A stretch of DNA of 64,000 bases from Promethearchaeota archaeon. GTDB taxonomy: Archaea > Asgardarchaeota > Lokiarchaeia > Sigyniarchaeales > SOKP01. Within the stretch, counting starts at the first letter, position 1; the number at the start of each line of letters is the position of its first letter. The notes beneath the pieces were generated by a model. The model had not been told where the DNA came from and did not search any database. It saw only the letters and a list, made by a program, of their open reading frames with translations. Both the position numbers and the translations under genes were made by a program. The stretch lies in assembly GCA_011364925.1 (NCBI GenBank), contig RDOA01000012.1, positions 15,048 to 79,047 on the forward strand, written 5' to 3'. Below are positions 1 to 64,000 of this stretch, piece by piece.

Positions 1-915
1 GTCGTATAAATCAAAATCTATTTTAATTTTGGTTAAGTCTTTTAATTTAGTTAATACATATGGAAAGATGGCTTCATACATGTTTGGAGTACCTTGTGAA
101 AACCAAGTAACGCGCTCTTGCCCCAATCCCATATCAAGGACTTTAAGTTTTAACTCTTGAGGGCCTTCAGGTGTTTGCTCGAACATTGTGTAGACTTGAT
201 TAAAAAGTTCCACACCTCTACTAAAAAATTCGAGACTACAACCAAACGAGCCACCTCCTGCCCAACTATCTTCATGAATTGTAATTTCTTCTTTTGGTAA
301 CCCTATACCCTCATGAATAAAAGCATGGATATCTAAAAAAAGTTCACCTTGGTTCCATTCTTCTGGTTGTACAAAAACATGCTGACCAATCATTACAAAA
401 CCAGTATTGTGTGAGCCTGTTAAGCCTACATTCTCAATGTCATTAAATCTCAAACAAAATTGTGGTATGATAATTTTTTTTGCAGGTGGTTCGACTTCAC
501 CCGTAATAACATAAGGTTGAAAAGCTGATATCGATGCTATGGTGAATTCTGATGTGGGATTCCATCTCGCCACGCATGGATATCTTTTGATTGGTAAATA
601 TCCTCTAGGTTCTAATATTTCGACAAATTTTTGCCATACGCCTACAAAAGAAAGTTTCACTTTAGCAGGATTATTAGTAGTTACTTGAAATCCACCAGAA
701 CATACTGGTTCTCCGCACACAGTTCTTTCTTTTAGCATAGTCCAGAAGTAATTGCCGCAACAATCACAGTGCTTTCTCATGTATCCTAACTGTCTTAGTT
801 CTTGGGTTGGGAAATAATTATCTGGATTCTTAGATGCTATTATTTTAAATATTTTTTTTAGCTCCTTGTCGTTAGTAGCGTCTTTCAATTGTAATCTTTC
901 TTCATTGGATAACAT
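1..915 (-). CDS. alaS: Alanyl-tRNA synthetase, N-terminal catalytic part (gene runs off the window start)
   Basis: Not in the ORF track because it is truncated. My minus-strand translation from the ATG at 913-915 reads MLSNEERLQ...LGYMRKHCDCCGNYFWT...RYPCVARWNP..IASISAFQPYV..EDSWAGGGSFGCSLEFF..LDMGLGQERVTWF. These motifs are typical of the archaeal class II AlaRS N-terminus (CxxC..FW knuckle, WAGGG, GxGxER). The frame stays open to position 1. Confidence 0.85.
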   Translation of the reverse strand, partial: MLSNEERLQLKDATNDKELKKIFKIIASKNPDNYFPTQELRQLGYMRKHCDCCGNYFWTMLKERTVCGEPVCSGGFQVTTNNPAKVKLSFVGVWQKFVEILEPRGYLPIKRYPCVARWNPTSEFTIASISAFQPYVITGEVEPPAKKIIIPQFCLRFNDIENVGLTGSHNTGFVMIGQHVFVQPEEWNQGELFLDIHAFIHEGIGLPKEEITIHEDSWAGGGSFGCSLEFFSRGVELFNQVYTMFEQTPEGPQELKLKVLDMGLGQERVTWFSQGTPNMYEAIFPYVLTKLKDLTKIKIDFDLYD

Positions 916-1114
916 ATGAATCAAAAGCGAAGGTTTGATAATCGTCTAATATTTTTAATTAATACAATTAATGACATCCTAAAATCTTTTTCTCTTAATT
1001 ATGGATATTAAATCTGATGGAGATATTGTTTTTTACGAAATTGTAAAATCTTTTATATAGGAGTAAGATAATAAATCGTAACTTTATGAATACATGATAG
1101 AGAGGTGAAAATAT

Positions 1115-1423
1115 ATGGTAAAAATAATGATGGTCGCTAAATACCCTCCTCATAAATTAAACGAAATAATTAAAACTTATATGAGAACTGACAAACCAGC
1201 TTACCCAGATTTTTTGAAGAAGGTAGAACACTGGGCTGCACAAATTACTGACGACAAACAGAAAACATACGCAGTATATGAATGTCCAGACGATAAGATT
1301 ATTGAAAGTATGACTGCTCTAGCTAAAAGATTCAATTTCTATGCGACTGTAGAAGGATATACATTTAAAATGGAACTTCTTATGGAAGCCGAAGCTGCCA
1401 TTAAAGAGTTTTTAAAAAAGTAG
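1115..1423 (+). CDS. Small hypothetical protein (102 aa)
   Basis: Clean ORF in its own intergenic space, with a GAGGTG Shine-Dalgarno-like element a few nt upstream. No family recognised. Confidence 0.4.
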   Translation: MVKIMMVAKYPPHKLNEIIKTYMRTDKPAYPDFLKKVEHWAAQITDDKQKTYAVYECPDDKIIESMTALAKRFNFYATVEGYTFKMELLMEAEAAIKEFLKK

Positions 1424-1463
1424 GTCTTAATAAATAATATAAAATTTTTTTAATTTTTTGATT

Positions 1464-1904
1464 TTATTCTAACTTCAAAATTTGGAGTCGCGAATATCCT
1501 TCCTTTATGAAATCATAATCTAGGAGCTCTATCTTTTCTGGGATTATTTTCAAGAGGAGTTTTCGTTTTCCTCGGACAATTTTTTGAGCTTTATCAAACT
1601 CTTCGTCTCCTTCCCTCAAAAAAAGGAGGCGATCTTTCCCTGAGGCTGTAATCTGTATACCCTGTATTTTACCCGTATTCATCGGAGTATATATACCAAT
1701 ACTGATGTTTGGATTTTCTTCGATATTCTTTACTTTTTTCCCGGGAGCAGGACCTACATAGATATTAAAATCATTAGAATTCTTATCCATGTAAAAATCC
1801 ATGGGTGTTGCTCTCGGTATCTTATCCGAACAAGTACAAAGTACAAGCACCTTTCTCTCTTTTAAAAATTTTCTTATCTCTTTTTTTAAATCTTCCTCGG
1901 GCAT
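1464..1904 (-). CDS. Pyridoxamine 5'-phosphate oxidase-like FMN-binding split-barrel protein (tentative)
   Basis: 146 aa. The pattern KVLVLCTC..PRATPMDFY...IYVGPAPGKKVKNIEENPNISIG resembles the PNPOx-like family. Size and motifs only. Confidence 0.45.
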   Translation of the reverse strand: MPEEDLKKEIRKFLKERKVLVLCTCSDKIPRATPMDFYMDKNSNDFNIYVGPAPGKKVKNIEENPNISIGIYTPMNTGKIQGIQITASGKDRLLFLREGDEEFDKAQKIVRGKRKLLLKIIPEKIELLDYDFIKEGYSRLQILKLE

Positions 1905-2027
1905 TACATTTCCTATGATAAAATCACCTTATATCAGTTAATATTCGTATAAGATTTTCAAAAAGAAAAGCTTAATGATAACAAGGTCGATTTTACGAAA
2001 TACTACATACTTAATTCTATTTTAAAG

Positions 2028-3164
2028 CTATCTTAAGCTATATAATGGAAATTCAGTTCCATTTACTGCCGCTTGCACATATGGAGAGATTGGGCCTCGA
2101 CCTAAAGCCATTATTCTTATCTTAGATCCTAATGATGGATTTAGGGAAGTCCCGAATTTAAGTGAAGCTTCTTCAGGAATTTCACTTGATATTGTTGAGA
2201 TAATTCTATCAATTTTAGACAAAGATAATTGATGATCTCCCGAAACTGAAACAATGCATTTGTCAACTTTCTTAGTGTCGGGTTCTAAGAGAGGATTATG
2301 CAGTGCCAATTTTGACTTTTTTATAAGATCAGCTTCTTCCCCTAGAGATTCAGTTATACCGATTAATCCTGAAGGTAAATCCCCCTTTTTTTCAAGAACT
2401 TTTCTTACATCAGCGTAATCAATGTTTATCAGACCACAGTTATTAATTAAGCCAATTATTTCTTTTATAGACCTAATTAAAACTTCGTCCATTACCTTAA
2501 ACCCAGCTAAAATTGGCAATTTTTGGTTAAAACGAAGTAGATTATCGTTTGGAATAGGTATTAAGGTATCAGAATATTTAATTAGTTCTTTTAAACCTTT
2601 ACTTGCTCTTAATCTTCTTTCTGTTCCTTCGGATGTAAAGGGAACCGAACAGAAAGAAACAATGGTTGCCTTATTCTTTTTTGCTTCTCGGGCAATAACA
2701 GGTGCTGCCCCAGTACCAGTGCCTCCTCCCAAGCCAAATGTTAAAAACACAACATCAGCGTTTAACACTTGAGATAGGCGATCGACATCCTCCTCAGCTG
2801 CAGCATTACCAATACTAGGATCGTTTCCTGACCCTAAACCGTTACATGTTTCCTTTCCAATTAATAATTTTTGATTTGAGCTAGAATAATACAAATCATG
2901 TGCATCAGTATTGATATTTAGAGTTTCAACAAATTCTGAATCTATGTCCTGCATTCGAGAAACAGTATTATTACCGGCTCCACCCACCCCAATGACTAAC
3001 GATTTTATTTTTAAAACTTTCAATAAATCAGAAAGGTACGTATCATTATCTAAATTCGAAGAATTATTAGAATTCACATTATGATGGGCAATTTCGTTAA
3101 ATCTAGATCTTACCGATACTCGTGAGTTTACGATTTCGCTTATATCAAAGGTATCTTCATCCAT
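2028..3164 (-). CDS. ftsZ: Cell division GTPase FtsZ (tubulin/FtsZ family)
   Basis: GVGGAGNNTVSRM, NTDAHDL, the tubulin signature GLGGGTGTGAAPVIA, and PFTSEG. N-terminal N/S-rich extension. Confidence 0.9.
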   Translation of the reverse strand: MDEDTFDISEIVNSRVSVRSRFNEIAHHNVNSNNSSNLDNDTYLSDLLKVLKIKSLVIGVGGAGNNTVSRMQDIDSEFVETLNINTDAHDLYYSSSNQKLLIGKETCNGLGSGNDPSIGNAAAEEDVDRLSQVLNADVVFLTFGLGGGTGTGAAPVIAREAKKNKATIVSFCSVPFTSEGTERRLRASKGLKELIKYSDTLIPIPNDNLLRFNQKLPILAGFKVMDEVLIRSIKEIIGLINNCGLINIDYADVRKVLEKKGDLPSGLIGITESLGEEADLIKKSKLALHNPLLEPDTKKVDKCIVSVSGDHQLSLSKIDRIISTISSEIPEEASLKFGTSLNPSLGSKIRIMALGRGPISPYVQAAVNGTEFPLYSLR

Positions 3165-3501
3165 AAAAAGTTATCTCTAAGAGGAATAATTAGTTAATAA
3201 TATGTGTATTATATCCAAGTAATATAAGGAAGTAATATGCATGTAATATTAGGAAAACATGCGACAAACATCCTATTCAAATTTTCTTTGGTTTCATGAT
3301 AATTTTTAAAAAGAAAAAATTTCAACACCTTTATTGTTAAAATTTTTAAAACTAAATATTCTAAAAATTTAGAGAAATAAGGAACTAATTACTCTTTTTA
3401 TTCAACTTAGTTAAGTGTCCGTAAGTATAAAAATATAAAAAGCCGAGTGCAAAAATTTAAAAGACTGAAGACTATGTTATATATGCTCGGGGTTAACAAT
3501 T

Positions 3502-3741
3502 ATGGAAATTGAAATGAATAACAACGCAACTGAAACTTCTTTCAATGATTCAGAAAGGGAGGATTTAATCAAAGTCAGAGCTATAATTAGTTGCCCTTCT
3601 GGAGATTATAAGAAAAAGTTTAGAAATGAATTTCCTAGAAAAGATCTGGAGCTCATGGTCGTTGCTTTCAAAATCTTTGATTTTATGACTTGTTCTAAAT
3701 GTGGTGAACTCTTAAATCTTAACCTCGAATTTGAAATCTGA
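3502..3741 (+). CDS. Small hypothetical protein (79 aa)
   Basis: ORF only. Contains a single CSKCGE half-site. No family recognised. Confidence 0.3.
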   Translation: MEIEMNNNATETSFNDSEREDLIKVRAIISCPSGDYKKKFRNEFPRKDLELMVVAFKIFDFMTCSKCGELLNLNLEFEI

Positions 3742-3812
3742 TTTGTTTAATTAAGAGTTGGGTTAAATCTATATAAAAGTGAACATAACTCTTGTCCCAA
3801 TCCTTAGAATAA

Positions 3813-5123
3813 CTAAATACTAAGTTTAATCTGCCCATAGGTTCCACCTCCCCCGGGAGTGTATTCTATTTTATCTTGCCTTATTGCTTCTATAACAAAT
3901 CCAACTCTTTCGTCGTATTTTTTGATATCTTCAATTGGAACGTTTAATATAATATCAAATTCTGTTCCTAGTTTTTCAATTATATTATTATATGCGTTCA
4001 TCACGGTTGTACTTGAAGCACTTTTAATATTTTTAACAGAACGAATGATATCTATTAATGGTACAGCGTTTATATAAGACGGTCGATGTTCGGGGTGAAT
4101 AGGCACTCTTGATGTAGAAATCACTTCAATTCTCTCACTTACTCCTAATTTAATCTTAACATTTTTTGTAAATTTTTCCTTGCAAGCAGGACAGGTCATT
4201 CTTTCTTTAGCGACATTTTCGATATATTCTTGTTTAGATTTAATAGGATCGTTTGTAATGATTTTAATAAACTCGTCTGATATTGCGTATTGATTAAAAA
4301 GAGAATTGCCTTGTTTTGCAGTCTTTTTGAATAATATTCTTCTTCTACATTTATTGCAGAACATATTGTAATATTTTCCTAACTTAGGGTGAAGTCCTAC
4401 ATTTAAATTAACTTTACGTCTACTTTTTCCCTCAATCGCTAAAACTACCTCTTCAAAAGAGGGATTTTCCATAGTAAGTCTGTTAAATTCTCTACCTAAG
4501 GATCTAGGACTTTCAGAATGAGCATCACTATTACTTAAGAATGTGATATGTTTAAGACAATCTAACCTATCTGCTAAATCTGTATTAGCGGATAATCCTA
4601 ACTCTAAAAAGCTCACTTTTTTTGTAGCATCTTGATAACATTCTTCAAGTGTTTTGAATTTATTTTGACGAAATATAGCTTTAAATGGTGTAAAAGCGTG
4701 TGCGGGTCCAATAATCGCTCCATAATCGGTGATTATATCCACAAGCTCGGCCGGACTTAAGTTTACTCTTGGACGACCTCCCCATTCATCCAAGATATTT
4801 TTTGAATAAGAACTAATCTTTTTTTGAACATCTCTTACCGAAGAAAAATTGGGAAAGAAAACTACTTGATGAACGCTTTCTTGGTCTTCAATTTCAGTTT
4901 GTAAGATGAAATATACACCTTTATACGAAAGTGATCCGTCATTTTCCTTTATCAAGTTTTTTTCTAAATATTTTAACCAATTTGGTTGTAATACATCTCC
5001 GGTTCCAAGGATATCAAGTCCTTTTTTCTTACATGTTTCAACCATTGTATCTAAATTTAAATTTTTTGATACTGCTATTGAATGAGGAGAATGGATATGT
5101 AAATCAGAATTGAAAGACTCCAT
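3813..5123 (-). CDS. PHP-domain protein, endonuclease Q-like (TIGR00375-type)
   Basis: N-terminal DLHIHSPHS PHP metal site, later SNSDAHS, an internal CNKCRRR...CPACK zinc-finger pair, and a length of about 430 aa as in archaeal EndoQ. Confidence 0.6.
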   Translation of the reverse strand: MESFNSDLHIHSPHSIAVSKNLNLDTMVETCKKKGLDILGTGDVLQPNWLKYLEKNLIKENDGSLSYKGVYFILQTEIEDQESVHQVVFFPNFSSVRDVQKKISSYSKNILDEWGGRPRVNLSPAELVDIITDYGAIIGPAHAFTPFKAIFRQNKFKTLEECYQDATKKVSFLELGLSANTDLADRLDCLKHITFLSNSDAHSESPRSLGREFNRLTMENPSFEEVVLAIEGKSRRKVNLNVGLHPKLGKYYNMFCNKCRRRILFKKTAKQGNSLFNQYAISDEFIKIITNDPIKSKQEYIENVAKERMTCPACKEKFTKNVKIKLGVSERIEVISTSRVPIHPEHRPSYINAVPLIDIIRSVKNIKSASSTTVMNAYNNIIEKLGTEFDIILNVPIEDIKKYDERVGFVIEAIRQDKIEYTPGGGGTYGQIKLSI

Positions 5124-5147
5124 CAGTTCATCAAAAAATTCAATCCA

Positions 5148-6221
5148 TTAAATACCATTTGCTTTTAATTTAGACCCTAGCTCAATCCATTCTTTAGCTT
5201 TGTCAATATTTCCTAACTTCTCATGGCAACGCGCCGCTGATTCCCAAAAATCTACTTCTGAAGGGTCGAGAGAAACAACTTTATCGAAGTGAATCAATGC
5301 TTTTTTATAATTATTTTTTACATCGCAATATATCTTCCCTAATTTCTTAAGAGCATTTATATTATCTGGATCCATTTTCAGAGTATTTTGATAATAAAAA
5401 ATAGCCTTATCGTAATCATGTAACGCGTTATAACTGAATGCTAAATTTTCGTATAGCACCGGATCTTCCTCTTGGAGTTTTAAGGCTTCCTTATAACAGT
5501 TTATTGATTTTTCATAGTCTTCTTTAAAGGTATAAGAAAGACCAAGATTATTCCAAGCTTCAATGAAGGTAGGGTCGATTTCTGTCGCTTTTTTATACGA
5601 ATCAATAGCTAAATCGTAGTTGTTTGTCTCATACGCAACGTCTCCTAAATCAAACCACAATTCAGCATTATTAGGGTCAAGATCGATGGCTTTTTTATAA
5701 TACTTTATTGCTTCATCATAGTTCTGAGTATCGTAATATATTATGGCAAGATTGTTATGGAGAAGAAGCTCATCCGGATTAATCTTTAAAGCTTTTTTAT
5801 AGCAATTTATAGCTTCTTCATACTGTTCCTTGTCTCTGTAGATTAAAGCAATATTATTCCAAACATCTGTATAGCTTGGTTCGTATTCTAAGGCGATTTT
5901 GTAATATTTTAATGCATTATCATGATCTTCTAAATCTTCGTATGCAAATCCCATGTTATAGTAAGCAACTGCATCATCAGGGTCTATTTCAATTGCTTTT
6001 TGATAGCATTTTATTGCTTCTTCATATTGGCGTAGCATGCTAAATGAGAGTCCAAGATTATTCCACACTTCTGAAAAATAGGGGTTGATTTCTATAGCCC
6101 TTTCATAAGCTTCTATTGCTTCCTCAAATGCGTTTTCATCGTAATACGCATCTGCTAAATTGATCCACGCATCAACATCATTAGGATCTAATTCTGCTGA
6201 CTTTTTGTATCTCTCAATCAT
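5148..6221 (-). CDS. Tetratricopeptide (TPR) repeat protein
   Basis: About ten tandem 34-aa repeats of the form W.NLG..Y....YEEAI..Y.KAIEIDP. Confidence 0.9.
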   Translation of the reverse strand: MIERYKKSAELDPNDVDAWINLADAYYDENAFEEAIEAYERAIEINPYFSEVWNNLGLSFSMLRQYEEAIKCYQKAIEIDPDDAVAYYNMGFAYEDLEDHDNALKYYKIALEYEPSYTDVWNNIALIYRDKEQYEEAINCYKKALKINPDELLLHNNLAIIYYDTQNYDEAIKYYKKAIDLDPNNAELWFDLGDVAYETNNYDLAIDSYKKATEIDPTFIEAWNNLGLSYTFKEDYEKSINCYKEALKLQEEDPVLYENLAFSYNALHDYDKAIFYYQNTLKMDPDNINALKKLGKIYCDVKNNYKKALIHFDKVVSLDPSEVDFWESAARCHEKLGNIDKAKEWIELGSKLKANGI

Positions 6222-6292
6222 TTTAAAATCAGATAATCTATAGAAAAATAAAGTTTGATTACTATTATTTTTTTTGGATTTTTAAAATATTT

Positions 6293-7339
6293 TTAATTAC
6301 TAGCAATAACTATCATTTTATCATGAATTTGGTCTGTCAACAATATTCTCAGATGGGGTTCATCAGTTTTAAATCTTACTTCTTCTAACTTACCCTCAAC
6401 GAGTACAGACTCGCCTTCAATTGCCTGTTCACAAAACCTTCCTCGAAAAGAGCTAACTTCACTTATGTTATCTAATTTGATACTTTTTCCAATAATTTTG
6501 CTTTCTAGCACTTTTACACAGCTAATTTCATATGAACAGGGAGTAAAGATTGAATTGGTTGAATCTATTAGATTTGCTTTTACTTTAATCCTTCCTAGAT
6601 TTTTGAATTGATAATCGTAGTATGTTCCCTTCCAGTCATTAGGATCTTTTATATACCTGATAAAGAAATCGATTCCATGGTATTTTCCTTGATGTAACTT
6701 CCTTTTTTCACTCTTTAAAAAACTCTCGAAACTAATGTTAGAACCTCCTACCCTCCATTTATAGTGGTCTTTATATTCAGATAAGTTGTAGGATCTACAA
6801 TCGTTTGGAGTGAGAAGAATTTGTTTTAACTTATCTTGAAACTCTAAAATATTATGAGTTCCATATATCATTATATCTATATCAGAATCAGCCAAACCCA
6901 ATCCAATCATTGGTGATCCAGAAATTCCAATTGCATCTTCTGGTATTGATCCGTCTGTAATTAATAATTTACAAAGATTTCTGGAATGAAGCTCCAGTTT
7001 TGTTAATTCTTTTTTCAAATTAAGCAATTTATAATATTCTTTGGGAGTGTATATTTTCTCTATATCTCCATTTTTTACGCCCTGAACTCTTAAATCAAGT
7101 TCCTTTGAAAAAAAAATAAATTGAGGGTATTTTTCTTCGAGTTTCAAATATCTTTCGTCCAATGAATAGATTTTTCTATATTTTCTGCCTTCCTTTATTC
7201 GTTCACCATTCTGATCGGGAACAAACCTTAAAAAACAAATTTTGCGATCTCGAGGATGGTGATAACCTTTTATATCAAAAAACAAATGGTCATCTTTGGT
7301 TTCGAGGTAATCCCCTTCAATTCCTTTTGGAATGTTCAT
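6293..7339 (-). CDS. Pol-beta superfamily nucleotidyltransferase with C-terminal OB-like domain (COG1665-like, tentative)
   Basis: GISGSPMIGLGLADSDIDIMIYG gives the GS...DxD signature of minimal nucleotidyltransferases. The C-terminal third is beta-rich and OB-like. Confidence 0.55.
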   Translation of the reverse strand: MNIPKGIEGDYLETKDDHLFFDIKGYHHPRDRKICFLRFVPDQNGERIKEGRKYRKIYSLDERYLKLEEKYPQFIFFSKELDLRVQGVKNGDIEKIYTPKEYYKLLNLKKELTKLELHSRNLCKLLITDGSIPEDAIGISGSPMIGLGLADSDIDIMIYGTHNILEFQDKLKQILLTPNDCRSYNLSEYKDHYKWRVGGSNISFESFLKSEKRKLHQGKYHGIDFFIRYIKDPNDWKGTYYDYQFKNLGRIKVKANLIDSTNSIFTPCSYEISCVKVLESKIIGKSIKLDNISEVSSFRGRFCEQAIEGESVLVEGKLEEVRFKTDEPHLRILLTDQIHDKMIVIASN

Positions 7340-7359
7340 AAGTCTTTTAAATTTAGTAA

Positions 7360-8463
7360 TTAATATTTTGAAGGTGTCTTCGATTTTATTTGATACTTGG
7401 GAATTTCTTTTATTTTTTGTAATTCTCTTTCAAACTCTTTTTTCTCTTTAAGAAATCTCTCCTTATCACTATCTAACTTTTGCCTTTCTTTTCTTATTGA
7501 AATCTTCTCATCTTCTATTTTTGATTTTTCTTTTTCTATATTTTTTATGTCATCGTTTAATTTTTTCAATTTCTTTTCTGAATTCTGAATTTTATGTTCT
7601 AATGAATAATAAGCGTCTTCTGCTTGAGGCACCTTTCTGTCTAATTCTTTCAGTCGAGCTTCTTGCCCTTTTTTCTTACGTTCTAGTTCTCTAACATCAT
7701 TATCAACATTTTCTTTAAATTTTCCTAGTTTTTCTTTCTTTTTCTCAATATCGCGGGCTTTAAGGTTCAAATTTTGTTTCTTGTATCGAACTTTTTCTTT
7801 TTCATCTTTTAACCTTCTTTTTTCATCTTCAATTCGATTTTTTTCATCTGTGATTTCTCTTTTCAAATTATTAATTTCTTTGTTTAAATTATCCCGTTCT
7901 CTTGTTAAGTTTTTAACTTCGTTTCTTAAGTCCATTAAATTGTTTTCTAACTTTTCAATTGTTCTTTCTAATGCGTCTTCTCTCCGTTCCATTCCAGGTA
8001 ATTTCGTTTTTATTTCTTTAATTCTTTCTTTTGCTTTTGCTTTTTCTTTTTCTATATTTCTCTTTTCGTTCTCTAGTTCTTCCCTAATGCCATCTAACTT
8101 CTCTTGATATCGCTCTAAATCAGCAGTTTTCTGATCTAGCTCTCTCTCTTTCGCATGTAGTTCGTTTTTACTACTGTTTATTTCGTTTCTCATTCTATCT
8201 AATTCCAATTTTAAGTCCTCGTATTGCTTTTGAAGTTCTCTGACTTCAAGTTCTTTTTGTTTTCTTTTTTTTTCTAATTCTTCAATATTTTCGTTATATC
8301 CGTCAATTTTATTGATTACTCGCTCCCATTCATTCTTCTCCTTATTCAATTTAATTCTTTCTTCTTTAATTTTTTTAAGAAGCTTCCCATCAACGCTTTT
8401 ATCTAACTCTTCCTCAGGAGTTTTTTCTCGGATTTGATACTTTGGAATTGGTTTTTCCTTCAT
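7360..8463 (-). CDS. Long K/E-rich coiled-coil protein with IPKYQI(R/K)xKTP motifs at both termini
   Basis: 367 aa, almost entirely heptad-like charged sequence. The N-terminus reads PIPKYQIREKTPE and the C-terminus reads EIPKYQIKSKTPSKY. Confidence 0.7.
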   Translation of the reverse strand: MKEKPIPKYQIREKTPEEELDKSVDGKLLKKIKEERIKLNKEKNEWERVINKIDGYNENIEELEKKRKQKELEVRELQKQYEDLKLELDRMRNEINSSKNELHAKERELDQKTADLERYQEKLDGIREELENEKRNIEKEKAKAKERIKEIKTKLPGMERREDALERTIEKLENNLMDLRNEVKNLTRERDNLNKEINNLKREITDEKNRIEDEKRRLKDEKEKVRYKKQNLNLKARDIEKKKEKLGKFKENVDNDVRELERKKKGQEARLKELDRKVPQAEDAYYSLEHKIQNSEKKLKKLNDDIKNIEKEKSKIEDEKISIRKERQKLDSDKERFLKEKKEFERELQKIKEIPKYQIKSKTPSKY

Positions 8464-8643
8464 GCCATTTCTTTAACTCATATTACCTAATATTATTAAT
8501 ATATTGATTCGAATTCTAAAGTGTTTGTAATTTCTTTTAAAGAGGATTTTTGATTTAGTCAATTTTATTTAAATAGCTTAATTTCCATTATTTTCTTAAA
8601 TATAATTTAAATGTACTTAATCTAAATTCATGGTGTTAATCTA

Positions 8644-9045
8644 ATGGATTTTGACGAGGAATTTGATAAGGAGTTCGACGAAGAATTGGAGGAGGATTTT
8701 GACGAAAACTTAGATGAAGATTTTGACGAACCTACTTCAAAAACTCCTCCTGACGATGTTAAAGTTAAGACTCCAGAACCTCATCTCCCTCCTGAAGGAA
8801 AAAAGATATCTGTATTTTTTCTTTCTACTATTGGTCCGGGAGAAAAAAAACAAAAATTACTAGTATATACTGGTAATAAAGTTGGAGACATTAAAGATAC
8901 TGTGGCAAATTTGTTTGCGCTAGATCCATCCGATTTCCATTTGTCTTCAGGAGGAGTGACAATGGATGAGACATCTTACCTAAGCGATTATAATGTAGAT
9001 GAAGGAGATGACATATTATTAATTCCTGCTAGCGTAGCAGGTTGA
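8644..9045 (+). CDS. Ubiquitin-like beta-grasp protein A, acidic repeat N-terminal extension, C-terminus ...LLIPASVAG-stop
   Basis: The C-terminal 80 aa (KKISVFF...DIKDTV..LF..DP.DFHLSSGGVTMDE...DYNV..GDDILLIPASVAG) has ubiquitin-like spacing and ends in Gly. It is a close paralog of 10898-11230. GGTG RBS about 9 nt upstream. Confidence 0.75.
   Translation: MDFDEEFDKEFDEELEEDFDENLDEDFDEPTSKTPPDDVKVKTPEPHLPPEGKKISVFFLSTIGPGEKKQKLLVYTGNKVGDIKDTVANLFALDPSDFHLSSGGVTMDETSYLSDYNVDEGDDILLIPASVAG
8650..8733 (+). repeat. Seven tandem tetrapeptide-coding repeats (F/L)-(D/E)-x-(E/D/N/P) inside Ubl-A
   Basis: Read as FDEE FDKE FDEE LEED FDEN LDED FDEP. At DNA level gattttgacga-like units recur every 12 nt. 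Confidence 0.8.
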
Positions 9046-9086
9046 GAACTAAGAAAGATATAAAAATCTTAAATTATTTTTTCATT

Positions 9087-9875
9087 CTATTTTTTTCTCG
9101 ATGGTATTAACGCGATCTCGTCATCGTCGTCAATAGAATAATCCCTTATCTGCTTTGATTCGTCTAACAATATCCCACCGGTGGATAGGAGAAAATCTTC
9201 TAAAGCATAATCAAATAGAATTCCGACTTGTTCCTTGAGGATATTTACTAATTCTGAAGTTTCAATAACGATTATTTTGGTTTTCTCGCCAGGTTCGACT
9301 AATGATCTTACATAAACGCGAATCTTATCATCCATTCCAATAGTGGTCAGTGGTGGGTTGTACTGCACTTTTTCATTAGTTCTTTCCTTATATTGCAAGA
9401 TATCTTTAATTAACCGTTTTCTTTCGCTAGGTTCAAAATATAGCATTTCTCTGATAAAAAAGATTTTATCCATCTTTGATAACCCTAGCAAATCAATTTT
9501 GTCTAATTCTTCTCTATTGAACAATGTAAAAATGTAATCGTCGAAGGTCTCAATTTTTTCAAAAGTTTCATCGCTATCTGCATATTGATCTACTAATGGC
9601 ATAGCTTCGAAGTAATCTTCGATTAGTTCGCTTGTAGTTCTATGTATTGGATTTAACTTTTTAGCGTATTTATCTTTTTTTATCTTTTTAGCGGGACTAC
9701 CCGTAGAAGATACAACGGTATAGATCGTGCCCGTTGACAATACCGCAACGCTCCCAACAGTTAGAAAGAGGAATAGAGGTAAACTTTCTATCTGCATTAA
9801 GAAAAAAATCAAATAGAGTATTGCAAAAACAATGTAAAGAGTTAAAATACTTAGAATTCTAAATTTTTTTTTCAT
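9087..9875 (-). CDS. Membrane-anchored protein with C-terminal ubiquitin-like domain (no terminal Gly)
   Basis: Two N-terminal hydrophobic helices. The C-terminal 80 aa (KIRVYVRSLVEPGEK.K....V.ILKEQVGILF...EDFLLSTGGILLDES..IRDYSIDDDDEIALIPSRKK) aligns position by position with the two free Ubls. Confidence 0.65.
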   Translation of the reverse strand: MKKKFRILSILTLYIVFAILYLIFFLMQIESLPLFLFLTVGSVAVLSTGTIYTVVSSTGSPAKKIKKDKYAKKLNPIHRTTSELIEDYFEAMPLVDQYADSDETFEKIETFDDYIFTLFNREELDKIDLLGLSKMDKIFFIREMLYFEPSERKRLIKDILQYKERTNEKVQYNPPLTTIGMDDKIRVYVRSLVEPGEKTKIIVIETSELVNILKEQVGILFDYALEDFLLSTGGILLDESKQIRDYSIDDDDEIALIPSRKK

Positions 9876-9953
9876 GGTTTTTTGGCGAATCTATTCTCTA
9901 AATTTATGATTTAAATGGTATCTAATAAATCGCATTGGTATAACTTTGTAATT

Positions 9954-10628
9954 TTATATATCATAAGGAACTGATTTTCTAATATTCTCATATCTCTTGG
10001 AGTCTAATTTATATAAATCTCTTTTTTTATCTTTTTCAATTGATATTAATTTTAAATTCATTAAAATTTCAAGATATTTTTTAATTGTATTGTAATTACC
10101 TTTTAGGATAGAAGCTATTTCAGTAATTTTCAAAGAATTATCTTCACTCTTTAATAGATTTATAATCTCACGAACGATTTCTTGCTTTAAATAATAATAT
10201 ATCTCGTCTAAATCTGGATCTGAATCGTAATCAAAAATAATTCTTTGATTCTCTATTTTCTTCGACCGTGTAAATCTGAACTTTTCTAAACATGATAAAT
10301 GCCATAACGCTTGATTACTTCCAATATTTATTGCTTTCATTATTTCATTTACATTGGATGGAGTCTTTCGGATATAATTATAAATTTCATTTCGGATTGG
10401 ATGTTCAATAATGTTATTTTTCATTAATCTAGTTCCAGGGATTAGAATTCTTTTTTTAATAAGGTTTTTAATAAAGATTTCGATACTATTTCTGTTCAAT
10501 TCAGGATTAGCTCTTACCCTATTATTGATGAACACCACGATATCTTCGACAGAAAAGAACGGTTTCTTTTTTAAATATTCCTCTATTAGACCACAGACAA
10601 TAGATTGAAGGCTATCAGGCTTGCTCAT
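9954..10628 (-). CDS. Multi winged-helix (wHTH) protein, ArsR-like central module
   Basis: IRNEIYNYIRKTPSNVNEIMKAINIGSNQALWHLSCLEKFRF is an ArsR-type wHTH. A second wHTH follows (KITEIASILKGNYNTIKKYLEILMNLKLISIEKDKKRDLYKL), and there is a possible third at the N-terminus. Confidence 0.6.
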   Translation of the reverse strand: MSKPDSLQSIVCGLIEEYLKKKPFFSVEDIVVFINNRVRANPELNRNSIEIFIKNLIKKRILIPGTRLMKNNIIEHPIRNEIYNYIRKTPSNVNEIMKAINIGSNQALWHLSCLEKFRFTRSKKIENQRIIFDYDSDPDLDEIYYYLKQEIVREIINLLKSEDNSLKITEIASILKGNYNTIKKYLEILMNLKLISIEKDKKRDLYKLDSKRYENIRKSVPYDI

Positions 10629-10897
10629 AAGCTTATTGTTTTAATGTGTTGAATTATACGATTTTTATAATCAAATCTTCTCTCTAAAAGGATATTTTTC
10701 AATTTATATATATTGATAAACAATCATTTAATTTATAAGTATATTAAACTAGGCATTTTAATCTTAATGAATACATTTTTTACATATAACTTAAAAATCT
10801 TCAAAATCATTCCAATCGGTTTTTTAACTCAATATTTTCACCATTAATATAAGTCTAAAAAAAAACTTAAACTAAAAAAACCAAGGAAGCGATTTGA

Positions 10898-11230
10898 ATG
10901 AGTTTTGAAGAAGATTTTGATGAGGAATTAGAACCAGTTAAATCTAAAACCCCATCAAGTAAAACACCCTCAACAGGTAAGAAGTTGACTTTATATTTTA
11001 TGTCAACTATTGGTCCTGGTGAAAAGAAGGAGAAGTTAACTGTCAATGATGCAAATCGGGTAAGTGATATTAAACAGACATTAGGAAATCTATTCGGTCT
11101 TGATCCAGATGAATTTCACTTATCATCTGGAGGTGTTACAATGGATGAGAATAGTCAATTAAAAGATTATAATGTCAATGACGGCGACGACATTCTTTTG
11201 ATTCCAGCAAGTACTGCGGGATTAAATTAA
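10898..11230 (+). CDS. Ubiquitin-like beta-grasp protein B (first gene of the E1-E2-JAMM-RING operon), C-terminus ...LLIPASTAG-LN
   Basis: Same core as Ubl-A (KKLTLYFMSTIGPGEKKEK...DEFHLSSGGVTMDEN..DYNVNDGDDILLIPASTAGLN). Short acidic FEED FDEE LEPV N-terminus. AAGGAAG RBS-like element upstream. Confidence 0.8.
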   Translation: MSFEEDFDEELEPVKSKTPSSKTPSTGKKLTLYFMSTIGPGEKKEKLTVNDANRVSDIKQTLGNLFGLDPDEFHLSSGGVTMDENSQLKDYNVNDGDDILLIPASTAGLN

Positions 11231-11263
11231 ATTTATATATCATTCTTTTCATAAAATTAATAA

Positions 11264-11300
11264 AAGGGCTTTAAGCCCTTCAATTTTTTTATTTTTTTGA
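11264..11300 (+). terminator. Hairpin plus oligo-T tract between Ubl-B and E1
   Basis: AAGGGCT-tta-AGCCCTT forms a perfect 7-bp stem, followed by caatttttttattttttt. Oligo-T tracts act as archaeal termination signals. Confidence 0.4.
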
Positions 11301-11309
11301 ACAATATTA

Positions 11310-12545
11310 ATGGTGATAATATTGCATAAGGATTCAGATTTTTTTGCAAAGGGATTGTCAGAAGAAGAGAGAGACTTATACGATCGTCAATTTCGTTTAG
11401 AAGGATGGTCCCAAAAATTAGTAAAAAAATCGAGAGTTTTAATCGCGGGAGTAGGAGGGTTAGGATGTGAAATTGCTAAGAATTTAGCTATGTTAGGGGT
11501 AGGCCATATAGATCTCGTGGATCTAGATATCATCGAACACTCTAACTTAAACCGCCAAGTTCTGTTTGCAGGCGCAAAGCTGGGAGAACCGAAAGCAATT
11601 GCGGCTGCAAAAAAGTTAGCTGAAATTAATCCTAATATTATTGTTAATGGATACCATTCATCGTTAGAACGATTAGAGCCCTCTCTCTACTATAATGCTG
11701 ATGTTGTTATAGGGGGACTTGATTCAATGAATGCGAGATTAAATTTAAACGCTCAATGTATTAGATTTAGGAAACCATTAGTAGATGGAGGGGTTTCTGG
11801 CTATTATGGACATGTATATACAATATTCCCATATCGGAATGCATGTTATGAATGCAATCCGCTGCCAGATGTGGCAAGTGATGAAATGGCAGCTTGTACC
11901 GTAGTTGGTATCCCTCGAAAAAGAATTCATTGCGTTTTTAAAGGAGATATGGCCTTCAAAGAAAAATTTGATAGAGATCCGAATCCTAAAAATGTAGAAG
12001 AGATAAGGTTTATTCAAAAAGTTGCAAATGAACTTGTTACAAAACACAATTTCTTTCCTGAATATACAGAAGATGATATTGTAAAAATTATTGATCGCCA
12101 TGATCCAGGAATTATAACAATAAACGCAACAATATCAGCTTTACAATCTCACGAAGCGATTAAAATCCTTCATTGGAAAAACGGTCATAAAGGATTAGGT
12201 GAACCAATTATAAATTATATGATATTTAATGCTATGACAATGAAATTATACCACATTGAAAAGAAGAGAAATCCAGAATGTTCTCAATGTGGTAAAAATG
12301 TGAGACGCGTTGTAATTAAAATGAGAGAAAACTCTCCATGCATGAATATAATTAAAATATTACAAAAAAATGGATACAAATTAGAATCGGAATTTGAACC
12401 AGTATTAACTCTTTTGGATTTTAACGATATAATTGTTCTAGATTTAGAGCAAAATCCAATTCAAAATGGTTTGAGGATTTACGAATTTCTCACGGTTGCG
12501 GGGTTTGAAGGAGGAGAAATATACGTAACCTTAAAATTTAAATAA
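11310..12545 (+). CDS. Ubiquitin-activating E1-like enzyme (ThiF/MoeB/UBA family)
   Basis: YDRQ.RL..W, the Rossmann motif VLIAGVGGLGCEIAKNLAMLGVGHIDLVDLDIIEHSNLNRQ, the zinc pairs CYEC and CSQC, a candidate catalytic Cys in MAACTVVGIP, and an extra C-terminal domain of about 80 aa. Confidence 0.9.
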   Translation: MVIILHKDSDFFAKGLSEEERDLYDRQFRLEGWSQKLVKKSRVLIAGVGGLGCEIAKNLAMLGVGHIDLVDLDIIEHSNLNRQVLFAGAKLGEPKAIAAAKKLAEINPNIIVNGYHSSLERLEPSLYYNADVVIGGLDSMNARLNLNAQCIRFRKPLVDGGVSGYYGHVYTIFPYRNACYECNPLPDVASDEMAACTVVGIPRKRIHCVFKGDMAFKEKFDRDPNPKNVEEIRFIQKVANELVTKHNFFPEYTEDDIVKIIDRHDPGIITINATISALQSHEAIKILHWKNGHKGLGEPIINYMIFNAMTMKLYHIEKKRNPECSQCGKNVRRVVIKMRENSPCMNIIKILQKNGYKLESEFEPVLTLLDFNDIIVLDLEQNPIQNGLRIYEFLTVAGFEGGEIYVTLKFK

Positions 12546-12611
12546 ATAATTTATCCAAAATATAAATCTAATAAAAAATTATAAAAAAAAACAAAAAACG
12601 GGGTTAAAGAT

Positions 12612-13139
12612 ATGAGTATAAGAAGTAGTCGAGTCTCTCGAGATTTTGCGGGACTTAAAAGATTGCTAAAGGAAGGTACCATCATCCAATTAAAGCCATT
12701 TAATCCAAAAAAAAAGAGTATTGATCACTTAGCTTTAACGGTTAAAGGTCCTAAAGGAACAGCTTACGCAGGAGGATTGTTCAGATTGGAAATGAAGTTT
12801 CCTGTTCAGTACCCTAAACAACCTCCTTTTGTGAGATTGCACACTCCTATTTGGCATCCAAATTTTTGGCCAAAACCTAATGAATATAAAGGACAAAGAA
12901 ATATTTGCTTAGCGTTAGTAGATCCGTCTCTAGTGGGGACAAAAGGTGGATGGAGCCCTTCGAAAACAGCTGTTACAGTTGTTCAAGCAATCATTGCTAT
13001 GCTCAACACGCGAGGTAAGTATGTCAATCCAACTGATGTGTTTAATAAAAAAGCAGCGATAGAAATGATAAAGGATCCTAAAATGTTTGAAAAGAAAGTG
13101 AAAAGCTTAACTAAGAAATACGCTAAGGATAAATGGTGA
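12612..13139 (+). CDS. Ubiquitin-conjugating E2-like enzyme (UBC fold)
   Basis: GPKGTAYAGGLFRLEMKFPVQYPKQPPFVRLHTPIWHPNF....NICLALV carries the canonical UBC core. The HPN motif is at 12855-12863 and the catalytic Cys codon is at 12906-12908. Confidence 0.85.
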   Translation: MSIRSSRVSRDFAGLKRLLKEGTIIQLKPFNPKKKSIDHLALTVKGPKGTAYAGGLFRLEMKFPVQYPKQPPFVRLHTPIWHPNFWPKPNEYKGQRNICLALVDPSLVGTKGGWSPSKTAVTVVQAIIAMLNTRGKYVNPTDVFNKKAAIEMIKDPKMFEKKVKSLTKKYAKDKW

Positions 13140-13146
13140 TTATGGA

Positions 13147-13956
13147 ATGGGCATTGACGAAAATAATTCTAGTTCCATTAGAGATGCGATAAAACAGAGA
13201 ATTAAAGAGAAAATTAAAAAAGAACTCCTCGAAGAAGTGTACACTGAATTACAATTAGAAGAATTACAAGAAGAAATAACCGCTGAATTTATCGATGTAA
13301 AACCGATAAATCACTCTAAATATATCAAAGCTAACCTTGAACCAATTCCAATGGAACCCGTAGTAGAAACTGTGGCTAGAAGCGATAAAATTGAAGCGAC
13401 TATAACAATCACGATAAAAGCAGTTCTTAAAATCGCCAGTCATTCTCTCAAATATGCGCATTCAAAAATACCTAGAGAACAATGGGTAGAAGTAATTGGC
13501 TTACTCGCTGGAAAGTATAATGAGTCTAACGGAATATTACATATTGAAGATGCTTATCCAATGGGGCATGGTACAGCGGTGTATGCTGAAATAAAGGATT
13601 ATAAGAATTATGTTAGAGCTTTTAAAGATATCAAGAAAAAAAAGGGCTTATTCATAGCAGGATGGTATCATAGCCACCCAAGTTATAGTTGCTTTATGTC
13701 AAGGGAAGATTTAAGCACACAGGCTAGATATCAAAAGCTTTGGGACAAAGCCGTTGCACTCGTAATCGATCCATTTTTAATTAACGGAAGATCAGTTGGA
13801 TTTGAAATTTACCGCGCAAATTTTAAAACAAAGAAATGGTTTTCAGTGCCTTTTGAAATTAAAGGGCATTTAGATATTCGCATGTTACCGGAGATTATAG
13901 AATTCATGAATCCGATAATAGAAGGGAAACCAGCCTATTTAGAATATGATGAGTAA
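13147..13956 (+). CDS. JAMM/MPN+ metalloisopeptidase (Rpn11/CSN5-like)
   Basis: The upstream Glu is in EVIGLLAG. The JAMM motif HSHPSYSCFMSREDL (H-x-H-x7-S-xx-D) lies at 13669-13710. Charged N-terminal extension of about 80 aa. Confidence 0.9.
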   Translation: MGIDENNSSSIRDAIKQRIKEKIKKELLEEVYTELQLEELQEEITAEFIDVKPINHSKYIKANLEPIPMEPVVETVARSDKIEATITITIKAVLKIASHSLKYAHSKIPREQWVEVIGLLAGKYNESNGILHIEDAYPMGHGTAVYAEIKDYKNYVRAFKDIKKKKGLFIAGWYHSHPSYSCFMSREDLSTQARYQKLWDKAVALVIDPFLINGRSVGFEIYRANFKTKKWFSVPFEIKGHLDIRMLPEIIEFMNPIIEGKPAYLEYDE

Positions 13957-13988
13957 AGAAAATAAGTTAATATTGTGATGTTTAAACC

Positions 13989-15110
13989 ATGGTTAAAAAT
14001 AAAACCTTAACAATCATTTTTGCTATTTTTTTAGTTATTGGGGTAATTCATGGTTTAATCTCTCTTTCTTTTTTAAATTTTGCAACCTGGGTTTTAATAG
14101 GATTATGGGTAATATTTACAATAAAATTATATGTAAACATAAAACGGCACCGTGAGTTTAATTCGCCACATAATACTGCATTTTTTGTCATTATTCCGTT
14201 AACTATTGGAATATTTTACTCAATTTGGGGCTATTATACAGGAATTCTAGGAGAAAATTTACTCGGTGGAGTATATTTTAGTCTATGGAGCTTAATTTTT
14301 GCTTTTCCTTTTGTGATCTATGGATCCTACTCATTATATCGATGTTTCAAGAAATACAATGTAATATATTTTGGGACCAAAGCTGTGAAAGCCCGAAAAT
14401 TGGGATACATTCTTTCTTTTTCAGTTCTTATTTTTATTTTGATTTATTGGATAAGTTTTTATAGCGCAATTGAGAGTTTTCCGTTGGATTTGAATCTCTT
14501 AATACTATTTATAGCTACAATTTTAGTCGTAATAATATTTGGTTTTACTAATTCTCGTCCATCATTACCTACTTTAACACGCGATTATATTGCAAATCGT
14601 ACTAGAACAATAAACAATTTAACTACGCCTACAACACAACGACAGCGTTTACGGACTACAAGAGTAACCGCTCCTACTCCATCTACTAGAGCAACAACAC
14701 AAACTTCAAGATCGAGAACTCATTCGTCAAGAATAACCCCTACATCACATAGACAAACTACAAGAACTAAAACAACAAAAGTTACACACACAACTACTGT
14801 TAAACCTACTTCCAAAATTCGGAATATTAATAATTATAAACCCAGAGCATCGTATTTGTCATTAGAAGATTTTAAGTGTATCTTTTGTTTTAAGCTACCA
14901 AAACTTCCTGATGACAAGGGTCGAGGAGTGGTTATATGTCCAAATTGCAGATATCCCTCCCATGCGGATGAATTCAAAGATTGGATGCGCACTTCAAATC
15001 TTTGTTCGCGTTGTAGTGCTCCTATTCCTACCAGCTTTAGGCGTAATCCCAGTATAGTAAGTGTAAAGAACTACATTATTGCTTATAAACAATTGTTAAA
15101 ACGCAAATAA
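13989..15110 (+). CDS. Polytopic membrane protein with T/R/S-rich linker and C-terminal RING-like zinc finger (putative membrane E3)
   Basis: About six hydrophobic helices (13989-14570). Low-complexity linker TTPTTQRQRLRTTRVTAPTPSTRATTQTSRSRTHSS... (about 14598-14820). The finger is CIFC-x17-CPNC-x4-H-x3-F-x2-W-x7-CSRC (14877-15014). Confidence 0.6.
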   Translation: MVKNKTLTIIFAIFLVIGVIHGLISLSFLNFATWVLIGLWVIFTIKLYVNIKRHREFNSPHNTAFFVIIPLTIGIFYSIWGYYTGILGENLLGGVYFSLWSLIFAFPFVIYGSYSLYRCFKKYNVIYFGTKAVKARKLGYILSFSVLIFILIYWISFYSAIESFPLDLNLLILFIATILVVIIFGFTNSRPSLPTLTRDYIANRTRTINNLTTPTTQRQRLRTTRVTAPTPSTRATTQTSRSRTHSSRITPTSHRQTTRTKTTKVTHTTTVKPTSKIRNINNYKPRASYLSLEDFKCIFCFKLPKLPDDKGRGVVICPNCRYPSHADEFKDWMRTSNLCSRCSAPIPTSFRRNPSIVSVKNYIIAYKQLLKRK

Positions 15111-15218
15111 AGAGGAACGATTTTTAATTCTATTAAGTGAGTTTTTCTATTTCTAATATTTATTATATTTTCGTAAATTCTAATATATATATATTAAAAA
15201 AGTGTTAACGAAAGAAAA

Positions 15219-15779
15219 ATGAATAAAGAAAGCGTACAAGAACTAATCACACAACTTATTAAGGAGATTGAAGGGAATGAGGGAGAATTACGCCCTGCCA
15301 CGAAAGAAACTCCAAGACGAGTAGCCAATGCGTATAGCGAAATATTTGATGGCTATCGAACAGACATAGACAAGGAAGTGAAAGTCTTTAAAGCAAACTA
15401 TAGCGAGATTATTGTATCTAAAGATATTAAGTTTTATAGCATGTGCGAGCACCATATTCTCCCTTTCTACGGTACTGTTGACATTATATATATGCCAGGC
15501 GAGTATCTTTTAGGAATTTCAAAATTCGCACGAGTAGTTAATTATTTTTCTCATAGATTAAATGTTCAAGAAAAGATGACAGATGACATTGCAAATTATT
15601 TAATGACCTGTTCGTTAAAACCAAGAGGAGTGATGGTTATAGTCAAAGGTACTCATTTATGCGAGATAATGAGGGGTGTAAAGCAGTCTAATCCTTTAAT
15701 AATAACATCTGCTATAAAGGGAATATTTAAAACTAACCTTGCTACGAGATCAGAAGCGTTGGAACTATTAAATTTATAA
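15219..15779 (+). CDS. folE: GTP cyclohydrolase I (FolE type IA)
   Basis: TP.RVA.AY.E.F.GY, the hallmark SMCEHHILPFYG, and QERLT-like VQEKMT. 186 aa. Confidence 0.9.
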   Translation: MNKESVQELITQLIKEIEGNEGELRPATKETPRRVANAYSEIFDGYRTDIDKEVKVFKANYSEIIVSKDIKFYSMCEHHILPFYGTVDIIYMPGEYLLGISKFARVVNYFSHRLNVQEKMTDDIANYLMTCSLKPRGVMVIVKGTHLCEIMRGVKQSNPLIITSAIKGIFKTNLATRSEALELLNL

Positions 15780-15837
15780 CCCTAAACATATTATTACTGA
15801 CAATAGTTATTTTTTTATCAAAATCATAAAAATTTTT

Positions 15838-17019
15838 GTGTGGGTTATGTCCAAAACCTTCATACATAGTAATTACGGTTTGATTGGAGTCGGCTTAGAA
15901 TTTAAAAAGAACATCACAGTCGAAGTTAATGAAGATGGAATAATTAATAATCTTTCTTATGATGATGTAAGAGAAGATATCAATATTTCGTCGAAACATC
16001 CTACTTTTTTATTAATACCTGGTTTGATTAATTCTCATATTCATATTTGTGACAGTTTTGCTAAAGAACAAGGTTTTAATAAAAATTTAATAGAAGTTGT
16101 CGCCCCTCCTAATGGGATTAAACATAAATTGCTAGAAAATACTTCAGAAGCGATCAAAGTACAAGGAATAAAAGAAGCAGTTAAGGATATGTTAGCTAAT
16201 GGCATAACTCTGTTCGTAGATTTTAGAGAAAATGGAATAATTGGCGTTAACATATTAAAAGATGCTTTAGAAAATTCACCAATTAATTGCATTATTTTAG
16301 GAAGATTCAAAAATCTTGAAGAAGCAGAGGTTATTATAAAAAAAGCTAATGGAATTGGATTTGCAAGTTATGATCAGCTTTCTCAAGATCATAAAAATAT
16401 AATAATTGGATTAAAAAATAAATATAGAAGCAAGATTATTGCTTGTCACGATGCAGAGTTATCACGGAACGAGTTACTATTGAAGGATATAATAAGAGAT
16501 GGAATAATTGATGTTGTTATTCACGGGACGCACTATACGATGGAAGATTTAAAAAAGATTAAGGAAAACCATATAATGTTAGTTTTATGCCCAAGATGTA
16601 ATGGTTATTTTGGGTGTGGTTTTCCACCTATTAAGGAATTATGCTATCTAGAAATCCCTGTTAGTCTTGGAACAGATAATGTAATGGCAAATAACATTGA
16701 TTTATTTGAAGAGATGCGTTATTTATATAGGATTTTCCGTGTATTGGCTGCTAATAAAAGTAAGAATATTTTAACATCAAAAGAGCTGTTAAAAATGGTA
16801 ACTATTAATGCTGCAAAAAACTTTGGTCTGTTAGAGAAATTTGGTTCTATTTCAGTGGGAAAATATGCGGATTTTTCTCTATTAAGCCTTTCTGATTCAA
16901 ATTATTATTCACATGAGTTTGATAGTGAAAATATTTATAACATAATTGTTCAAAGAACAAGGGCAGAGAATATAAAAAGGACTTATATTAAAGGTGAGGT
17001 AGTATCTGAAAGAAAGTGA
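15838..17019 (+). CDS. Amidohydrolase-superfamily deaminase-type enzyme (cytosine/guanine/MTA deaminase-like)
   Basis: PGLINSHIHI (HxH metal site), ACHDAE (HxxE motif of the deaminase subgroup), VIHGTH, and LGTDNV (terminal Asp). Confidence 0.75.
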   Translation: MWVMSKTFIHSNYGLIGVGLEFKKNITVEVNEDGIINNLSYDDVREDINISSKHPTFLLIPGLINSHIHICDSFAKEQGFNKNLIEVVAPPNGIKHKLLENTSEAIKVQGIKEAVKDMLANGITLFVDFRENGIIGVNILKDALENSPINCIILGRFKNLEEAEVIIKKANGIGFASYDQLSQDHKNIIIGLKNKYRSKIIACHDAELSRNELLLKDIIRDGIIDVVIHGTHYTMEDLKKIKENHIMLVLCPRCNGYFGCGFPPIKELCYLEIPVSLGTDNVMANNIDLFEEMRYLYRIFRVLAANKSKNILTSKELLKMVTINAAKNFGLLEKFGSISVGKYADFSLLSLSDSNYYSHEFDSENIYNIIVQRTRAENIKRTYIKGEVVSERK

Positions 17020-17029
17020 ACATCCTTAT

Positions 17030-17677
17030 GTGATTTTAAGTGCTGCTATGACAATTGATGGAAAAATTGCATCAAAAAATGGAGATCCAGAAATTTCTGA
17101 TGAAGAGGATTGGAAATCTGTTCATAAACTTCGAACAGAGGTGGATGCGATTATGGTTGGTAAAGGATCCATACTGAAAGATAATCCCAAATTACATATA
17201 AAATATTACGATCATAACGGGTACTATCGTATTGTATTGGATAGCAATCTTTCCATTCCAATTGATTCGAATATTATTACCTATGAACCCGATACTTATC
17301 CAACTATTATAGTAACAACCGAAAACGCTCCTGTTGATCGAATTAGGGAATTTGAAGCAAAAAATGTAATTATTATTAAGTCTGGAAGTGGGAATGAAGT
17401 TGATATTGTTAAATTGATGCCCATTTTATACGGAAAAGGCATAAAGAGGATCCTTTTAGAAGGTGGGGCCAGATTAAATTGGAGTTTTATCAAAAATCAT
17501 TTAGTAGACGAAATTAGAATCACAATAGGACCCTGGATGGTAGGGGGTAAGGATGCCTTGAGTTTAGTGGAAGGAGAGGGTTTCGCAAAAATGTGTGAAA
17601 GCCCAAGATATTGCTTATCAAATGTGAAGAAGAACAATAACTATATAACTCTTTATTATAAGAAAGAAAAACCATGA
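17030..17677 (+). CDS. RibD C-terminal-type reductase (2,5-diamino-6-ribosylamino-4(3H)-pyrimidinone 5'-phosphate reductase, ArfC/Rib7-like)
   Basis: ILSAAMTIDGKIASKNG....S.E.DW..VH.LR..VDAIMVGKG.I..DNP.L and ILLEGGARLNWSF. Apparent GTG start; the in-frame HPYV upstream suggests the start is uncertain. Confidence 0.75.
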   Translation: MILSAAMTIDGKIASKNGDPEISDEEDWKSVHKLRTEVDAIMVGKGSILKDNPKLHIKYYDHNGYYRIVLDSNLSIPIDSNIITYEPDTYPTIIVTTENAPVDRIREFEAKNVIIIKSGSGNEVDIVKLMPILYGKGIKRILLEGGARLNWSFIKNHLVDEIRITIGPWMVGGKDALSLVEGEGFAKMCESPRYCLSNVKKNNNYITLYYKKEKP

Positions 17678-18801
17678 AAACCACTAAAGAAATAGAACAA
17701 TTGGAAAAGATACCAATAAAAGCGCTGAAAGAAAAAATTAAAAGTATAAGAGAAGAACTTCCTAAAGAAGAACAGAATATTGTTACTTTTTCTAAGAACT
17801 TTACACTTTCTCTTTCAAACTATTGTCAAAATCAATGTGGATACTGTTTCTATAACCAGCATGTATCTAAAGAGATTCTAGAACAGTATATTGCACTAAT
17901 TGAAGAAAATAAAATTAATGATTTAATCCAAGCAGCAATAAAATTTGGATGCACAGAAGCTTTACTAATGTCTGGTGAATCTCCTGATAAGTTCGAAGTA
18001 GTTCAAAAAGAATTGGAAAAAAGAAACTATAGCAATTTCAACCAATTTGTGAAAAGATTAAGCGAAAAGTTGTTAGAATTCAATCTTTTACCCCATACAA
18101 ATATAGGTGCGCTCTCATTCGATGAATTAAAATATTTAAAGGATACAAATGCTAGTATGGGTTTAATGATTGAGAGTACCTGTGAAACTCTTTCCAAACC
18201 TGGTGGTGTTCATGAAAATTCACCAAATAAAACGCCAGAAACTAGAATTAAACACATTATAGACGCGGGAAAGTTAAAGATTCCCTTTACTACAGGCTTA
18301 TTATTAGGAATTGGTGAGAGATTTCAAGATCGCATAAAGGATTTGTACTTAATCAAAGAACTTCATCAAAAATATGGTCACATCCAAGAAGTAATAATAC
18401 AAAATTTTACAGAAAAATCGAGGATTCCCTATCATCCGAAAAAACCAATAAATATAGAAGAAACTCTCAAAACTGCGGGTGTTGCAAAATTAATATTTGA
18501 AAACGATATAGCGATTCAAGTTCCTCCTAATTTAATTCAAAATTACGAAAAGGAAGCTTTAGAAATGGGAATTGATGATTTTGGAGGCATATCTCCATTT
18601 ACTATAGATTATATTAACCCCCACCACGCTTGGCCAAAAATACCACTCTTAGAAAAGTTATGCATGAGTTTTGGATATGAACTTAAGGAAAGGCTTCCTA
18701 TATATAAGAAATTTATAGATAAAAACGGATTTTGTTCTGAAATTATTAAAAAAACGATAAAAAGGATTGATCTGAATGTTAGAAGCGAAAAAGATTCTTA
18801 G
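17674..18801 (+). CDS. cofG: FO synthase subunit 1 (CofG, radical SAM)
   Basis: VTFSKNFTLSLSNYCQNQCGYCFY matches the CofG-type CxxxCxxC context rather than the NRNINxTN context of MqnC/MqnE. ATGA overlap with the upstream gene. Confidence 0.75.
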   Translation: MKTTKEIEQLEKIPIKALKEKIKSIREELPKEEQNIVTFSKNFTLSLSNYCQNQCGYCFYNQHVSKEILEQYIALIEENKINDLIQAAIKFGCTEALLMSGESPDKFEVVQKELEKRNYSNFNQFVKRLSEKLLEFNLLPHTNIGALSFDELKYLKDTNASMGLMIESTCETLSKPGGVHENSPNKTPETRIKHIIDAGKLKIPFTTGLLLGIGERFQDRIKDLYLIKELHQKYGHIQEVIIQNFTEKSRIPYHPKKPINIEETLKTAGVAKLIFENDIAIQVPPNLIQNYEKEALEMGIDDFGGISPFTIDYINPHHAWPKIPLLEKLCMSFGYELKERLPIYKKFIDKNGFCSEIIKKTIKRIDLNVRSEKDS

Positions 18802-19876
18802 AAAAGCTGAAGATTCAGTTGAGATTAGCCCGGATGAAGCTTTAATCCTATTAAAAATCACGGGTAAAGATTTCACAGCTTTACAACAGACTGCTGATCA
18901 GATTTGTTTTGAGAAGAAGAATAATCTCGTAAGTTTTATCATAAATCGAAATATAAATTTTACAAATGTCTGTTATCAAGGATGTAAATTCTGCTCGTTT
19001 TCTGTTTCAAATAAAAATAAAGACAGTTTTTTAAAAACTATTGAAGAAATAAGAGAGGATGTTACTGAAGCTAAGAACGCAGAATGCACTGAAGTATGCA
19101 TCCAAGGAGGGATTAATCCAGAATTAGATTTCGACTATTATTTAGAGATTTTGAAAATAGTAAAGGAGATTGATTCAAATATCCATACTCACGCTTTTTC
19201 TCCTCAAGAAGTGTTCTATATGTCAAAATTATACGGCTCATCGATTTATGATGTGTTAAAGGAGTTAAAAAAAGCAGGTTTAGATTCTATGCCAGGAACA
19301 GCAGCAGAAATTTTAGTAGATGATATCAGAAAAGTTATTTGTCCAAATAAAATTACCACTTCTCAATGGATTGATGTGATAAAATCAGCACATGAATTAG
19401 GAATCCCCACTACTTCGACTATGATGTATGGTCACATTGAAGATTTAAAGGACAGAATAGAACACCTCGAGATTTTAAGGAATATACAGAAAGAAACTTC
19501 CGGGTTCACCGAATTTGTCCCTCTACCCTTTGTTAAAGAAAATCCTCTTTTATCTAAATTGACAGATTTCCCTCTAAAACCTAGCTATGGAATGGCAGAT
19601 TTAAAATTGTTTGCGGTAGCAAGAATTTTCCTCAACAATTACATTGATAATATTCAATGTTCTTGGGTAAAGTTGGGCCCAAAATTCGCTCAAGTTTCTC
19701 TATATTACGGAGTAAACGACTTTTCTGGTACGTTAATGGAAGAGAACATTTCAAAAAGCGCAGGAGCCGAATTTGGAGAATATTTAGCTCCGGAAGAGAT
19801 GATCTCTATCATTAAAGCTGCCGGCAAGAAACCTGTGCAGAGGGATACGCTCTATAAATTATTAAAATTCTACTGA
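18776..19876 (+). CDS. cofH: FO synthase subunit 2 (CofH, radical SAM)
   Basis: VSFIINRNINFTNVCYQGCKFCSF. Overlaps cofG by 26 nt. Pairing with a CofG-type gene favours CofH over MqnE. Confidence 0.7.
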   Translation: MLEAKKILRKAEDSVEISPDEALILLKITGKDFTALQQTADQICFEKKNNLVSFIINRNINFTNVCYQGCKFCSFSVSNKNKDSFLKTIEEIREDVTEAKNAECTEVCIQGGINPELDFDYYLEILKIVKEIDSNIHTHAFSPQEVFYMSKLYGSSIYDVLKELKKAGLDSMPGTAAEILVDDIRKVICPNKITTSQWIDVIKSAHELGIPTTSTMMYGHIEDLKDRIEHLEILRNIQKETSGFTEFVPLPFVKENPLLSKLTDFPLKPSYGMADLKLFAVARIFLNNYIDNIQCSWVKLGPKFAQVSLYYGVNDFSGTLMEENISKSAGAEFGEYLAPEEMISIIKAAGKKPVQRDTLYKLLKFY

Positions 19877-19887
19877 TTATTAAAACT

Positions 19888-21765
19888 CTAACGATTCCTT
19901 GTATCTTGAAGAAAATTTAAAATGTAGCGCTGAGCTATCAAATCTGAACTAATCTTGCCCAAAACCTTACCCTCTTGAACAACGGGCATAGCTGAGATCT
20001 GATATTGTTCGAATTCCCTTACGATATCTAAAATATTGAAATCTGGAGCGGCGGTGACTACTTTTTTTGTCATAATTTTAGTGACAATTCCATCACAAAA
20101 TCCTTCCGCGGAAGCCTTTGTTATATCCCAATCTGTAACCACACCAACTAATTTATCATCTGAGATGACAGCAATTATCCCACTATTATTATCTATCATG
20201 GATTTAGCTGCATCTTGAATTGTACTACTTGAATCTATCATTGGTATGGTAACCATTATATCCTTAACTGTAAGTTCACTTTCTTTAGCGTTAAGTCGTT
20301 GAAGACTTATTCGCTCAGCAGCTTGAGACGGTAAAATGTCTTGGTGTGTAGTTAAAATATCAATTAATTCAATCATATTATTACGAATTACATTTTCGCG
20401 ATACTCTACACCGGCTTCTAGGCGGTTTTTCGAGAGTTTTCTGAATTTGGCAGAATTATTTTGTAGCCATCTTTCCACAGCTTCCTTATTTCCAAGAATC
20501 TCTGGCGGAAATTGAACTTCCTCTGGCGATTTAACAATGTGTTCTTGAGCAGCAAAAATTACTCCTCCAGAATTAACCAAATAATCGTTGGCTATCATTA
20601 CTCCCTTTTCACGATAGACTATCTGTTCCATTCGTGTTCTAGCAGCTTTTCTGTTTGGATCTGGAGAATAAGTATTTGCTCCTTCTATGATAACCTTCCA
20701 ATTGCCCATATGCTCAACTAGCATGGATGCATTATCTGAGGGCCTTACTCCTAAATAATTAAATATCGGGGCTGCAGGTACAAAACAAAAAGCATTTTCA
20801 CGTAGTAGATCATTTGCATTTGTAGAGAACTTTGTTGGATGTTTATATCCTTCAGCGATTATGTTATTTTCAAAGTAGGTTTGCGTTGCCATTTTTTTAT
20901 TCTCCCAAAACTCAAATAATTCTTCAGTTGGAAGACCTGCAAAATTATAAAGATACCCTTCTAGGTCGCTTATACCTATTACTCTGGCGTTAGGAATTCG
21001 CTCTTTAAGTATTCGTGTAGCGTGAGCACCAACCGCACCAAATCCTTGTATCAAAATAGTTAATTCTTGATTAGCTGGAATTTCTAAATTTTCGAATTGT
21101 GGAAGTACTCTCATTCGGGGAAGTATTTCCAGTAGAGTTTGTAATGCTATGATAACCCCTCCAGCAGCAGCTCCGAGTTCATCGATTCTATTTCCACCCA
21201 TATCTGCGGGTTTAGAAACAGCGCTATCAAGACCGTTTTCCATCGCTATTAATTTCATATCGGCATCATTGGTACCAACATCAGGTCCAGGTACGTAAAT
21301 TTCTTTATATCTGCGAATTAATCGCGCAAATCCTCTTACTATCTCTTCATGAATATCATCAGGTAAATTTCTTTCTGCCACTATCCCCGATTTTCCACCC
21401 CCATAAGGAAGATTCGCAGCCGCATTCTTTAATGTCATTCCCCTTGCTAGATTTTGGATATCTGAAGGTTTAATATCGGGGAGCATTCTTATACCCCCCA
21501 TTGACGGAGAACCCATACTTAGGTTATCTACCACAAGGTATCCTCCAATTTCTAATTCGGAATTCTCGTCCCAAACGCAAGCTACAATTTGCGGTCCCAA
21601 TTCATCCCTTACGATCCCTAATCGAGATAATAAATGTTCGTCAAGGTTGCTGAACTCTAAATAACATTTTCCATCTTCTTTTTTAAGACGTGTTAACAAC
21701 ATCGCTTCAGGAAGGTGAGATTTAAGAAAAATTTCCATTTCTTTAGGTATCATGATTGATCTCAC
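19888..21765 (-). CDS. Glu/Leu/Phe/Val-family amino-acid dehydrogenase fused to a C-terminal CBS-domain pair
   Basis: MGGIRM, the catalytic-lysine loop PYGGGKSGI, the NAD fold IQGFGAVGAH, then two CBS modules (VKDIMVT...GIIAVISDDKLVGVVTDWDI and IMTKKVVTAAP...ISAMPVVQEGKVLGKIS). Confidence 0.8.
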   Translation of the reverse strand: MRSIMIPKEMEIFLKSHLPEAMLLTRLKKEDGKCYLEFSNLDEHLLSRLGIVRDELGPQIVACVWDENSELEIGGYLVVDNLSMGSPSMGGIRMLPDIKPSDIQNLARGMTLKNAAANLPYGGGKSGIVAERNLPDDIHEEIVRGFARLIRRYKEIYVPGPDVGTNDADMKLIAMENGLDSAVSKPADMGGNRIDELGAAAGGVIIALQTLLEILPRMRVLPQFENLEIPANQELTILIQGFGAVGAHATRILKERIPNARVIGISDLEGYLYNFAGLPTEELFEFWENKKMATQTYFENNIIAEGYKHPTKFSTNANDLLRENAFCFVPAAPIFNYLGVRPSDNASMLVEHMGNWKVIIEGANTYSPDPNRKAARTRMEQIVYREKGVMIANDYLVNSGGVIFAAQEHIVKSPEEVQFPPEILGNKEAVERWLQNNSAKFRKLSKNRLEAGVEYRENVIRNNMIELIDILTTHQDILPSQAAERISLQRLNAKESELTVKDIMVTIPMIDSSSTIQDAAKSMIDNNSGIIAVISDDKLVGVVTDWDITKASAEGFCDGIVTKIMTKKVVTAAPDFNILDIVREFEQYQISAMPVVQEGKVLGKISSDLIAQRYILNFLQDTRNR

Positions 21766-21860
21766 AAAATGCTTATTACATCTTCATATATGATTTATTA
21801 TAATTTAAAATTGTTTTAACATTTTTAATTAATTAAAATTACTATTAATAAATCCTTATT

Positions 21861-23714
21861 ATGACTCAGAAAGACAAAAAACTTCTACTTATAGGTATCG
21901 ATCAGGCAATTCCTTATCTAATTAATAAGTTCATCAAGGAGAACGCAATTCCAAACATAGCTAGATTATGTGAGAATGGTGTATTAGCAGAGGCATATTC
22001 TTGTGCCCCTTGTGATACTCCTACTAACTGGACTACAATTGCTACTGGAGCCAAAACAGCGACTCATGGTGTCACGAGTTTTTATTTGCACTTACAAGGT
22101 GAACCTTTAGATTTAGGCGCAAAGTTAAGGTCGCGAACTCAATTATCTCGATACTGCCAAGCAGAATTTATATGGGATGTTGCTGAAAAAAGAGGTCTAG
22201 TCCCGTTTATAATCAATTATCCCTCTGGATGGCCTGGTAATTTTAAAAAAGGGGCTATGAGTCTATACACTTGGAGAACACCCGAATCGTATCAGAGGAT
22301 GGTAAGTCCCTCGAAATCGTATAAATTCACTATGAAAGCTACAAAGAATACACTCAGTGGAAGTGGGGATGAAGATTTAATAAAACTAGTTTTGATAATT
22401 AAAGGGAAAAGTATCGTTAGTCCACACACTGAGAAAATTATACTTTCGATTAACAGCGCAGGTGATATATCATTGATCATAAATGGAGTGCAAGAATTTA
22501 TAAAAGAAATGGAATGGAGTAGCTGGATGAAAATAAGGATAAATACCACTAATGGGATTTTACCATGTTTTTATAGGATAATGATCGTTGGCTTTAATGA
22601 TGAAATTGTTACAATTAAACGCTCGACAGTGTATAATGCAAAAGGATGGACAAATCCTGAGTCTTTCGGAGAAGAATTAATTAAAAATGTATTTGAGTAC
22701 GATTTTCCTCACGAGCACGAAGTCGAATTTATGACTAAGGAAAAGATAAGTTCTTATTTGGTATCGGCGCGAAATGAGGCCTTAATGCTTGCTGAAGCGA
22801 TTAAATACGCCAAACGATCGTTAAATTGGGATGTGTGTTATTTTCATTATCATCCTTTAGATACTATAAATCACGAATCCCTTGCTTATATGCATAAAGA
22901 ATCCCCTTTTTATACCGAAGTAAAAGCTAAAAAAACTTTCAATACTGTAGAAACAGCTTATAAAATAGTGGACGAGTTAGTCGGAAACCTGATCAATCAT
23001 TGCATAGAAAAAGATACGACTGTTGTATTTATTTCGGATCATGGTGCTATTCCAACTTGGAAAACAATAAACATTCCTTCATTTTTTATGAAATCAGGTT
23101 TAACTAAATACAACTGGAATGAATCTGAGAAAAAGTACGTAATAGATTGGAAAGAATCAATTGCATTTCCCTATATGGAACCTCCATTTGTTTGGGTTAA
23201 CCTTAAGGGTAGAGATCCACATGGAGTTGTAAAAAGCTCAGAATATGAAGATGTAAGAGATTCAATTATTGAAACACTTTATAGCTTAAAGGATCCTAAC
23301 ACTAATGAAGGAGTTATCGAGCAAGCTTTAAGAAAAGAAGAAGCGAGTAATCTTGGATTGAACGGAGAGAGGATTGGAGATGTGGTGTATTTTCTCAAAC
23401 CTCCATATGGAATTTTCGATGGAAATTTAGGAACGCTCGATGCAAGTAGTATGACAAAAAGTGAGTATAATAAATCAGACATAGATATGTCTCGCTCTTT
23501 TTTTGGAGCTCATGCGTATTATCTCCCCACTACCCGATTTGGCAATTATTCGATTTCTGTACCGTTTATAATAAGTGGTCCAGGAATTAAAAAAGGTATT
23601 AAACTAGATAATATCGTAAATCTGGTTGATGTTGTTCCTACCCTCTCCCATTTGCTAAATATCCCCGAGCCTAAAAATTCAGAAGGTTGCATTTTATATG
23701 AAATAATGGAGTAG
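21861..23714 (+). CDS. Alkaline-phosphatase superfamily enzyme (type I phosphodiesterase/nucleotide pyrophosphatase-like)
   Basis: LLLIGIDQA, the nucleophile context CDTPTNWTTIATG, FISDHG, and GAHA. Confidence 0.65.
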   Translation: MTQKDKKLLLIGIDQAIPYLINKFIKENAIPNIARLCENGVLAEAYSCAPCDTPTNWTTIATGAKTATHGVTSFYLHLQGEPLDLGAKLRSRTQLSRYCQAEFIWDVAEKRGLVPFIINYPSGWPGNFKKGAMSLYTWRTPESYQRMVSPSKSYKFTMKATKNTLSGSGDEDLIKLVLIIKGKSIVSPHTEKIILSINSAGDISLIINGVQEFIKEMEWSSWMKIRINTTNGILPCFYRIMIVGFNDEIVTIKRSTVYNAKGWTNPESFGEELIKNVFEYDFPHEHEVEFMTKEKISSYLVSARNEALMLAEAIKYAKRSLNWDVCYFHYHPLDTINHESLAYMHKESPFYTEVKAKKTFNTVETAYKIVDELVGNLINHCIEKDTTVVFISDHGAIPTWKTINIPSFFMKSGLTKYNWNESEKKYVIDWKESIAFPYMEPPFVWVNLKGRDPHGVVKSSEYEDVRDSIIETLYSLKDPNTNEGVIEQALRKEEASNLGLNGERIGDVVYFLKPPYGIFDGNLGTLDASSMTKSEYNKSDIDMSRSFFGAHAYYLPTTRFGNYSISVPFIISGPGIKKGIKLDNIVNLVDVVPTLSHLLNIPEPKNSEGCILYEIME

Positions 23715-23779
23715 GTAAATAATTTTCTTTAAATTTTAATCATGATTTTACTATTAAACCAATTCAAAGTGGGTTAAGA

Positions 23780-24070
23780 ATGATAACGATAATTGCTACA
23801 CTTCAAGTTAAACCAGGAAAAATGGTTGAAGCCATTGAAGTTCTAAAAGAAATGGCTGCAAACATTAAATCTTCAGAACCAGGAACGTTGCAATACATCC
23901 CCCATACTGTAAAGGGAGAAGGACTCGAGAACACTATAATTTTCTACGAGAAATATGAAAATGAAGAAGCTTTTCAAGTTCATAGTAAAAATCTAAGAAT
24001 AACGGCAGCTAACTTGGCTCCTTTGTTAGCTCCTGGAAGAGATATTAAATCATGTTTTGAAATTAAATAA
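23780..24070 (+). CDS. ABM-domain (antibiotic biosynthesis monooxygenase-like) protein
   Basis: 96 aa. ITIIATLQVKPGK......L.E......SEPG.L.Y......FYEKYENEEAFQVH is typical of the ferredoxin-like ABM fold. Confidence 0.7.
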   Translation: MITIIATLQVKPGKMVEAIEVLKEMAANIKSSEPGTLQYIPHTVKGEGLENTIIFYEKYENEEAFQVHSKNLRITAANLAPLLAPGRDIKSCFEIK

Positions 24071-24078
24071 CTTTTTTT

Positions 24079-25521
24079 TTATTTATCCTGGATATATGGT
24101 TTTCCAGAAAACAAACAGAATTCTGCTTTCTTTAATTCACGTCCTAAATAATTTATATGTTGTAAGTTTGTAGTCAATTTTAGTTCGAGAACTTTTTTGC
24201 TAAGTGCTTCAGCGTTGCTCCCTATTAGAGTTTTGAGAAGTATATCGTTATTAGAAAAAAATAAAATGTAAATCTCTTTAGAGTAGTGGTTCACATAAAG
24301 TTTAAAATAACCATTTTTATCGGGTGAATATTCTGGATCGTAATCCTTTACGGTAATTGCTTCAGATGTATCAAGAATGGGAATAATTTGACTAGTTTTG
24401 CCTTTTGCTTTGAAAACACTAATTCCATGATTTATTGGAGGAGATTTTTTATGTTTTGAAATGTAATTAAGCTTTACACTCTCTTTGAGCTCTCTTACTC
24501 CTCCTATTAATTTAGTACTGTGTTCAACTGTAAATAAAATCCCCATATCTAATTCAATAGCTATGCTTGCTAATAATCCGTTGATCCCAACCGAATCAAT
24601 ATCCATAAGTTCTACTACATTAGATATCCCAAAAAAAAGTGGTGATTTTAAATTCATATTCATTTCTTTTGAAACTTGTTTTTTATAGAGAAAATATGCT
24701 TCTAGAGAGTTACAAATTCCAGGAGTAATAGGCGTTTCTAATAGAGGATCAGCAATTAATTTTTTAAAACCTTGTCGTCGTAATTCTTGAGTTAATTTAA
24801 ACAGATTTTTAACTCTTATCTCAGGTTCTTTAGGAAAGTAAGCTGCTTTAATGTTCGTAGGTAATATAACAATAGGGATATCTTTAGGGAGACTCAGAAA
24901 GTTTTTATAGTTTCCAATGTCTAAACTTAAGATTAAATCTATTCCTTCGTCTGCAGCAGCAAGAATTTCGTCTTTATCCATTGAATCAATACTAATTAGA
25001 ACATTAAAATTATCTCGAATGAGTCGAACTATTTCCTTTACTCTATCTGGATAAGACTTGTTTGCAACGCATCCAATATCAACAATATCCGCACCTGATT
25101 TAATATAATGGTCTACTTTTCTAAGGATTGCGTCGTTGCTTTTTTCTGGACAATTGACAATTTCAGCAATAATTGGGGGTGGAAGATCGTTTCCAATCAT
25201 TATTTTAGAGGTTTTTTCGTTTATAAAAAAAGTATGGTAACCAATATTTTCTTTCGCGGTTTTAATTTTCTTTTTAACGATTTCTTCATAATCTCGCTCA
25301 CCAGAACTCTCAAATACTTTATTTGCGGGAGTTTTATTTGATAATTTAACACTATCAATATTGTTTAAAATCCAAGGGAGATCAGATGCAAATTCAGGAC
25401 CTTTTTTTATTTCAACTGAGTTTTCTTCTTCTAATTTGGTAGTGTCCCATTGTATGAAACCGGGAAGTAATACTAAATCAAATCTGGTGGGATCTGTACT
25501 TTTAAGTAAGTCACTAACCAT
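24079..25521 (-). CDS. Dihydropteroate synthase-like pterin-binding protein (archaeal long form)
   Basis: The central HYIKSGADIVDIGC resembles the DHPS GADIIDIGG motif. The 480-aa length with an extra C-terminal domain matches archaeal DHPS-related proteins. Pterin-gene neighbourhood. Confidence 0.6.
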   Translation of the reverse strand: MVSDLLKSTDPTRFDLVLLPGFIQWDTTKLEEENSVEIKKGPEFASDLPWILNNIDSVKLSNKTPANKVFESSGERDYEEIVKKKIKTAKENIGYHTFFINEKTSKIMIGNDLPPPIIAEIVNCPEKSNDAILRKVDHYIKSGADIVDIGCVANKSYPDRVKEIVRLIRDNFNVLISIDSMDKDEILAAADEGIDLILSLDIGNYKNFLSLPKDIPIVILPTNIKAAYFPKEPEIRVKNLFKLTQELRRQGFKKLIADPLLETPITPGICNSLEAYFLYKKQVSKEMNMNLKSPLFFGISNVVELMDIDSVGINGLLASIAIELDMGILFTVEHSTKLIGGVRELKESVKLNYISKHKKSPPINHGISVFKAKGKTSQIIPILDTSEAITVKDYDPEYSPDKNGYFKLYVNHYSKEIYILFFSNNDILLKTLIGSNAEALSKKVLELKLTTNLQHINYLGRELKKAEFCLFSGKPYIQDK

Positions 25522-25653
25522 ACTTTCAGTTAAAAAAGCAGATATAGTTATGGGAGCTTTAAGAATTTCAATCTTATGTTGTGTAATCGGTGTTGTGATT
25601 CCTATAATGATAGGATAGCTACTTTTGCCTGTAATTATTAAAATTCTCTTAAT

Positions 25654-26742
25654 TTAAATCACTCCATAATCATTTTTATCAAACGGAATATATATATCGT
25701 CAAGAATTGTACCTTTAGCCTCCTTAATTTTTAAATTATTAATTATAGGTTCAAATTCGCCCCCCAATAAACCATTTGCTATGAAAGCAGCGCCTTGAGC
25801 AGCATGTTTCGAAGTTTTACCGAAAGATCTCATAAGTCTAACAGGGTATAAATCTTCTAACCTATCATGAATAATTTCTTTAAGATACTGTAATTCTGAC
25901 GATCTTCCAGCTAACATTATTTCCATTATTTTATTTTTATTGGAATACGATGAACTAATTGATAAAATTGCTTTAATCAATTCTGATAAGTAAGCATTAA
26001 GAGCCAAGTTAGTTTGTGAATCTCTTTTAGCACGGGATATGATTTCATTTAGCGATAAATTTAATTGACCTGCAATGAAAGATAATCCACCACTATAAAT
26101 GACCTTTTTGTTAATCTTTTTGAGTAAATACGCAAGTTCTCCATCAAGACTTCCACAAGCTCGTAATCCCATAATGTTAGAGCCTCCAATTCCATCAATC
26201 ACTTGTCCGTTTTCAATAGCTAAGATCGATGTAAAACCGTATCCAATTTCAATCATGATAAAATTAGAATTGTTAGGACTAATATCTAACCTTTCTACTT
26301 GATCTCTTATTCCTGTAACAGCTGTGCATAGCTTATCTGCCGTTCCCATATCAATCTTATTTATTTTACGATACCTAGGAATGGTAGGTAAATGCTTAAT
26401 ACCGGGAATGACAACACTAGGAATTTTTTCCGCTCTAATTAATCGAAGAATTTCACCTAACCCAATTAATTTATTCTTCTCCCTACCACCGAATTTTAAA
26501 AGGATTAGAAATACATCTTCTTCCGTTATCTCGGAAACTTTTTTTAAGGGTAATCCAAATCCGCTTGGAGCTACAAGTAAATCAATATTATCCACTGATT
26601 TTATTATTTTTAAAGCTTTACTCGGGTCTTCTATTAATTCTTTTGAAGGAATAGAGGTATCTAAGATAATTTCTTTGTTTGCTATTCCAAAAAAATCCCA
26701 CGATTTAGATCCTGGATCTACTCCAATTACCCGAAACAACAA
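25654..26742 (-). CDS. ASKHA-fold (acetate/sugar kinase-like) protein, DUF1464/COG2441-like (tentative)
   Basis: The N-terminal phosphate-1-like VIGVDPGSKSWDFFG and later IGGSNIMG..ACGSLDGE fit the ASKHA fold. This family is often linked to methanopterin genes. Confidence 0.45.
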   Translation of the reverse strand: MLFRVIGVDPGSKSWDFFGIANKEIILDTSIPSKELIEDPSKALKIIKSVDNIDLLVAPSGFGLPLKKVSEITEEDVFLILLKFGGREKNKLIGLGEILRLIRAEKIPSVVIPGIKHLPTIPRYRKINKIDMGTADKLCTAVTGIRDQVERLDISPNNSNFIMIEIGYGFTSILAIENGQVIDGIGGSNIMGLRACGSLDGELAYLLKKINKKVIYSGGLSFIAGQLNLSLNEIISRAKRDSQTNLALNAYLSELIKAILSISSSYSNKNKIMEIMLAGRSSELQYLKEIIHDRLEDLYPVRLMRSFGKTSKHAAQGAAFIANGLLGGEFEPIINNLKIKEAKGTILDDIYIPFDKNDYGVI

Positions 26743-26876
26743 AAATCAAGTTCTATTTAATTTACTAATATTCAAAGTTCAATATTTCTTTTTATTTTTG
26801 GTATTTATTCTAAAGTATTAAAAGAATTTGGATATATTCTTACCTATACCACAGTAAAATATAATAATCGTGTTTA

Positions 26877-27626
26877 ATGTCCTCTAACTTTCAAATAGAT
26901 ATCACATCTATAGGTTTAAAAGCGAATTACTTATACGAAATCTTAGCCACTACATTTTCGATAGAAAATAACCAAATAATTCCTAATACTGCAAGTATGG
27001 GTATTAGGTTGGTAGATAAGCAAACTATAACTATTTGGCCTTATCAAAATACAACTACTTATAAGAATATAGAAAACAACAAACTTCTCGTAATAAACCT
27101 TGTTGATGATGTGTATCTATATGCAATTGCGTCTTTAAAAAATTATTTCGTCCCTAAAGTTAATAGAGGTTTGACAGAAGATTATTATAATTATTCTACT
27201 ATTATTGTTGAAGATAAGGATAAGGACATAGTTAAGAAAGTTATGTCGATAGATTCTATTCACATTCCTTATTTAAAACAAGCGTGGGCTATTATTGCTT
27301 GTGTAACAACCAACAAGGTTAAAATCCAAAAATTCGATGATTTAGGCAAATCAGAGGTAATTGAAATTAGTTTAAAGGTAATTCATTACGAACAATTCCG
27401 AGAATCTTATAAATTATATAACAGAGCCGAGAATTTGGCTTTGGAAACTATAATTTTAGCTACTAAATTAAATGTTGCCATAGAAAAAAAAGACGAGGTC
27501 TTAATTGGAACTATTAAAACCAAAATAGAAGAGAATACCAGTAATATAAACAGATTTGGAAAAAATTTGAGTGCCTTGAAGGCGATTGAGCTTGTTCACA
27601 ATTACATAAAAGGATTCGGAGTCTAG
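26877..27626 (+). CDS. DUF447-like split-barrel protein (tentative)
   Basis: YEILATT......IPNTASMGIRL......I.PY.NT.TY.NI......VINLVDDV resembles the DUF447 N-terminus. Neighbourhood of H4MPT genes. Confidence 0.45.
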   Translation: MSSNFQIDITSIGLKANYLYEILATTFSIENNQIIPNTASMGIRLVDKQTITIWPYQNTTTYKNIENNKLLVINLVDDVYLYAIASLKNYFVPKVNRGLTEDYYNYSTIIVEDKDKDIVKKVMSIDSIHIPYLKQAWAIIACVTTNKVKIQKFDDLGKSEVIEISLKVIHYEQFRESYKLYNRAENLALETIILATKLNVAIEKKDEVLIGTIKTKIEENTSNINRFGKNLSALKAIELVHNYIKGFGV

Positions 27627-28018
27627 CTTATATTGCTTATTTTTTCAATGAACATCAAGGGATAGTTAAGTTCTTCGACCCACTCTACTTTTGCGGTTAT
27701 TTGAACATTTTTAAACTCAAGAACGACTATCGCGGATATTAAATTTCCAGAGATTTCGTCATAATCAAATTCACTCTCTTTTTTACCCTTAATTCTGTCC
27801 CAATCGAGATTGATTTTAACCGATTTCACGTAAGGTTGACATGAGATTGACGCTTCGATACCTTTTTCTATTGATTCAACAATTTCTCTATTCGATGAGA
27901 TTGGTAGCCCACTTAAAATGTGATAAAGAGCTCCTAATTTTATACCAACTTCAAAACAGGCTCGTTCTCTATCGGATATATCAGAAGAAAAATAAGAGTT
28001 TTCATTTCCTTTCGACAT
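27623..28018 (-). CDS. Archaeal-type dihydroneopterin aldolase (MptD/COG2098-like, tentative)
   Basis: 131 aa. ERACFEVGIKLGALYHILSGLPIS matches my recollection of the MptD family core. Abuts the beta-RFAP synthase gene. Confidence 0.5.
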   Translation of the reverse strand: MSKGNENSYFSSDISDRERACFEVGIKLGALYHILSGLPISSNREIVESIEKGIEASISCQPYVKSVKINLDWDRIKGKKESEFDYDEISGNLISAIVVLEFKNVQITAKVEWVEELNYPLMFIEKISNIS

Positions 28019-29085
28019 TAATTCTCATCTACAAATTCAATTTTTGCTCCATCATTATTTGGCTTGCATAAGTAGATATGTCCACTTCTACCGTTAAAGT
28101 GCATCTGAACATCTCTTAGAAGTTTATTTGCCTCCTCTTCAGATTCGACAATCCCAACTACACTTGGACCAAAAGAAGACATACCATACGCTTTTACTCC
28201 ATATTCTTTAAAGAAAGCGAGAGCGTTTTTTACGATTTCATGCTGTAAAGAAATCTCAATTTTTTTGAATCCTATGTTCTGTATTCTATTTAAACCTTCA
28301 CCAAAGCATTTTAAATCCTTTTTAATGATTCCTGGTACAATTTTCATTAGAATTTGGTGCGAAACTTCATTAACTTCTTCTTTTGGGATGGGAGCATGAC
28401 TTTGAAATATACTAATTTCTTCGTCACCATACGCTCCCTTCTTAACATTAGGTATTACTAGTACGAATCTCCAATGCTCTGGAATAGGATATCTTAAGAT
28501 TGTAAGGGCAGGATTAGCTTCTTTTGACGCTGAGGAAGGTAAAAATGTTTCCTTTTCTTTTCCAAACCCGAATTCATGACCCGCATCGACTATAAAACCA
28601 CCTCTTTCGAATCCCCTCCAACCAATGCCTGAAGTTCCACCTCGATTAACAAGTTTGGTTAAATCTATAATTGAGACATCATCAATCTTTTTCAATTTAG
28701 TAATCGCTACAGCAATAGCCAAGGATAGTTGAGTTTTTGATCCTAATCCTACATGGCTTGGAAAATATCTTTTAAGGTTAAAGTGAAAGTTTTTATTATT
28801 TACATTGAATGCTTTAAATATTTTCGACGCTTGTTCATTAATTACTTCGATTGATTCGCGGTAATACTTATGAGCTTCAATCTTAAATTCTTCTGCATGG
28901 TTTGTTGCTTCAAAGATGACATTTGGTCGATCTAGCATTAGACCAATTCCACCATCGACTCTACCGGTGTATCCGTTTTCATCTATTAATGATAAATGGA
29001 TTCTACATGGTGTTGTAATTCTAATTTTTACCATTTCAAACGAAGAATTATATAAATTCAGAACTATGAATAGGAATTCTTTCAA
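28018..29085 (-). CDS. mptG: Beta-ribofuranosylaminobenzene 5'-phosphate synthase (MptG, GHMP-kinase fold)
   Basis: VKIRITTPCRIHLSLIDENGYTGRVDGGIGLMLD and the GHMP motif PSHVGLGSKTQLSLA. The true start is probably the internal Met at about 29034 (MVKIRIT). Confidence 0.75.
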   Translation of the reverse strand: MKEFLFIVLNLYNSSFEMVKIRITTPCRIHLSLIDENGYTGRVDGGIGLMLDRPNVIFEATNHAEEFKIEAHKYYRESIEVINEQASKIFKAFNVNNKNFHFNLKRYFPSHVGLGSKTQLSLAIAVAITKLKKIDDVSIIDLTKLVNRGGTSGIGWRGFERGGFIVDAGHEFGFGKEKETFLPSSASKEANPALTILRYPIPEHWRFVLVIPNVKKGAYGDEEISIFQSHAPIPKEEVNEVSHQILMKIVPGIIKKDLKCFGEGLNRIQNIGFKKIEISLQHEIVKNALAFFKEYGVKAYGMSSFGPSVVGIVESEEEANKLLRDVQMHFNGRSGHIYLCKPNNDGAKIEFVDEN

Positions 29086-29127
29086 TAATTTAAATGTGTT
29101 ATAATTATCAATTCCGAATTTATAGCT

Positions 29128-31278
29128 TCAAAAGCCGGAAAATATTAAAAATCCAAAACGTATAATCCCTCCAATCAAAATAGCCAACCCTACTTCTAAA
29201 ATTGCGATTTGGGCAGCATATTTCCAGTTTGTTTGCTTTGCGATTAAAATTATTGTAGCAAAGCAAGGTATGTATAACATCGTAACAAGGCTAAACACAA
29301 TCATCTGGACGGGAGATAATAATACTATAAGGCTACTGTTTAAAGAATTAGCTAAAACTGATAATAAAACTAATGTTAACTCCTTCCTCAAAATTCCGTA
29401 TATTAAAAACACCCCAGTTATAGAGGGTAAACCCAACCATAAAAACGTAACAGGATATAAAATGGTATTTATCGGCTCTAAAGCGTTAAATATCAAAAGA
29501 ATTTCTAACACTATTCCAAGAATTATTATTATAGGTAAAGCTTTAAATATGAATTCTTTAGAGCGAACCCATGTTTGCTTAATGATAACTTTAAAGTTAG
29601 GTACTCGATACTCGTGCATTTCCATTATTAATTCTGTACATTGTCCTGGTAGTGTTTTATTCAACAATTTTCCGACTATAAAAATAACAGTGAAATTAAT
29701 GATAAACAAAATAAGAATCCAATAAAAACCTAAATATCGTCCCACTAAACCTAACACAACAGTCATTGTTGCAGCGCAGGGTATAAGAGAAGTAAGAGCG
29801 ACAGAAATTTTTTTTTCACGTTCAGTCTCCATTATTCTACATCCGGCACATGCAGGAACATTACACCCAAATCCTAAGATCATCGGAATTATCGTTTTAC
29901 CATGAACTCCAAGGGAATGCATTACTCTATCCATAAGAAATGCAGCTCTCGGTAAATATCCCGAATCTTGGAGAATTTCTATTACTAAAAAGAATGGAAT
30001 CACATAAACTAAAACACCTCCTATAGCTCCAAATAAACCTCCTAAGCCACCATCCCATATAATTTTAACCCAGATATTATTTTCACCAAAATTAGCATGT
30101 ATAAAATTACTCCATATTGTAAATCTATCATCAAGTAAGCCACCGAGGAAATCTCCAATAGAAAAAGTAAAAAAATATATCCCAAATATAACCAAGAGCA
30201 ATATTATATATCCAAAAATTGAATGCGTAGTTAGATGATCAATAAAATCTGAAACTGTTGTTCTTTTAACATTTTTCTTAGCTTTCGTTATTAGCACGAA
30301 ATCTACGACTTTCTTTATTTTATTATAGATTTCCGATGAAATTATAGTATTGATATCTTCACCATGTAGTTCTTCAAGTTGCTCTCTATAACCCTTAGAT
30401 AACTCTATAATCCTACTCCCTTCTTGATTTTCGGTAAATATTTTAAGAACCTCACTATCATTTTCAAGTAATTTTATCGCTAAAAACCTTGAGGGATAGT
30501 TACAAGATGAAAACTTCTGGGTGTATCTATCAATATTTTCAATTAATACTGATATCTTGAGCTCAACTTCTTTTCCAAAATTAGTAATTTCAAATAAATT
30601 TGGGAATTCAAAAGTTTTTTGGATATTTACTTTAGGATCACTTCTCTCGTGGATATGTTCGACTCGATAATAATGGTGGCCGTGATGACTTGAAGCTTTT
30701 GACCTTCTTCTCATATAATGGCTGTGAGGATGGCGATAAACTACAAGTTCAATTGCTTCTTCTAACAATTGATGAACTCCTGTTCCATGAACTGCAACCA
30801 ATGGAAGGACAGGAAGTTTAAATATTTTTTCTAATTCTTTAAAATCTAAATCAAGATTCCTCTTTCTTAGCAAATCCATTTGATTTATAGCTAAGATCAT
30901 TGGTATTTTTAGTTCTAGTAATTGAAAAGTGAAAAATAAATTCCTTTCCAGATTTGTAGCATCAATAACATTTATGATGAGGTCAACATCATCAGATACC
31001 ACATATTCTCTACTTACAATTTCTTCTAATGAATAAGTTGAAAGAGAATAAATACCAGGCAGATCAACAATATTAAAATGGTAGCCTAAAAAATCTAAAT
31101 AGCCTTCCATTTTTTCAACAGTTTTTCCAGGCCAATTTCCAATTGTTTGACTAAGTCCTGTAAGTTGATTGAATATAACTGATTTCCCAACATTTGGATT
31201 ACCTGCTAATGCGATGTTTATAGTGTTTTTGTTACTCTTTCCGTTCTTTGATTTATTGCTGGGCAAATGGCAACTCAT
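29128..31278 (-). CDS. feoB: Ferrous iron transporter FeoB
   Basis: G-domain motifs IALAGNPNVGKSVIFNQLTG, DLPG and NQMD, followed by a polytopic gate domain. His-rich insert after the G-domain. Confidence 0.9.
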   Translation of the reverse strand: MSCHLPSNKSKNGKSNKNTINIALAGNPNVGKSVIFNQLTGLSQTIGNWPGKTVEKMEGYLDFLGYHFNIVDLPGIYSLSTYSLEEIVSREYVVSDDVDLIINVIDATNLERNLFFTFQLLELKIPMILAINQMDLLRKRNLDLDFKELEKIFKLPVLPLVAVHGTGVHQLLEEAIELVVYRHPHSHYMRRRSKASSHHGHHYYRVEHIHERSDPKVNIQKTFEFPNLFEITNFGKEVELKISVLIENIDRYTQKFSSCNYPSRFLAIKLLENDSEVLKIFTENQEGSRIIELSKGYREQLEELHGEDINTIISSEIYNKIKKVVDFVLITKAKKNVKRTTVSDFIDHLTTHSIFGYIILLLVIFGIYFFTFSIGDFLGGLLDDRFTIWSNFIHANFGENNIWVKIIWDGGLGGLFGAIGGVLVYVIPFFLVIEILQDSGYLPRAAFLMDRVMHSLGVHGKTIIPMILGFGCNVPACAGCRIMETEREKKISVALTSLIPCAATMTVVLGLVGRYLGFYWILILFIINFTVIFIVGKLLNKTLPGQCTELIMEMHEYRVPNFKVIIKQTWVRSKEFIFKALPIIIILGIVLEILLIFNALEPINTILYPVTFLWLGLPSITGVFLIYGILRKELTLVLLSVLANSLNSSLIVLLSPVQMIVFSLVTMLYIPCFATIILIAKQTNWKYAAQIAILEVGLAILIGGIIRFGFLIFSGF

Positions 31279-31349
31279 TCTTAACTAACCTTTTAGAATG
31301 TTCTAAAATTTAGATAGATTTCACATAAATTTACATTTTATAGCAAGAA

Positions 31350-31688
31350 TCAGTTTTTACAAGCTCTGTTGCATTCTACTATAATTTTTGAAGCTAGTCC
31401 CCTGCCTATGACTAAAGCCGAACCTTTTACGATTATTTCTAAGGGTCCTTTAAACGGAGCATTTTTAGTTTTAGTAATTTTTACTCCTGGTACAACCCCA
31501 AGATTTGCAAGTCGAGTTTTTGCATTACGACCTGCGTTAACGCGTAATACAACGACTTCCTCACCTTTTTCACATTCTGTTAAACATTTAACTAGAGGGG
31601 TTCCATTAGCTTGGTTTTCTTTGTTTTGAATTGATTTCTGTAACATTTTCATATTCAAACCTTTATATAATATATCAATTGAAACCAT
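31350..31688 (-). CDS. feoA: FeoA-domain protein
   Basis: GEEVVVLRV......RLANLGVVPGVKI......GPLEIIVKGSALVIGRGLASKIIV is a FeoA SH3-like domain. Lies immediately upstream of feoB. The start is probably an internal Met. Confidence 0.7.
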   Translation of the reverse strand: MVSIDILYKGLNMKMLQKSIQNKENQANGTPLVKCLTECEKGEEVVVLRVNAGRNAKTRLANLGVVPGVKITKTKNAPFKGPLEIIVKGSALVIGRGLASKIIVECNRACKN

Positions 31689-31981
31689 TTAAATTTTTTA
31701 GTTATATTTAATTATGTTTGAAATTTCTCTTAAAAATGAAAAGTAAACCTTAATTACATCTCAACTAGTCGCGATAATTGAATAAATTAAATATTTAATC
31801 AGAGATTTATTAGAAAATATTCTAACTCTTTTTCGTTATTACCTTCACACTTTATTAAGAAGCAACATTATTTGCTTTTTTTCATCATATTTCGATTCCA
31901 GATCAATTAAGTTGCTAATTTCAATCCCATTTTTAGGTTCTCCTAATTATTTACTTTTTGAATGCTAAGATGGTTCATTAT

Positions 31982-33094
31982 TTATTTCAAAAAGTAGTCA
32001 AATAAAAGGAGTATAAATTCCATTATAAAAATAAAACTGAGCAAAATTTCAAGGTATAATAGGAATTTTTCATTGATATTAGTTTGAGTAACACTATATA
32101 TATTTTCAAGCGTTTCCAAACTAAATCGTATACTTTTACTCCACTGTTCTAATTGAAATAAGTCAGATAAATGTCTATATATTTCAGCTAAATAATAATC
32201 TCCAATTAATTTTGAGACGTTTTCAATATTTTGTAGTAAAAATAATAAATCATATCTTAATCTAATTAAACGTCCTAATTTCTTTTTTAATCTTCTAAAT
32301 AAACTTCGACTTCTAAAATAAATTTTACGGATATCTTCTTCTGCTATTGCTAACCTTCTATCTAAAAGCTTGTGTATTGCTCGTAATTCAAGTAATTGAT
32401 AGTTTGCAATCTCAACAACAAGCAATATATCGTCATAATCTAAACTTGGATCAATAATTAGACATCTATCAAAATCAAAGACTAGATAATCTTTTTTCAA
32501 AAATGAAAAAGTCTTTTTAAATGTATTATCAATTTGTTCTTTACTGAGATTTAATTCAGGGTTTTCTCCCATAAGTAAAGCAGAAATATAATTCTTATTT
32601 TTCTCGACAAATTCTTTAGGGTTTCCAAGATCATCAGTTAAGCAATATAATGTGTATTTTTCATGTTCAGATTCACCAAATAGATAACCCTCTTCACCAA
32701 TGCAATCTCTTATTTGCTTATACACTTTATTATGATGATATTTTAAAAAATTGTTTATTTGAAATTTACCATCATCAGTATTAAATGCGATTTTTTTCAA
32801 TTTATGTAGCTCATTTAGAGGTAAATTGTGAAAATCAATCCTTGCAATCAAAGAAATTACGCCTTCTGCATAGATCTTAACATTTAATGATATTTTTTCA
32901 ATATTTTTTAGTTCAGAAGTTATCTTCTGAGTAACTTCTAAATTTAATGGATCAGGAAAATCAACGTACGCAGGTGTGTCTTTAGTTTTGATAATCTTTT
33001 TATCTTGGATAGCAGGAATCAGAGTAGTAGCTTTTTTCAAGTCTATATTACGACCAACATCAGTTAAACGTAAAAAAATTAGTTCTCCGTTCAA
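31982..33094 (-). CDS. Hypothetical protein with C-terminal membrane helix
   Basis: 370-aa ORF with a hydrophobic tail (LLYLEILLSFIFIMEFILLLF). Family not recognised. Confidence 0.4.
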   Translation of the reverse strand: MNGELIFLRLTDVGRNIDLKKATTLIPAIQDKKIIKTKDTPAYVDFPDPLNLEVTQKITSELKNIEKISLNVKIYAEGVISLIARIDFHNLPLNELHKLKKIAFNTDDGKFQINNFLKYHHNKVYKQIRDCIGEEGYLFGESEHEKYTLYCLTDDLGNPKEFVEKNKNYISALLMGENPELNLSKEQIDNTFKKTFSFLKKDYLVFDFDRCLIIDPSLDYDDILLVVEIANYQLLELRAIHKLLDRRLAIAEEDIRKIYFRSRSLFRRLKKKLGRLIRLRYDLLFLLQNIENVSKLIGDYYLAEIYRHLSDLFQLEQWSKSIRFSLETLENIYSVTQTNINEKFLLYLEILLSFIFIMEFILLLFDYFLK

Positions 33095-33212
33095 AACAAA
33101 ATTTACCTTGATTAAATAAAAATTTTGTATCTAGTTGAATATACAGATTTTTTACTTTTTAAAAAATTTTTTTACTTTAGAAATCTCATTATTTAATATA
33201 AATTAATGTAGT

Positions 33213-34625
33213 TTGATTTATGCACTGAAGGTTTTATTTTTGAGTGATTTAGAAGGTTTGACAAGAAGATTGTTAATACAAAATAAATCTGAAGAAGAAA
33301 TTCTTAAAAGATTAGTTCAAGAATACATCGATTTTAAGGATATTAGTGAGGAGCTAGCATATAGGTTTGCAGAAGCAATCTTAGCAGAGTGCAAGGAAAG
33401 CGATATATCTCATGTTACAGAACCTTTTATTAGAGATCTTCTAGGAATAAATAAGGCTAACGTGACGGTAGGGAAACAAGGTGTTGGATGTCGAGGTGTA
33501 GGAGATTTTTTTGTTCATAAATTAATAGCAAATTTATCAGAGACTAAAAAACAACCTTTTTTATCTCCAACTTCTTTGGATGACGCTGGAGCAGTTAAAT
33601 TGGGGGATTTAGAAAGAAAGGATGAAATTATAATCGTTTCTAAAATGGAGGGTATTCACAGTCGATTGAGTGATTTTCCTTTTATCTGTGGATTTCACGT
33701 TACTCGAGCGTGTCTACGAGATTTGTATGTAAAAGGAGCAGAACCTTTTTCGATTATGGTTGATGTACATTTAGCTGATGATGCTGATGTGGGAAAATTA
33801 TTTGACTTTATAGCAGGAGTTTCCACGGTTGCTGAATTATCAGGTGTACCTATAACTGCCGGTTCTACACTTAGAATCGGGGGAGATATGGTTATTGGAA
33901 ATAGGTTAGTAGGAGGGATTAGCGCAGTAGGAATCGCTCGAAATCAATTATTGGCAAGACGCAATATTCAAGTTGGAGATAAAATATTGATGACTGAAGG
34001 GGCGGGAGGTGGAACAATAACCACTACAGCAATATATTCGGGAAACCATAATGTTGTAACCGAGACAATGAATATAAAGTTCCTTGAAGCTTGTAAGACA
34101 ATTTTAAATTCGAATTACATCAATGAAATTCATGCTATGTGTGACGTGACGAACGGAGGTCTTAGAGGTGATCTCTATGAAATAAACTATGAAGCTAAAG
34201 CGGGTGTAACAATCTACGAGAAAAATGTCCGAAATCTTGTTAATCCTAAGGTTCTGGAACTATTAGAAAAACAGGGAGTTGATTATTTGGGTGTGTCTCT
34301 TGATGCTCTTTTGATTTATTGTCCAGAAAGCGTTTCAGAACAAATAATTAATGATTTAACAGCCCAGAATATTAGTTGCTCTGAAATCGGGTATGTTGAT
34401 GATTCTAACCAAGTAAACATGGTTTTTGAAGGGGAAGAAAAAAAATTAATACTCCCCCAATTCCGAGAATCTGCCTATACCAGAATTAAACAAGAAATAG
34501 GAAATGGAACTCCTGAAATGATTCAAGAAATGGAAATGAAGATTGAAAAAGCTGCTTCCGAAGCTTTGAAAAAGAAGGAAAGAATTACCGAATATATTAA
34601 AAATAAAAGTTTAAAAATAGAGTAG
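33213..34625 (+). CDS. AIR synthase-related (PurM/ThiL/HypE/SelD superfamily) protein
   Basis: DDAGAV, DVHLADDAD, GDMVIGNRLVGGISAVG, and MCDVTNGGLRGD. No ATG occurs before the conserved DDAGAV, so a TTG or GTG start is implied and the start coordinate is uncertain. Confidence 0.7.
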   Translation: MIYALKVLFLSDLEGLTRRLLIQNKSEEEILKRLVQEYIDFKDISEELAYRFAEAILAECKESDISHVTEPFIRDLLGINKANVTVGKQGVGCRGVGDFFVHKLIANLSETKKQPFLSPTSLDDAGAVKLGDLERKDEIIIVSKMEGIHSRLSDFPFICGFHVTRACLRDLYVKGAEPFSIMVDVHLADDADVGKLFDFIAGVSTVAELSGVPITAGSTLRIGGDMVIGNRLVGGISAVGIARNQLLARRNIQVGDKILMTEGAGGGTITTTAIYSGNHNVVTETMNIKFLEACKTILNSNYINEIHAMCDVTNGGLRGDLYEINYEAKAGVTIYEKNVRNLVNPKVLELLEKQGVDYLGVSLDALLIYCPESVSEQIINDLTAQNISCSEIGYVDDSNQVNMVFEGEEKKLILPQFRESAYTRIKQEIGNGTPEMIQEMEMKIEKAASEALKKKERITEYIKNKSLKIE

Positions 34626-34628
34626 TGT

Positions 34629-35375
34629 TTGATTTTGTTAGTCAAATTTTTAGGTACAAATGGTTGGTATTCCACATTCAGTAATACTACTTGTACTTTA
34701 ATCGATTCGGATAATTATTACATTGTCTTCGATGCTGGAGATGGAATATATAAATTAGATAATTATATTCAAGAAATTAAACCTATAATTATATTTCTTA
34801 GTCATACGCATCTTGATCACATTATTGGATTACATATTTTAAGTAAATTTAGATTCAAACAAGAAGTTAAAATTTATGGGTATAAAGGAACTAGAAATGC
34901 TTTAAACACTCTTTTAAACCATCCATTCACCACAGCTTTATCCGATTTACCCAGTAAGATTGAAATCTGTGATTTCAAGGAAGGTATACATAATAATCCA
35001 TTAAATTTTACAAGTAAAAAGCTTATTCATTCAGATGTTTGTGTTGGTTTTAAAATTAATATAGAAAATAGAATAATTTCATATTGTACCGATACAGGTG
35101 TGTGTGATAACTTGTATTCATTGTCAGAAAATGCTGATTTATTAATTAGCGAATGTTCATATAAACCTGGACAGGAGAAATGGGGTTGGCCTCATCTTAA
35201 ACCCGAGGAGATTGCTCTTGTAGCAAAAAACTCTAATGTTCAGCAGCTAATTCTTACTCATTTTGACGCTAGTATTTTTCTATCTATGGAAGAACGAAAA
35301 AGAACCGTTAAAAAGGCAAAAAAGATTTTTCCACAAACAATTGCCGCTTATGATGGATTAGAATTGACATTATAA
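34629..35375 (+). CDS. Metallo-beta-lactamase-fold hydrolase (RNase Z/BN-like)
   Basis: FDAGDG, LSHTHLDHIIGL (HxHxDH), and LTHF. Confidence 0.8.
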   Translation: MILLVKFLGTNGWYSTFSNTTCTLIDSDNYYIVFDAGDGIYKLDNYIQEIKPIIIFLSHTHLDHIIGLHILSKFRFKQEVKIYGYKGTRNALNTLLNHPFTTALSDLPSKIEICDFKEGIHNNPLNFTSKKLIHSDVCVGFKINIENRIISYCTDTGVCDNLYSLSENADLLISECSYKPGQEKWGWPHLKPEEIALVAKNSNVQQLILTHFDASIFLSMEERKRTVKKAKKIFPQTIAAYDGLELTL

Positions 35376-35423
35376 CATGATCTAGATATTAGAAAGAATT
35401 TTATTTGTAATCAATTAATAATT

Positions 35424-35634
35424 TATCGGGAAATTTATTCAAAAAATAATGAAACAAGAAATTGGAGAAGGTACACCTCACCAAAAAGATGATATGGAAA
35501 AAGTGATTGGTATAGTTGCTAAAAAATCGTCAGAAAAACGAAATAGCATGATAAATTATATTAAAAACATTCAATTTAAAAAAATAAAAAAAAGAATAGA
35601 AGTTTTAATAATTCTTGACTTTATATTTCTGTAA
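35424..35634 (+). pseudogene. Degenerate duplicate of the 3' end of the AIR synthase-related gene
   Basis: YREIYSK in one frame, then KQEIGEGTP..M.......K.S.EKR....YIKN, parallels FRESAYTRIKQEIGNGTPEM....A.KKKERITEYIKN at 34461-34610. A frame change and missing N-terminal domains point to a relic. Confidence 0.4.
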
Positions 35635-36642
35635 TTTGAAGATTTTATAGAAATCTTCTATGGTTGTTAGACATACTATCACTATTAAAGCAACGAAACC
35701 TAGCCTATATATATTATAGAATTCTACTGGAATTCCCACTTGAATCCATGGTTCTGAGAAGTAAGGAAATATCTCAGGTCGGTTCATTAAATATAAAAGC
35801 AGTGGAATCCATAAGAATTTAACAGCTATTATGAAGCCATGAAGTATTTGATGAGTTTCTGGTTTTCTATTACCAATAATTCCACGAGCAATATCCAAAA
35901 TACATTCGAAAATCAAAAGTAAACCAGCAAATCTGAGAGCTACTAAGAAGTCAGAGATAAACATAAATGTTGGGAACGGCTGAAAAAGCAATAAAACCCC
36001 GAATATTAAGCCAATGCTAGCAGCAATGACTTCACCAATAGGCTTAATAAATGGTTTTAAAGGTTTAGCTGTTATTTCTGATACAGTCAAACCTGCTTCC
36101 TCAGATTTTTCTTGTTCTGACTTAAGTAATCTTTGCTTTTTCTTAGATTTAAAATCTTCTGGGAAATACCCCTCCATGGATAAAACTACAAATATAATTG
36201 ATATTATAACAAATGATGCCAGTAAACCCATTTGGATCCCTGTGACAAATCCATCAATTAACAGTTCCCATGAGATAACCTCGGTTAAGATGCTAGCAAT
36301 CATTCCCACTAAATTAAGAGTAATTATTACTGCAAATACAATTCCTAACACTCGAGTATATACAGGCCACATTTGTTTAGTAATATATACCTTTGGATCT
36401 CCACGTCGCTTGTACTTTTTTGCAATACTCTGAGGAGTGCCCATCTGAGCGATGGCTTTTCTTACTGATTGTTCGGTAGTTTGCTCTGTCTCCGATATTT
36501 CTGCAGCTTTTTGCCATATATGCTTTTCTAGTTCGGCTAATATTTCTTTATGTTCACTTTTATCTTTTAACCAATCAGGAAAAGATTTCTTCACTTTCTT
36601 CATAAATTCTTTAACTAATTCTTCTTGATTTTGTTGATTCAT
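35605..36642 (-). CDS. Membrane protein with N-terminal HAAS/DUF1700-like domain (paralog 1)
   Basis: The N-terminus (F..V...LPDWLK.....IL.ELE.HI.........QSV..AI.QMGTPQSIAKKY) is typical of PadR-associated HAAS sensors. It is followed by about six TM helices. Confidence 0.55.
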   Translation of the reverse strand: MNQQNQEELVKEFMKKVKKSFPDWLKDKSEHKEILAELEKHIWQKAAEISETEQTTEQSVRKAIAQMGTPQSIAKKYKRRGDPKVYITKQMWPVYTRVLGIVFAVIITLNLVGMIASILTEVISWELLIDGFVTGIQMGLLASFVIISIIFVVLSMEGYFPEDFKSKKKQRLLKSEQEKSEEAGLTVSEITAKPLKPFIKPIGEVIAASIGLIFGVLLLFQPFPTFMFISDFLVALRFAGLLLIFECILDIARGIIGNRKPETHQILHGFIIAVKFLWIPLLLYLMNRPEIFPYFSEPWIQVGIPVEFYNIYRLGFVALIVIVCLTTIEDFYKIFKLQKYKVKNY

Positions 36643-36846
36643 ATTTATTACCTCGTGATTTTAATTAGCGTTCAATATTATGCCTATAAACATCGCAAAA
36701 TAGAAGTTCGTTATTAGAGAGATTTGATTAATAAGTTCAATTAAGATAGAAGATATAGCGATCTAGTTTTAGATTTACATTTACATTAAATAGGGGAGCT
36801 AAAGCTTCTATTAATTTAGAAAAAATCCCTCTAAATAGTTGAATAC

Positions 36847-37137
36847 TTATATACCATAATTTTTCATAATATAAAACTTTTTTCTTCTTCCGAGTTTATC
36901 TGGTTTATATTTTATAATTCTTTCCCCTTCAGTCTTTATTAATGTGTGGTATAACGTACCATCGTTAATTAATTGAATTTTGGTTATAACTTAGAATAAA
37001 TCTTCTGAAATTTGAAAGCCATGCACAAATTCATCACTATTGCTCATGATATTCATTAAAGTACCCAAAATAGGTATTGATCTTTTGAATATTGATTTTA
37101 ATTTAGTGGTACATCCTAAAAATTTAGAATCTAATAC
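36847..37137 (-). pseudogene. PadR-like winged-helix regulator interrupted by an in-frame TAA
   Basis: My translation reads ..KRSIPILGTLMNIMSNSDEFVHGFQISEDLF*VITKIQLINDGTLYHTLIKTEGERIIKYKPDKLGRRKKFYIMKNYGI*. The HG(F/Y)(E/Q)I, GTLY.TL and GRRKK.Y motifs match PadR. The stop is at 36991-36993, and there is no canonical start before the Met at 37054-37056. Confidence 0.55.
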
Positions 37138-37178
37138 TTAAGGACTTTAGAAGGAAAATAATATTACACTTATTATTA

Positions 37179-38015
37179 TTATCTATTCTCTTCATTAAGA
37201 ATTAAGATTTCATTCAGTGAACCTGATCTAAATCCTTCTAAATCGATTGTAACATAACAAAAACCTAATTCTTTTAATTTAGTCTTAATATCTTCAATGT
37301 TTTCATCCGTCATAACCTTCGAAATATCTTTTGGTAATAGTTCGATTCGCGCTAGTTTACCATCGTGAAGCCTGACTCGTAACTGATTTAAATCGTAAGA
37401 ATTTTTCAAGAATTTTTCAGCTTCTCTTATCATATTTAATTTTTCCTCGTTAATCTCCTGATTATAGGGGATTCGGGACGAAAAACACGCCATGGAAGGC
37501 TTTGATTGCACATCTAAATTAAAGTACTTACAGATTTCTCTAATTTCTTGCTTATTGATCTTGTAATCTATATAAGGAGTAACAATATTTAGTTCCTTTA
37601 AGGCTTGCATACCTGGTCTATAATCAGATAAATCATCGAGATTTGACCCATCTAAGATTATATCAAAGTTCCTTTCTGCTTTAATTTTAATTATGTCTTC
37701 GTACAAACCTGTTTTGCAGATATAGCACCTATTTTTAGGATTGATGCGAAAATTTTCGTCCTCTAAGGGATTACGCTCTATTATTAAATGATTTATATTA
37801 TGATTTTGTGCAAATTCACTAGTTAATCGAATCTCATCGTCAGGATAGAGGATTGATTTTTCAGTTACTAGCAAAGTTTCTTTAGCATATTTATTAGACA
37901 GGTATGCTAATAAACTGCTATCAACACCTCCAGAAAATGCAACTATCGCTTTTTTACTTTTTAAGAAGGTTACTAGACTTTCCAACTTATTTTTCAGATT
38001 TTTAGGCAAATCCAT
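37179..38015 (-). CDS. PP-loop ATP pyrophosphatase, LarE-like sulfur transferase family (TIGR00268-type)
   Basis: PP-loop VAFSGGVDSSLLAYL and the LarE-type PSMACFSSRIPY motif. Confidence 0.75.
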   Translation of the reverse strand: MDLPKNLKNKLESLVTFLKSKKAIVAFSGGVDSSLLAYLSNKYAKETLLVTEKSILYPDDEIRLTSEFAQNHNINHLIIERNPLEDENFRINPKNRCYICKTGLYEDIIKIKAERNFDIILDGSNLDDLSDYRPGMQALKELNIVTPYIDYKINKQEIREICKYFNLDVQSKPSMACFSSRIPYNQEINEEKLNMIREAEKFLKNSYDLNQLRVRLHDGKLARIELLPKDISKVMTDENIEDIKTKLKELGFCYVTIDLEGFRSGSLNEILILNEENR

Positions 38016-38091
38016 CGTTAACCTAATTCCTTAGAACACATGAAGAAAAATAAATTTTTATTTTAAAAAATATAAATACATTTCTTTTTGT

Positions 38092-38844
38092 TTAGGTTTT
38101 ATTAATTTCATCTGATTTAAAGCTCCTTAATATGAGAAACGCTATAGGTATTAACCAAATAAACGCAGAAAAAAGCATCATCCATTCAAGAAAAGATCTC
38201 GTTGTTGTAATCGGTGGAAAAATAAACAATATAGTTGCAATAAATGGTCCTACCATCATGTAGAGCCCTAACAATCTCGGAAAGAGTGTCTTTTTTAAGT
38301 AAAAAAGGATGGCTATTCCATTAAGAAACGCTCCAATAGCTAGTCCTGCGAATACAATAACTGAAAATGTAAAATGTAATCCCAATTTGGTGGTTCTATC
38401 CTCACTAAATAATCCCACTCCAAACAATCCAACTGCGCCTGCAAGGAGAGAAAGCAATCCAAAAAAAGCAATTACATCAAGATGGATATAATAAATTCTT
38501 TTAAATAGTGAATTATTTGAATCAAGAATAATACTTTCAGTTCCTGACATTAATATTTTTGTCATGTAGAAGAAAACAGGTACGAGAAAACAAGCGGTTA
38601 TCATCGCAATAGTATCTAAAATTAGAGGAGCAGGAGTAAACCGAATAGATCCTAAATCACTAATGTAGTTGTCAATTATATTATAACTTTCTGGACCAAA
38701 AAAATATGCGATTATCACCCCAATAAGGAGTCCAGGCAAGAAAGTTACTAAACTTACATAAACACATATTTTAATTAAGTTTTGATTTAAAAATTGGTTA
38801 AAAAAACGATTAATTGGCAATACTATTGAATTAAGCAGGCTCAT
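38092..38844 (-). CDS. Polytopic membrane protein, unknown family
   Basis: 250 aa with about seven hydrophobic helices. Confidence 0.5.
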   Translation of the reverse strand: MSLLNSIVLPINRFFNQFLNQNLIKICVYVSLVTFLPGLLIGVIIAYFFGPESYNIIDNYISDLGSIRFTPAPLILDTIAMITACFLVPVFFYMTKILMSGTESIILDSNNSLFKRIYYIHLDVIAFFGLLSLLAGAVGLFGVGLFSEDRTTKLGLHFTFSVIVFAGLAIGAFLNGIAILFYLKKTLFPRLLGLYMMVGPFIATILFIFPPITTTRSFLEWMMLFSAFIWLIPIAFLILRSFKSDEINKT

Positions 38845-39035
38845 GCATGGTAAAATTTATACTTGCGTTTAAAATTATGGTAAAATAAAAAATTGAAACA
38901 AAATAAGAATTGAATAAAGGAACAAGATAACTTTAATAAAGGTTGTATAGTAACATAGAATATTGAGAATCTTTCTTAATACTAATGCTTTAAAGTATCA
39001 GAATTTAGGAAATTAAACAAATCTAATATCTATAG

Positions 39036-39611
39036 GTGGATATAATGACATTTCTAAATAATTTGTGGCTTTTTTATGGTATTGATTATATTATTGCTTA
39101 TTCTACTCAAATATGGGCAAATCGTAAAAGAGGAGAGCCTTTTGATGATCCTGAATTTTTATTTTCTGATAAAAAGATTGTAGTTATTGCATTATTGTGG
39201 CTTTTTGGAGGATTAATAATTAGTCTATTTGTTCCTGTAAATCTTGGGTTGTTATTTTATATTGGCTTTCCACTCAATATATTGGGCTTAGTTATTGGAG
39301 AACTTTCTCTGTATTCTTTTGCTCACAATAAGGGGCTTACTACGTCTAGAATTCATCGCTACTCGAGAAATCCCATATATGTTGGAACGACAATCATGTA
39401 TTTGGGCTTAACATTGATGGGTTTGTCGGAATCAATCTGGAGCATCGTCTTCTTTATTTATTTTATTGTTACTATACCATATTTCCACTGGACTGTTCTC
39501 CTTGAGGAAGCTTTTTTAATCAAGAAATATGGTGATCGGTACCAACAATATTTAAAAATTACTCCAAGATATCTTGGAATACCAAAAAAAAGAACTGAAA
39601 TTTCTTCATAA
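39036..39611 (+). CDS. Isoprenylcysteine carboxyl methyltransferase / phospholipid methyltransferase-family membrane protein
   Basis: The C-terminal core is IHRYSRNPIYVGTTIMYLGLTL........EE..L...YGD.Y..Y. Multiple TM helices. Confidence 0.7.
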   Translation: MDIMTFLNNLWLFYGIDYIIAYSTQIWANRKRGEPFDDPEFLFSDKKIVVIALLWLFGGLIISLFVPVNLGLLFYIGFPLNILGLVIGELSLYSFAHNKGLTTSRIHRYSRNPIYVGTTIMYLGLTLMGLSESIWSIVFFIYFIVTIPYFHWTVLLEEAFLIKKYGDRYQQYLKITPRYLGIPKKRTEISS

Positions 39612-39692
39612 GATAATAGTTAATTCAAATTCATTTCTATTTAAGTTAGTTAATCAGAACTTATTATTAATTAAAAAAAAAAGGAAAAATAA

Positions 39693-40928
39693 TTAGTAAA
39701 TTTTCTTTAATTTAGCATATTTCCCAACCTTAACGAAGTGTTCGATTATCCCGATAATAATTCCGATGATAATTATTATAATGACCCAGAAATAAACAAT
39801 ATACTCAGGATTTGCAGGGTTTATCGATGGGATGGTACCGCCTGATAACAACGAAATTGGGAATATTTCTGGTTGGTTAAGGAGTAATAAGAACACAGGA
39901 ATGTAGGCTAGGTTGTATATTGCTCCTATGACTAAAAATACTTGTTGTCCTGTGTAATTACTTACTCCAATGACGAGTCGAATTAGATCAATTAATCCAC
40001 TGACAAAAACTAAGAATCCAAAAAGTTTAAGCCAATTAAGGAAAGCTGCGTCAATCCCCGTGACTGGAAAAGGTTGGATTATTAAAATTAAGCCAAAAAT
40101 AATTCCCGCAGACATACCAAAGATTAGTTCACCCACAGTAACAGGTTGAGTCTTTTTAACTAACTTTTTCTGTTTTGCTTCTTCTATTTTTTGCTTTCTT
40201 AACGCTTTTGCTTCCTCTAATTTTTGTTTTCGAAGAATTTCAGCTTCTGCTCGTTTTTCTTCCCTTAAGGCTTTAGTCTCTGCGATTCTTTCTTCTATTC
40301 TGACTTTAGCTGCAGCTAGTTTTTCTCTTGCAAGCATTCTAGCCTCTTCTATACGTTGTTGGGTGTAAGCTCTTGCTTCAGCCATATCTTCTTCAGTAAA
40401 AGTAAATGGGAAAATAAGAGCTAGGCGTTTGGGGATGACCCCAAAATCTTCGGGTAAAAAGCCCTCCATCGAAAAATAAACAAACGCTATTGTTATAACA
40501 ATAGCAGCAATTAAACACCCTATCCAGATTCCAGAGAACATTCCTCCTAATACTTCCCACCAAAGTCTAAAGAAGAATTGAAACACTGCGACTATGATAT
40601 TGATGAAAATGACAACCCCAAAAAAGAAGAATAAGGTTCTTAAGTAAAAATCAAAAAGCTCTTTAGTTATATAGAATTTGGGTGTTCCTCGGTTTTTATA
40701 TAGCTTCGCTATGCTTTGAGGAGTTCCCAGTCGCCTTATAGCTTCTTCGATATCAGCGTCAGTTATTTCTTCTCCTCGGGCAATTGCTCTTGCTTCACCG
40801 TATAGCTGAGCTTCTAAATCTTCTAAAACATTCTTCAATTCTTCTTCTTTCCATTTTAACCATTCAGGAAGTTTTTGTTTCACTTGGTTAATATAATTTT
40901 TAACAATCTGATTTTCAGATTCACTCAT
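39693..40928 (-). CDS. Membrane protein with N-terminal HAAS/DUF1700-like domain (paralog 2, with coiled-coil insert)
   Basis: The N-terminus LPEWLK...LGTPQSIAKLYKNRGTPKFYITK parallels 35605-36642. It carries a K/E/A-rich helical insert (REKLAAAKVRIEERIAETKALREEKRAEAEILRKQKLEEAKALRKQKIEEAKQKK). Confidence 0.55.
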   Translation of the reverse strand: MSESENQIVKNYINQVKQKLPEWLKWKEEELKNVLEDLEAQLYGEARAIARGEEITDADIEEAIRRLGTPQSIAKLYKNRGTPKFYITKELFDFYLRTLFFFFGVVIFINIIVAVFQFFFRLWWEVLGGMFSGIWIGCLIAAIVITIAFVYFSMEGFLPEDFGVIPKRLALIFPFTFTEEDMAEARAYTQQRIEEARMLAREKLAAAKVRIEERIAETKALREEKRAEAEILRKQKLEEAKALRKQKIEEAKQKKLVKKTQPVTVGELIFGMSAGIIFGLILIIQPFPVTGIDAAFLNWLKLFGFLVFVSGLIDLIRLVIGVSNYTGQQVFLVIGAIYNLAYIPVFLLLLNQPEIFPISLLSGGTIPSINPANPEYIVYFWVIIIIIIGIIIGIIEHFVKVGKYAKLKKIY

Positions 40929-41055
40929 GATAATTCATTAGTTTGTTTTATATCTTTGATTAGAAAATAATCCAATATTTTTATAATTTGTAATACCTAA
41001 ATTCTATTAAATAAAATGGAGACCGATTTTCGATAAGAGTTAGGTAAAGATACAT

Positions 41056-42483
41056 ATGAAAGAAATTCCATTGAAGACTAAAGAAAAAGCAAAGAGAAGA
41101 CAGTTTGGTCTGCATTTAACCTCCGTAGACATATTTTATAAATATATCTTTCCTGAAATTAAAGATCGCCTTGAAGATTATTTATGGGTCGATCTCTACG
41201 CAGGTGAAGGTAATCTAATCCTACCGATACTAGAAGAAATCCCCGTAGATCAGCGAATAACTTTCTTTCAAAATCATATTTATTTATATGATATTCAAAA
41301 AGACATGGTTCAGAAGTGCATTAAAAATGCAGAATGTTATGGGATTCCAAAAGAAATAGCGGAAAACAAGATAAAAATACGGGATAATCTTGGAGATTTC
41401 CCCCAAATCTTAAAAAAACAAAATTGTTCTATATTTCACGTAACAAATCCACCATATCTATACTTGGGCTATATTCGAAAGCATAATGAAACTAAAAAGT
41501 ATCTAGAATATTTTGAAGGATTAAACAAGGGATACCAAGATTTATATCAAATTGCAATGATGAATGATTTGCGAAACGAAATAGGAGATTTAATATATGT
41601 CATTCCAACTAATTTCTTATTTGGAGCTTCTGTTTCAAATAAGTTTCGAGCAGATTTTTTGAAATTTTACACAATTACAAAAATGATTATATTTGAAACA
41701 TCAATGTTTGATTATACAGGTACAAATATATGTATCTGTTTTCTTAAAAGAAAAGAATTTCCTAGAGACAATCCTCAATTATTCGAAGGTTTAAAGTTTA
41801 AAGATAAAAAAATTTCGCTGAAGAGATATTACAATTTAAAGCCGAAATACAAGTACCGTGCTGGTTCAGAGTTTGACACATTTTTAGAAGAAAGCCGTGC
41901 TCAAAATACACTTAAGATAAGTTATTACTTTAAAAAGGAGGAAGTGGTTAATAATCCAGGATCCTTAGAAATCAAAGTTATTGATGCTAATAAATATGAG
42001 AACAATCAATATAAGAATTTGATTCTTAAGGTGAATAACAAGTTGAGTGAAAAGTTAAGGAACAACATTCTTTATGCTCAAACTGTTGATACTGGTTCCA
42101 TTGATGGAAGAGTAGGATTAGGAATTATTAAGGAACATTTCGGAGTCGACGGGATATTTGTTTCGGGAAATACTTATCGAACTCATCCCATTCAGATTTT
42201 TCTCGAACCTGTACTTGCTTATAACGACCAAATTTTATTAAGAAATTATTTTAATATAATCCTAGAATATTTTAGGAGGGAACTCGATAGTGAATTTTTA
42301 ACTACATATAAATATTCTAACGCAGATTATACGAGAAAATATTTAGGGCTTACTCAAGTTAGGGGTTTGATCGAAACATTTCCGTACGACTTTAAAGAGA
42401 GTGATAAGAATTCTTTAAAATCATATATAAAGAAGAATGAGATTAAAAACATTTTTAAGCTAATTCGTGAAGCTAGCAATTAA
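41056..42483 (+). CDS. N6-adenine (NPPY-type) DNA methyltransferase-like protein
   Basis: SAM motif-I-like VDLYAGEGNL and the catalytic VTNPPYLYLGY. The C-terminal half is unassigned. Confidence 0.6.
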   Translation: MKEIPLKTKEKAKRRQFGLHLTSVDIFYKYIFPEIKDRLEDYLWVDLYAGEGNLILPILEEIPVDQRITFFQNHIYLYDIQKDMVQKCIKNAECYGIPKEIAENKIKIRDNLGDFPQILKKQNCSIFHVTNPPYLYLGYIRKHNETKKYLEYFEGLNKGYQDLYQIAMMNDLRNEIGDLIYVIPTNFLFGASVSNKFRADFLKFYTITKMIIFETSMFDYTGTNICICFLKRKEFPRDNPQLFEGLKFKDKKISLKRYYNLKPKYKYRAGSEFDTFLEESRAQNTLKISYYFKKEEVVNNPGSLEIKVIDANKYENNQYKNLILKVNNKLSEKLRNNILYAQTVDTGSIDGRVGLGIIKEHFGVDGIFVSGNTYRTHPIQIFLEPVLAYNDQILLRNYFNIILEYFRRELDSEFLTTYKYSNADYTRKYLGLTQVRGLIETFPYDFKESDKNSLKSYIKKNEIKNIFKLIREASN

Positions 42484-43352
42484 ATACTAGCAAACAAGAA
42501 CGCAATTAAGCCAATAAACATTCCTATCTTCAAGGATAAACTAATTTTCTTCAAATCTCTTACCTCTAATTTCGAAGTTAGCATTAAAAAGAAAGTATAA
42601 GCTACCTCAATTAACCCGACAATCATTAAAACAATAAAAAGAGGAAGATTTAGAATATTGGTTGATATAGGCAATATAAAGAATATTATTGCGATTACTG
42701 CAAAAATTAAAGCAATGTTCCGTGAGTTTTTGACTCCAAATTTTATAGCTAATGTTTTAACCCCTTGTTTTTTATCTCCTTCAATATCTTCGCACCCTTT
42801 AATAATTTCCCTGGATACTAAAAGAGAGAATGCAGTAATAAAGAAATAGAAGATGTAAAGAGGAATAAATATACTATTTAGTAAAGCTCCATATACTAAA
42901 CCAATCGAAAAAGATATACCTACAACAAGATTTCCAAAAAATCCGCTTTTTTTTCCCCATTTAGCATAAACCCATCCAATAAACCCGAAAAACGAAGCTA
43001 ATATAAAATTCAGTAAGCTAAGATTAAATAAGATGGTGTTAACAATACATAATATTATCCCAAAACTAAGATAAATAATGAAAAGTAATTTTGCCTGCTT
43101 TAGGGTTATTGAACCTCTTGGAATAGGCCGATCTGGTCTATTAATTTTATCTATTTCTACATCGTAGATATCATTAATAACCATACCGGAAGCTGCAATA
43201 AAAATATAAGTAAATACGCCTAAAATAATATTTATAACAAGTATTTCTACCGGAATATCTATACGAGTATTTAATAAGCCTATAATGACTGAAAGGGCTC
43301 CCATTACGCAATTAATAGGGCGTGCTATTTCAAGTGTATCTTTTAATTTCAT
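42480..43352 (-). CDS. UbiA-family prenyltransferase, digeranylgeranylglyceryl phosphate synthase-like
   Basis: NDIYDVEIDKINRPDRPIPRG (first Asp-rich motif) and about eight TM helices. Adjacent to GGGP synthase. Confidence 0.8.
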   Translation of the reverse strand: MKLKDTLEIARPINCVMGALSVIIGLLNTRIDIPVEILVINIILGVFTYIFIAASGMVINDIYDVEIDKINRPDRPIPRGSITLKQAKLLFIIYLSFGIILCIVNTILFNLSLLNFILASFFGFIGWVYAKWGKKSGFFGNLVVGISFSIGLVYGALLNSIFIPLYIFYFFITAFSLLVSREIIKGCEDIEGDKKQGVKTLAIKFGVKNSRNIALIFAVIAIIFFILPISTNILNLPLFIVLMIVGLIEVAYTFFLMLTSKLEVRDLKKISLSLKIGMFIGLIAFLFASI

Positions 43353-43373
43353 AATTAAGCAAAAATAGGTGTT

Positions 43374-44201
43374 TTATTTCAAACAATAATTTTTCTTAGT
43401 ATTTTTTCCCGCGTCCTTGATTTCATCAATAATTGTTTTTAACGAATTTCCATTATCTTTTAATACTTTACTTTCTAAATATGTTCCCATTACTATAATA
43501 TCCGCCCCTGCTTCAACGAAATTTCTAGCATCTTCTTTAGATCTAACACCTCCCCCTACAATTATAGGTATATTCAAGAGATTTGAACTGAGTCGAATAA
43601 TTTCAGCGGGTATTTTTTTGCTGCCTGAACCAGCTTCTAAATATATTAACTTAAAACCGAAATATTCTGCTGCTAGGCAATAAGCTGCTGTCAATTTGGG
43701 TTTTTCTCTTGGTAGCAGTTTAGCCTTACTAATCCATCCAGCAGTACCCCCAGGTTCTATTATTAAATATCCCGTTGAGATGATTTCTAGCTTCGACAAT
43801 TTCACTGTGTACGATGCTATAGCTTGTTGCCCTATGATAAAATATGGATCTTCCGAGTTTAAAATTGACATAAATAAAATAGCATCAGCATGCTTTGACA
43901 CATTTGCTACACTTCCGGGAAATATTATGATTGGCAAATCAACATTCTCTTTGATTGCGAGGACTGTCTCGTCAACAAAATTTTGGTCAAAAACAGTGCT
44001 CCCACCAATTAAAATAGCGTCAGTTCCTGCTTGTTCTGCATAAAGAGCAATTTTTCCCGCTTTAGAGGGATTTTGTTTAATGGGATCCGGATCAATAAGA
44101 GAAAAATGGAGGGTTCCATCACAATTTATTTTGTTTACTAAATACTCGTAGGTACCTGTTTTAACTGCGTTATTTGTTAATGTGCCAACCATAAAACTCA
44201 C
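43374..44201 (-). CDS. Geranylgeranylglyceryl phosphate synthase (PcrB/GGGPS family)
   Basis: LIDPDP, AGTDAILIGGST, YLEAGSG, and VGGGVRS.EDA......GADIIVMGT. Confidence 0.8.
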   Translation of the reverse strand: MSFMVGTLTNNAVKTGTYEYLVNKINCDGTLHFSLIDPDPIKQNPSKAGKIALYAEQAGTDAILIGGSTVFDQNFVDETVLAIKENVDLPIIIFPGSVANVSKHADAILFMSILNSEDPYFIIGQQAIASYTVKLSKLEIISTGYLIIEPGGTAGWISKAKLLPREKPKLTAAYCLAAEYFGFKLIYLEAGSGSKKIPAEIIRLSSNLLNIPIIVGGGVRSKEDARNFVEAGADIIVMGTYLESKVLKDNGNSLKTIIDEIKDAGKNTKKNYCLK

Positions 44202-44210
44202 ATAATATAA

Positions 44211-45614
44211 TTATTTTACTTTTTTAGCATTTATTAACATTCTTAAAATTTTATCATATACTTGAATAGCACGCGATTTCCATTCTTCAAATTTTTCAAT
44301 AGTAAGTGGAAAATTCTTATAATGCCTTGAAATTTCATTCATCCGAATTCGTAAATAATTCAAGTCTAACAGCAGGTTTGGTTTGGAGATTCCTTTTATC
44401 GCCTTACTTACTAAACTAATTAAAGGTAATTCAAATTCTCCAGTTGAAGAGATTTCTAGTATTTCTTCACCACTCAATAAATCTTGTTGTAAAGCAAAGT
44501 TTAAATCTTCGTTAGAAAGTATTTGGAGAGTCATTCTTAGCAAGTCTAGTGAAGCAAATTCAGCTCCAAAACTGGTCATAACTTCGTAGTTGTAATTCCA
44601 TAATGTGTCAACAGAATAATCTCCTTTTTCAATTGCGTTAAGTGCTGTATTGGCAGCAAAGAAACCTCCCCTCATTGAAGGATCAATACCTCCTCCATGA
44701 AGGGGGTTTACTTGACAAGCAGCATCTCCAACAAACATAATTCCATTGTCAGTACATGACCAAAGGGGTCGTCTTATAGACACTACACCTCCACCAGAAG
44801 AAAGAATCTTGTATTTTGAGGTTTTTATGAATTCTTTAAAGACATTTTGCTGATATAATTCTTTTACCTTACCTTTAAGGTCCATAAACGCTCCAAGACC
44901 AATATTGAGGGAAGATTCATTTTTAGGAAAATACCATATATAACCTCCTGGTGCTTTTTCTTGATTTAAAATAATGGAAATATAATCGGGGTCATTAATT
45001 TTTATGTCCTGAGGAGAAAATTTCACAATCTCCCTATAGCAAAGAATACTATCTTCTTTTAGTACCTCTTTCTCAACTAGTGTGCTTTTTAATTTCTTCC
45101 GAAGGGGAGAATAATACCCGGAAGCATCAATTAAAAGTTTAGAGTGAAGCTCCGCTTTTTCGCCATTACTGAGTTTTACTTTTACTCCAGAAACCGTATT
45201 TTGGTCATATATTAAATCAAGGGCCATTGTTTTATCATAAAAATGTTCAATACCGGCGTCTAGAGCTTCGTTCAATAATCTTTGACCAAATTCAACCCTA
45301 TTAACGATATAGCCAGCTTGTCTTGGATCAGTTAAATCAATGCATTTCTTTAGGTTCGGGGTGTATAATTTAGCACCTTTGATTTTGCATGAAAGTTCAT
45401 CATCTCTTGGATGTTTAATGTTAAGAAAATCAAATATATCGGTACCAACCGCATCTCCACAAATTTTATTCCCGATTTCTTTTTTTTCTTTACTATCGAT
45501 TAGACAGACACTCAAACCTTTTTCAGTGGTAAAACGGGCAGCAATACTACCTCCTGTTCCCGCACCAACAACAATAACATCAAAAGTTTTATTTAAATTT
45601 TCCATAGAAACCAA
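44211..45614 (-). CDS. FAD-dependent geranylgeranyl reductase (digeranylgeranylglycerophospholipid reductase-like)
   Basis: DVIVVGAGTGGSIAARF, CGDAV, and FVGDAACQVNPLHGGGI. Confidence 0.8.
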   Translation of the reverse strand: MVSMENLNKTFDVIVVGAGTGGSIAARFTTEKGLSVCLIDSKEKKEIGNKICGDAVGTDIFDFLNIKHPRDDELSCKIKGAKLYTPNLKKCIDLTDPRQAGYIVNRVEFGQRLLNEALDAGIEHFYDKTMALDLIYDQNTVSGVKVKLSNGEKAELHSKLLIDASGYYSPLRKKLKSTLVEKEVLKEDSILCYREIVKFSPQDIKINDPDYISIILNQEKAPGGYIWYFPKNESSLNIGLGAFMDLKGKVKELYQQNVFKEFIKTSKYKILSSGGGVVSIRRPLWSCTDNGIMFVGDAACQVNPLHGGGIDPSMRGGFFAANTALNAIEKGDYSVDTLWNYNYEVMTSFGAEFASLDLLRMTLQILSNEDLNFALQQDLLSGEEILEISSTGEFELPLISLVSKAIKGISKPNLLLDLNYLRIRMNEISRHYKNFPLTIEKFEEWKSRAIQVYDKILRMLINAKKVK

Positions 45615-45639
45615 GATTACAAAAAGATTTAAGTTATTT

Positions 45640-46374
45640 TTATATTAAAGTCAGCAAGAATACTATGGCCACCGTAGCTATAGGGACGGTTAAATCGTCC
45701 CAAGTTGATGGAGATATTAACTCAACGATCGTTGCTAAAGCACTCATTATTAGAGAATAAATAAGAGCAATTTCAAGTGTAAGATGGTTTTGTGTAATTG
45801 AATTTGTGAAAATAGTAAAAGCAAAGAAACAAAGTAAAAATCCACTTATGAAGAAAGTTAATGATCCTTCTATTGTTCGCGTACTCTTTAACCAGGGTAG
45901 CTTAATATTCATTTTCCCATATTTCTTACCAATTATCGAGGCGAGAGTATCTGAAACAATCATTAATAATATCCCCGCTATAGGGAAATACATTTTTCCT
46001 GGAGCTACTATAACAAAAAATGTTATCAATATCGTAATTGATAAACAATAATGAAACGGTCCTTCTAAGTATCCCACTTTTTCTTCTGCTTCTTCTCCAA
46101 TTGAATCATATAGCTCCTTTAATTGTTTCACGCTGCTTTTTTTCGAACTTAGAAGAGTTAAAAGAGTCATCGAACCAGCTAATATTACGGCAAACCATGG
46201 CCAGGTATAAAAAGGTGTTGTTAAGACCGCTAATCCAGCAAGAAGATGTACGGCTTTACGAGCTTGGAATTTAGTGATTTTATCCCTTTTTTTCAACTGA
46301 ACAGGTATTAGAATAGTAGCAAGCACATATATAAATGTTAATAGAAGAATCAATAAATCCAGTAAGATGTTCAT
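45640..46374 (-). CDS. CTP-dependent cytidylyltransferase / polyprenol (dolichol/phytol) kinase-family membrane protein
   Basis: RKAVHLLAG and SDTLASIIGKKYGK are motifs of the CdsA/dolichol kinase superfamily. Polytopic. Confidence 0.55.
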   Translation of the reverse strand: MNILLDLLILLLTFIYVLATILIPVQLKKRDKITKFQARKAVHLLAGLAVLTTPFYTWPWFAVILAGSMTLLTLLSSKKSSVKQLKELYDSIGEEAEEKVGYLEGPFHYCLSITILITFFVIVAPGKMYFPIAGILLMIVSDTLASIIGKKYGKMNIKLPWLKSTRTIEGSLTFFISGFLLCFFAFTIFTNSITQNHLTLEIALIYSLIMSALATIVELISPSTWDDLTVPIATVAIVFLLTLI

Positions 46375-46560
46375 GGTGTTCAGTTCTTTTTTTGTAGTTT
46401 TGTTATTAACACTGATAAATTTTTATTGTATTTAAAATAAAATCAGATTAATTCTAATATTAAGTGTGATAAAGGATGAAAACATAAATTATTGCATTCA
46501 GATAAAGTTAATTCTTATTTTGCATTTTCATAGATACTTTAGTTAAAAGAGAAATGAATT

Positions 46561-48600
46561 ATGAACGAAATATATTCTGAAGAAGAACTCAAAAACTTAC
46601 CCTTCATGAATGAATCTTTAGAGTTGGAAAAAAGAGTAGAAGACTTACTAAGCAGATTAACTCTTGCTGAGAAATTTAAACTATGTGCGGGTAGAATGAT
46701 GTGGCACACGAAACCAATTAAAAGATTAGGGATTAAATCTTTCACTATGTACGATGGACCTCACGGTGTTAGACCCGACACTATGGGAGAGAAAAGAAGC
46801 ACTTATTTTCCGGTTGCTATTTGTAGAGCAGCCACGTGGGATTTGATGCTTTCATACGAATTTGGAAAAGCAATCGCAGAGGAAACTCGTGAACTCGGTG
46901 CACATATGTTGCTCGCGCCTGGAATAAATATTCAAAGAACTCCTATGAACGGAAGAACATTTGAATATCAGACTGAAGACCCGTACCTAAACAAACATTT
47001 AGCTATTGCTACTGTGAAAGGAGTTCAAAGTCAAAGAATAGCGGCGTGTGTGAAACATTTCGCATGTAATAACCAAGAGACGAACAGATTTACCGAAAGC
47101 TCTGAAGTAGACGAACGCACTTTACAAGAAATATACTTACCTGCTTTTAAAGCTACAGTACAAAAAGCCGATGCTTGGTCGTTCATGACATGCTATAATA
47201 AAGTAAACGGAATCTACGGTTCAGAAAATTATAACTTGTTAAGAAAGAGATTAATGGATGAGTGGGGGTTTAGAGGATTTGCTGTTTCAGATTGGAATGC
47301 AACAGCCTATACTAACACAGGAGGATGTGTTAGAGCCGGACTATCTTTAGAAATGCCTACAGCTAAAAAATACAGTAAAAGTGAACTAACTAAAGCATTC
47401 GAGAATGGTGAATTCACCTTAGAAGATCTTGATGAAAACATAAGAAGATTGCTAAGAGTGATGTTTTTGGTTGGACTATTCGATGATCAGAGTAAATTAC
47501 CTAAGGGTTGCAGAAATACTCCAGAACACCAACAGTTAGCTCGAAAAATTGCTGAGGACGGGATTGTTCTTCTAAAAAATGAAGGAGATTTACTGCCATT
47601 AGATATTAATAAAGTAAATAAATTAGCTGTTATTGGACCAAACGCTAACTTTCGGTTAGGAGAAGCTGACATATGGTCTGGAGGAGGAAGTTCGCAAAAT
47701 TTTCCTCCTTATGAAATAAGTCCCCTTGATGGTCTAAAGCACAAATGCAAAAATAAGGTAGAAATAATAGAGGATCCCTCATTAGCAGATATTACTATTA
47801 TATTTGCTGGGCTAAACCACAATAATGGAATGGATGCTGAAGGGGAAGATAAAAAAGAACTTGGATTACCTTCAGAACAAGTTAATTTAATTAAGAATGC
47901 GATTCAAAAGAATGCTAATACAATTGTCGTGCTAATTAGTGGTAGTCCTGTAGCTATGGATGATTGGATCGAACAAGTACCTTCTGTTGTCGAAGCTTGG
48001 TACGGTGGGATGGAAGCAGGAACAGCTTTAGCAAACGTTTTATTTGGAGATGTAAACCCTTCTGGAAAACTTACGATGACATTTCCAAAGAAGTTGTCAG
48101 ATTCACCAGCTCATAATTCCGAGAGAAGTTATCCCGGAGGTGATAAGGTTTTTTACGATGAGGGCATTTTCGTCGGATATCGTCATTTTGACACAAATGG
48201 CATTGACCCACTCTTCCCTTTTGGTTATGGATTATCGTATACGACTTTTGCTTATAATAATTTAACGATAAATAAAAAAAAGATAAACGCAGACGACACG
48301 ATTAAAGTATCCGTTGACATCACTAACACAGGGGATAGAGTAGGAAAAGAAATCGTACAATTATATGTTAATGATATTGAATCTAGTGTTGAAAGACCAC
48401 AAAAAGAATTAAAGGGATTCAAGAAAGTCGAGCTTAAGCCTGATCAAACGGAAACCATTGTGTTTGAATTGAATAAGGATGATTTCTCTTATTATAATCC
48501 AGTTGAAAACTCTTGGGTTGTAGAAAAAGGATGGTTTAAAATATTAGTGGGGAGTTCTTCTAGGACCATTCACCTTGAAGGAGAAATAGAATTTTCATAA
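46561..48600 (+). CDS. Glycoside hydrolase family 3 beta-glucosidase/beta-xylosidase
   Basis: KHFACNNQE, the nucleophile motif GFRGFAVSDW, and a C-terminal FnIII-like domain (VQLYV...ERP.KELKGF.KV.L). Confidence 0.9.
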   Translation: MNEIYSEEELKNLPFMNESLELEKRVEDLLSRLTLAEKFKLCAGRMMWHTKPIKRLGIKSFTMYDGPHGVRPDTMGEKRSTYFPVAICRAATWDLMLSYEFGKAIAEETRELGAHMLLAPGINIQRTPMNGRTFEYQTEDPYLNKHLAIATVKGVQSQRIAACVKHFACNNQETNRFTESSEVDERTLQEIYLPAFKATVQKADAWSFMTCYNKVNGIYGSENYNLLRKRLMDEWGFRGFAVSDWNATAYTNTGGCVRAGLSLEMPTAKKYSKSELTKAFENGEFTLEDLDENIRRLLRVMFLVGLFDDQSKLPKGCRNTPEHQQLARKIAEDGIVLLKNEGDLLPLDINKVNKLAVIGPNANFRLGEADIWSGGGSSQNFPPYEISPLDGLKHKCKNKVEIIEDPSLADITIIFAGLNHNNGMDAEGEDKKELGLPSEQVNLIKNAIQKNANTIVVLISGSPVAMDDWIEQVPSVVEAWYGGMEAGTALANVLFGDVNPSGKLTMTFPKKLSDSPAHNSERSYPGGDKVFYDEGIFVGYRHFDTNGIDPLFPFGYGLSYTTFAYNNLTINKKKINADDTIKVSVDITNTGDRVGKEIVQLYVNDIESSVERPQKELKGFKKVELKPDQTETIVFELNKDDFSYYNPVENSWVVEKGWFKILVGSSSRTIHLEGEIEFS

Positions 48601-48667
48601 TAAAAGAAAATAAAATTTCAATAAAAAAAAGATTAAGTATTGTTAACTTACAATATAAAGATTGGAT

Positions 48668-49093
48668 CTATTCGAAATAATGCGCGCCTTCTTCCATCGC
48701 GATGCTTTGTATCTCACCAAAAGCGATTGCGTCCTGAAGGTTACCATCAATAACTAAATCTCCGGCCATATACGCGCTTGTAGAGTCTATCTCACCAGAG
48801 GACAAACCTGCCCAAATTGCTCCAGTAGCAGACAATGTGACGCTTGGATCTTCTCCCTCTCCTTCTCCATATTCCACTGTTCCATCACCCATTTTAACCC
48901 AATACTTATAATCAACGTCAGTCATTACAAGTTGGACAACAGTGGTATCAATGTCTTCCAATTCTTCTTTTACATCTTCATTTTCCTCAGCTAATTGCTT
49001 AACGAACTCAAAGACTTTAAGAGCATCTGAAGGTTGGCTTGCACCCTTTTCTCTTATTTCTTTTAATTCATTTACTAAATTCTGGTCGACCAT
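48668..49093 (-). CDS. SCP2 (sterol carrier protein 2-like) domain protein
   Basis: The C-terminal GEIDSTSAYMAGDLVIDGNLQDAIAFGE resembles the SCP2 G.L...AFM.GKLKI.GN...A motif. Confidence 0.6.
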   Translation of the reverse strand: MVDQNLVNELKEIREKGASQPSDALKVFEFVKQLAEENEDVKEELEDIDTTVVQLVMTDVDYKYWVKMGDGTVEYGEGEGEDPSVTLSATGAIWAGLSSGEIDSTSAYMAGDLVIDGNLQDAIAFGEIQSIAMEEGAHYFE

Positions 49094-49305
49094 TTTATAT
49101 CTCTACCTTTTATTTGTTTAAAATTGAAGTTATAGTTTAGATTATAATGATAATTTATTTAAAGATTTATTTTTTGTCGTTTCGTGATTTTTTAGAATCG
49201 ATGATTAATTTAGAATTATATATTTTCTTTTAAACTGGCATCTAAAACTTTTTAATTCTAAGCATACTTAATAAGATAACATTATAATACGATTTCTGTA
49301 ATATC

Positions 49306-50562
49306 ATGTTGAGAGTGGGCATAATTGGTTGTGGCGATATCGCAAATTTTAATATCTTAGGATATCTTCGTTCCCAAGAAACTGAACTCGTTGCAGTTTG
49401 TGATACCGATTTAATTAAGGCTGGTAAAAAGTTAGAACGATGGGGATTACGAACAGTTCCTATATACGAGGAATTTAAAAAGATGATTGACCGTGAAGAT
49501 CTTGACATCGTAGAAATTTTAACTCCCCATCACCTTCACGCTCCAATGACAGAGTATTGTGCGAAAGCAGGAGTTCCAGGGATTTCAGTACAAAAACCTA
49601 TGGCTCATACTATAACAGATTGTGATTACATGATACGAGTTTGTGCCGAAGAAAAAGTAAAACTTAAACTGTTTGAAAATTTTAGGTTTTATCCAGTGTA
49701 TTTAAGAGCAAAGGAACTACTAGAGCAAGGTGTAATAGGTGAGCCTTTAAATTTTCGAATAAATACCATTGGAATGGGAGGACCTGGCATGCCTGTAGAA
49801 ATGAATGCTCTTTTATGGAGAGGTGATTACGATAAATGTGGAGGGGGTAGATGGATATACGATGACGGAATTCACAAATTTTCTATGGCGCTATGGTTAA
49901 TGGATCAAGAAAGAGTTGATGAATTGTATGGTTGGATCGATTATTTTTCTACTGTGATGGACGCCCCAAGTTTTATGTATTGGAAATATCCTAGCAAAAA
50001 AGAAAACGATCCTCCTAAATTCGGCTCAATGCAGTTTACACTTGCTCCCAATGTTTATTATCCGAGCAACTACTACGATTGTGACGAATTCATTGAAATT
50101 TCTGGAACTAAAGGTATGATGTGGTTAAATCAATGTACCTCAGGTGGAAATATCATCGCAAAAGCGCCTCAGTATCCTCCAATCGTTGTGTATAGTGACG
50201 GTGAGGTGAAAGTTTATGGAGAGGATTTACCAAGAGATTGGAGATATTCATTTATCAATTCAACTGAACACTTTATAAATGCCATGCTAAAAGGAAACGA
50301 TCCAATCTATACAGGTGAACAAGGAAAGAATTTGAGCATCTTTGCAAAAATGCCATTTATTTCAACTCAACAGAATAGAATTGTAGGGTGGGATGAAATT
50401 ACTCCAGAAACTGAACAAAATGGTTCTTGTAACGTAATAGAGCCCGTAAAAATCGATGGAGGGATATTCAGAAAGTACCTTAAAAGTATTAGAATGGATT
50501 TGAAAAAAGGAATTCAGGAAGGATTAACGCACAAAGAATTCAAATATCAATACGAACTATAA
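49306..50562 (+). CDS. Gfo/Idh/MocA-family NAD(P)-dependent oxidoreductase
   Basis: LRVGIIGCGDIA, EILTPHHLHA, and VQKPMA (EKP-like motif). Confidence 0.8.
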   Translation: MLRVGIIGCGDIANFNILGYLRSQETELVAVCDTDLIKAGKKLERWGLRTVPIYEEFKKMIDREDLDIVEILTPHHLHAPMTEYCAKAGVPGISVQKPMAHTITDCDYMIRVCAEEKVKLKLFENFRFYPVYLRAKELLEQGVIGEPLNFRINTIGMGGPGMPVEMNALLWRGDYDKCGGGRWIYDDGIHKFSMALWLMDQERVDELYGWIDYFSTVMDAPSFMYWKYPSKKENDPPKFGSMQFTLAPNVYYPSNYYDCDEFIEISGTKGMMWLNQCTSGGNIIAKAPQYPPIVVYSDGEVKVYGEDLPRDWRYSFINSTEHFINAMLKGNDPIYTGEQGKNLSIFAKMPFISTQQNRIVGWDEITPETEQNGSCNVIEPVKIDGGIFRKYLKSIRMDLKKGIQEGLTHKEFKYQYEL

Positions 50563-51675
50563 TTTATTTGAGGAAAAGCCATTTAATACTATTTCCTTAC
50601 CCATCTCAGAAGATTTTATTGCTGCTAAATTGAATTTTAAAATCTTTTTAGCTTGTTCACCAGATAATATTGGAACTTTGTTTCCTTTGGCAACTTCAAT
50701 CAGATGTTTCGTTGCATCAATAAAACTTTGTTTCCAGTCTTTCTCAAATTCATCATAAGTTTCAACTTTACCATCACGAATTAGAACGATAGGAGGAAAA
50801 ACACTCGATTCCGACATAGTATTTCCCATAGAGGTTCCTTGATTGATCTTTAATATACCTCTACTTGCTATTATCTCTATAAATTCATCAGTGGGATAAT
50901 AATTTGAAGGAATTTCCATTTCTGGCATTAATGAGAATTCCATGTGCCCATATTGAGGAATAAGATGATCCCTACTTTGCTTGTATTTAAACATTACATA
51001 TGCCGGTGCATCCAAGCCTTTAAAATTACCTGTTTTAGCAAACACTTTTTCAATCTCTTCTCCAAAGAACCACGATGCTAATGTAAAAGCATGCCAGCCG
51101 TTGTCAAGGAGCACCGGTGACCCTGTTTTAGCACCTCCCACCATTTTAGGGTCTTCTCTCCATTTATTAGCACCACTTGGTACTTTCCAACCTCCTTTAC
51201 CTCCCATTGCGATTTTTATTCTTATAGAGGAAGGATTACCAATATAATCTGAATCAATTAATTCTTTTGCTTTTAATATGTGAGATGCAAATAAGAAATT
51301 CTCGTATATTGAAAGTATTGCTCCTGATTTGGTGCATTCCTCAATCATGGTGTCAGCTTCCTCGAGGGATAAAGCCATTGGTTTTTGCACTGAAATTGTT
51401 TTTACTCCCATCTTAGCAGAATAGATTGTTGCATCGGCGTGAAGATGATGGGGAAGCAGAATCTCAACAATATCTAATTCCTCTTTTTCTAACATCTCTT
51501 TATAATCAGAATATATTCGGGTATCGTTTGGTAAACTAAATTTTTTAATCTTTTCTCTAGCTTTTTCTTTAGTTCTATTACACAAGCATGAAATTTCGAC
51601 CTCTTTGTTATTCAGATATCCAAGAATGTTTAAATCAAAGATAACCCCAGTTCCAATAATTCCAACCTTTAGCAT
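50557..51675 (-). CDS. Gfo/Idh/MocA-family NAD(P)-dependent oxidoreductase
   Basis: LKVGIIGTGVI, EILLPHHLHA, and VQKPMALS. Confidence 0.85.
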   Translation of the reverse strand: MLKVGIIGTGVIFDLNILGYLNNKEVEISCLCNRTKEKAREKIKKFSLPNDTRIYSDYKEMLEKEELDIVEILLPHHLHADATIYSAKMGVKTISVQKPMALSLEEADTMIEECTKSGAILSIYENFLFASHILKAKELIDSDYIGNPSSIRIKIAMGGKGGWKVPSGANKWREDPKMVGGAKTGSPVLLDNGWHAFTLASWFFGEEIEKVFAKTGNFKGLDAPAYVMFKYKQSRDHLIPQYGHMEFSLMPEMEIPSNYYPTDEFIEIIASRGILKINQGTSMGNTMSESSVFPPIVLIRDGKVETYDEFEKDWKQSFIDATKHLIEVAKGNKVPILSGEQAKKILKFNLAAIKSSEMGKEIVLNGFSSNKL

Positions 51676-51748
51676 AACATTAAATAAAATTATTAATGTA
51701 ATTTTAAATTTAATATATCTATACTTTTAGCGGATTTGGTAAGATAAA

Positions 51749-53413
51749 GTGTCGGAAAATAAAGGTTTAGATGCTGTTTTAACATATAAAAGAGCTTTAC
51801 TTCGCGGATGTGGATACTCTTATCAAGATATTGAAAGACCTTTAATTGCAATCGTAAACTCGTGGAATGAAATAAATCCAGGACACATTCACTTAAATAA
51901 GTTAAGCAATTTAGTAAAATCTGGTGTAAGAGAAGCAGGAGGTACTCCTATGGAATTCAATACAATTGCAGTGTGTGATGGAATAGCTAATTCAGGAAAG
52001 TATTCAAACATGGTTTTACCTACTCGAGAAATAATTGCTGCTTCAATAGAGACTACAGTAAAATCTTATAACTTTGATGGAATGGTAATGATATGTTCAT
52101 GCGATAAAATAATCCCAGGTATGCTTTTGGCTAGTGTTAGATGCGATATTCCCACTATTTTTCTTACTGGAGGTATTATGAAGCCTAAAACATTCGGAGT
52201 TGGATCTTTAAAGGGAAAAACTTACGTAACATCCGACATTAAAGAAGCGATTGGGCAATTTAAAGCTGGTAAAATAACTAAAGAAGAACTACATCTTATT
52301 GAATCTGAAACATGTTGTTCTCCTGGAGCGTGCAATATGATGGGAACCGCGAATACAATGGCTTGTATAGTTGAAGCTATGGGACTTTCCTTACCAAATT
52401 GTGCAACTACAAGTGCGTTAAGTAAAGAACAAGAAGATTTGAGTAAAGAAACAGGAAAAATAATTATCAATTTAGTAGAGAAGAATATTACTGTTTTAAA
52501 ATTGATAACTCATAAATCCATCTATAACGCGTGTAAAGTAGCTTTATCTTTTGGTGGATCAACAAATATGATACTCCACATGTGCGCTCTTTCTCATGAA
52601 ATTGGTGGGAACTTAAACCATTTTGATTTTGGTGAGTTGAGTAAATCGGTACCCTTATTGGCTAAATTTAAACCATCATCCGAATATAATCTCTCAGAAT
52701 TTCACGAAGCGGGAGGGGTAAAGGTCTTAATGAAGAAACTTTCAAGTCTTTTAGATTTAACAACATTAAATGTGTTCGGAGAGACTCTAGAACAATATTT
52801 AGATAAGATACAACCAACAGAATATCACATTATTCGAGATATAAGCGATCCTATTTCACAAGAGGGTGGGATTGCTATATTGAATGGAAATTTGGCACCA
52901 GAAGGTGCTGTTGTAAAACAGAGCGCGGTTCACATCGATATGAGATATCATAAAGGATTTGCAAAGGTATTTGAATCCGAAGAAGCTTTGAAAAAAGCAT
53001 TAATGAATAATGCTATAAATAAAGGGGATGTGTTAGTTATTAGATACGAGGGTCCTAAGGGAGGGCCTGGAATGAGGGAATTATCAATACCTGCTGCAAT
53101 TTTAGTTGGAATGGGATTAGGAGATTCTGTTGCAATGATAACTGATGGAAGGTATTCTGGTGCCACAAGAGGTCCATGTATAGGACATGTTTGTCCCGAA
53201 GCATATGAAGGAGGACCTATTTCAGTTGTCAAAGACGGAGACGAAATCGAGATTGATTTGGAGAATCGTCAGCTTAATATTCTTATATCGGAAGAGGAAC
53301 TTAGAGAACGGTTAAAAATATGGAGAAGACCTGAAATGAGGGCTGAGAGGGGATATTTAGGTGTTTATCGCAAAATAGTGAGTTCTGCTAAATATGGAGC
53401 TTATTTAAATTAA
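51749..53413 (+). CDS. ilvD: IlvD/Edd-family dehydratase (dihydroxy-acid or sugar-acid dehydratase)
   Basis: [16 protein letters not shown], the Fe-S ligand context [18 protein letters not shown], and GHV.PEA..GGPI. Confidence 0.85.
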
Positions 53414-53433
53414 AATTACCTACTGGGATTAAA

Positions 53434-54606
53434 ATGGCGGATGAAAATCGTATAAAAGAAACGATTGAAACATTTTCCTTTCCTAGATTATCGGGCACTG
53501 AAGGAGAAAAAAAGGCACTACAATTAGCAATTCAAAAAGTGAAAGAATTAAATCTTACTCTATTTACTCAAGATTTTGTGTTTAGCACTTTTTTTGGGAG
53601 AATGTATCCAAAATTAGCGTTTTTCTTTGGATCTATGACATTTTTTTTGCTATATCTTAATTTTGTCACATTAATAATTCCAGTTCTTTTGATAGTTTTT
53701 GGTGTATTTCTTTGCGTTTTATTTATACTTACGATGCATCCAGAGGCGATAAGATTACCCAATAAATTAAATTCCAGCAATCTATATGTCAAAGTTGGGA
53801 ATAAACCAAATAATACTAAATCAAATAAAATCCCAGAGAAAAATATTTTGTTTATGTGTCATTTAGATTCAAAAGGACAACGATTTTCAATATTATATCG
53901 TATAAGAATCATACGAACATGGGTATTTTCAGGCATGATTGTCGCAATGATTCTTGTTTTGAAAAATCTAGTTTTTTTTCTATTTCCAGTATTATTTTAC
54001 ATCATTGGAATAATCCCTATAGGACTTAACTTAGGGTCTATGATACTTTTTTTATTGAATTCAACAAACAATAACTCTATTGGAGCAATTGATAATGCTT
54101 CAGGAATTGCGTGCGTATTCGAGATACTCTCGCATTTTTCAAATCCAGAATTTAGATTAAAGCATTATAACATATTCTTTGTTTTCACAGGAGCGGAAGA
54201 GTGCGGTACAATGGGAATTAGAAATTTCTATCAATTAGTGAAAGACTTCGATAAAGAAGAAACCATAATTTTTAATTTTGATTCGATCGCTAAAAATACA
54301 TACTTGTTTCCAGATAAGAATTCATCGGATCAGGTAAAAACTGTTTTTAGAATGTTAACTAATAAAAAGAATGATTTAATAATTAAAAGGAATCCTAAGA
54401 AATTACCCTTTGGTTCCCACTCTGACGGTTATTATTTGAAAAAGAAAGGTTTTCATGGGATTGGATTTGGTGATTTGGAATGTGAAGAGTACATTCATTC
54501 AGTTAATGATACGGTGGATAAAGTAGATATATCTTTACTAAAAAGATTATGTGAAACCATCATCGATAACTTAATAGCATTTGATGACCAAATAAAAAAT
54601 AATTAA
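53434..54606 (+). CDS. M28-family metallopeptidase with inserted membrane segments
   Basis: GAIDNASGIACVFE and FVFTGAEECGTMG (Zn ligand and catalytic EE context). Several hydrophobic helices lie between the N-terminal and catalytic parts. Confidence 0.65.
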   Translation: MADENRIKETIETFSFPRLSGTEGEKKALQLAIQKVKELNLTLFTQDFVFSTFFGRMYPKLAFFFGSMTFFLLYLNFVTLIIPVLLIVFGVFLCVLFILTMHPEAIRLPNKLNSSNLYVKVGNKPNNTKSNKIPEKNILFMCHLDSKGQRFSILYRIRIIRTWVFSGMIVAMILVLKNLVFFLFPVLFYIIGIIPIGLNLGSMILFLLNSTNNNSIGAIDNASGIACVFEILSHFSNPEFRLKHYNIFFVFTGAEECGTMGIRNFYQLVKDFDKEETIIFNFDSIAKNTYLFPDKNSSDQVKTVFRMLTNKKNDLIIKRNPKKLPFGSHSDGYYLKKKGFHGIGFGDLECEEYIHSVNDTVDKVDISLLKRLCETIIDNLIAFDDQIKNN

Positions 54607-54634
54607 TCGAAAAAAAAAATAAAAAATTACCACT

Positions 54635-56152
54635 TTGAACAAAAAAGAACTAGGAGTTGTCTTGACTCCCCCTAAAACCGCAGAATACATCGTATCCAGA
54701 TTAGGTAATGTTTCCGGTAATCAGAAAGTATTAGATCCCTGCGTAGGACCTGGAATTTTTATCAAGGCACTACTAAAGTCCGGAGTTGATAAAGCCCAGA
54801 TATTTTGTCACGACATAAACTCGGATTATAAAGCCACTATTGAAGATTTAGGAGTAAGATTTAGAGCTATAGATAACCTACTCTCATTAAATTCGGAGAG
54901 TTATAACGAATATGACTTTATCGTTGGAAATCCCCCTTATTTGAATAAAGCAAGTAATTATGTGAGGTCTAATCGCGTTGAATTGAAGAAACTTTACGGA
55001 AATATCAATGCTCACGAAACATATTCTATGTTTATTGTTAATAGCATATGGAGGCTAAAGGAAGGAGGAAAATTGGGATTCATTACAAGTGACTCTTTCT
55101 TATCGCTTAGCACACATACAAAACTAAGAAACTTCATCTTAAAGAATTGCTTAATTAATGAAATACTCTTAGCTCCTAAAGATTTATTCTCTAATCAAAA
55201 TGTAAGTACTAGCCCTGCGATCCTAATTTTAACCAAATGCTCAAACGAGCAACTGAGAAATCAGAATAATATATATGTAGTTCCCAGAATCAAAAGTGAA
55301 GAGGATTATAAGAACCCTAAAAAAGTACTAAATATTCAACAAAAAAATTACCACAAACTACCCTTTAATATCTTTTTTATCGATGTTGAAAACGAAGTTA
55401 TAGACTTTTTTGATAGTGCTCCCAGATTGGAAGATTTTATGAAGGGGTATATAGGTATGCATACTCACGATAACAGAAAATATGTCGCAGCAATTGAAGG
55501 CACTCGTTTAGCGAGCATTTTTAGAAGAAGAAACGAAAAAATCAAGGATTATAATCTTAAATACAAAATTATCGAGAGTGAACATTTAGATTCGGGCAAT
55601 TGGAAACCCTACTTGAAAAGAGGGGGATCAGAACAGTATTACAGACCAATATCAGAAGCGTTAGACTGGAGTGAAGCGGCAACAAAGGTTTACGATATTC
55701 CAAATAACGTACCATTTGAAAAAGAGGGAATTGTGATAAGTGGAGTAAGTACTCGGTTAGCTGCACGATACATGCCAGAAGGATGCTACTGGGATTCAAA
55801 CAAGGCTATGGGTTTTATTACTAGGAACTCTTCTGCATCAGTCGAATTTTTGTTAGGACTGCTCAATAGCTCGCTTTATAATTATTTTGCAAAAGGAATA
55901 ATTAACAATACAAATAGTATTCAATTAACTGGGGTTCACGCATTACCTTTTATCGAACCAGATCCTAGTTTTATGGCTGAAATTGAAGCTCAAGTTCATA
56001 ATATAATTAAAAATAAAATGTTAAATCCAGATTATAATTATGTTAAAGAACAAAAATTGATTGATAATTTAGTCTTCAATTATTTCGTTAAATATCATAA
56101 TTTCCCTTTATCACTTAAGAAAAAATTAGATAAACAATATTCAGTTTATTAG
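54635..56152 (+). CDS. Eco57I/TaqI-like gamma-class N6-adenine DNA methyltransferase
   Basis: Motif I VLDPCVGPGIF, motif IV IVGNPPYLNKAS, and a C-terminal specificity-domain motif LLGLLNSSLYNYF. TTG start per the ORF track. Confidence 0.75.
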   Translation: MNKKELGVVLTPPKTAEYIVSRLGNVSGNQKVLDPCVGPGIFIKALLKSGVDKAQIFCHDINSDYKATIEDLGVRFRAIDNLLSLNSESYNEYDFIVGNPPYLNKASNYVRSNRVELKKLYGNINAHETYSMFIVNSIWRLKEGGKLGFITSDSFLSLSTHTKLRNFILKNCLINEILLAPKDLFSNQNVSTSPAILILTKCSNEQLRNQNNIYVVPRIKSEEDYKNPKKVLNIQQKNYHKLPFNIFFIDVENEVIDFFDSAPRLEDFMKGYIGMHTHDNRKYVAAIEGTRLASIFRRRNEKIKDYNLKYKIIESEHLDSGNWKPYLKRGGSEQYYRPISEALDWSEAATKVYDIPNNVPFEKEGIVISGVSTRLAARYMPEGCYWDSNKAMGFITRNSSASVEFLLGLLNSSLYNYFAKGIINNTNSIQLTGVHALPFIEPDPSFMAEIEAQVHNIIKNKMLNPDYNYVKEQKLIDNLVFNYFVKYHNFPLSLKKKLDKQYSVY

Positions 56153-56159
56153 TTAAGAC

Positions 56160-56840
56160 TTATTTGATACCAAAAGCATTTGGGCATACTTTTCTACAGG
56201 TATTACATTTCTTCAAGACATACCCTTTTTCATGAGTGTAAATTGAGTGGGGCCTACAAAGCCGTTGCATCACTGTTTTTCCATCTAAAGCTTCTGTTGG
56301 ACAAGATTTTAAGCATATTTCACAACCATCTGGACAACTCTCGTAGGTGGCAATCGGATCACCAGCTAAATCAATGTTTACCAAAATTGCTCCTAGTTGG
56401 ATCATATTTCCTACATGGTCATTAAATAACAGAGTGTTTTTTCCTAAAACTCCAAGTCCAGCTAATTTTCCTGCATGTCTTAATGATATGATTGCTCTTC
56501 CATATAAATTATCAGATTCCCAATATTCGTATGGATCATCAGAAGGAATTGGAACCGCCCTTACCCCCAAATCTTCTAATTTCCTTGTAAATTTAAGTGT
56601 CAGATTATCCACCTCTTGGATAATAATATTTCCAAGATGAGAATACGGAACAAAACTTGATGCGTATAGAGGTCCATGGGGTACCTTTTTTGCAAATACA
56701 ATAACAGATTTACAATCTTTATAGACATCAGTGGGACGAAAACCATCTGGTGCGTCATTAAATCGAGCAATTGGAGCTATTCCACATAAATCAAAACTCA
56801 ATTCAGATGCAATTTCCTTTACTATTTTTGAATTGAGCAT
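56160..56840 (-). CDS. 4Fe-4S protein, epoxyqueuosine reductase (QueG)/reductive-dehalogenase-like (tentative)
   Basis: FDLCGIAP...F N-terminal module and the cluster motifs CPDGCEICLKSCP and CNTCRKVCP. Confidence 0.5.
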   Translation of the reverse strand: MLNSKIVKEIASELSFDLCGIAPIARFNDAPDGFRPTDVYKDCKSVIVFAKKVPHGPLYASSFVPYSHLGNIIIQEVDNLTLKFTRKLEDLGVRAVPIPSDDPYEYWESDNLYGRAIISLRHAGKLAGLGVLGKNTLLFNDHVGNMIQLGAILVNIDLAGDPIATYESCPDGCEICLKSCPTEALDGKTVMQRLCRPHSIYTHEKGYVLKKCNTCRKVCPNAFGIK

Positions 56841-58657
56841 TATAATTTTTCCCCTTTTATTTCCTCTTCATACTCTCTTCTTCTTTCCTTTAAATACGCG
56901 GGTCTTGGAACATCCCACCATCCGACGGCTGGCGAGCCAGTAAAAGGAAAATTCTGTTGTACTTCAATTTCAACTACTACGGGCTTTCCAGAGTAACTTG
57001 CTCTTCTTAAAGCAGGAATAATCTCTTCTTTTGCACTAATTTTTTCAGAGTAGCAGCCAAATGCTTCGCCGATTTTTGCAAAATCTGGAGAATAACTATT
57101 TCCCTCAGAATCTTCAAATGCAGTCCCATATCCTCGATCTTCCCCAAAAGCTGCTTGTTGGAGGTCCTTTATCGCAATCCAACCGTGATTGTTGAGGACA
57201 ATAAAGAATATATCTTTTAATCCTAATTGTACAGCCATAGATATATCTGAAATTGTCATCATAAAATCACCGTCTCCAACCAATGCAGCAACTTTTCGAT
57301 CAGATTTTCCAATATCTATAGAACCCAGCTTCGCTCCTATTGCAGCAGGTACACTATATCCCATCGTTGAGAAACCTCCCGCAGTAAGACACGTTTTAGA
57401 TTCGTAGAATTCTAATTCTTGTAGCATTTGAGCTTGTACATTCCCAGAACTAGTCACTATAACAGAATCTCTGTCAAAAAACTTTCTAATTTCTCTTAAA
57501 ACTGTCGAGATCATTACTGGTACCATTGTATCATCTCTATTTTCATCGAGGAATTTGAACCATTTTTTTTTCTCTGATTCTATTTCTTTAAAATAATCAG
57601 TACTTTTATAATCTACAGAATGATCTCCCAGTTCAGTAATAATTTCTTGTAAACAAGCCTTTACATCTCCTACAAGACCAACCGTAACGGGATAATTTTT
57701 GCCGATTTCATGAGGATCGATATCTATATGAATCAATTTTGTGGGAGGGATTGAAAAACTTACACCTTCCTTATACGAACTGCTTGTTTCGTCAGCAAAT
57801 CTACATCCTAAGGCTAAAATCACATCCGCACTTGATGTCATCTTCATTCCAACTGTAGTTCCTTTTGAACCGGCTGACCAGCAATATAATGGATGGGAAT
57901 TATCAATAATGTCTTTTCCCATCATAGTTACAACCACGCCAGCTCCAATTTTTTCAGCTAATGTTAATACTTCGAAATTTGCATTGGAACTCACTGCGCC
58001 TCCTCCAATAAATATAACAGGTCGTTTTGCATTTTGCAGTAAATCCGTCGCTTTCTTTATCATCTCAGGATCACCCCTAATTCGACCCTGAGATCTTCTT
58101 TCGGAAGGATCTGGAATTTCGATTTCTATAGCATTTGCTTGCACATCCATAGGAAGATCGATATGTACGGGACCTTTTCTTCCTGTTAACATGATATTAA
58201 AAGCTCTTTGCATTACTGTAGGTAACTGTCCTACACTATCAACTTCAAAACTGCGTTTAACGATTGGTTCGAGGATTTTTGGCATGTTCGAATCTTTTTG
58301 TCTTTCTATTTCTTGAAGGACTCCTTTTCCTCTCATATGTACGTGAGTGTCTCCAGTAATTACTAGACAGGGAAAAGAATCTACATAAGCGTCAGCGATC
58401 CCTATAGCAGTATTGATTGCTCCGGGTCCTATCGATGTGAAAACACATAGTGGATTACCAGTTATTCTGTAATAGCCTACTGCAAGGTGAACTCCTGACA
58501 TTTCCTGTTTAGGTTGAATTAGTTGCAGTTTATCCCTATCTTTAAAAAAAGCGTCAACTAACGGTAAATTCCCATGACCAGGTATGCCTATTACGTATTT
58601 CACACCTTCTTTTATGAGATATTTAGTTACAATTTCTCCTCCAGTTAATTTTACCAT
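56840..58657 (-). CDS. Thiamine-diphosphate-dependent enzyme, acetolactate synthase large-subunit-like
   Basis: GGEIVTKYLIKEGVKYVIGIPG, the catalytic Glu context KQEMSG, and the ThDP motif GDGDFMM...NN. Confidence 0.85.
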   Translation of the reverse strand: MVKLTGGEIVTKYLIKEGVKYVIGIPGHGNLPLVDAFFKDRDKLQLIQPKQEMSGVHLAVGYYRITGNPLCVFTSIGPGAINTAIGIADAYVDSFPCLVITGDTHVHMRGKGVLQEIERQKDSNMPKILEPIVKRSFEVDSVGQLPTVMQRAFNIMLTGRKGPVHIDLPMDVQANAIEIEIPDPSERRSQGRIRGDPEMIKKATDLLQNAKRPVIFIGGGAVSSNANFEVLTLAEKIGAGVVVTMMGKDIIDNSHPLYCWSAGSKGTTVGMKMTSSADVILALGCRFADETSSSYKEGVSFSIPPTKLIHIDIDPHEIGKNYPVTVGLVGDVKACLQEIITELGDHSVDYKSTDYFKEIESEKKKWFKFLDENRDDTMVPVMISTVLREIRKFFDRDSVIVTSSGNVQAQMLQELEFYESKTCLTAGGFSTMGYSVPAAIGAKLGSIDIGKSDRKVAALVGDGDFMMTISDISMAVQLGLKDIFFIVLNNHGWIAIKDLQQAAFGEDRGYGTAFEDSEGNSYSPDFAKIGEAFGCYSEKISAKEEIIPALRRASYSGKPVVVEIEVQQNFPFTGSPAVGWWDVPRPAYLKERRREYEEEIKGEKL

Positions 58658-59023
58658 AAAATCCCACTTCTTTATTACTTTCAGAAATCTAATATGAGGG
58701 AGAATATAGATTATGCTTTAATCTTTATTATATTTCATGAAGAATCCCCTAAGTTTTATTTGAGATAGGCATTAAATTGGAAGTTTAAATAACTACTCTA
58801 TAATCATTCTGTTGTAATATCAATCCTATTTTAGATAACTTGAGGTTAGATAAAAATGGAAAAAAAAGAGAAATAAATTATAAAAATGTTAAAATAATGA
58901 AATATATTGAAACTCAGATTTTAATATAATTATTAAACGATTTTATGATTTATTATTAAATTGTATATAAATTGTGATATTTTATATAAAATGAATATTA
59001 ATTCTTAAAATACATCATTAAAT

Positions 59024-59473
59024 ATGATTCTTATGAGCAATAGAATTAACAGTAAGGAACAGTTTGTCAAACTGTGGACAGAAATTTACAATACAGAAGG
59101 TAAGCCGGATTGGTCGCATATCCTCCCATATTATGACGATAATATCTATTTTCGTGATTCAATCCAAGAAATTCGAGGTATGAAAGAATTTAAACCTATG
59201 ACTGAACGATTAACTGAGCGATCTAAAGATTTACAGATGAAAATTATCAACATTCTTTTTGAAGGGAACATTATTTTTTTTGAATGGGAGATGACATTAA
59301 GCTTTAAAAAATATCCTAATTCGACCTTATTTGGAGCGAGTAGGATAATTTTGAATGAAGAGGGTAAAATTATTGAACAGAGGGATTACTACGATCTCTG
59401 GGGTGATATTTTTGATAATATTCCCGGGCTCGGAAAAGGGTATCGGAAGTTTATGAAGAGTAGATTCGGGTGA
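59024..59473 (+). CDS. SnoaL/NTF2-like fold protein
   Basis: 149 aa. Y.DNIYFRD....I.G...........DL....I......G....FEW resembles SnoaL-like cyclase/NTF2 domains. Overlaps the next gene by 4 nt. Confidence 0.55.
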   Translation: MILMSNRINSKEQFVKLWTEIYNTEGKPDWSHILPYYDDNIYFRDSIQEIRGMKEFKPMTERLTERSKDLQMKIINILFEGNIIFFEWEMTLSFKKYPNSTLFGASRIILNEEGKIIEQRDYYDLWGDIFDNIPGLGKGYRKFMKSRFG

Positions 59474-60420
59474 TTCGTATAAATAAATACCTAAGACAGT
59501 ATAGATTGATCGCACAAACGCGTGCCATGCGTAGGAATAAGAAAGCTAAGATTAAAGAATGTGACGAGGACTTTAAAGGACGACTAGTGGCTATCACTGG
59601 AGCAACCTCTGGAATCGGTTATGCTACTGCAAGAAAATATGCGTCCCATGGAGCTAATCTTTTATTGATCAATCGAAATGAAGAAAAATCGATAAATGTT
59701 TGCGAAGAAGTTCGTCAGGATTTTGGAGTAGAATGTGAATATAAGATTGCGGATTTTTCTCGTATTTCCGATGTACGAAATCTTGCTTACGAACTTTTAA
59801 ATTTAAATCTAAATATTGATGTTTTTATTCATAACGCAGGTGTCTTTTCAACAAAGAAGGTAATTACGGAAGACAGTTTAGAACTTGTTTTCCAAGTAAT
59901 TTATCTTGGGTCTTTTATTCTAAACTATGTACTAAAGGATAAATTCAAAGCTCAGGAATCGACAAGGATCATATTTGTAAATTCCGAAGGTCACCGATTT
60001 GCTTTTTTTGGATTAAGATTAGATGATTTTGAATGGGAGGATCATCATTATTCGGGTTTGCGTAGTTATGGGCAAGCCAAGTTGGCTCAGCTTCTTTCAA
60101 TGATTAGATTTGACGAATATTTTAAAGATAGTGGAGTCTCGATAAATGCTATGCATCCTGGCAGCGTGAAGTCCAGCATGGGTCAAAATAATGGAAGATC
60201 TTATCGATTTTTTAAACGTGTTTTAATCGATCGTGCTGCAAAGTCACCAGAAATATCTGCTCAAGCACTCTATTATCTCGGTGTGTCAAAGGAGATGGAA
60301 GGAGTGAGCGGGAAGTTTTTCCGTCTTACAACAGAAGAAGTACCTTCACCTCCGGCGTTAGATAGAGAGGTCGCAGAAGAGCTGTGGGATGTAAGTATAA
60401 AATTAGGTGGCCTTGAATGA
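59470..60420 (+). CDS. Short-chain dehydrogenase/reductase (classical SDR, retinol-dehydrogenase-like)
   Basis: ITGATSGIGYATA (TGxxxGxG), NNAG-like HNAGV, and the catalytic YGQAKLA (YxxxK). Confidence 0.85.
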   Translation: MIRINKYLRQYRLIAQTRAMRRNKKAKIKECDEDFKGRLVAITGATSGIGYATARKYASHGANLLLINRNEEKSINVCEEVRQDFGVECEYKIADFSRISDVRNLAYELLNLNLNIDVFIHNAGVFSTKKVITEDSLELVFQVIYLGSFILNYVLKDKFKAQESTRIIFVNSEGHRFAFFGLRLDDFEWEDHHYSGLRSYGQAKLAQLLSMIRFDEYFKDSGVSINAMHPGSVKSSMGQNNGRSYRFFKRVLIDRAAKSPEISAQALYYLGVSKEMEGVSGKFFRLTTEEVPSPPALDREVAEELWDVSIKLGGLE

Positions 60421-62018
60421 ATGAACCAGATAAAAAAATTATTATAGTTGGGGCAGGTATAGCAGGTTTAACCGCTGCTGCGTATTTGTCTAGGGCAAAG
60501 TATGATGTCCTTTTAACTGAAAAAAATAAGGAAATTGGAGGCTTAGTTAATACAATTGAACGAGATGGATTTTTCTTCGATACAGCGGCAAGATCGATTG
60601 AAAATTCTGGTATTGTAAAACCTTTTTTATATGATCTAGGAATTAACCTAGAGATTATGAACAGTCCTATCTCTGTTGGAATTGAAAGCGATGTTATTAA
60701 TATCCATTCGGAAGAAAGTTTGGGTGACTATAAGAATTTACTAGAAAAATTGTATCCTGAAAAGATAGAAGATATTCAAAGAATTGTCTCATTTATGGAA
60801 AAAATGATGAAAGATACAGCCACTTTATATGGGATCGACAACCCTCTTCTTAAAGATCTCAAGAAAGATAAAAAATTTCTCTTTAAAGAATTACTTCCAT
60901 ACTTAGGAAAATTCTTGTTAACTGTCCGGCGTATGAATCGCCTAAATGAACCCGTTGAAGAGTTTTTGGAAAAAATGTCGTCATACAGACCTCTTACGGA
61001 TATAATTGACCAACATTTCTTTAAAAATACTCCAACATCTTTTGCTATGGGCTATTTTTACGTTTATCTTGACTATATTTACCCAATGGGTGGTACAGGT
61101 CAAATACCTAAAGCTATTGGACAAAAAATTATCGAATGGGGAGGGAAAATCCAAACTGAAACAGAAATCTCCAAAATTATACCTTCAAAGAATCAAGTAA
61201 TCGATATCAATGGTAATTTATATCCGTATGATTATCTCATTTGGTGCGCAGATCTAAAAACATTATACAAGAGACTTAATACACACAATTTGGATGATAA
61301 AATTTCTCGTAAAATTAAAGAACAAAAAGAAAAATTTGTTTCCCATCGTGGTGCAGATTCGGTATTTAGTTTGTTCCTCGGAGTTGATGAACCATTAGAA
61401 AAATATGAATCTATTTCACACGGACATTTCTTTTACACTCCATCGAAAAAAGGTCTGGGAGAACTTAATCGTTCGATATTAAAATCGTTGATCGATAATT
61501 TTGAAAATACGCCAAAAGAAGAAATTCTACAGTGGTTAGATAAGTTTTGCAAATTGAATACTTACGAAATTTCAATTCCTGCTCTACGAGACTCCTCACT
61601 AGCTCCAAAAGGAAAAACTGGTCTGGAAATTAGCGTACTTTTCGATTTTGATTTATTTAAAAAGGTTCAGGAAGCTTCTTGGTACGAGGAATTTAAAACA
61701 GAGGTTGAAAACCGTATTTTAAAGACTCTATCGAACTCCATCTACCCGGACATCGAGGAAAAAATTCTCTTCCGATTTTCTTTTACTCCTTTATCTATTT
61801 TAAATAGGGTAGGTAGCTCTGAAGGAGCAATTGTGGGGTGGTCATATGAAAAAACTCCTCCTGTAGCGAATAGCCTTCTTAAGATATATAGTTCCGTTAA
61901 AACACCAATTCCTAAAGTATTGCAAGCAGGTCAATGGACTTACAGCCCCGCTGGAATTCCCATCGCAATTCTTACTGGCTTGCTTGCCGCTCAAAAAATT
62001 ATAAAAAATAAAATTTAA
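60417..62018 (+). CDS. FAD-dependent oxidoreductase of the phytoene desaturase/CrtI-RetSat type
   Basis: The N-terminal dinucleotide fold IIIVGAGIAGLTAAAYL...V.L.EKN...GG. 533 aa. 4-nt overlap with the SDR gene. Confidence 0.7.
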   Translation: MNEPDKKIIIVGAGIAGLTAAAYLSRAKYDVLLTEKNKEIGGLVNTIERDGFFFDTAARSIENSGIVKPFLYDLGINLEIMNSPISVGIESDVINIHSEESLGDYKNLLEKLYPEKIEDIQRIVSFMEKMMKDTATLYGIDNPLLKDLKKDKKFLFKELLPYLGKFLLTVRRMNRLNEPVEEFLEKMSSYRPLTDIIDQHFFKNTPTSFAMGYFYVYLDYIYPMGGTGQIPKAIGQKIIEWGGKIQTETEISKIIPSKNQVIDINGNLYPYDYLIWCADLKTLYKRLNTHNLDDKISRKIKEQKEKFVSHRGADSVFSLFLGVDEPLEKYESISHGHFFYTPSKKGLGELNRSILKSLIDNFENTPKEEILQWLDKFCKLNTYEISIPALRDSSLAPKGKTGLEISVLFDFDLFKKVQEASWYEEFKTEVENRILKTLSNSIYPDIEEKILFRFSFTPLSILNRVGSSEGAIVGWSYEKTPPVANSLLKIYSSVKTPIPKVLQAGQWTYSPAGIPIAILTGLLAAQKIIKNKI

Positions 62019-62061
62019 ACTTTAATATAGGGAATTATTTCTATGTTCGAAGGTTTTAGAC

Positions 62062-63069
62062 ATGATGAAAATATTAGATGACGAAAAATTTATCAGACAT
62101 GTGGAAAGCTTAATTGATCCAAAGGAAGTCAGCTATTTATATTTCTACCAAAATTTCAAACGGCTTTTACCTCGCTCCCTTTTTAAGAAGTTATTAAATA
62201 AGACTTCAAAAAAGACTCCCTACATGGGTTTTGTAATTGAACCTTATTGTCTGTTTTTATTCTTTAAGCTTAAAAATATCGAAAAAGCAAAATCATTATT
62301 GCCGGAACGCTATGAGTTGAAAAAGTCTAGAATTTTTGCTGATGAACAACCAGAATACTATTTGGGAATGGGAGTTTTCAATACCCGGGCAAGTACTTTT
62401 TTGGGTTCTAGGCTAGAATCATATCTCATTGCTGAAGATAAAGAAACTGGTCATCCATCCTGGATTTTTCTCGATATTCTGAGCAATACAATAATTTATA
62501 TCCCTGCAATAGGAGTTGCAGATAGAAACAGTAAGAATGCCATATATACGACTAGCTCAAAGGGAGATATACTACTGGATTTTAAGGAAGACATAACTGA
62601 CCGACAGTTAATCTTAACGGGTAATATTACCAATGGAAAAATGCGCAGCCTTGATCAACCCCTTTGGGTAATAGGAAATACATCTATCGGCCATATTAAA
62701 AAATATTCAGAGAAGAACGATGATCCATTTGCCGTAATATTTGATCCTGCTGAAGTTGAAAAAGCTTTAGACATTCCTATTGAGGATATTCACTTAAAAT
62801 TTAATACCCTTTTCCCAGATTTAGCAGAGCCGGAACTATGCAAGGCTATATGTTTCCCCTTCGCTCAGCACTATATTGCCGACAGTCCAGGCCGTCGCAC
62901 CTATGTTAAAGATATCAATGACATGGTCGAGAATTACAACAAAATTGCAAATATGAAAGAAATAAAAACTTTTTCAACAAGAAATATAAAGATAATGTTA
63001 TTAATCGGAATATCGTTATTTATGGTAATCTTTATTTCCATATTCATTTTATTGATAATTAATCTATGA
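62062..63069 (+). CDS. Hypothetical protein, tandem paralog 1 (C-terminal TM helix)
   Basis: Shares PYMGFVIEPY.LFL.FK, FY(L)IA..KETG..SWI and F(P)(F/Y)(A/S)QH(Y/F)I with the next ORF. The tail IMLLIGISLFMVIFISIFILLII is hydrophobic. Confidence 0.5.
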   Translation: MMKILDDEKFIRHVESLIDPKEVSYLYFYQNFKRLLPRSLFKKLLNKTSKKTPYMGFVIEPYCLFLFFKLKNIEKAKSLLPERYELKKSRIFADEQPEYYLGMGVFNTRASTFLGSRLESYLIAEDKETGHPSWIFLDILSNTIIYIPAIGVADRNSKNAIYTTSSKGDILLDFKEDITDRQLILTGNITNGKMRSLDQPLWVIGNTSIGHIKKYSEKNDDPFAVIFDPAEVEKALDIPIEDIHLKFNTLFPDLAEPELCKAICFPFAQHYIADSPGRRTYVKDINDMVENYNKIANMKEIKTFSTRNIKIMLLIGISLFMVIFISIFILLIINL

Positions 63070-63105
63070 AGATAGATTTAAAAACTAAAATCAAGGTTTA
63101 CATAA

Positions 63106-64000
63106 ATGGACCAAGAAGAATATAGGAATTTCGCAAAAAAGACAGAAGCTCTTGTAAAGCCTAAAGATGTGACTGCCATTAGTTTTTTGAGCAGTTTCAG
63201 TAAATCTCTTCCTAAAAAAACGCAACATAAGTTCACAAAGAGCGGTCAGAAAAAAATTCCTTACATGGGGTTCATAGTAGATCCCTATAGTTTATTTCTA
63301 TGTTTTAAGATAACAAATACTTCAGCAGCGCAAGAGATGCTCCCCGATGGATACGAACTAGCAGAAGCCTCTTTCTTTAAGAACGATGCAAAGTTTCCCA
63401 TGGCAATTGTTAGCGTATTTACCGCTCGAACGTCAGGATTTATAGGCATGCGAGTCGAATTTTATATTATTGCTCGCAACAAAGAAACCGGGATGTTATC
63501 TTGGATCATTTGTGATTATGAAACGAATACGAACAGCTATGACCCAAAGAATGGATTTTCTGGGTACACTTGTGATCCAGCCGTGTATACAACCACATAC
63601 TTTGGGGAGTTACTGGTTGATATGAAGGATCTCACCAAAAGTAAAGAATTCATTGCATCGGTTGACTTAGAAAAAGGTGATTCAAGGGAACTGGACGAAT
63701 CTCTCTGGATTGAAGGAAATCTTATTGTCGATTATGGTGGCGAGCTAAAAAGTGAATTTTCAGAGCCTTTCAGCCTGCTTTTTGACCCAAATATGATAAA
63801 AGAAGCCGTAAGCATACCTTTAGAACATGTTTCAATTAAGGCAAACTCCTATCTGGGTAATATTATTGATCCTATTAAGCCAGTATACGCAGCTATCTTT
63901 CCTTACAGTCAGCATTTCATTATTAAGCAAGACCTGCAAAAGTATGCGGTTAAAAATCAAAAGGACTTAGATCTTCAAACAAAGGCCTTTCTTAGTGGAA
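63106..64000 (+). CDS. Hypothetical protein, tandem paralog 2 (runs off the window end)
   Basis: My translation from the ATG at 63106 reads MDQEEYRNFAKK...IPYMGFIVDPYSLFLCFKITN...VEFYIIARNKETGMLSWII...FPYSQHFIIKQ. The frame is open to the window end. Confidence 0.5.
   Translation, partial: MDQEEYRNFAKKTEALVKPKDVTAISFLSSFSKSLPKKTQHKFTKSGQKKIPYMGFIVDPYSLFLCFKITNTSAAQEMLPDGYELAEASFFKNDAKFPMAIVSVFTARTSGFIGMRVEFYIIARNKETGMLSWIICDYETNTNSYDPKNGFSGYTCDPAVYTTTYFGELLVDMKDLTKSKEFIASVDLEKGDSRELDESLWIEGNLIVDYGGELKSEFSEPFSLLFDPNMIKEAVSIPLEHVSIKANSYLGNIIDPIKPVYAAIFPYSQHFIIKQDLQKYAVKNQKDLDLQTKAFLSG

Follow-up and report, generated by a model that had tools for sequence, protein, structure and literature searches.

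Three ancient paralogues with a ubiquitin-type fold are encoded side by side in a Promethearchaeota archaeon, within a gene cluster that is conserved across related genomes. The cluster probably encodes a ubiquitin-like conjugation system that Loki-type Asgard archaea inherit vertically. In this explanation, which is favored with reasonable confidence as a whole, UblA and UblB are near-equivalent free modifiers ending in Ala-Gly, the residues found after the Gly are unstable tails trimmed by a JAMM protease, and the third, membrane-anchored copy is non-conjugatable. The window, the whole stretch of DNA that was analysed, comprises 64,000 nt of assembly GCA_011364925.1 (contig RDOA01000012.1, positions 15,048-79,047, forward strand). 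The Loki-type genomes used for comparison are MAGs labelled Promethearchaeota or Promethearchaeia. The cluster contains the following features, in window positions.

7360..8463 (-): coiled-coil protein, Lys/Glu-rich, divergent from UblA
8644..9045 (+): UblA, predicted free ubiquitin-like modifier, 133 aa
8797-9042 (+): UblA beta-grasp module
9037-9042 (+): UblA Ala-Gly codons GCA GGT, TGA directly after
9087..9875 (-): membrane-anchored Ubl-domain protein, 262 aa, ending ..LIPSRKK
9102-9326 (-): its beta-grasp module, aa 184-258
~9711-9866 (-): its transmembrane (TM) hairpin, aa ~4-55, predicted from hydropathy
9954..10628 (-): two-winged-helix protein with ArsR/SdpR-like domains (Pfam HTH_5, 31.4 bits)
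10898..11230 (+): UblB, predicted ubiquitin-like modifier, 110 aa
10976-11221 (+): UblB beta-grasp module
11216-11221 (+): UblB Ala-Gly codons GCG GGA
11222-11227 (+): UblB Leu-Asn tail codons TTA AAT
11228-11230 (+): UblB stop codon TAA
11264..11298 (+): hairpin AAGGGC-TTTAA-GCCCTT with T-run, between UblB and E1, read from the sequence
11310..12545 (+): E1-like activating enzyme, 411 aa (Pfam ThiF, 196.8 bits)
12612..13139 (+): E2, UBC fold (Pfam UQ_con, 87.7 bits)
13147..13956 (+): Rpn11-like JAMM/MPN+ metalloprotease (Pfam JAB, 56.9 bits)
13989..15110 (+): polytopic membrane protein, ~6 TM segments, T/R/P-rich linker and Cys-rich domain

The paralogous modules and their gene cluster

A profile HMM of the module, run over all six frames, finds exactly three ubiquitin-type beta-grasp modules in the window. 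The sequence-only reading had proposed three paralogous modules that align almost without gaps, and this is borne out: the open reading frames it described are present, and their C-terminal modules of ~80 aa align ungapped by BLASTP. The UblA and UblB modules share 71% identity (E 6e-44), and the module of the membrane copy shares 39% with UblA (E 1e-19) and 37% with UblB (E 6e-21), similarity far above chance. The consensus string given in that reading holds as a pattern but not as strict invariance, several of its positions (I, V, IK, DF) being two-of-three majorities. UblB exceeds the Pfam PF00240 cut-off of 25.4 bits with a score of 30.1, while UblA (17.7) and the membrane copy (20.4) fall below it. 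In the AlphaFold2 model of UblB, residues 29-107 have a pLDDT of ~90, and Caldiarchaeum ubiquitin is the PDB structure that best matches the model (6fno_D, Foldseek E 1.2e-7, TMt 0.77). UblA and UblB codons are 39% identical at position 3 and 80% identical at positions 1 and 2, suggesting an old duplication under purifying selection. Consistent differences between the two cores occur at only five positions, all conservative.

UblA carries an acidic, disordered N-terminal tail of ~50 aa with (DFDE)n and two KTP motifs, and the N-tail of UblB is short and acidic with two SKTP motifs. A motif of the form [IV]-K-S-K-T-P is conserved in the disordered N-tails of both proteins. The coiled-coil protein has similar motifs (IPKYxI+xKTP) at both of its termini, and is a conserved neighbour even in the clade with a single Ubl.

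The order coiled-coil protein (-), UblA (+), membrane Ubl (-), two-winged-helix protein (-), UblB (+), E1 (+), E2 (+), JAMM (+) and Cys-rich membrane protein (+) is found in ~55 of 80 species-level Promethearchaeota genomes. A deeper clade has a simpler cluster of coiled-coil protein (-), one Ubl (+), E1, E2, JAMM and Cys-rich membrane protein. Across the syntenic lineage, E1 identity is 67-92%. UblA forms a separate transcription unit and UblB lies inside the enzyme operon, where the hairpin between UblB and the E1 gene may cause partial termination or attenuation. The two-winged-helix gene, whose NCBIfam ArsR/SmtB and SdpR scores are below cut-off, always lies between the genes for the membrane Ubl and UblB in the compared loci. 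Since it is co-directional with the former and divergent from the latter, it may regulate the cluster.

The Ala-Gly end and the residues that follow it

UblA ends ..IPASVAG followed by TGA, and UblB ends ..IPASTAG-LN followed by TAA, both as the sequence-only reading had it. Ala-Gly is kept in 239 of 240 closest cluster representatives of the two proteins and, without exception, in the A- and B-position Ubls of 80 loci. An exact [VIT]AG end is present in 108 of 120 UblA cluster representatives; S-T/S-A-G is kept in all 120 of those of UblB, followed by 0-3 variable residues. The dipeptide is nearly universal even among family representatives at 50% identity (e.g., HSTAGVL, SSRAG, VSTAGYRRER, ISLAGES and ASHAGKHKPF), and no family-specific match ends in GG. 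The end noted earlier as distinct from GG is thus always Ala-Gly in this family, and the suspicion that it might not be conserved in related genomes is contradicted. The reactive C-terminus, ..P-A-S-[TVI]-A-G, has the length of LRLRGG in ubiquitin, with Ala replacing the penultimate Gly. UblA and UblB look like conjugatable modifiers with an Ala-Gly reactive end, and they share with such modifiers a beta-grasp fold, a conserved exposable C-terminal Gly and an adjacent E1 and E2 (80 loci).

Tails of 0-9 residues follow the fixed Ala-Gly in both paralogues. The residues in them (Y, I, K, F, L) are ones that AT-rich codons specify, and the tail sequences are unconserved, arising where a 1-nt shift or a point change in the stop codon opens the same AT-rich 3' flank. 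For example, GGN TAA ACT TAT ATA becomes GGT AAA CTT ATA TAA (tail KLI), and GGN TAG ACT TAT A.. becomes GGT AGA CTT ATA TAA (tail RLI). Ala-Gly is retained in all 41 tailed copies, including those of the six genomes, out of nine with a single operon Ubl, in which that Ubl is tailed. Such retention implies removal of the tails, for which the linked JAMM protease is the most plausible agent. A variable extension after a fixed Gly, together with a linked JAMM whose motif is intact, is also what JAMM-trimmed pro-Ubls display. It is reasonable to propose that loss of the stop codon by a 1-nt indel or point mutation lets translation run a few codons into the flank. The residues after the Gly would then be a short, evolutionarily unstable propeptide, which would be tolerated because a protease re-exposes the Gly.

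A strict version of the sequence-only reading, which had proposed one ready-made modifier and one pro-form, would make UblA constitutively ready and UblB a latent pro-form gated by JAMM processing, with these roles fixed. In the window, UblA does end at AG and UblB at AG-LN. UblB is also tailed more often than UblA, both in metagenome cluster representatives (86/120 versus 12/120) and in species genomes (23/67 versus 12/58), and it is UblB that is encoded with the enzymes. From this bias, some paralogue-linked difference in tail tolerance may exist. However, a tail is not the mark of one paralogue: of 57 genomes that encode both, 36 lack tails altogether, 8 have both tailed, 10 (the state of the source genome) have a tail on UblB only and 3 on UblA only. 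The tails, 1-7 residues long, are unconserved products of stop-codon indels, and the cores of the two proteins are nearly equal. The Leu-Asn tail occurs only in the window's own sequence among the orthologues compared, and the nearest relatives of UblB, with modules 95-98% identical, end at AG or AG-YF. What stands of the ready-made/pro-form split is that UblB of the source genome has a two-residue extension and would need trimming; a designed division between the two does not, and is considered quite unlikely. The Leu-Asn tail hinges on a single additional T within an A/T run and is probably an unstable by-product of stop-codon slippage, or could itself stem from a single-base indel error.

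It is also conceivable, with a distinctly smaller probability, that tailed copies remain unprocessed and are inactive or act only non-covalently, the tail marking decay of a redundant paralogue. With two modifiers so nearly identical, one might be dispensable, and simple mutations suffice to yield tails. Decay of this kind sits poorly with the conservation of Ala-Gly and the whole core in every tailed copy, with the tails on six of nine single operon Ubls, and with the 8 genomes in which both paralogues are tailed. Trimming of unstable tails on two working modifiers is the preferred explanation.

Conjugation enzymes and known systems

The enzymes of the cluster have intact catalytic motifs. 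The E1 combines a ThiF fold with CxxC zinc motifs, and one of its Cys residues aligns to the catalytic Cys region of SAE2/UBA2. Its best PDB relatives are UBA2, UBA1 and UBA3 (E ~1e-36), ahead of MoeB/ThiF. The E2 carries the HPN motif, has its catalytic Cys in the context ..NICLAL.., and matches E2 R, L3, T and N in the PDB (E ~1e-13). By these comparisons, the E1 and E2 are nearer to the eukaryotic enzymes (UBA2/UBA1/UBA3 and UBC) than they are to MoeB/ThiF. The JAMM protein retains the metal-binding motif E...HSHPx7SxxD; in the PDB it matches the Caldiarchaeum Rpn11-like protein best (6fjv/6fnn/6fno, E 1.4e-17), with Rpn11, CSN5 and AMSH next. It is the candidate tail-trimming and deconjugating enzyme, and is most plausibly the protease that would expose the Gly, although its linkage in all loci, tails present or not, is non-discriminating. 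The polytopic membrane protein has a C-terminal domain with the pattern C-x2-C-x17-C-P-x-C-x4-H-x13-C-x2-C, kept in 68 orthologues. The domain is matched only weakly by Pfam zf-P11 (E 0.26), and neither a RING in the Pfam scan nor a sequence match in the PDB was found for it. It is nonetheless a candidate membrane E3. Mature Ubl would be adenylated and thioesterified by the E1, which would have to accept an Ala-Gly end, then passed to the E2 and ligated to lysines, possibly with the assistance of the Cys-rich membrane protein as E3.

That the small proteins serve as sulfur carriers (MoaD/ThiS/SAMP/Urm1 type) with a MoeB-like E1, and not as protein modifiers, is highly improbable. A beta-grasp with a C-terminal Gly fits either use, and the E1 has, besides its fold, partial NCBIfam matches to MoeB/ThiF/UbaA. 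Yet these matches are far below all the curated cut-offs (the best is 143 bits versus a cut-off of 266), and the solved proteins nearest to the E1 are activating enzymes of the UBA2/UBA1/UBA3 group. Moreover, a canonical E2 and an Rpn11-like JAMM share the operon, and UblB matches ubiquitin in Pfam and Caldiarchaeum ubiquitin by structure. Least probable of all, an assembly or annotation artefact confined to the source genome would fit the singly attested Leu-Asn dipeptide with its extra T, but is refuted for the triplication, gene order and Ala-Gly ends, which hundreds of independent orthologues from many samples share.

An operon of Caldiarchaeum subterraneum encodes the same components: a Ubl, a UBA-like E1, a UBC E2, a Zn-finger E3 candidate and an Rpn11-like JAMM (PMC5654768, PMC6043591). 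There, CsRpn11 cleaves pro-CsUb following its C-terminal Gly-Gly, and the E1 activates only the cleaved form (PMC5654768, PMC6043591). CsUb is the best structural match of UblB, and among solved proteins the JAMM is most closely related to CsRpn11. The systems differ in that CsUb ends in TVGG plus 9 residues, whereas the UblA/UblB family has an invariant Ala-Gly plus 0-7 unstable residues. The Caldiarchaeum E3 is an srfp-RING protein, whereas the polytopic membrane protein that is the Loki candidate has a Cys-rich domain in which no RING was detected. The Loki locus also adds a second free modifier, both having acidic, SKTP-bearing N-tails, and a non-conjugatable membrane paralogue. For other Asgard archaea, an E1/E2/RING cascade whose pro-ubiquitin ends in GG plus SPKN has been reconstituted in vitro, and the lokiarchaeal Ub gene region has been catalogued as a discrete cluster separate from ESCRT (10.1101/2023.07.25.550441; PMC9192718). 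The ESCRT-linked ubiquitins of Helarchaeial and other Asgard archaea end in Gly-Gly, unlike UblA and UblB; the published accounts consulted are silent on an Ala-Gly terminus, on the UblA/UblB pair and on the membrane-anchored copy.

The Ala-Gly end is unusual, yet experiments on a bacterial Ubl, BilA, provide a precedent: in E. aridi the cognate JAMM cuts BilA at Gly97, giving a mature ..Ala-Gly end like that of UblA and UblB, and BilA leaves an Ala-Gly remnant on targets (PMC10557695). In this E. aridi antiphage Bil system (BilABCD: Ubl, E2, JAMM, E1), the JAMM both pre-processes the Ubl, so that its Gly is exposed, and deconjugates it, and the E1 and E2 conjugate it to lysines (PMC10557695). 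Bil is a sporadic defence island, whereas the Loki cluster is syntenic across a whole archaeal lineage. PADLOC gave no match for the Ubls or E2 and only generic ones for the E1 and JAB, with PADLOC-DB 2.0.0 (2023), which may lack Bil models. No relatives of the Loki cluster were found on viral contigs.

Mature UFM1 ends in Val-Gly and its precursor carries a Ser-Cys dipeptide. UblB similarly has a non-Gly penultimate residue and a two-residue propeptide. A UFM1-type system was nevertheless rejected: UFC1 has no HPN motif, whereas the Loki E2 carries the canonical one and matches canonical UBCs, and UBA5, the E1 of UFM1, is only a distant match (E ~2e-14 versus 1e-36 for UBA2/UBA1). UFM1 is also processed by a Cys protease, not a JAMM. 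SUMO, which ends in Gly-Gly and is likewise trimmed by Cys proteases, resembles the Loki Ubls in its flexible extension before the beta-grasp and in precursor tails of variable length removed before activation. The SUMO N-tail carries a psi-K-x-E site, whereas those of the Loki Ubls are strongly acidic with SKTP motifs instead.

The membrane-anchored paralogue

In the membrane-anchored protein, the TM hairpin is followed by a basic disordered linker, a conserved helical domain (aa ~83-164) and the Ubl module. Its AlphaFold2 model is of moderate confidence (mean pLDDT 65; 80-87 in the Ubl part), and its Foldseek matches are ubiquitin-like. All 47 orthologues end in IP[SL][RK]K.., and a terminal Gly is missing in every orthologue found. 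The earlier statement that this copy has no Gly at all is correct for the C-terminal tail, but not for the whole protein. The conclusion drawn from it nevertheless stands, and the membrane Ubl is predicted to be non-conjugatable. The third paralogue would have lost Ala-Gly, and the N-terminal hairpin would tether it to the cytoplasmic face of the membrane. By analogy, it most likely works there without covalent attachment, as a dock or regulator for the E2, the E3, the JAMM or some downstream receptor. Its role as a receptor or decoy, suggested earlier, is putative.

The membrane Ubl resembles UBX-domain Cdc48 adaptors (Ubx2/UBXD8) in architecture only, a membrane hairpin with a C-terminal beta-grasp; this assignment was rejected, no Pfam UBX match being found at E<=1. 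MUB and UBL3 are membrane-held ubiquitin-fold proteins without a conjugatable Gly (PMC4996978, PMC9001657). MUBs bind and regulate specific E2s, and UBL3 is required for ubiquitination by the MARCH E3 ligase MARCH1 (PMC4996978, PMC9001657). The membrane Ubl shares with them the ubiquitin fold, the membrane tether and the missing C-terminal Gly, and it is encoded with an E2 and a candidate membrane E3, which recalls the MUB-E2 and UBL3-MARCH1 pairs. The likeness lies in these features and is not a demonstrated sequence-level relation, and E2 binding by the membrane Ubl is putative. MUBs are prenylated at a C-terminal CAAX box, whereas the membrane Ubl has an N-terminal TM hairpin and ends in SRKK; the basic C-terminal tails of its orthologues have no Cys, so a CAAX box is absent.

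A bolder and rather unlikely extension is that the cluster is a self-contained, membrane-proximal tagging module, combining an SKTP acceptor or docking motif with a MUB/UBL3-like TM-hairpin Ubl, both undescribed for archaeal Ubl systems. If [IV]-K-S-K-T-P were a consensus acceptor or docking site, the Ubl tail could bear SUMO-like, consensus-directed chains and the coiled-coil protein could itself be modified. The TM-hairpin Ubl would be an archaeal functional counterpart of MUB/UBL3, holding the E2 beside the polytopic Cys-rich E3. Should both hold, the cluster would prefigure membrane-RING pathways of the MARCH/ERAD type.

Three ubiquitin-like modules

The three genes encoding ubiquitin-like (Ubl) modules lie where the sequence-only reading had placed them, in agreement with the ORF list.

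8644-9045, + strand: UblA, a small free Ubl of 133 aa, C-terminus ..LLIPASVAG then TGA
9087-9875, - strand: membrane-anchored paralogue (membrane copy, memUbl) of 262 aa, C-terminus ..ALIPSRKK
10898-11230, + strand: UblB, a small free Ubl of 110 aa, C-terminus ..LLIPASTAG-LN then TAA

Direct reading of the codons gave GCA GGT TGA for UblA (9037-9045) and GCG GGA TTA AAT TAA for UblB (11216-11230). The C-terminal ~80 residues of all three can be aligned with no gap at all (the sequence-only reading had claimed almost none), and the consensus string offered for them is essentially right, although at a few positions it reflects only a two-of-three majority. Searched with a profile of the module, the six frames of the window yield exactly three copies, namely UblA, UblB and the membrane copy. 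The UblA and UblB modules are 71% identical (E 6e-44); the module of the membrane copy is 39% identical to that of UblA (E 1e-19) and 37% identical to that of UblB (E 6e-21). Identity between UblA and UblB codons is 39% at position 3 versus 80% at positions 1+2, indicating that the duplication is old and that both copies are under purifying selection. In a neighbour-joining tree of these short modules, membrane copies form a monophyletic clade of their own and B copies are nearly monophyletic. The A and B cores have only five consistent differences, all conservative (S/T, V/L, Q/E, V/L and A/G). The two proteins differ mainly in how long the acidic N-terminal tail is (about 50 aa versus 25 aa) and in their transcription unit. 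UblA and UblB are taken to be near-equivalent substrates for a single E1 and E2. Among the loci examined (L001-L080), the acidic (D/E-F-D-E)n tail of UblA orthologues is very variable in length (proteins of 120-176 aa), and that of the B type is almost constant (proteins of 108-118 aa).

UblB scores 30.1 bits against the Pfam ubiquitin family, above the gathering threshold of 25.4, and UblA (17.7 bits) and the membrane copy (20.4 bits) fall just under it. In the AlphaFold2 model of UblB, a disordered N-terminus precedes a confident beta-grasp at residues 29-107 (pLDDT about 90). The solved structure that best matches this model is ubiquitin of Caldiarchaeum subterraneum bound to its Rpn11 homologue (6fno_D), and ubiquitin variants, ISG15 and NEDD8 come next. 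The PDB also lists 8HM1-3 as "putative ubiquitin"; these are Bacteroides ubiquitin homologues and were set aside as irrelevant. A HMMER alignment places I102 of UblB opposite V70 of ubiquitin, so the UblB tail P-A-S-T-A-G has the same length as L-R-L-R-G-G. In the alignment to ubiquitin, the I44 position is occupied by an invariant Ser and the K48 position by Val.

Conservation of the cluster and its Ala-Gly end

The three genes are part of a real conserved feature of a known system type, the Asgard/archaeal ubiquitin-like conjugation operon. Eighty loci from species-representative genomes were retrieved with the window E1 (identity 67-92%), and their ORFs were called and assigned by BLASTP. 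About 55 genomes, where the contig is long enough, have the order NTase- CC- UblA+ memUbl- wHTH- UblB+ E1+ E2+ JAMM+ TM-Cys+, in which CC is a coiled-coil protein and TM-Cys a membrane Cys-rich protein. In a deeper clade, made up of L071-L078 and L080 (E1 identity 67-73%), the cluster consists of just CC- Ubl+ E1+ E2+ JAMM+ TM-Cys+. The conserved gene order across species genomes indicates that the cluster is a vertically inherited, lineage-wide system. A discrete "Ub region" has already been catalogued in Lokiarchaeota (PMC9192718). UblA, UblB and the membrane copy each have hundreds of metagenome relatives, and most of the named ones bear Promethearchaeota or Lokiarchaeota MAG labels. One cluster contig (L004, DATKTW010000176.1; E1 89% identical) was deposited as 'Candidatus Nanopelagicaceae bacterium' and is probably mis-binned or mislabelled. 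Several MAGs from one study that are labelled Odin-, Thor-, Heimdall-, Hod- or Hermodarchaeota encode E1s 80-84% identical (cf. P0152, P0318), and these labels may not be true to lineage.

Ala-Gly (AG) is kept in every A- and B-position Ubl of the 80 loci. All 120 nearest UblB cluster representatives end in S-T/S-A-G followed by 0-3 residues. UblA representatives end exactly in [VIT]AG in 108/120 cases, with 1-6 extra residues in 11/120 and an unrelated end in 1/120. Searching 1.84 billion 50%-identity representatives with a profile returned 520 matches; the family-specific ones, many of them fusion proteins, almost all end in [ST]-x-A-G plus 0-7 residues (for example HSTAGVL, SSRAG, VSTAGYRRER, ISLAGES, ASHAGKHKPF and VSVAG). 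Non-conservation of this end, which the sequence-only reading had named as refuting, is clearly not seen in the orthologue survey, and the AG end stands as a real feature.

Caldiarchaeum ubiquitin ends in Gly-Gly plus 9 residues (PMC5654768) and Helarchaeial ubiquitin in Gly-Gly plus 4 residues (10.1101/2023.07.25.550441). Lokiarchaeal or Asgard ubiquitins with an Ala-Gly end are not mentioned in the literature searched. The sole Ala-Gly case there is the bacterial BilA of E. aridi, which is cut by its JAMM protease at Gly97 and whose remnant on lysines is Ala-Gly (PMC10557695), an experimental precedent for the end of the Loki-type Ubls. New relative to this literature are the invariant Ala-Gly reactive end, propeptides that arise by stop-codon slippage and flicker in evolution, and a syntenic membrane-tethered, non-conjugatable paralogue.

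Asgard ubiquitin systems serve in reconstructing the origin of eukaryotic ubiquitylation, and the Loki-type lineage is the one with cultured strains, among them Prometheoarchaeum syntrophicum and Lokiarchaeum ossiferum. If the Loki-type modifier always ends in Ala-Gly, K-epsilon-GG remnant antibodies and GG-based database searches would miss all conjugates, which has a practical bearing on the proteomics of cultured Loki-type archaea. The trypsin remnant would then be 19 residues, DYNVNDGDDILLIPASTAG, and other proteases or engineered variants would therefore be needed.

Some larger proteins carry the AG-ended module as their C-terminal domain (P0382, P0395, P0361 and P0362, and in L074, L076 and L077), including HerA-like ATPase+Ubl, CDC48_N+VWA+Ubl, tandem double or triple Ubls, and Zn-ribbon+coiled-coil+Ubl fusions. 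The last type (255-297 aa) lies downstream of the operon in some members of the deeper, single-Ubl clade; one such protein ends in SRVAG and a close homologue in SRVAE.

L074, 11874-13829: larger Ubl-module protein
L076, 10266-11048: larger Ubl-module protein
L077, 12797-13579: larger Ubl-module protein

Tails after the reactive glycine

Tail states were counted in 57 genomes holding both UblA and UblB. Neither protein has a tail in 36 genomes, only UblB is tailed (the state of the window) in 10, both are tailed in 8, and only UblA is tailed in 3. Having a tail is not specific to either paralogue. The occurrence of all four states contradicts a fixed division of labour between UblA as a ready-made modifier and UblB as a pro-form needing JAMM processing. 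UblB is nevertheless tailed more often than UblA, both among cluster representatives (86/120 versus 12/120) and among genomes (23/67 versus 12/58), and a quantitative difference between the paralogues is possible. In the single-Ubl clade, the only operon Ubl is tailed in 6/9 genomes. Tail length is 1-7 residues in the loci and reaches 9 residues in metagenome clusters; Y, I, K, F and L predominate.

At the DNA level, tail-less genes read GGN TAA/TAG ACT TAT ATA. A KLI tail (GGT AAA CTT ATA TAA) is a one-base shift of the same 3' flank; RLI reads GGT AGA CTT ATA TAA and YF reads GGA TAC TTT TAA. Window UblB reads GGA TTA AAT TAA ATT TAT ATA, and its closest relatives (L002, L003 and L006) read GGA TAA ACT TAT ATA. 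The LN tail is found in 0/120 nearest representatives, and the modules most like window UblB (95-98% identical) end at AG or AG-YF. These observations indicate that LN is probably a recent accident in the lineage of the window, or else, conceivably, a single-base sequence error; an artefact is excluded for everything except LN.

Tailed copies could also be read as unprocessed dead copies, but this is contradicted by their conservation: AG and the core are conserved in 41/41 tailed copies. Together with genomes in which every copy is tailed, this strongly suggests that the tails must be removable and that a trimming activity exists. Operon linkage and the Caldiarchaeum and Bil precedents point to the linked JAMM as the probable trimming enzyme. 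The tails would be a clear case in nature of a propeptide whose existence depends solely on a putative trimming protease that renders stop-codon slippage harmless. In L068 (6837-7852), two tandem UblB copies ending in TAG and TAG-YLV lie upstream of E1, and UblA also has a tail (KCIC).

Neighbouring genes and the membrane copy

Four co-directional genes follow UblB with gaps of 8-80 nt and encode an E1, an E2, a JAMM/MPN+ protease and a polytopic membrane protein. The E1 (411 aa) has a ThiF fold (Pfam, 196.8 bits), and its best solved relatives are SAE2/UBA2, UBA1 and UBA3 (E ~1e-36). Its motif ..AACTVVGIPR.. aligns with ..PGCTIRNTPS.., which we take to be the catalytic-Cys segment of SAE2. 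The E2 has a UBC fold with HPN and ..NICLAL... The JAMM protease has an intact E..HSHPx7SxxD motif and, among solved structures, is closest to the Rpn11-like protein of Caldiarchaeum (E 1.4e-17), with Rpn11, CSN5 and AMSH behind. A role of the Ubls as sulfur carriers is contradicted by the presence of the E2 and the Rpn11-like JAMM, and by an E1 that scores under every MoeB/ThiF/UbaA cut-off in NCBIfam. A Bil-like defence island is contradicted by the synteny of the cluster, by PADLOC, which gave only generic E1 and JAB matches and none for the Ubls or E2, and by a scan of IMG/VR with the Ubl alignment, which found no Ubl relatives on viral contigs. NCBIfam has no family for the Ubls, the E2, the membrane Ubl or the membrane Cys-rich protein. 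Further features of the cluster are as follows.

7360-8463, - strand: Lys/Glu-rich coiled-coil protein, upstream of UblA and divergent
9954-10628, - strand: two-winged-helix protein of 224 aa, ArsR/SmtB- and SdpR-like below curated cut-offs, with a PADLOC Csa3-like wHTH match
11264-11298, + strand: G+C-rich hairpin AAGGGC TTTAA GCCCTT then a long run of T, in the gap separating the UblB stop from the E1 start
13989-15110, + strand: candidate E3 (TM-Cys), ~6 TM helices, Thr/Arg/Pro-rich linker, conserved C-x2-C-x17-C-P-x-C-x4-H-x13-C-x2-C C-terminal domain

For RING identity of the Cys-rich domain, Pfam gave only a weak zf-P11 match and a PDB sequence search only chance-level matches. The two-winged-helix gene is always flanked by the genes for the membrane Ubl and UblB. 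An AT-rich spacer of 270 nt separates it from the divergently transcribed UblB-E1 operon, and its product is a candidate regulator of the cluster. The hairpin could be a partial terminator that leaves more Ubl transcript than enzyme transcript. The 3' flank of UblB is conserved across genomes (TAA ACT TAT ATA ATT TTC TTC ATA); a promoter in this TATA-like flank was set aside because the hairpin and T-run separate it from E1. The coiled-coil protein has IPKYxI+xKTP at its N-terminus in 60/62 orthologues and at its C-terminus in 55/62, and the disordered N-tails of both small Ubls (8644-8800 and 10898-10975, both + strand) contain 1-2 [IV]KSKTP-like motifs in 127/134 orthologues. Across the 610 aa of these three proteins there are 6 occurrences of KTP, versus 8 in the remaining ~23,400 aa of long ORF segments in the window. 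The shared motif could be a docking or acceptor site.

The membrane copy begins with two TM helices (residues ~3-46 in the model or 4-55 by hydropathy), followed by a basic disordered linker, a conserved helical domain (83-164) and the beta-grasp (184-258). By the positive-inside rule, the Ubl domain would lie on the cytoplasmic side. Conservation among orthologues extends over the full length of the protein, TM hairpin and helical domain included. The non-conjugatable end proposed for this protein is borne out, as 47/47 aligned orthologues have basic IP[SL][RK]K..-type tails without a terminal Gly. Judging from this end, the membrane copy cannot be activated by E1. MUBs are membrane-anchored, E2-binding ubiquitin-fold proteins, and UBL3 is needed by MARCH-type membrane RING ligases (PMC4996978, PMC9001657). 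By this likeness, the membrane copy may dock or regulate an E2 or E3 at the membrane, although it has a different anchor, lacks a CAAX box and stands outside the MUB/UBL3 family. Membership of a UBX/Herp type was rejected for want of a Pfam signal. The location of this membrane-tethered, non-conjugatable paralogue in the same cluster as the membrane Cys-rich E3 candidate makes an archaeal origin of membrane-localised ubiquitin-fold regulators testable.

Beside the cluster, 6293-7339 (- strand) encodes a 348-aa protein (NTase) with weak nucleotidyltransferase (Pol-beta-like) Pfam matches and without an NCBIfam family; in most loci its gene is a conserved neighbour of the cluster, in the order NTase- CC-. 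On the other side, 15219-19876 (+ strand) was read by eye only as GTP cyclohydrolase I-like, amidohydrolase-like and RibD-C-like reductase genes and a radical-SAM FO-synthase-like pair. The GTP-cyclohydrolase-like gene follows the cluster in a few related loci only (L003-L009, L068 and L079).

Follow-up and report, generated by a model that had tools for sequence, protein, structure and literature searches.

The gene at positions 9087 to 9875 of the window, the 64,000-nucleotide stretch of Promethearchaeota archaeon DNA analysed here, encodes a real and conserved membrane-anchored protein with an integral ubiquitin-like (Ubl) domain. This protein, TM-Ubl, is a non-conjugatable paralog of the free Ubls of the same ubiquitin (Ub) locus, and its gene is strictly coupled to that locus and to a neighbouring wHTH gene. 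Our main reading, to which we assign a probability of about 0.55, is that TM-Ubl is a cytoplasm-facing, dead-end Ubl membrane protein forming a module with the wHTH protein, that the two genes were acquired together and placed within an older Ubl-E1-E2-JAMM-RING locus, and that the module couples the Ub cascade to the wHTH.

Architecture and conservation of TM-Ubl

The translated ORF begins with MKKKFRIL and ends with IALIPSRKK before the stop codon. Its features are as follows.

9087..9875 (-): TM-Ubl gene of 262 codons and a stop; encodes the membrane hairpin, the tail domain and a Ubl domain that cannot be conjugated (ORF, homologs, synteny)
9795..9854 (-): predicted TM helix 1 (TM1, residues 8-27), preceded by basic MKKKFRI (hydropathy, charge, AF2 helix 2-26)
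9708..9776 (-): predicted TM helix 2 (TM2, residues 34-56), with the conserved motif (I/V)GSVAVLSTxTIYT (column identity, among the highest of the protein; phmmer)
9630..9707 (-): basic linker next to the membrane (residues 57-82), with a net charge of +7 and disordered in the model (charge count, pLDDT)
9381..9629 (-): tail domain (residues 83-165), orphan and helical, core KIDLLGLSKMDKIFFIREMLYFxxxER (domain HMM, AF2)
9102..9326 (-): Ubl domain with the ubiquitin (beta-grasp) fold, residues 184-258 (BLASTP against Ubl-A and Ubl-B, AF2, Foldseek, Ubl tree)
9090..9101 (-): conserved basic tail S-R-K-K where free Ubls have the activation tail S-(V/T)-A-G (alignment, tail census)

We found 421 homologs of TM-Ubl with a near-constant length of ~262 aa, and the gene is intact across 57 species genomes. 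Mean column identity in a sample of 45 sequences was 71%. Column identity reached 0.90 for the SRKK tail, 0.87 for TM2, 0.86 for the Ubl domain and 0.81 for the core of the tail domain, and purifying selection is strongest in these four regions. The view that TM-Ubl is a decaying duplicate or a mis-called ORF without function has the loss of the activation motif in its favor and nothing else. It is already contradicted by the number and constant length of the homologs, by their overall identity, by constraint that is highest on TM2, the Ubl domain and the tail, and by the intact gene in the 57 genomes, and we give it practically no credence.

A sequence-only reading of this gene had described two N-terminal TM helices, an acidic middle region of about 110 aa, and a C-terminal beta-grasp paralogous to the free Ubls that ends in IALIPSRKK with no activatable Gly. 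Two hydrophobic segments are indeed present, with Kyte-Doolittle 19-mer means of up to 2.7 for residues ~8-27 and up to 1.8 for residues ~34-56, and they are flanked by the K/R-rich stretches MKKKFR (+4) and KKIKKDKYAKK (+7). AF2 placed helices at residues 2-26 and 32-45 of this region, with pLDDT <50 over residues 41-93. TM2 is homologous to the single TM helix of surface proteins that carry the tail domain, given that phmmer alignments to these receptor-like proteins begin at residue 34-36, and TM2 plus the tail shares homology with the cytoplasmic tails found in type-I surface proteins. The N-termini of type-A receptors resemble the TM1 region, and TM1 may be derived from a receptor signal-anchor. 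On the basis of the positive-inside rule and of the homology to type-I receptor tails, TM-Ubl is predicted to face the cytoplasm. Instead of forming a stable helix, TM1 could also be removed as a signal peptide, in which case the Ubl domain would still be cytoplasmic.

The description of the middle region held for its acidic part, residues 83-165, which form a folded helical domain, and not for the region as a whole, which consists of the basic linker (residues 57-82, net +7), this domain and a short second linker. The AF2 model of the tail domain had a pLDDT of 77 (~90 in the core), and the domain HMM matched TM-Ubl with E values of 4.8e-45 and 8.2e-34. Searches of Pfam, NCBIfam, PDB sequences and Foldseek yielded no match for the domain: Pfam gave only sub-threshold FliG_N noise, and the best PDB sequence for the domain profile was a SAM/PNT domain (E 0.65). 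A UBA/CUE-like three-helix ubiquitin-binding domain, suspected from an LG(F/L) loop, found no support, with Foldseek returning no PDB match below E 2.5 and no UBA/CUE structures. Because the tail domain has no recognisable fold relative, its proposed binding function is argued from gene neighbourhood and one fusion, both described below.

Together with the preceding TM helix, the tail domain forms the cytoplasmic tail of receptor-like surface proteins of the same lineage. It was detected in 121 of 400 Asgard genomes, nearly all belonging to the GTDB family of the window itself, at 1-13 copies per genome. The typical host protein is 400-1500 aa long and has a signal peptide, an ectodomain (beta-helix, WD40 or lectin-like), one TM helix and a mostly C-terminal tail, with one or two copies of the domain at the C-termini of large surface proteins according to the domain HMM. 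TM-Ubl has the same succession of TM helix, basic linker and FIREML-type helical tail domain. This distribution marks the tail domain as a separate mobile domain.

The structure prediction and the comparison with Ubl-A and Ubl-B that the sequence-only reading had proposed both bore out a beta-grasp related to the free Ubls. Residues 184-260 of TM-Ubl showed 39% identity to Ubl-A over 77 residues (E 8e-17, BLASTP) and 37% identity to Ubl-B (E 9e-19). AF2 modelled a beta-beta-alpha-beta-beta-beta grasp with a pLDDT of 70-88, with strands at residues 184-191, 198-205, 228-232 and 252-258 and a helix at residues 210-220, and Foldseek matched this domain to ubiquitin, ISG15, NEDD8, SUMO and Caldiarchaeum ubiquitin (6fno_D), with target TM-scores of 0.80-0.94 and an rmsd of 1.3-2.4 A over ~78 residues. 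The domain scored 20.4 bits with Pfam PF00240, below the gathering cut-off of 25.4 bits, which Ubl-B exceeded (30.1 bits); given this sub-threshold score, its homology is secured by the local Ubl matches (E 9e-19). In the Ubl tree, the TM-Ubl domains formed one clade with 100/100 support and a long stem among the Lokiarchaeial free Ubls, a topology that indicates a single origin.

The C-terminal S-R-K-K aligns with the S-V/T-A-G of the free Ubls, and the protein ends one residue before the position of ubiquitin G76, so that it lacks the C-terminal Gly at that position which marks conjugatable modifiers. In an alignment of 23 TM-Ubl domains with 31 free or fused conjugatable Ubl domains, all 31 of the latter ended in IP.S.AG, whereas neither the 23 aligned TM-Ubl members, with ends of the form IP(S/K/L)R(K/I).., nor the tails in the 57-genome census contained AG. 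Substitutions specific to the TM-Ubl group relative to the free Ubls include STIGP to SLvEP, HLS to LLS and dGD to DDD. Lysines K184, K198, K200 and K214 of the domain are conserved.

The ubiquitin locus and the wHTH partner

The surrounding genes of the window are as follows.

8644..9045 (+): Ubl-A, free Ubl ending in IPASVAG, convergent with TM-Ubl and with 41 nt between the stop codons
9954..10628 (-): wHTH partner gene, 224 aa, two ArsR/SmtB-type winged helices (Pfam HTH_5, NCBIfam ArsR/SdpR-like), 78 nt upstream of the TM-Ubl gene
10898..15110 (+): Ubl-B (10898-11230, +, ending in STAG-LN), E1 (ThiF), E2 (UQ_con), JAMM and membrane RING-like genes, divergent from the wHTH/TM-Ubl pair (Pfam, synteny)
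13989-15110: six-TM membrane RING-like gene, the last gene of the Ub locus

The TM-Ubl gene had been placed between two free Ubl genes, and Ubl-A and Ubl-B, with the family ending IPAS(V/T)AG, do flank it, with the wHTH gene also lying in between. We examined this arrangement in the 57 species genomes, all of which are uncultured MAGs; no cultured representative carrying TM-Ubl was among the 57 genome matches. A convergent free Ubl lies downstream of TM-Ubl in 52/52 loci, and a divergent Ubl-B lies beyond the wHTH gene in 45/49, and TM-Ubl was syntenic with Ub genes in every related genome examined. Neither of the two outcomes that the sequence-only reading had named as refuting it, a C-terminal region without a beta-grasp and a lack of synteny with Ub genes, was thus seen in the model or in these genomes. 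The wHTH gene is directly upstream and on the same strand in all 55 loci with room to check. The tightest genetic partner of TM-Ubl is this upstream ArsR-type tandem wHTH and not E1, E2 or JAMM. In genus g11 (G170), a core of TM-Ubl, wHTH and Ubl-B occurs without adjacent E1, E2 or JAMM, and the link of TM-Ubl to the enzymes therefore looks looser than that to the wHTH and the Ubls.

Ten Ub loci without TM-Ubl, from other genera and families, have a coiled-coil gene beside a Ubl-E1-E2-JAMM-RING array with one Ubl, and the wHTH is absent from all ten. The Ub locus of G138, a genome of 6.04 Mb in a single contig and from the same order, has neither TM-Ubl nor wHTH. The tail-domain proteins of other genomes have wHTH neighbours too: a wHTH paralog is adjacent or fused in 19 of 20 sampled loci, the single fusion (L050) having tail and wHTH in one ORF. 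The sole other tail-domain gene in the genome of the window (C30:3342-4724) overlaps the best wHTH paralog (31% identity, E 1.6e-25). The tails closest to that of TM-Ubl belong to receptors that have a Ub-type wHTH upstream (5/5), and the match between tail and wHTH subtypes is only partial among the C30-type pairs. Given the constant pairing at TM-Ubl loci, the near-constant pairing at other tail-domain loci and the joint absence from the ten Ub loci, TM-Ubl and the wHTH constitute a two-gene module, which one Lokiarchaeial subclade apparently acquired whole.

The NCBIfam matches of the wHTH protein to the ArsR/SmtB and SdpR families are sub-threshold, and PDB sequences gave nothing significant. 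No shared operator-like repeat stood out in the three AT-rich intergenic stretches that border the wHTH, TM-Ubl and Ubl genes, where only weak AT-rich inverted repeats appeared. A defence-system reading of the locus (Bil, CBASS Cap2/Cap3) found no support: PADLOC gave no match for TM-Ubl, the Ubls, E2 or RING, and generic ThiF and JAB similarity only for E1 and JAMM.

Relation to known systems

HERP (HERPUD1), its yeast counterpart Usa1 and TMUB1/2 are ERAD membrane proteins with an integral, non-cleaved UBL and a hairpin with cytosolic ends; they cooperate with a RING ligase that spans the membrane several times (Hrd1 or gp78), HERP and Usa1 being in the Hrd1 complex. TM-Ubl resembles them in its integral UBL and predicted hairpin topology and in the co-located six-TM RING-like gene. 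HERP and Usa1, however, carry the UBL at the N-terminus and TM-Ubl carries it at the C-terminus, and there is no homology beyond the generic ubiquitin fold. TM-Ubl is also lineage-specific, whereas the Asgard membrane RING protein, like the enzymes, is widespread across Asgard lineages without it, and the wHTH has no ERAD counterpart.

In Bacillus subtilis, SdpI keeps SdpR, an autorepressor of ArsR type, sequestered at the membrane. The SdpI-SdpR pair and, more loosely, BlaR1-BlaI and Mlc-PtsG share with the TM-Ubl/wHTH pair the arrangement of a membrane-protein gene beside a wHTH gene, of ArsR type in the case of SdpI-SdpR. TM-Ubl is not homologous to SdpI, its wHTH partner has two winged helices, and sequestration would here be hypothetical; the input is an extracellular toxin for SdpI and is proposed to be the Ubl domain for TM-Ubl.

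The sequence-only reading had likened TM-Ubl to the integral Ubl domains of Rad23, Herp and UBX-type proteins. The integral nature of the domain stands, and Rad23 and UBX proteins are more distant parallels than MUB/UBL3 and HERP/Usa1. MUBs bind the backside of E2 non-covalently and block formation of E2~Ub (PMC4996978), and the membrane RING ligase MARCH1 depends on UBL3 (PMC9001657). Both MUB/UBL3 and TM-Ubl combine a ubiquitin fold that lacks C-terminal Gly-Gly with a permanent membrane tether, on the cytoplasmic side as predicted for TM-Ubl. The anchor of MUBs is C-terminal CAAX prenylation, whereas that of TM-Ubl is an N-terminal TM hairpin; TM-Ubl has no CAAX box and no Cys in its C-terminal region, which ends in IPSRKK. 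No specific sequence relationship to MUB/UBL3 was detectable, the Ubl domain descending from the free Ubl of its own lineage, and TM-Ubl differs further in its additional tail domain and obligate wHTH partner.

The closest relatives are the free Ubls of the locus and the Caldiarchaeum-Asgard ubiquitins of E1-E2-RING-JAMM operons (PMC5654768), which have a homologous beta-grasp. Apart from its 37-39% identity to Ubl-A and Ubl-B, TM-Ubl shares with them the PGEK loop typical of the lineage as well as the LSxGG and LIP motifs, and it differs from free Ubls in the missing AG/GG end, the fusion behind a membrane anchor and tail domain, and the long stem branch. The earlier reader had not seen a Ubl tethered to the archaeal membrane described, and we found no description of the TM-Ubl protein in the literature searched.

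Proposed role and alternative explanations

Given its location in the Ub cluster, its non-conjugatable Ubl and its constant pairing with the wHTH, TM-Ubl is most likely a docking or regulatory part of the archaeal ubiquitin system. The likeliest role is that of a membrane-tethered adaptor or regulator between the wHTH partner and the Ub cascade. We infer the binding of the tail to the wHTH, the ligand of the Ubl domain and the effect on regulation, as well as every other binding step, as follows. The hairpin of TM1 and TM2 would anchor the protein so that both its ends lie on the cytoplasmic side, and the unit of TM2 and tail domain would dock the cognate wHTH protein there, as may also occur in the receptor-like proteins encoded beside their own wHTH paralogs. 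The Ubl domain would take the place of the receptor ectodomain as the signal-bearing part, and might be bound non-covalently by a recogniser of the cell's own Ubl, such as E1, the E2 backside, JAMM or the membrane RING protein. The module could then couple the state of the Ub cascade to the wHTH, which would either be retained or let go and in this way control the divergent Ub operon, or be presented for ubiquitylation. More tentatively, the pair may belong to an undescribed transmembrane signalling system of one Lokiarchaeial family, in which receptor tails hold or control cognate tandem wHTH factors, one each and sometimes fused; the Ub operon would have captured one such pair with its ectodomain swapped for a dead-end ubiquitin, yielding a membrane switch that reads the Ub cascade and either feeds back on transcription of the Ub operon or presents the factor for ubiquitylation.

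TM-Ubl might instead be purely a recruitment handle, the anchored Ubl bringing E1, E2, JAMM, a proteasome/Cdc48-type receptor or a membrane RING ligase to the membrane, much as MUB/UBL3 serve E2s and MARCH and HERP/Usa1 serve the Hrd1 complex, while the wHTH is an ordinary operon regulator. Recruitment of E1, E2, JAMM or the proteasome is plausible by analogy, eukaryotic membrane-anchored Ubl adaptors being well established (PMC4996978, PMC9001657), and both the joint constraint on the Ubl fold and SRKK tail and the six-TM RING-like protein at the end of the locus accord with it. As a full account we consider it unlikely, given that it leaves unexplained the unit of TM2 and tail shared with receptor-like proteins that have their own wHTH paralogs, as well as the lack of the wHTH in the ten Ub loci without TM-Ubl. 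The presence of RING and the enzymes in Asgard lineages that lack TM-Ubl further argues against a core cofactor, and in G170 the enzymes are not adjacent.

The domain could also act in trans as an anchored acceptor, a permanently Ubl-tagged membrane protein, possibly chain-extended on its conserved lysines, that marks membrane patches or co-assembling tail-domain proteins for ESCRT-type or proteolytic sorting or turnover. The four conserved lysines fit such a role, co-assembly is conceivable through the TM2 and tail domain common to surface proteins, and Asgard UEV/Vps23 proteins bind ubiquitin (PMC9192718; bioRxiv 10.1101/2023.07.25.550441). We nevertheless regard it as improbable: the locus contains no ESCRT genes, the Ub and ESCRT regions of Lokiarchaeota are reported to be separate (PMC9192718), the single other tail-domain protein in the genome of the window leaves little cargo to organise, and the one-to-one pairing with the wHTH is not accounted for. 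Very improbable is a decoy or inhibitor, in which the dead-end Ubl would fill the Ubl-binding site of E1, E2 or JAMM and damp the cascade near the membrane, as MUBs do for E2~Ub formation (PMC4996978). A tail that is conserved and nearly of full length and yet cannot be adenylated would suit a decoy, but the group-specific substitutions fall at several conserved positions and argue against simple mimicry, and both the tail domain and the wHTH pairing would be unexplained.

Integral Ubl domains that dock instead of being conjugated are commonly seen as something that eukaryotes added to the ubiquitin system. The TM-Ubl locus shows that an archaeon with a eukaryote-type E1-E2-RING-JAMM cascade independently evolved an integral Ubl, probably one for docking or regulation, from its own ubiquitin and placed it on the membrane. 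The origin of TM-Ubl being lineage-specific and recent, it is therefore a parallel invention and not an ancestor of HERP or MUB. The soluble part of TM-Ubl, the wHTH protein and the cascade enzymes are all small and expressible in E. coli, which makes the wiring of archaeal ubiquitin to membranes and gene regulation tractable to study. Also new here are the orphan tail domain and the family of receptor-plus-wHTH gene pairs; together they may form a signalling system that only these Asgard archaea have.

Ubiquitin-fold domain and membrane anchor of TM-Ubl

TM-Ubl, a 262-codon open reading frame in an AT-rich genome (G+C content approximately 31%), is surrounded by a eukaryote-type ubiquitin (Ub) locus with the following features (window coordinates).

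7360-8463, minus strand: coiled-coil gene
8644-9045, plus strand: Ubl-A, free ubiquitin-like protein (Ubl), C-terminus IPASVAG
9087-9875, minus strand: TM-Ubl
9954-10628, minus strand: wHTH, 224 amino acids, two ArsR-type winged helices
10898-11230, plus strand: Ubl-B, free Ubl, C-terminus IPASTAG-LN
listed after Ubl-B: E1 (ThiF, E = 4e-58)
listed after E1: E2 (UQ_con, E = 7e-25)
listed after E2: JAMM (JAB, E = 2e-15)
listed after JAMM: membrane protein with a RING-like finger

The sequence-only reading had described a protein with two membrane helices and a beta-grasp that is paralogous to the free Ubls and has no activatable end, and this observation as a whole was confirmed. Residues 184-260 aligned without gaps both to Ubl-A (39% identity, E = 8e-17) and to Ubl-B (37% identity, E = 9e-19), and an AlphaFold2 model obtained from a 45-sequence alignment contained the beta-grasp at a pLDDT of 70-88. 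Foldseek matched this domain to ubiquitin, ISG15, NEDD8, SUMO, and Caldiarchaeum ubiquitin (6fno_D), with target TM-scores of 0.80-0.94 and rmsd values of 1.3-2.4 Å. TM-Ubl terminates with S-R-K-K at position 75 in the ubiquitin register, whereas the free Ubls have A-G at positions 75-76. Without exception, free and N-terminally fused Ubls carried an IP.S.AG end, in some cases followed by a short propeptide, but no TM-Ubl member had this end. The ubiquitin-fold domain of TM-Ubl is not activatable.

All Lokiarchaeial free Ubls of this analysis, including the two in the window, end in Ala-Gly (..IP.S.AG) rather than Gly-Gly, with some carrying propeptides of 1-7 residues (LN, GL, GYE, GAFYFG), and polyubiquitin-like genes (P0147, P0134) encode two or three Ubl copies joined head to tail. 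In other genes, a conjugatable Ubl domain that retains its AG end is fused behind a Roadblock/LC7-like domain, a conserved CPxC zinc ribbon with a coiled coil, or a HerA/FtsK-like P-loop ATPase (P0144, P0146/P0148/P0157/P0158/P0164, and P0169; loci L109 9891-10667 and L112 7075-8829), and where TM-Ubl is missing from the genome, some of these fused genes adjoin the Ub operon. A (K/S)KTP motif that immediately precedes the beta-grasp of free Ubls in many genomes (window 8644-8800 and 10898-10980; P0134, P0146, P0148, P0158) is missing from TM-Ubl, which has YNPPL instead.

TM-Ubl is predicted to be a membrane protein that faces the cytoplasm. Hydropathy analysis placed two hydrophobic helices, TM1 and TM2, at residues ~8-27 and ~34-56, separated by a six-residue gap. 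Given that the flanks, MKKKFR (+4) and KKIKKDKYAKK (+7), are rich in K and R, the positive-inside rule predicts a cytoplasmic location for both ends.

A tail domain common to TM-Ubl and receptor-like proteins

The middle of the protein, described in the sequence-only reading as an acidic region, proved to be not a spacer but a separate domain that recurs in larger proteins and is modelled as folded. In an exhaustive phmmer search, residues ~34-165, consisting of TM2, a basic linker, and a helical region, also matched the C-terminal ends of proteins of 300-1500 amino acids. These proteins commonly have an N-terminal signal peptide, with ectodomains of the right-handed beta-helix/NosD, WD40 or beta-propeller, or concanavalin-like lectin type, followed by one TM helix with a GSxAxxSxxTxY-like pattern as in TM-Ubl, a K/R-rich stretch, and one or two copies of the tail domain (~85 residues, core KIDxLGFxxxDKxEFIREMLxLSPKERxEI). 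Because the tail unit follows a TM helix and a positive stretch in these type-I proteins, it is predicted to be cytoplasmic there, an independent line of evidence for a cytoplasmic location of both domains, tail and Ubl, in TM-Ubl.

The isolated tail domain gave a good model (pLDDT 77, core ~90). It had no match in Pfam or NCBIfam, no counterpart among PDB sequences, and no structural counterpart in the PDB (Foldseek, best E = 2.5), so that a UBA-like ubiquitin-binding bundle was unsupported. The domain was present in 121 of 400 Asgard genomes, nearly all of them in the GTDB family to which the window belongs, at 1-13 copies per genome. In some tail-domain receptors (P0170, P0180; L035 3370-6315, G170:C9), the TM helix and the tail domain are separated by a Cys-rich zinc finger of RING- or B-box-like type, F.C.VHRG...C..C...YC.RCAKVLK.KG..CW.C; the gene upstream of these receptors encodes a Ub-type wHTH.

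Coupling of TM-Ubl to a winged-helix protein

The tightest genetic partner of TM-Ubl is the winged-helix protein. In a census of 57 species-representative genomes, wHTH was directly upstream on the same strand at 55/55 loci with room to check, a convergent free Ubl was downstream at 52/52, and a divergent Ubl-B lay beyond wHTH at 45/49. Gene order and orientation were maintained to as low as 44% protein identity. The coupling of TM-Ubl to an ArsR-type wHTH and Ub genes is strict and ancient within the clade.

The TM-plus-tail unit is coupled to wHTH paralogs elsewhere too, once by fusion. The window's genome contains exactly one further tail-domain gene (contig C30:3342-4724, outside the window), encoding a 460-amino acid surface protein; its 3' end is overlapped by the gene whose product is the best-matching paralog of wHTH from the Ub locus (31% identity over 206 residues, E = 1.6e-25). 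Among loci sampled from other genomes, a wHTH paralog adjoined or was fused to the tail-domain gene in 19 of 20. One of them (L050, G153:C27, 5347-8670) is a single 1107-amino acid open reading frame that joins an ectodomain, a tail domain, and a full wHTH paralog, a Rosetta-stone link between tail domain and wHTH family; the sole hydrophobic segment flagged by a hydropathy scan was N-terminal. The tails closest to that of TM-Ubl belong to the five receptors that are preceded by a Ub-type wHTH; the N-terminal signal-anchors of these receptors resemble TM1. At C30:2699-4724, the wHTH paralog has 223 amino acids, and a 342-amino acid secreted paralog resembling the surface protein is encoded just upstream.

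Origin and possible function of the module

A search of 5.8 billion proteins yielded 421 TM-Ubl relatives, nearly all of 260-264 amino acids; those with names were labelled Lokiarchaeota or Promethearchaeota, bar a few evident mislabels, and the UniRef name of one was merely "Ubiquitin-like domain-containing protein." Conservation in a 45-sequence alignment peaked at 0.87 in TM2, 0.86 in the Ubl domain, 0.90 in the four-residue tail, and 0.81 in the middle-domain core, excluding a pseudogene or artefact. Among 400 Asgard genomes, full-length TM-Ubl was restricted to four genera (g1, g12, g5, g11) of one family, and all carriers found were uncultured MAGs. Of 55 Lokiarchaeial Ubl domains placed in a tree, the 24 membrane-anchored ones grouped together as one clade (100/100), whose long stem (1.15 changes per site) lay among the free Ubls. 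The simplest history would be a single duplication of the local Ubl, its fusion to the C-terminal side of a membrane protein, the disappearance of the activation motif, and a burst of change, followed by purifying selection.

Ten Ub loci without TM-Ubl (L109-L118), from other genera of the family and three other families, all showed a coiled-coil gene beside Ubl-E1-E2-JAMM-membrane RING with a single Ubl. Given that wHTH was absent from all ten, it is not a regulator of Asgard Ub operons in general; the module appears to have been gained as a unit, with wHTH arriving together with TM-Ubl and the second free Ubl. The ancestral arrangement was apparently a coiled-coil gene divergent from the remainder; this partner was kept across the four families, and the protein encoded at 7360-8463 is therefore a long-standing Ub-operon neighbour. 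A genome of genus g11 (G170) retained the wHTH/TM-Ubl/Ubl-B core (L030, G170:C6, 8094-11802), with a Ras/Rab-like small GTPase gene in Ubl-A's place beside TM-Ubl, a short, soluble RING-like protein (222 amino acids, many RT/ST repeats) after Ubl-B, and E1, E2, and JAMM not adjacent to the core.

We consider it somewhat better than an even chance (approximately 0.55) that the module links wHTH to the ubiquitin system. The tail domain would bind the cognate wHTH and keep it at the membrane, while the Ubl domain, standing in for a receptor ectodomain, would be recognized non-covalently by some cascade component; the link might serve control of the divergent operon or present wHTH for modification. 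A specific feedback switch is a more tentative version that we think rather doubtful. SdpI-SdpR provides a precedent for a winged-helix protein held by membrane sequestration. Binding of MUB to the E2 backside (PMC4996978) and the dependence of MARCH1 on UBL3 (PMC9001657) are precedents for the Ubl side.

The sequence-only reading had proposed a plain recruitment handle, which is partly supported, agreeing with fold and locus, but incomplete: it accounts for neither the tail domain nor the co-gain of wHTH, and is unlikely as a full account. An anchored acceptor or "ubiquitin in trans" signal, although in agreement with the shared tail and conserved lysines, seems improbable given the absence of ESCRT genes nearby and the few tail-bearing proteins in the window's genome. 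A decoy inhibitor, weakened by group-specific substitutions at conserved Ubl positions, is slightly less probable still.

Asgard and Caldiarchaeum ubiquitin cascades and ubiquitin-ESCRT links have been published (PMC5654768, PMC9192718, bioRxiv 10.1101/2023.07.25.550441); full-text literature searches retrieved no description of a membrane-anchored Ubl, the tail domain, or receptor-wHTH pairs. The likely functional analogues, MUB/UBL3, HERP/Usa1, and TMUB1, are eukaryotic, and sequence comparison indicates that TM-Ubl belongs to none of these families: it lacks the CAAX box of MUB/UBL3, differs from HERP in domain order, and has a Ubl domain nearest to its own lineage's free Ubls (37-39% identity; tree). 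TM-Ubl represents a new, lineage-specific form of the membrane-anchored UBL-adaptor theme, in which a tail domain not previously described is combined with an obligate winged-helix partner.

Follow-up and report, generated by a model that had tools for sequence, protein, structure and literature searches.

The ubiquitin-like conjugation operon of an Asgard archaeon ends in a gene for an integral membrane protein whose C-terminal finger is, judged by sequence and predicted fold, a divergent RING-H2-type domain, and we think it fairly likely that this gene encodes a membrane-resident, E2-recruiting RING-type E3. Asgard ubiquitin operons are regarded as the source from which the eukaryotic ubiquitin system grew, and to our knowledge the only E3 so far described or tested in them is a small soluble RING protein. 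The papers examined likewise mention RING E3s in soluble form only. In Lokiarchaeia, Helarchaeota and the Heimdall group, however, the E3 position is held by a conserved integral membrane RING protein.

A membrane RING gene closes the operon

The analysed window is a stretch of 64,000 nt from Promethearchaeota archaeon (GCA_011364925.1, contig RDOA01000012.1, positions 15,048-79,047 of the forward strand), and positions are given within it (Table 1). Four genes, for a ubiquitin-like protein (Ubl), an E1, an E2 and a JAB metalloprotease, precede the gene of interest, and an HPN motif with a downstream Cys is readable in the E2 sequence. The spacer between the JAB gene and the membrane RING gene measures 32 nt and lacks a T-run; T5 runs are located 3' of the stop codon of the membrane RING gene. 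Its 373-aa product has 365 full-length homologs with 58-97% identity, all of them unnamed or 'hypothetical', and in every source examined the family is annotated as 'hypothetical protein' without a Pfam domain.

Table 1. Features of the operon and of the membrane RING gene, as positions in the 64,000-nt window.
Feature	Position	Strand	Basis or remark
Operon Ubl	10898..11230	+	Pfam ubiquitin E=4e-7; C-terminus ...STAG-LN, i.e. a two-residue pro-peptide
E1-like ThiF-family activating enzyme	11310..12545	+	Pfam ThiF E=4e-58; NCBIfam Ube1 subfamily E=6.5e-33
E2 (UQ_con), presumed partner of the finger	12612..13139	+	Pfam UQ_con E=7e-25
JAB/Rpn11-like metalloprotease, adjoins the membrane RING gene on its upstream side	13147..13956	+	Pfam JAB E=2e-15
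Membrane RING gene	13989..15110	+	ATG-started ORF, 373 aa; closes the Ubl-E1-E2-JAB transcription unit
Six-helix transmembrane domain, residues 1-190	13989..14558	+	Hydropathy, AF2; predicted N-in/C-in
Conserved loop linking helices 2 and 3 on the predicted cytoplasmic side (HREFNSPHN)	14148..14174	+	Invariant in Loki-clade alignment
Basic polar disordered tether, residues 191-284	14559..14840	+	Composition; pLDDT below 50
RING domain at the C-terminus plus its flanks, residues 285-373	14841..15107	+	AF2 pLDDT 73; Foldseek RING/U-box
Finger core, C297xxC300-x16-C317xxC320-x4-H325-x2-E328-F-x2-W332-x6-C339xxC342	14877..15014	+	Conserved columns
Glu328 codon, candidate eighth metal ligand	14970..14972	+	Invariance; alignment with ligand 6

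A preliminary description of this DNA had named the gene as the last of a ubiquitin operon, and both the Pfam assignments of its neighbours and its synteny agree. In all 66 homolog-carrying loci whose upstream sequence is long enough, the E1, E2 and JAB genes immediately precede the homolog on the same strand, and the Ubl gene is syntenic in 65 of 67 loci. In the loci compared, JAB is always the immediate upstream neighbour. Contigs from Helarchaeota and Kariarchaeaceae (Heimdall group) show the same gene order, and the Ubl-E1-E2-JAB-RING order is kept even in remote relatives that score only 72-118 bits against the family profile. The gene 3' of the membrane RING homologs is not conserved between loci. 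The membrane RING gene is thus a conserved last operon member that replaces the small soluble RING of Caldiarchaeum. A separate soluble RING encoded in the window can be ruled out, because a motif scan of the six-frame translation of all 64 kb found no RING-like motif other than that of the gene itself.

The operon also has a conserved neighbour, a gene at 9087-9875 for a membrane-anchored Ubl-domain protein, and the co-location of such a protein with membrane RING homologs is conserved.

Membrane domain and basic tether

That the protein is polytopic, with about six hydrophobic helices, was recognized in the preliminary description. Hydropathy indeed reveals six hydrophobic segments, and the AF2 model contains six confident helices (residues 4-25, 28-53, 63-80, 99-121, 135-160 and 168-186; pLDDT about 85-95). 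Lys and Arg residues number nine in the predicted cytoplasmic loops and zero in the external loops. By the positive-inside rule, the K/R-rich loops and the tether are predicted to share one side of the membrane, which would make the finger cytoplasmic. In diverse alignments, no motif of the membrane domain is better conserved than the loop between helices 2 and 3, which has the family consensus E..YYR..NA..AS..F...P.

We found no relatives of the membrane domain in Pfam, and none in the PDB by fold (Foldseek) or by profile. Matches to rhodopsin, CDP-DAG synthase, ABCB6 and GPCRs from the Foldseek and PDB profile searches are noise. The Pfam family PFF1_TM appears below threshold in 6 of 51 members (best E-value 2.2e-6; P0176 scores 21 bits, under the cutoff of 32.3), an unconfirmed match that may be compositional.

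The membrane domain is followed by a low-complexity linker, whose T/R/S/P-rich and strongly basic character had been reported correctly and whose length is about 90 aa. The entire tether comprises about 93 aa with a net charge of +18, and its residues 205-285 (n=81) include 27 T, 12 R, 7 S, 6 P and 5 K without a single D or E. Among 63 representatives, the tether has a median length of 111 aa and a net charge of +20, with a minimum of +9. It also carries a conserved juxtamembrane helix, TRDYIAxRTR, at residues 198-212. Pfam and NCBIfam matches of the 373-aa protein to pneumovirus glycoprotein G, US29 and Endomucin are low-complexity artefacts that result from the composition of this linker, and NCBIfam, like Pfam, assigns it no RING.

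A conserved finger with a candidate glutamate ligand

The finger reads C297-I-F-C300, C317-P-N-C320, H325-A-D-E-F329-K-D-W332 and C339-S-R-C342. These ligands and their pattern are as first described, but two spacers were each one residue too long in that account: the first is x16 rather than x17, and the one between the Trp and the last Cys pair is x6 rather than x7. Spacing and ligands are identical in all 120 homologs listed. In 102 of 122 representatives drawn from a library of 1.84 billion proteins, spacing is constant from the second CxxC onwards, and the spacer between the first and second CxxC ranges from x11 to x17. The eight ligand columns and W332 are conserved at 100% in 63 selected representatives, which were chosen as full-length carriers of the finger with E or H at position 328. 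Those of the representatives that enter a 51-sequence alignment share only 15-69% overall identity with the 373-aa protein. Flanking the finger, P285, D294 and Y362 reach 98-100% conservation, the last of these within an amphipathic C-terminal helix (residues 359-372). Because spacing and ligands are constant in homologs, and because this is the sole RING-like motif in the window, we conclude that the finger is not a chance pattern.

Seven Cys and His ligands can be counted, exactly as noted before, and the earlier suggestion was that the Asp of the HAD sequence substitutes for the eighth. We reject this assignment because position 327 varies freely in the family (D, S, G, N, H, R, L, Y and others). 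Sequence comparison indicates that the missing ligand is probably Glu328, which is present in all 120 close homologs listed and in all 63 representatives selected for E or H at this position, and which aligns with ligand 6 (Cys) of RNF24 and EL5. The equivalent residue is His in soluble cousins that belong to zf-RING_2, and Ala in one representative (P0133). We know of no documented case of Glu as a RING ligand. The alignment with RNF24 and EL5 further equates H325 with ligand 5, C339 and C342 with ligands 7 and 8, and W332 with the Trp that contacts E2. Ligands 3 and 4 of the finger form C-x2-C, as opposed to C-x-H in RING-H2 domains.

Sequence and fold evidence for a RING

The likeness to RING-H2 domains that had been proposed for the finger is upheld by profile matches, by cousins that pass the zf-RING_2 threshold and by the predicted fold. 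When a profile built only from membrane-type sequences (A5) was compared with the PDB, it matched RNF24 (2ep4, E=9.5e-6), EL5 (1.1e-3) and RNF4 (0.01). Addition of the soluble cousins (A4) improved the values to 1.8e-8 for RNF24 and 1e-6 for EL5, with Arkadia, RNF165, RNF38, RNF13, listerin, synoviolin and AMFR among the lower matches. The best profile matches are to RING-H2 rather than RING-CH or PHD domains; PHD21A reaches only E=0.85 with A4. The alignment of the close family (A3) retrieved IFT144 (E=0.05) plus eS27 and nothing else from the PDB, and diverse representatives were needed because A3 is too shallow for such a search.

In Pfam, the 373-aa protein itself falls below every RING threshold, with Zn_ribbon_15 at 0.013, Prok-RING_1 at 0.079 and zf-RING_2 at E=1.3 (9.8 bits, cutoff 27.3). 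The family profile extends to soluble proteins that score above the zf-RING_2 gathering score. Among the 51 diverse members, sub-threshold matches are seen to zf-RING_2 in 12 (best 9.9e-6) and to Prok-RING_1 (PF14446) in 13 (best 8.4e-5). Prok-RING_1 is the most consistent of the sub-threshold matches, occurring also in 32 of 32 close members, with the gathering score never reached and matches confined to the model's first half. Prokaryotic gene neighbourhoods with Ub-like components served to define this Pfam family.

The AF2 model of the C-terminal region has a strand-strand-helix topology, and its Foldseek matches are nearly all RING/U-box domains (probability up to 0.96, target-normalised TM-score about 0.5-0.6). 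Superpositions gave 1.7 A over 40 columns for RNF4 and 1.3 A over 35 columns for the HRD1 finger, and RNF38, EL5, Bmi1, TRIM and LubX were matched as well. The same RING/U-box domains head the list obtained with the full-length model. These structural matches are singly weak (E 0.06-0.5) and the confidence of the finger model is moderate; around the first CxxC, pLDDT drops under 50 in the full-length model, and this region also ranks among the least confident of the C-terminal model. The non-catalytic RING-like domain of WDR19 matches the finger about as well as EL5 does. Taken together, the profiles and models identify the finger as a divergent RING-H2-type domain.

The hydrophobic loop-1 residue and the helix Trp through which RING domains contact E2 are both present. 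Close homologs show no variation at I298 and F299, I298 remains at 83% in diverse ones, and W332, whose aligned counterpart in RNF24 and EL5 is also Trp, is conserved at 100%. In most RING E3s, a basic linchpin right after ligand 8 activates E2~Ub. No such residue follows the last Cys here; the position is S343 and is occupied by S or N in all 120 close homologs listed. It is S, D, N, G, E or T in diverse membrane members, and K or R in the soluble cousins. The residue following Cys7 in the membrane family is Ser, as opposed to the usual Pro.

Comparison with known systems

The soluble RINGs encoded in the Caldiarchaeum and Helarchaeia operons show E3 activity in vitro, the Caldiarchaeum RING has an offset C3/H4 plus an extra Cys, and mutation of srfp residues I30 and W58 impairs ubiquitylation (PMC5654768; bioRxiv 10.1101/2023.07.25.550441). 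The membrane protein resembles srfp (Caldiarchaeum subterraneum/Asgard) in having a finger of RING-H2 type and in sharing an archaeal gene cluster with Ubl, E1, E2 and JAB. Both fingers have an offset ligand 3/4 region and an extra Cys, and both retain the hydrophobic residue of loop 1 and the Trp of the helix. Unlike srfp, which is a small soluble protein, the membrane protein is 373 aa long, with six transmembrane helices, a 90-aa basic tether and Glu at the ligand-6 position, and it has no counterpart of the basic linchpin R69.

With Hrd1 and gp78 (AMFR) the protein shares its layout, in which an N-terminal multi-helix membrane domain precedes a C-terminal RING-H2-type finger on the (here predicted) cytosolic side. 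The fingers of synoviolin, yeast HRD1 and AMFR are among the sequence or fold matches, but the membrane domains of Hrd1, gp78 and Doa10 were not matched by Foldseek or by PDB-sequence profiles, and the low-complexity region lies between membrane domain and finger here and after the finger in Hrd1/gp78. We therefore treat the resemblance as an analogy of architecture and not as shown homology. The RING-CH domain (C4HC3) of MARCH and Doa10 has the same Cys4-His-X-Cys2 ligand order, with Cys as ligand 4 and His as ligand 5; in contrast to those proteins, the finger here is C-terminal rather than N-terminal and carries Glu at the ligand-6 position. Its C-x2-C-x4-H-x2-X spacing equals the PHD consensus, and its H-x2-X-hydrophobic-x2-W motif is as in RING variants.

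Among the top profile and fold matches are also the C-terminal zinc domains of IFT-A (WDR19/IFT144, IFT121/122) and GATOR2. These belong to soluble, coat-like beta-propeller/solenoid proteins that use the domain in complex assembly, without an operon or conjugation context. The preliminary description called membrane RING E3s a eukaryotic hallmark, which may be overstated; Burroughs, Iyer and Aravind reportedly noted in 2011 that some prokaryotic RING families have transmembrane helices.

Proposed function and competing explanations

We propose that the six-helix domain, which has no known relatives, would serve as an anchor in the cytoplasmic membrane that leaves both ends of the protein inside the cell, and that the disordered basic tether would keep the RING-H2-derived finger on the cytoplasmic side. 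We expect the finger to coordinate two zinc ions as a cross-brace, with C297, C300, H325 and, unusually, Glu328 forming site 1 and C317, C320, C339 and C342 forming site 2. The thioester of the operon E2 with Ubl could then dock on the finger via I298/F299 and W332, and transfer of Ubl onto lysines of membrane proteins, or of proteins close to the membrane, would be promoted. The membrane domain would provide location and possibly substrate choice, and membrane or secreted proteins may be acted upon.

The same finger might instead serve as a non-catalytic, RING-like scaffold that docks the Ubl machinery or another partner at the membrane without activating E2. Parallels exist in the C-terminal RING-like domains of IFT-A, GATOR2, HOPS and alpha-COP, which act as docking modules, and both sequence and fold searches rank the WDR19/IFT144 zinc domains near the top. 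Sub-threshold Pfam matches to IFT121 zinc-finger domains, Zn_ribbon_15 and zinc_ribbon_16 point the same way, as do the missing linchpin Arg/Lys and the Glu at ligand 6. We nevertheless consider a scaffold unlikely, given the strict linkage to E1, E2 and JAB with no other RING in the locus, the invariance of I298 and F299 in close homologs and of W332 in all representatives at canonical E2-contact positions, and the catalytic activity of the soluble RINGs in sister operons (PMC5654768).

It is very unlikely that the protein serves the pathway chiefly as a target or receptor, one that binds Ubl or is modified and thereby marks a membrane site for downstream machinery. A ubiquitin-binding zinc finger (zf_UBZ) is matched below threshold in 29 of 32 close members, the tether is long and accessible, and the co-location with a membrane Ubl-domain protein is conserved. 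Yet the UBZ matches span 13 residues round the last CxxC, with a best E of 0.01 among the 32 members, the finger as a whole resembles RING-H2, and the tether is poor in lysine (5 of 81 residues). Least probable of all, and extremely so, is a plain zinc ribbon with an extra CxxC that, together with the tether, binds nucleic acid or lipid and has no role in conjugation. The first two CxxC pairs would then share one zinc as in eS27, which aligns with these pairs (E=0.011-0.6); DZR and Zn_ribbon families of Pfam appear below threshold, and the tether carries a net charge of about +20. The eS27 alignment at E=0.011 covers those two pairs only, and this family leaves the invariant H, E, W and final CxxC unexplained. 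The RING-H2 matches, however, are stronger and span all ligands plus the Trp helix. The RING helix is present in the predicted fold, WDR19 retains the second and third CxxC pairs without an equivalent of His325, which fits cross-brace site 2, and the operon linkage likewise argues against a ribbon.

Implications

We found no description of an Asgard membrane RING in the literature searched, which covered the key papers in part, and one may have been published earlier. Membrane E3 ligases work in ER-associated degradation (ERAD) and in ESCRT-dependent sorting of membrane proteins. A bolder reading, which we regard as quite unlikely, is that the locus constitutes an Asgard module for membrane-protein ubiquitylation that prefigures eukaryotic ERAD or endosomal sorting, combining a polytopic RING ligase laid out like Hrd1, a membrane-anchored Ubl-domain protein (9087-9875) laid out like Herp/Usa1, and E1, E2 and JAB. 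If so, membrane proteins would be tagged for extraction or sorting, the C4-H-E-C2 RING would be of a previously undescribed type, and the six-helix membrane fold would be new.

For our preferred explanation, a membrane-resident RING-type E3, the implications are nearer to hand. A natural RING with Glu at a candidate zinc-ligand position and without a linchpin would inform the minimal needs of RING catalysis. An active protein would mean that Lokiarchaeia, Helarchaeota and Heimdall-group archaea organise their ubiquitin-like tagging at the membrane, and the family would then offer a testable candidate for the forerunner, or an analogue, of membrane E3 ligases among prokaryotes.

Operon context and architecture of the membrane RING gene

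Upstream of the membrane RING gene, Pfam recognises genes for a ubiquitin-family protein, a ThiF-type E1, a UQ_con E2 and a JAB protease. Only 32 nt without a T-run separate the JAB stop codon from the membrane RING ATG, two T5 runs lie 3' of its own stop codon, and upstream of folE, the next gene, is an AT-rich, TATA-like stretch. As a result, it looks like the final cistron of the operon transcription unit, as the preliminary description had proposed. In a six-frame translation of the 64-kb window, its finger is the sole RING-like motif, and no separate small RING protein was found in the operon.

The protein is composed of a membrane domain, a linker and a finger. The hydrophobic helices originally noted, about six, are evident as six segments both in hydropathy and in a full-length AlphaFold2 model (input of 121 sequences), where they are confident (residues 4-25, 28-53, 63-80, 99-121, 135-160 and 168-186; pLDDT ~85-95). 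Likewise, the linker is indeed T/R/S/P-rich, basic and of low complexity: residues 205-285 include 27 T, 12 R, 7 S, 6 P and 5 K among 81 residues, with no acidic residue, and are predicted to be disordered. The finger motif reads C297-IF-C300-x16-C317-PN-C320-x4-H325-ADE-F329-KD-W332-x6-C339-SR-C342, which agrees with the earlier pattern except that two spacings had been given one residue too long (x17 and W-x7).

On the modelled helices, the loops predicted to be cytoplasmic carry nine K/R residues versus none in the three opposite loops, which hold three acidic residues, and the tether after helix 6 is strongly basic. Because the K/R-rich loops and this tether share one side, the positive-inside rule predicts that both termini, and hence the finger, are cytoplasmic, on the same side as the E2.

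Features of the membrane RING locus (nucleotides of the window) and residues of the finger assigned by HMMER alignment to RNF24 and EL5
Feature	Position	Strand	Basis or remark
FtsZ/tubulin-family gene	2028-3164	-	upstream neighbour
Eight-repeat TPR protein	5148-6221	-	upstream neighbour
K/E-rich coiled-coil protein, 367 aa	7360-8463	-	upstream neighbour
Second free Ubl	8644-9045	+	ends ...PASVAG
Membrane-anchored Ubl-domain protein	9087-9875	-	Pfam ubiquitin E=4e-4, sub-threshold
Winged-helix ArsR/HTH_5 regulator	9954-10628	-	Pfam E=2e-7
Operon Ubl	10898-11230	+	ends ...PASTAG-LN
Membrane RING protein	13989-15110	+	ORF, 373 aa
Cofactor gene run, downstream	15219-19876	+	GTP cyclohydrolase I (Pfam)
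RING-H2 Cys3	C320
RING-H2 His4	Y322		not conserved in family
RING-H2 His5	H325
RING-H2 Cys6	E328
Hydrophobic residue and Trp of RING-H2 central helix	F329, W332
RING-H2 Cys7, Cys8	C339, C342

The winged-helix gene is divergent, just upstream of the Ubl gene, and holds this position in 61 of 67 loci; its product is a likely operon regulator. Both free Ubl proteins have acidic low-complexity N-terminal extensions and lack a Gly-Gly end. From its C-terminal sequence, the operon Ubl presumably carries a two-residue pro-peptide (LN) that the JAB protease would remove. In most Loki-clade loci, the membrane-anchored Ubl-domain gene lies ~4.9 kb upstream on the opposite strand, an arrangement that recalls, by analogy only, Herp/Usa1 with Hrd1. 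The cofactor run bears no relation to the operon, with which it is syntenic only occasionally; positional match to the homologous locus L001 assigns its later genes to an amidohydrolase, a RibD_C-domain reductase and two radical-SAM proteins, one with CofH_C. The ORFs scanned near the operon included no ESCRT genes.

Conservation and genomic linkage of the family

A search of 5.8 billion proteins yielded 365 relatives, the best 120 of which are full length, 58-97% identical, unnamed or ‘hypothetical’, and without a precomputed Pfam domain; all 120 carry the finger with identical spacing. Searching 1.84 billion cluster representatives with a family profile gave 123 proteins at E<=1e-3. Of the 122 representatives checked, 102 share the same spacing after the second CxxC; the first spacer varies between x11 and x17. 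Overall identity to the window protein is only 15-69% in a 51-member alignment. Nevertheless, C297, C300, C317, C320, H325, E328, W332, C339 and C342 are all invariant (100%) in 63 representatives that are full-length finger carriers (340-470 aa, selected on the motif with either E or H at 328), and P285, D294 and Y362 reach 98-100%. The tether is consistently basic (median 111 aa; median net charge +20, minimum +9). The membrane domain conserves chiefly its hydrophobic pattern, together with P107 and a cytoplasmic-loop motif, E..YYR..NA..AS..F...P (HREFNSPHN...F..IP in the window protein).

In a scan that took one genome for each species, relatives occur in 160 genomes, and the best 80 of these are all Asgard (Promethearchaeota) assemblies; named sources of homologs include Lokiarchaeota, Helarchaeota, Hodarchaeota and Kariarchaeaceae. 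We assessed synteny by tblastn with the window proteins on all fetched loci. At 66 of the 67 loci with >=3.6 kb upstream of the match, the genes immediately 5' of it, in the same orientation, are E1, E2 and JAB; the remaining one is an unrelated locus of a soluble cousin, and the linkage is thus found at 66/66 homolog-carrying loci. Every shorter locus has at least JAB adjoining the membrane RING gene. The order Ubl-E1-E2-JAB-membrane RING extends to relatives scoring only 72-118 bits against the family profile, and is kept on one Helarchaeota contig and one Kariarchaeaceae (Heimdall-group) contig. Because downstream folE is kept in only ~8 loci, the linkage is to the operon.

Three further observations concern individual loci. 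L013 (DATKTW010000176.1) bears the label ‘Candidatus Nanopelagicaceae bacterium’; it has a complete Asgard-type operon, whose membrane RING copy is 79% identical to that of the window, and is most likely a mis-binned Asgard contig. At two distant loci (L003 9211-9648, L004 9202-9633), the next gene on the same strand after the membrane RING is a 143-145-aa ORF without a Pfam match; the window lacks this ORF and has folE there. In locus L087 (Kariarchaeaceae), another protein of 280 aa (6271-7113), encoded ~4 kb 3' of the membrane RING gene, weakly matches zf-RING_2.

The membrane domain matches no Pfam family in the window protein or 51 diverse members, no fold in the PDB (rhodopsin and CDP-DAG synthase appear at Foldseek probability <=0.06), and no solved structure by profile beyond single-helix noise from ABCB6 and a GPCR. 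Sub-threshold matches to PFF1_TM (membrane domain of the vacuolar/ER M28 protease) occur in 6 of the 51 (best E 2.2e-6; for representative P0176, residues 110-305, 21 bits against a cutoff of 32.3), and these matches may be compositional. PDB fold, PDB profile and Pfam searches gave no sign that the domain is homologous to those of Hrd1, gp78, Doa10 or MARCH, ligases that the membrane RING resembles in layout only.

A divergent RING finger

The window protein alone gives no RING model above the Pfam threshold, and a profile of close relatives was too shallow, reaching only IFT144 at E=0.05 against the PDB. A profile restricted to diverse membrane-type fingers matches solved RING-H2 domains (RNF24 E=9.5e-6, EL5 1.1e-3, RNF4 0.01), and inclusion of the most distant relatives improves this to 1.8e-8 for RNF24 and 1e-6 for EL5, with further matches to Arkadia, RNF165, RNF38, RNF13, listerin, ZNRF3, synoviolin and AMFR. 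Those distant relatives (P0229, P0235-P0242) have no hydrophobic helices, and several pass the Pfam zf-RING_2 gathering score over the full model length; diverse membrane-type members match zf-RING_2 (12/51) and Prok-RING_1 (13/51), all sub-threshold.

An AlphaFold model of residues 281-373 (pLDDT 73) contains two short strands, a helix (326-335) and then the last CxxC. Its Foldseek matches in the PDB are almost only RING/U-box domains and RING-like domains of IFT-A and GATOR2, including RNF4 (1.7 Å over 40 columns), the HRD1 finger (1.3 Å over 35), RNF38, EL5, Bmi1/Ring1B, TRIM, RNF8 and LubX, with probabilities up to 0.96 and individual E-values of only 0.06-0.5. RING/U-box and RING-like domains again top the list for the full-length model. 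Given the profile matches, the relatives that pass zf-RING_2, the modelled topology and the Foldseek matches, we assign the finger to the RING-H2 lineage as a divergent RING, with good confidence in homology and fold class and moderate confidence in structural detail.

An extra invariant cysteine, C317, lies three residues ahead of C320 and presumably stands in for the missing His4. A similar peculiarity exists in the Caldiarchaeum RING, where C3/H4 are out of register and an additional Cys, ‘C3B’, is present (Hennell James et al., PMC5654768). A canonical cross-brace would comprise C297, C300, H325 and E328 at site 1 and C317, C320, C339 and C342 at site 2. WDR19 retains the second and third CxxC pairs together and has lost the His325 equivalent, a pattern that fits these two pairs sharing one site, as the cross-brace predicts.

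The Asp of ‘HAD’, suggested at first as the eighth ligand, is ruled out: position 327 can be D, S, G, N, T, Y, P, R, L, V, A, Q, H, E or K. At position 328, all 120 close homologs have Glu; among representatives, the membrane-type ones likewise have Glu there, whereas soluble zf-RING_2 cousins have His (H-x2-H). We regard Glu328 as a candidate zinc ligand. The sole finger-bearing representative noted with Ala there, P0133 (418 aa; ...AHADAF...), could reflect a sequencing error, a degenerate copy, or a sign that Glu is not essential.

Possible function of the finger

The main rival to an E3 role is that of a RING-like scaffold that does not act catalytically on the E2. The Glu at a ligand position speaks for such a scaffold, as does the fact that IFT-A domains match equally well. 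So does the missing linchpin, the basic residue directly after the last RING Cys: this residue is Ser/Asn in close homologs, S/D/N/G/E/T in diverse members and K/R in soluble cousins; in srfp, the small soluble RING finger protein E3 of the Caldiarchaeum operon, it is R69, whose mutation impairs the cascade (PMC5654768). However, the operon linkage is strict, and the canonical E2-contact positions are filled and conserved (I298/F299 in loop 1, W332 in the helix); the corresponding Caldiarchaeum residues, I30 and W58, are required for activity (PMC5654768). The data agree less well with a plain zinc ribbon or with a role as receptor or substrate.

Ser, not the more usual Pro, follows Cys7. Helices are predicted to flank the finger on its N-terminal (292-298) and C-terminal (amphipathic, 359-372) sides in the AlphaFold model, and several longer Foldseek matches are to RNF8, RNF168, TRIM32, TRIM69 and Bmi1, whose RINGs dimerise via flanking helices. 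By analogy, we speculate that the membrane RING finger might dimerise as well.

RING E3s encoded by archaeal ubiquitin operons are already known, as are eukaryotic membrane RING E3s. What seems undescribed is the combination of a conserved polytopic membrane RING in the operon E3 position across Loki-, Hel- and Heimdall-group archaea, a C4-H-E-C2 ligand set, and a membrane domain without known relatives; we found no description of it in the searchable literature. Burroughs in 2011 reportedly included some prokaryotic RING families with transmembrane helices, and we therefore do not claim categorical newness.

Soluble RING E3s, namely srfp (PMC5654768) and those of Helarchaeia (bioRxiv 10.1101/2023.07.25.550441), are active in vitro. 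In the Asgard Ubl system, the membrane RING would hold their place in the operon; it is best read as a putative membrane-anchored E3 of the RING type, or at minimum as a subunit that docks the E2.
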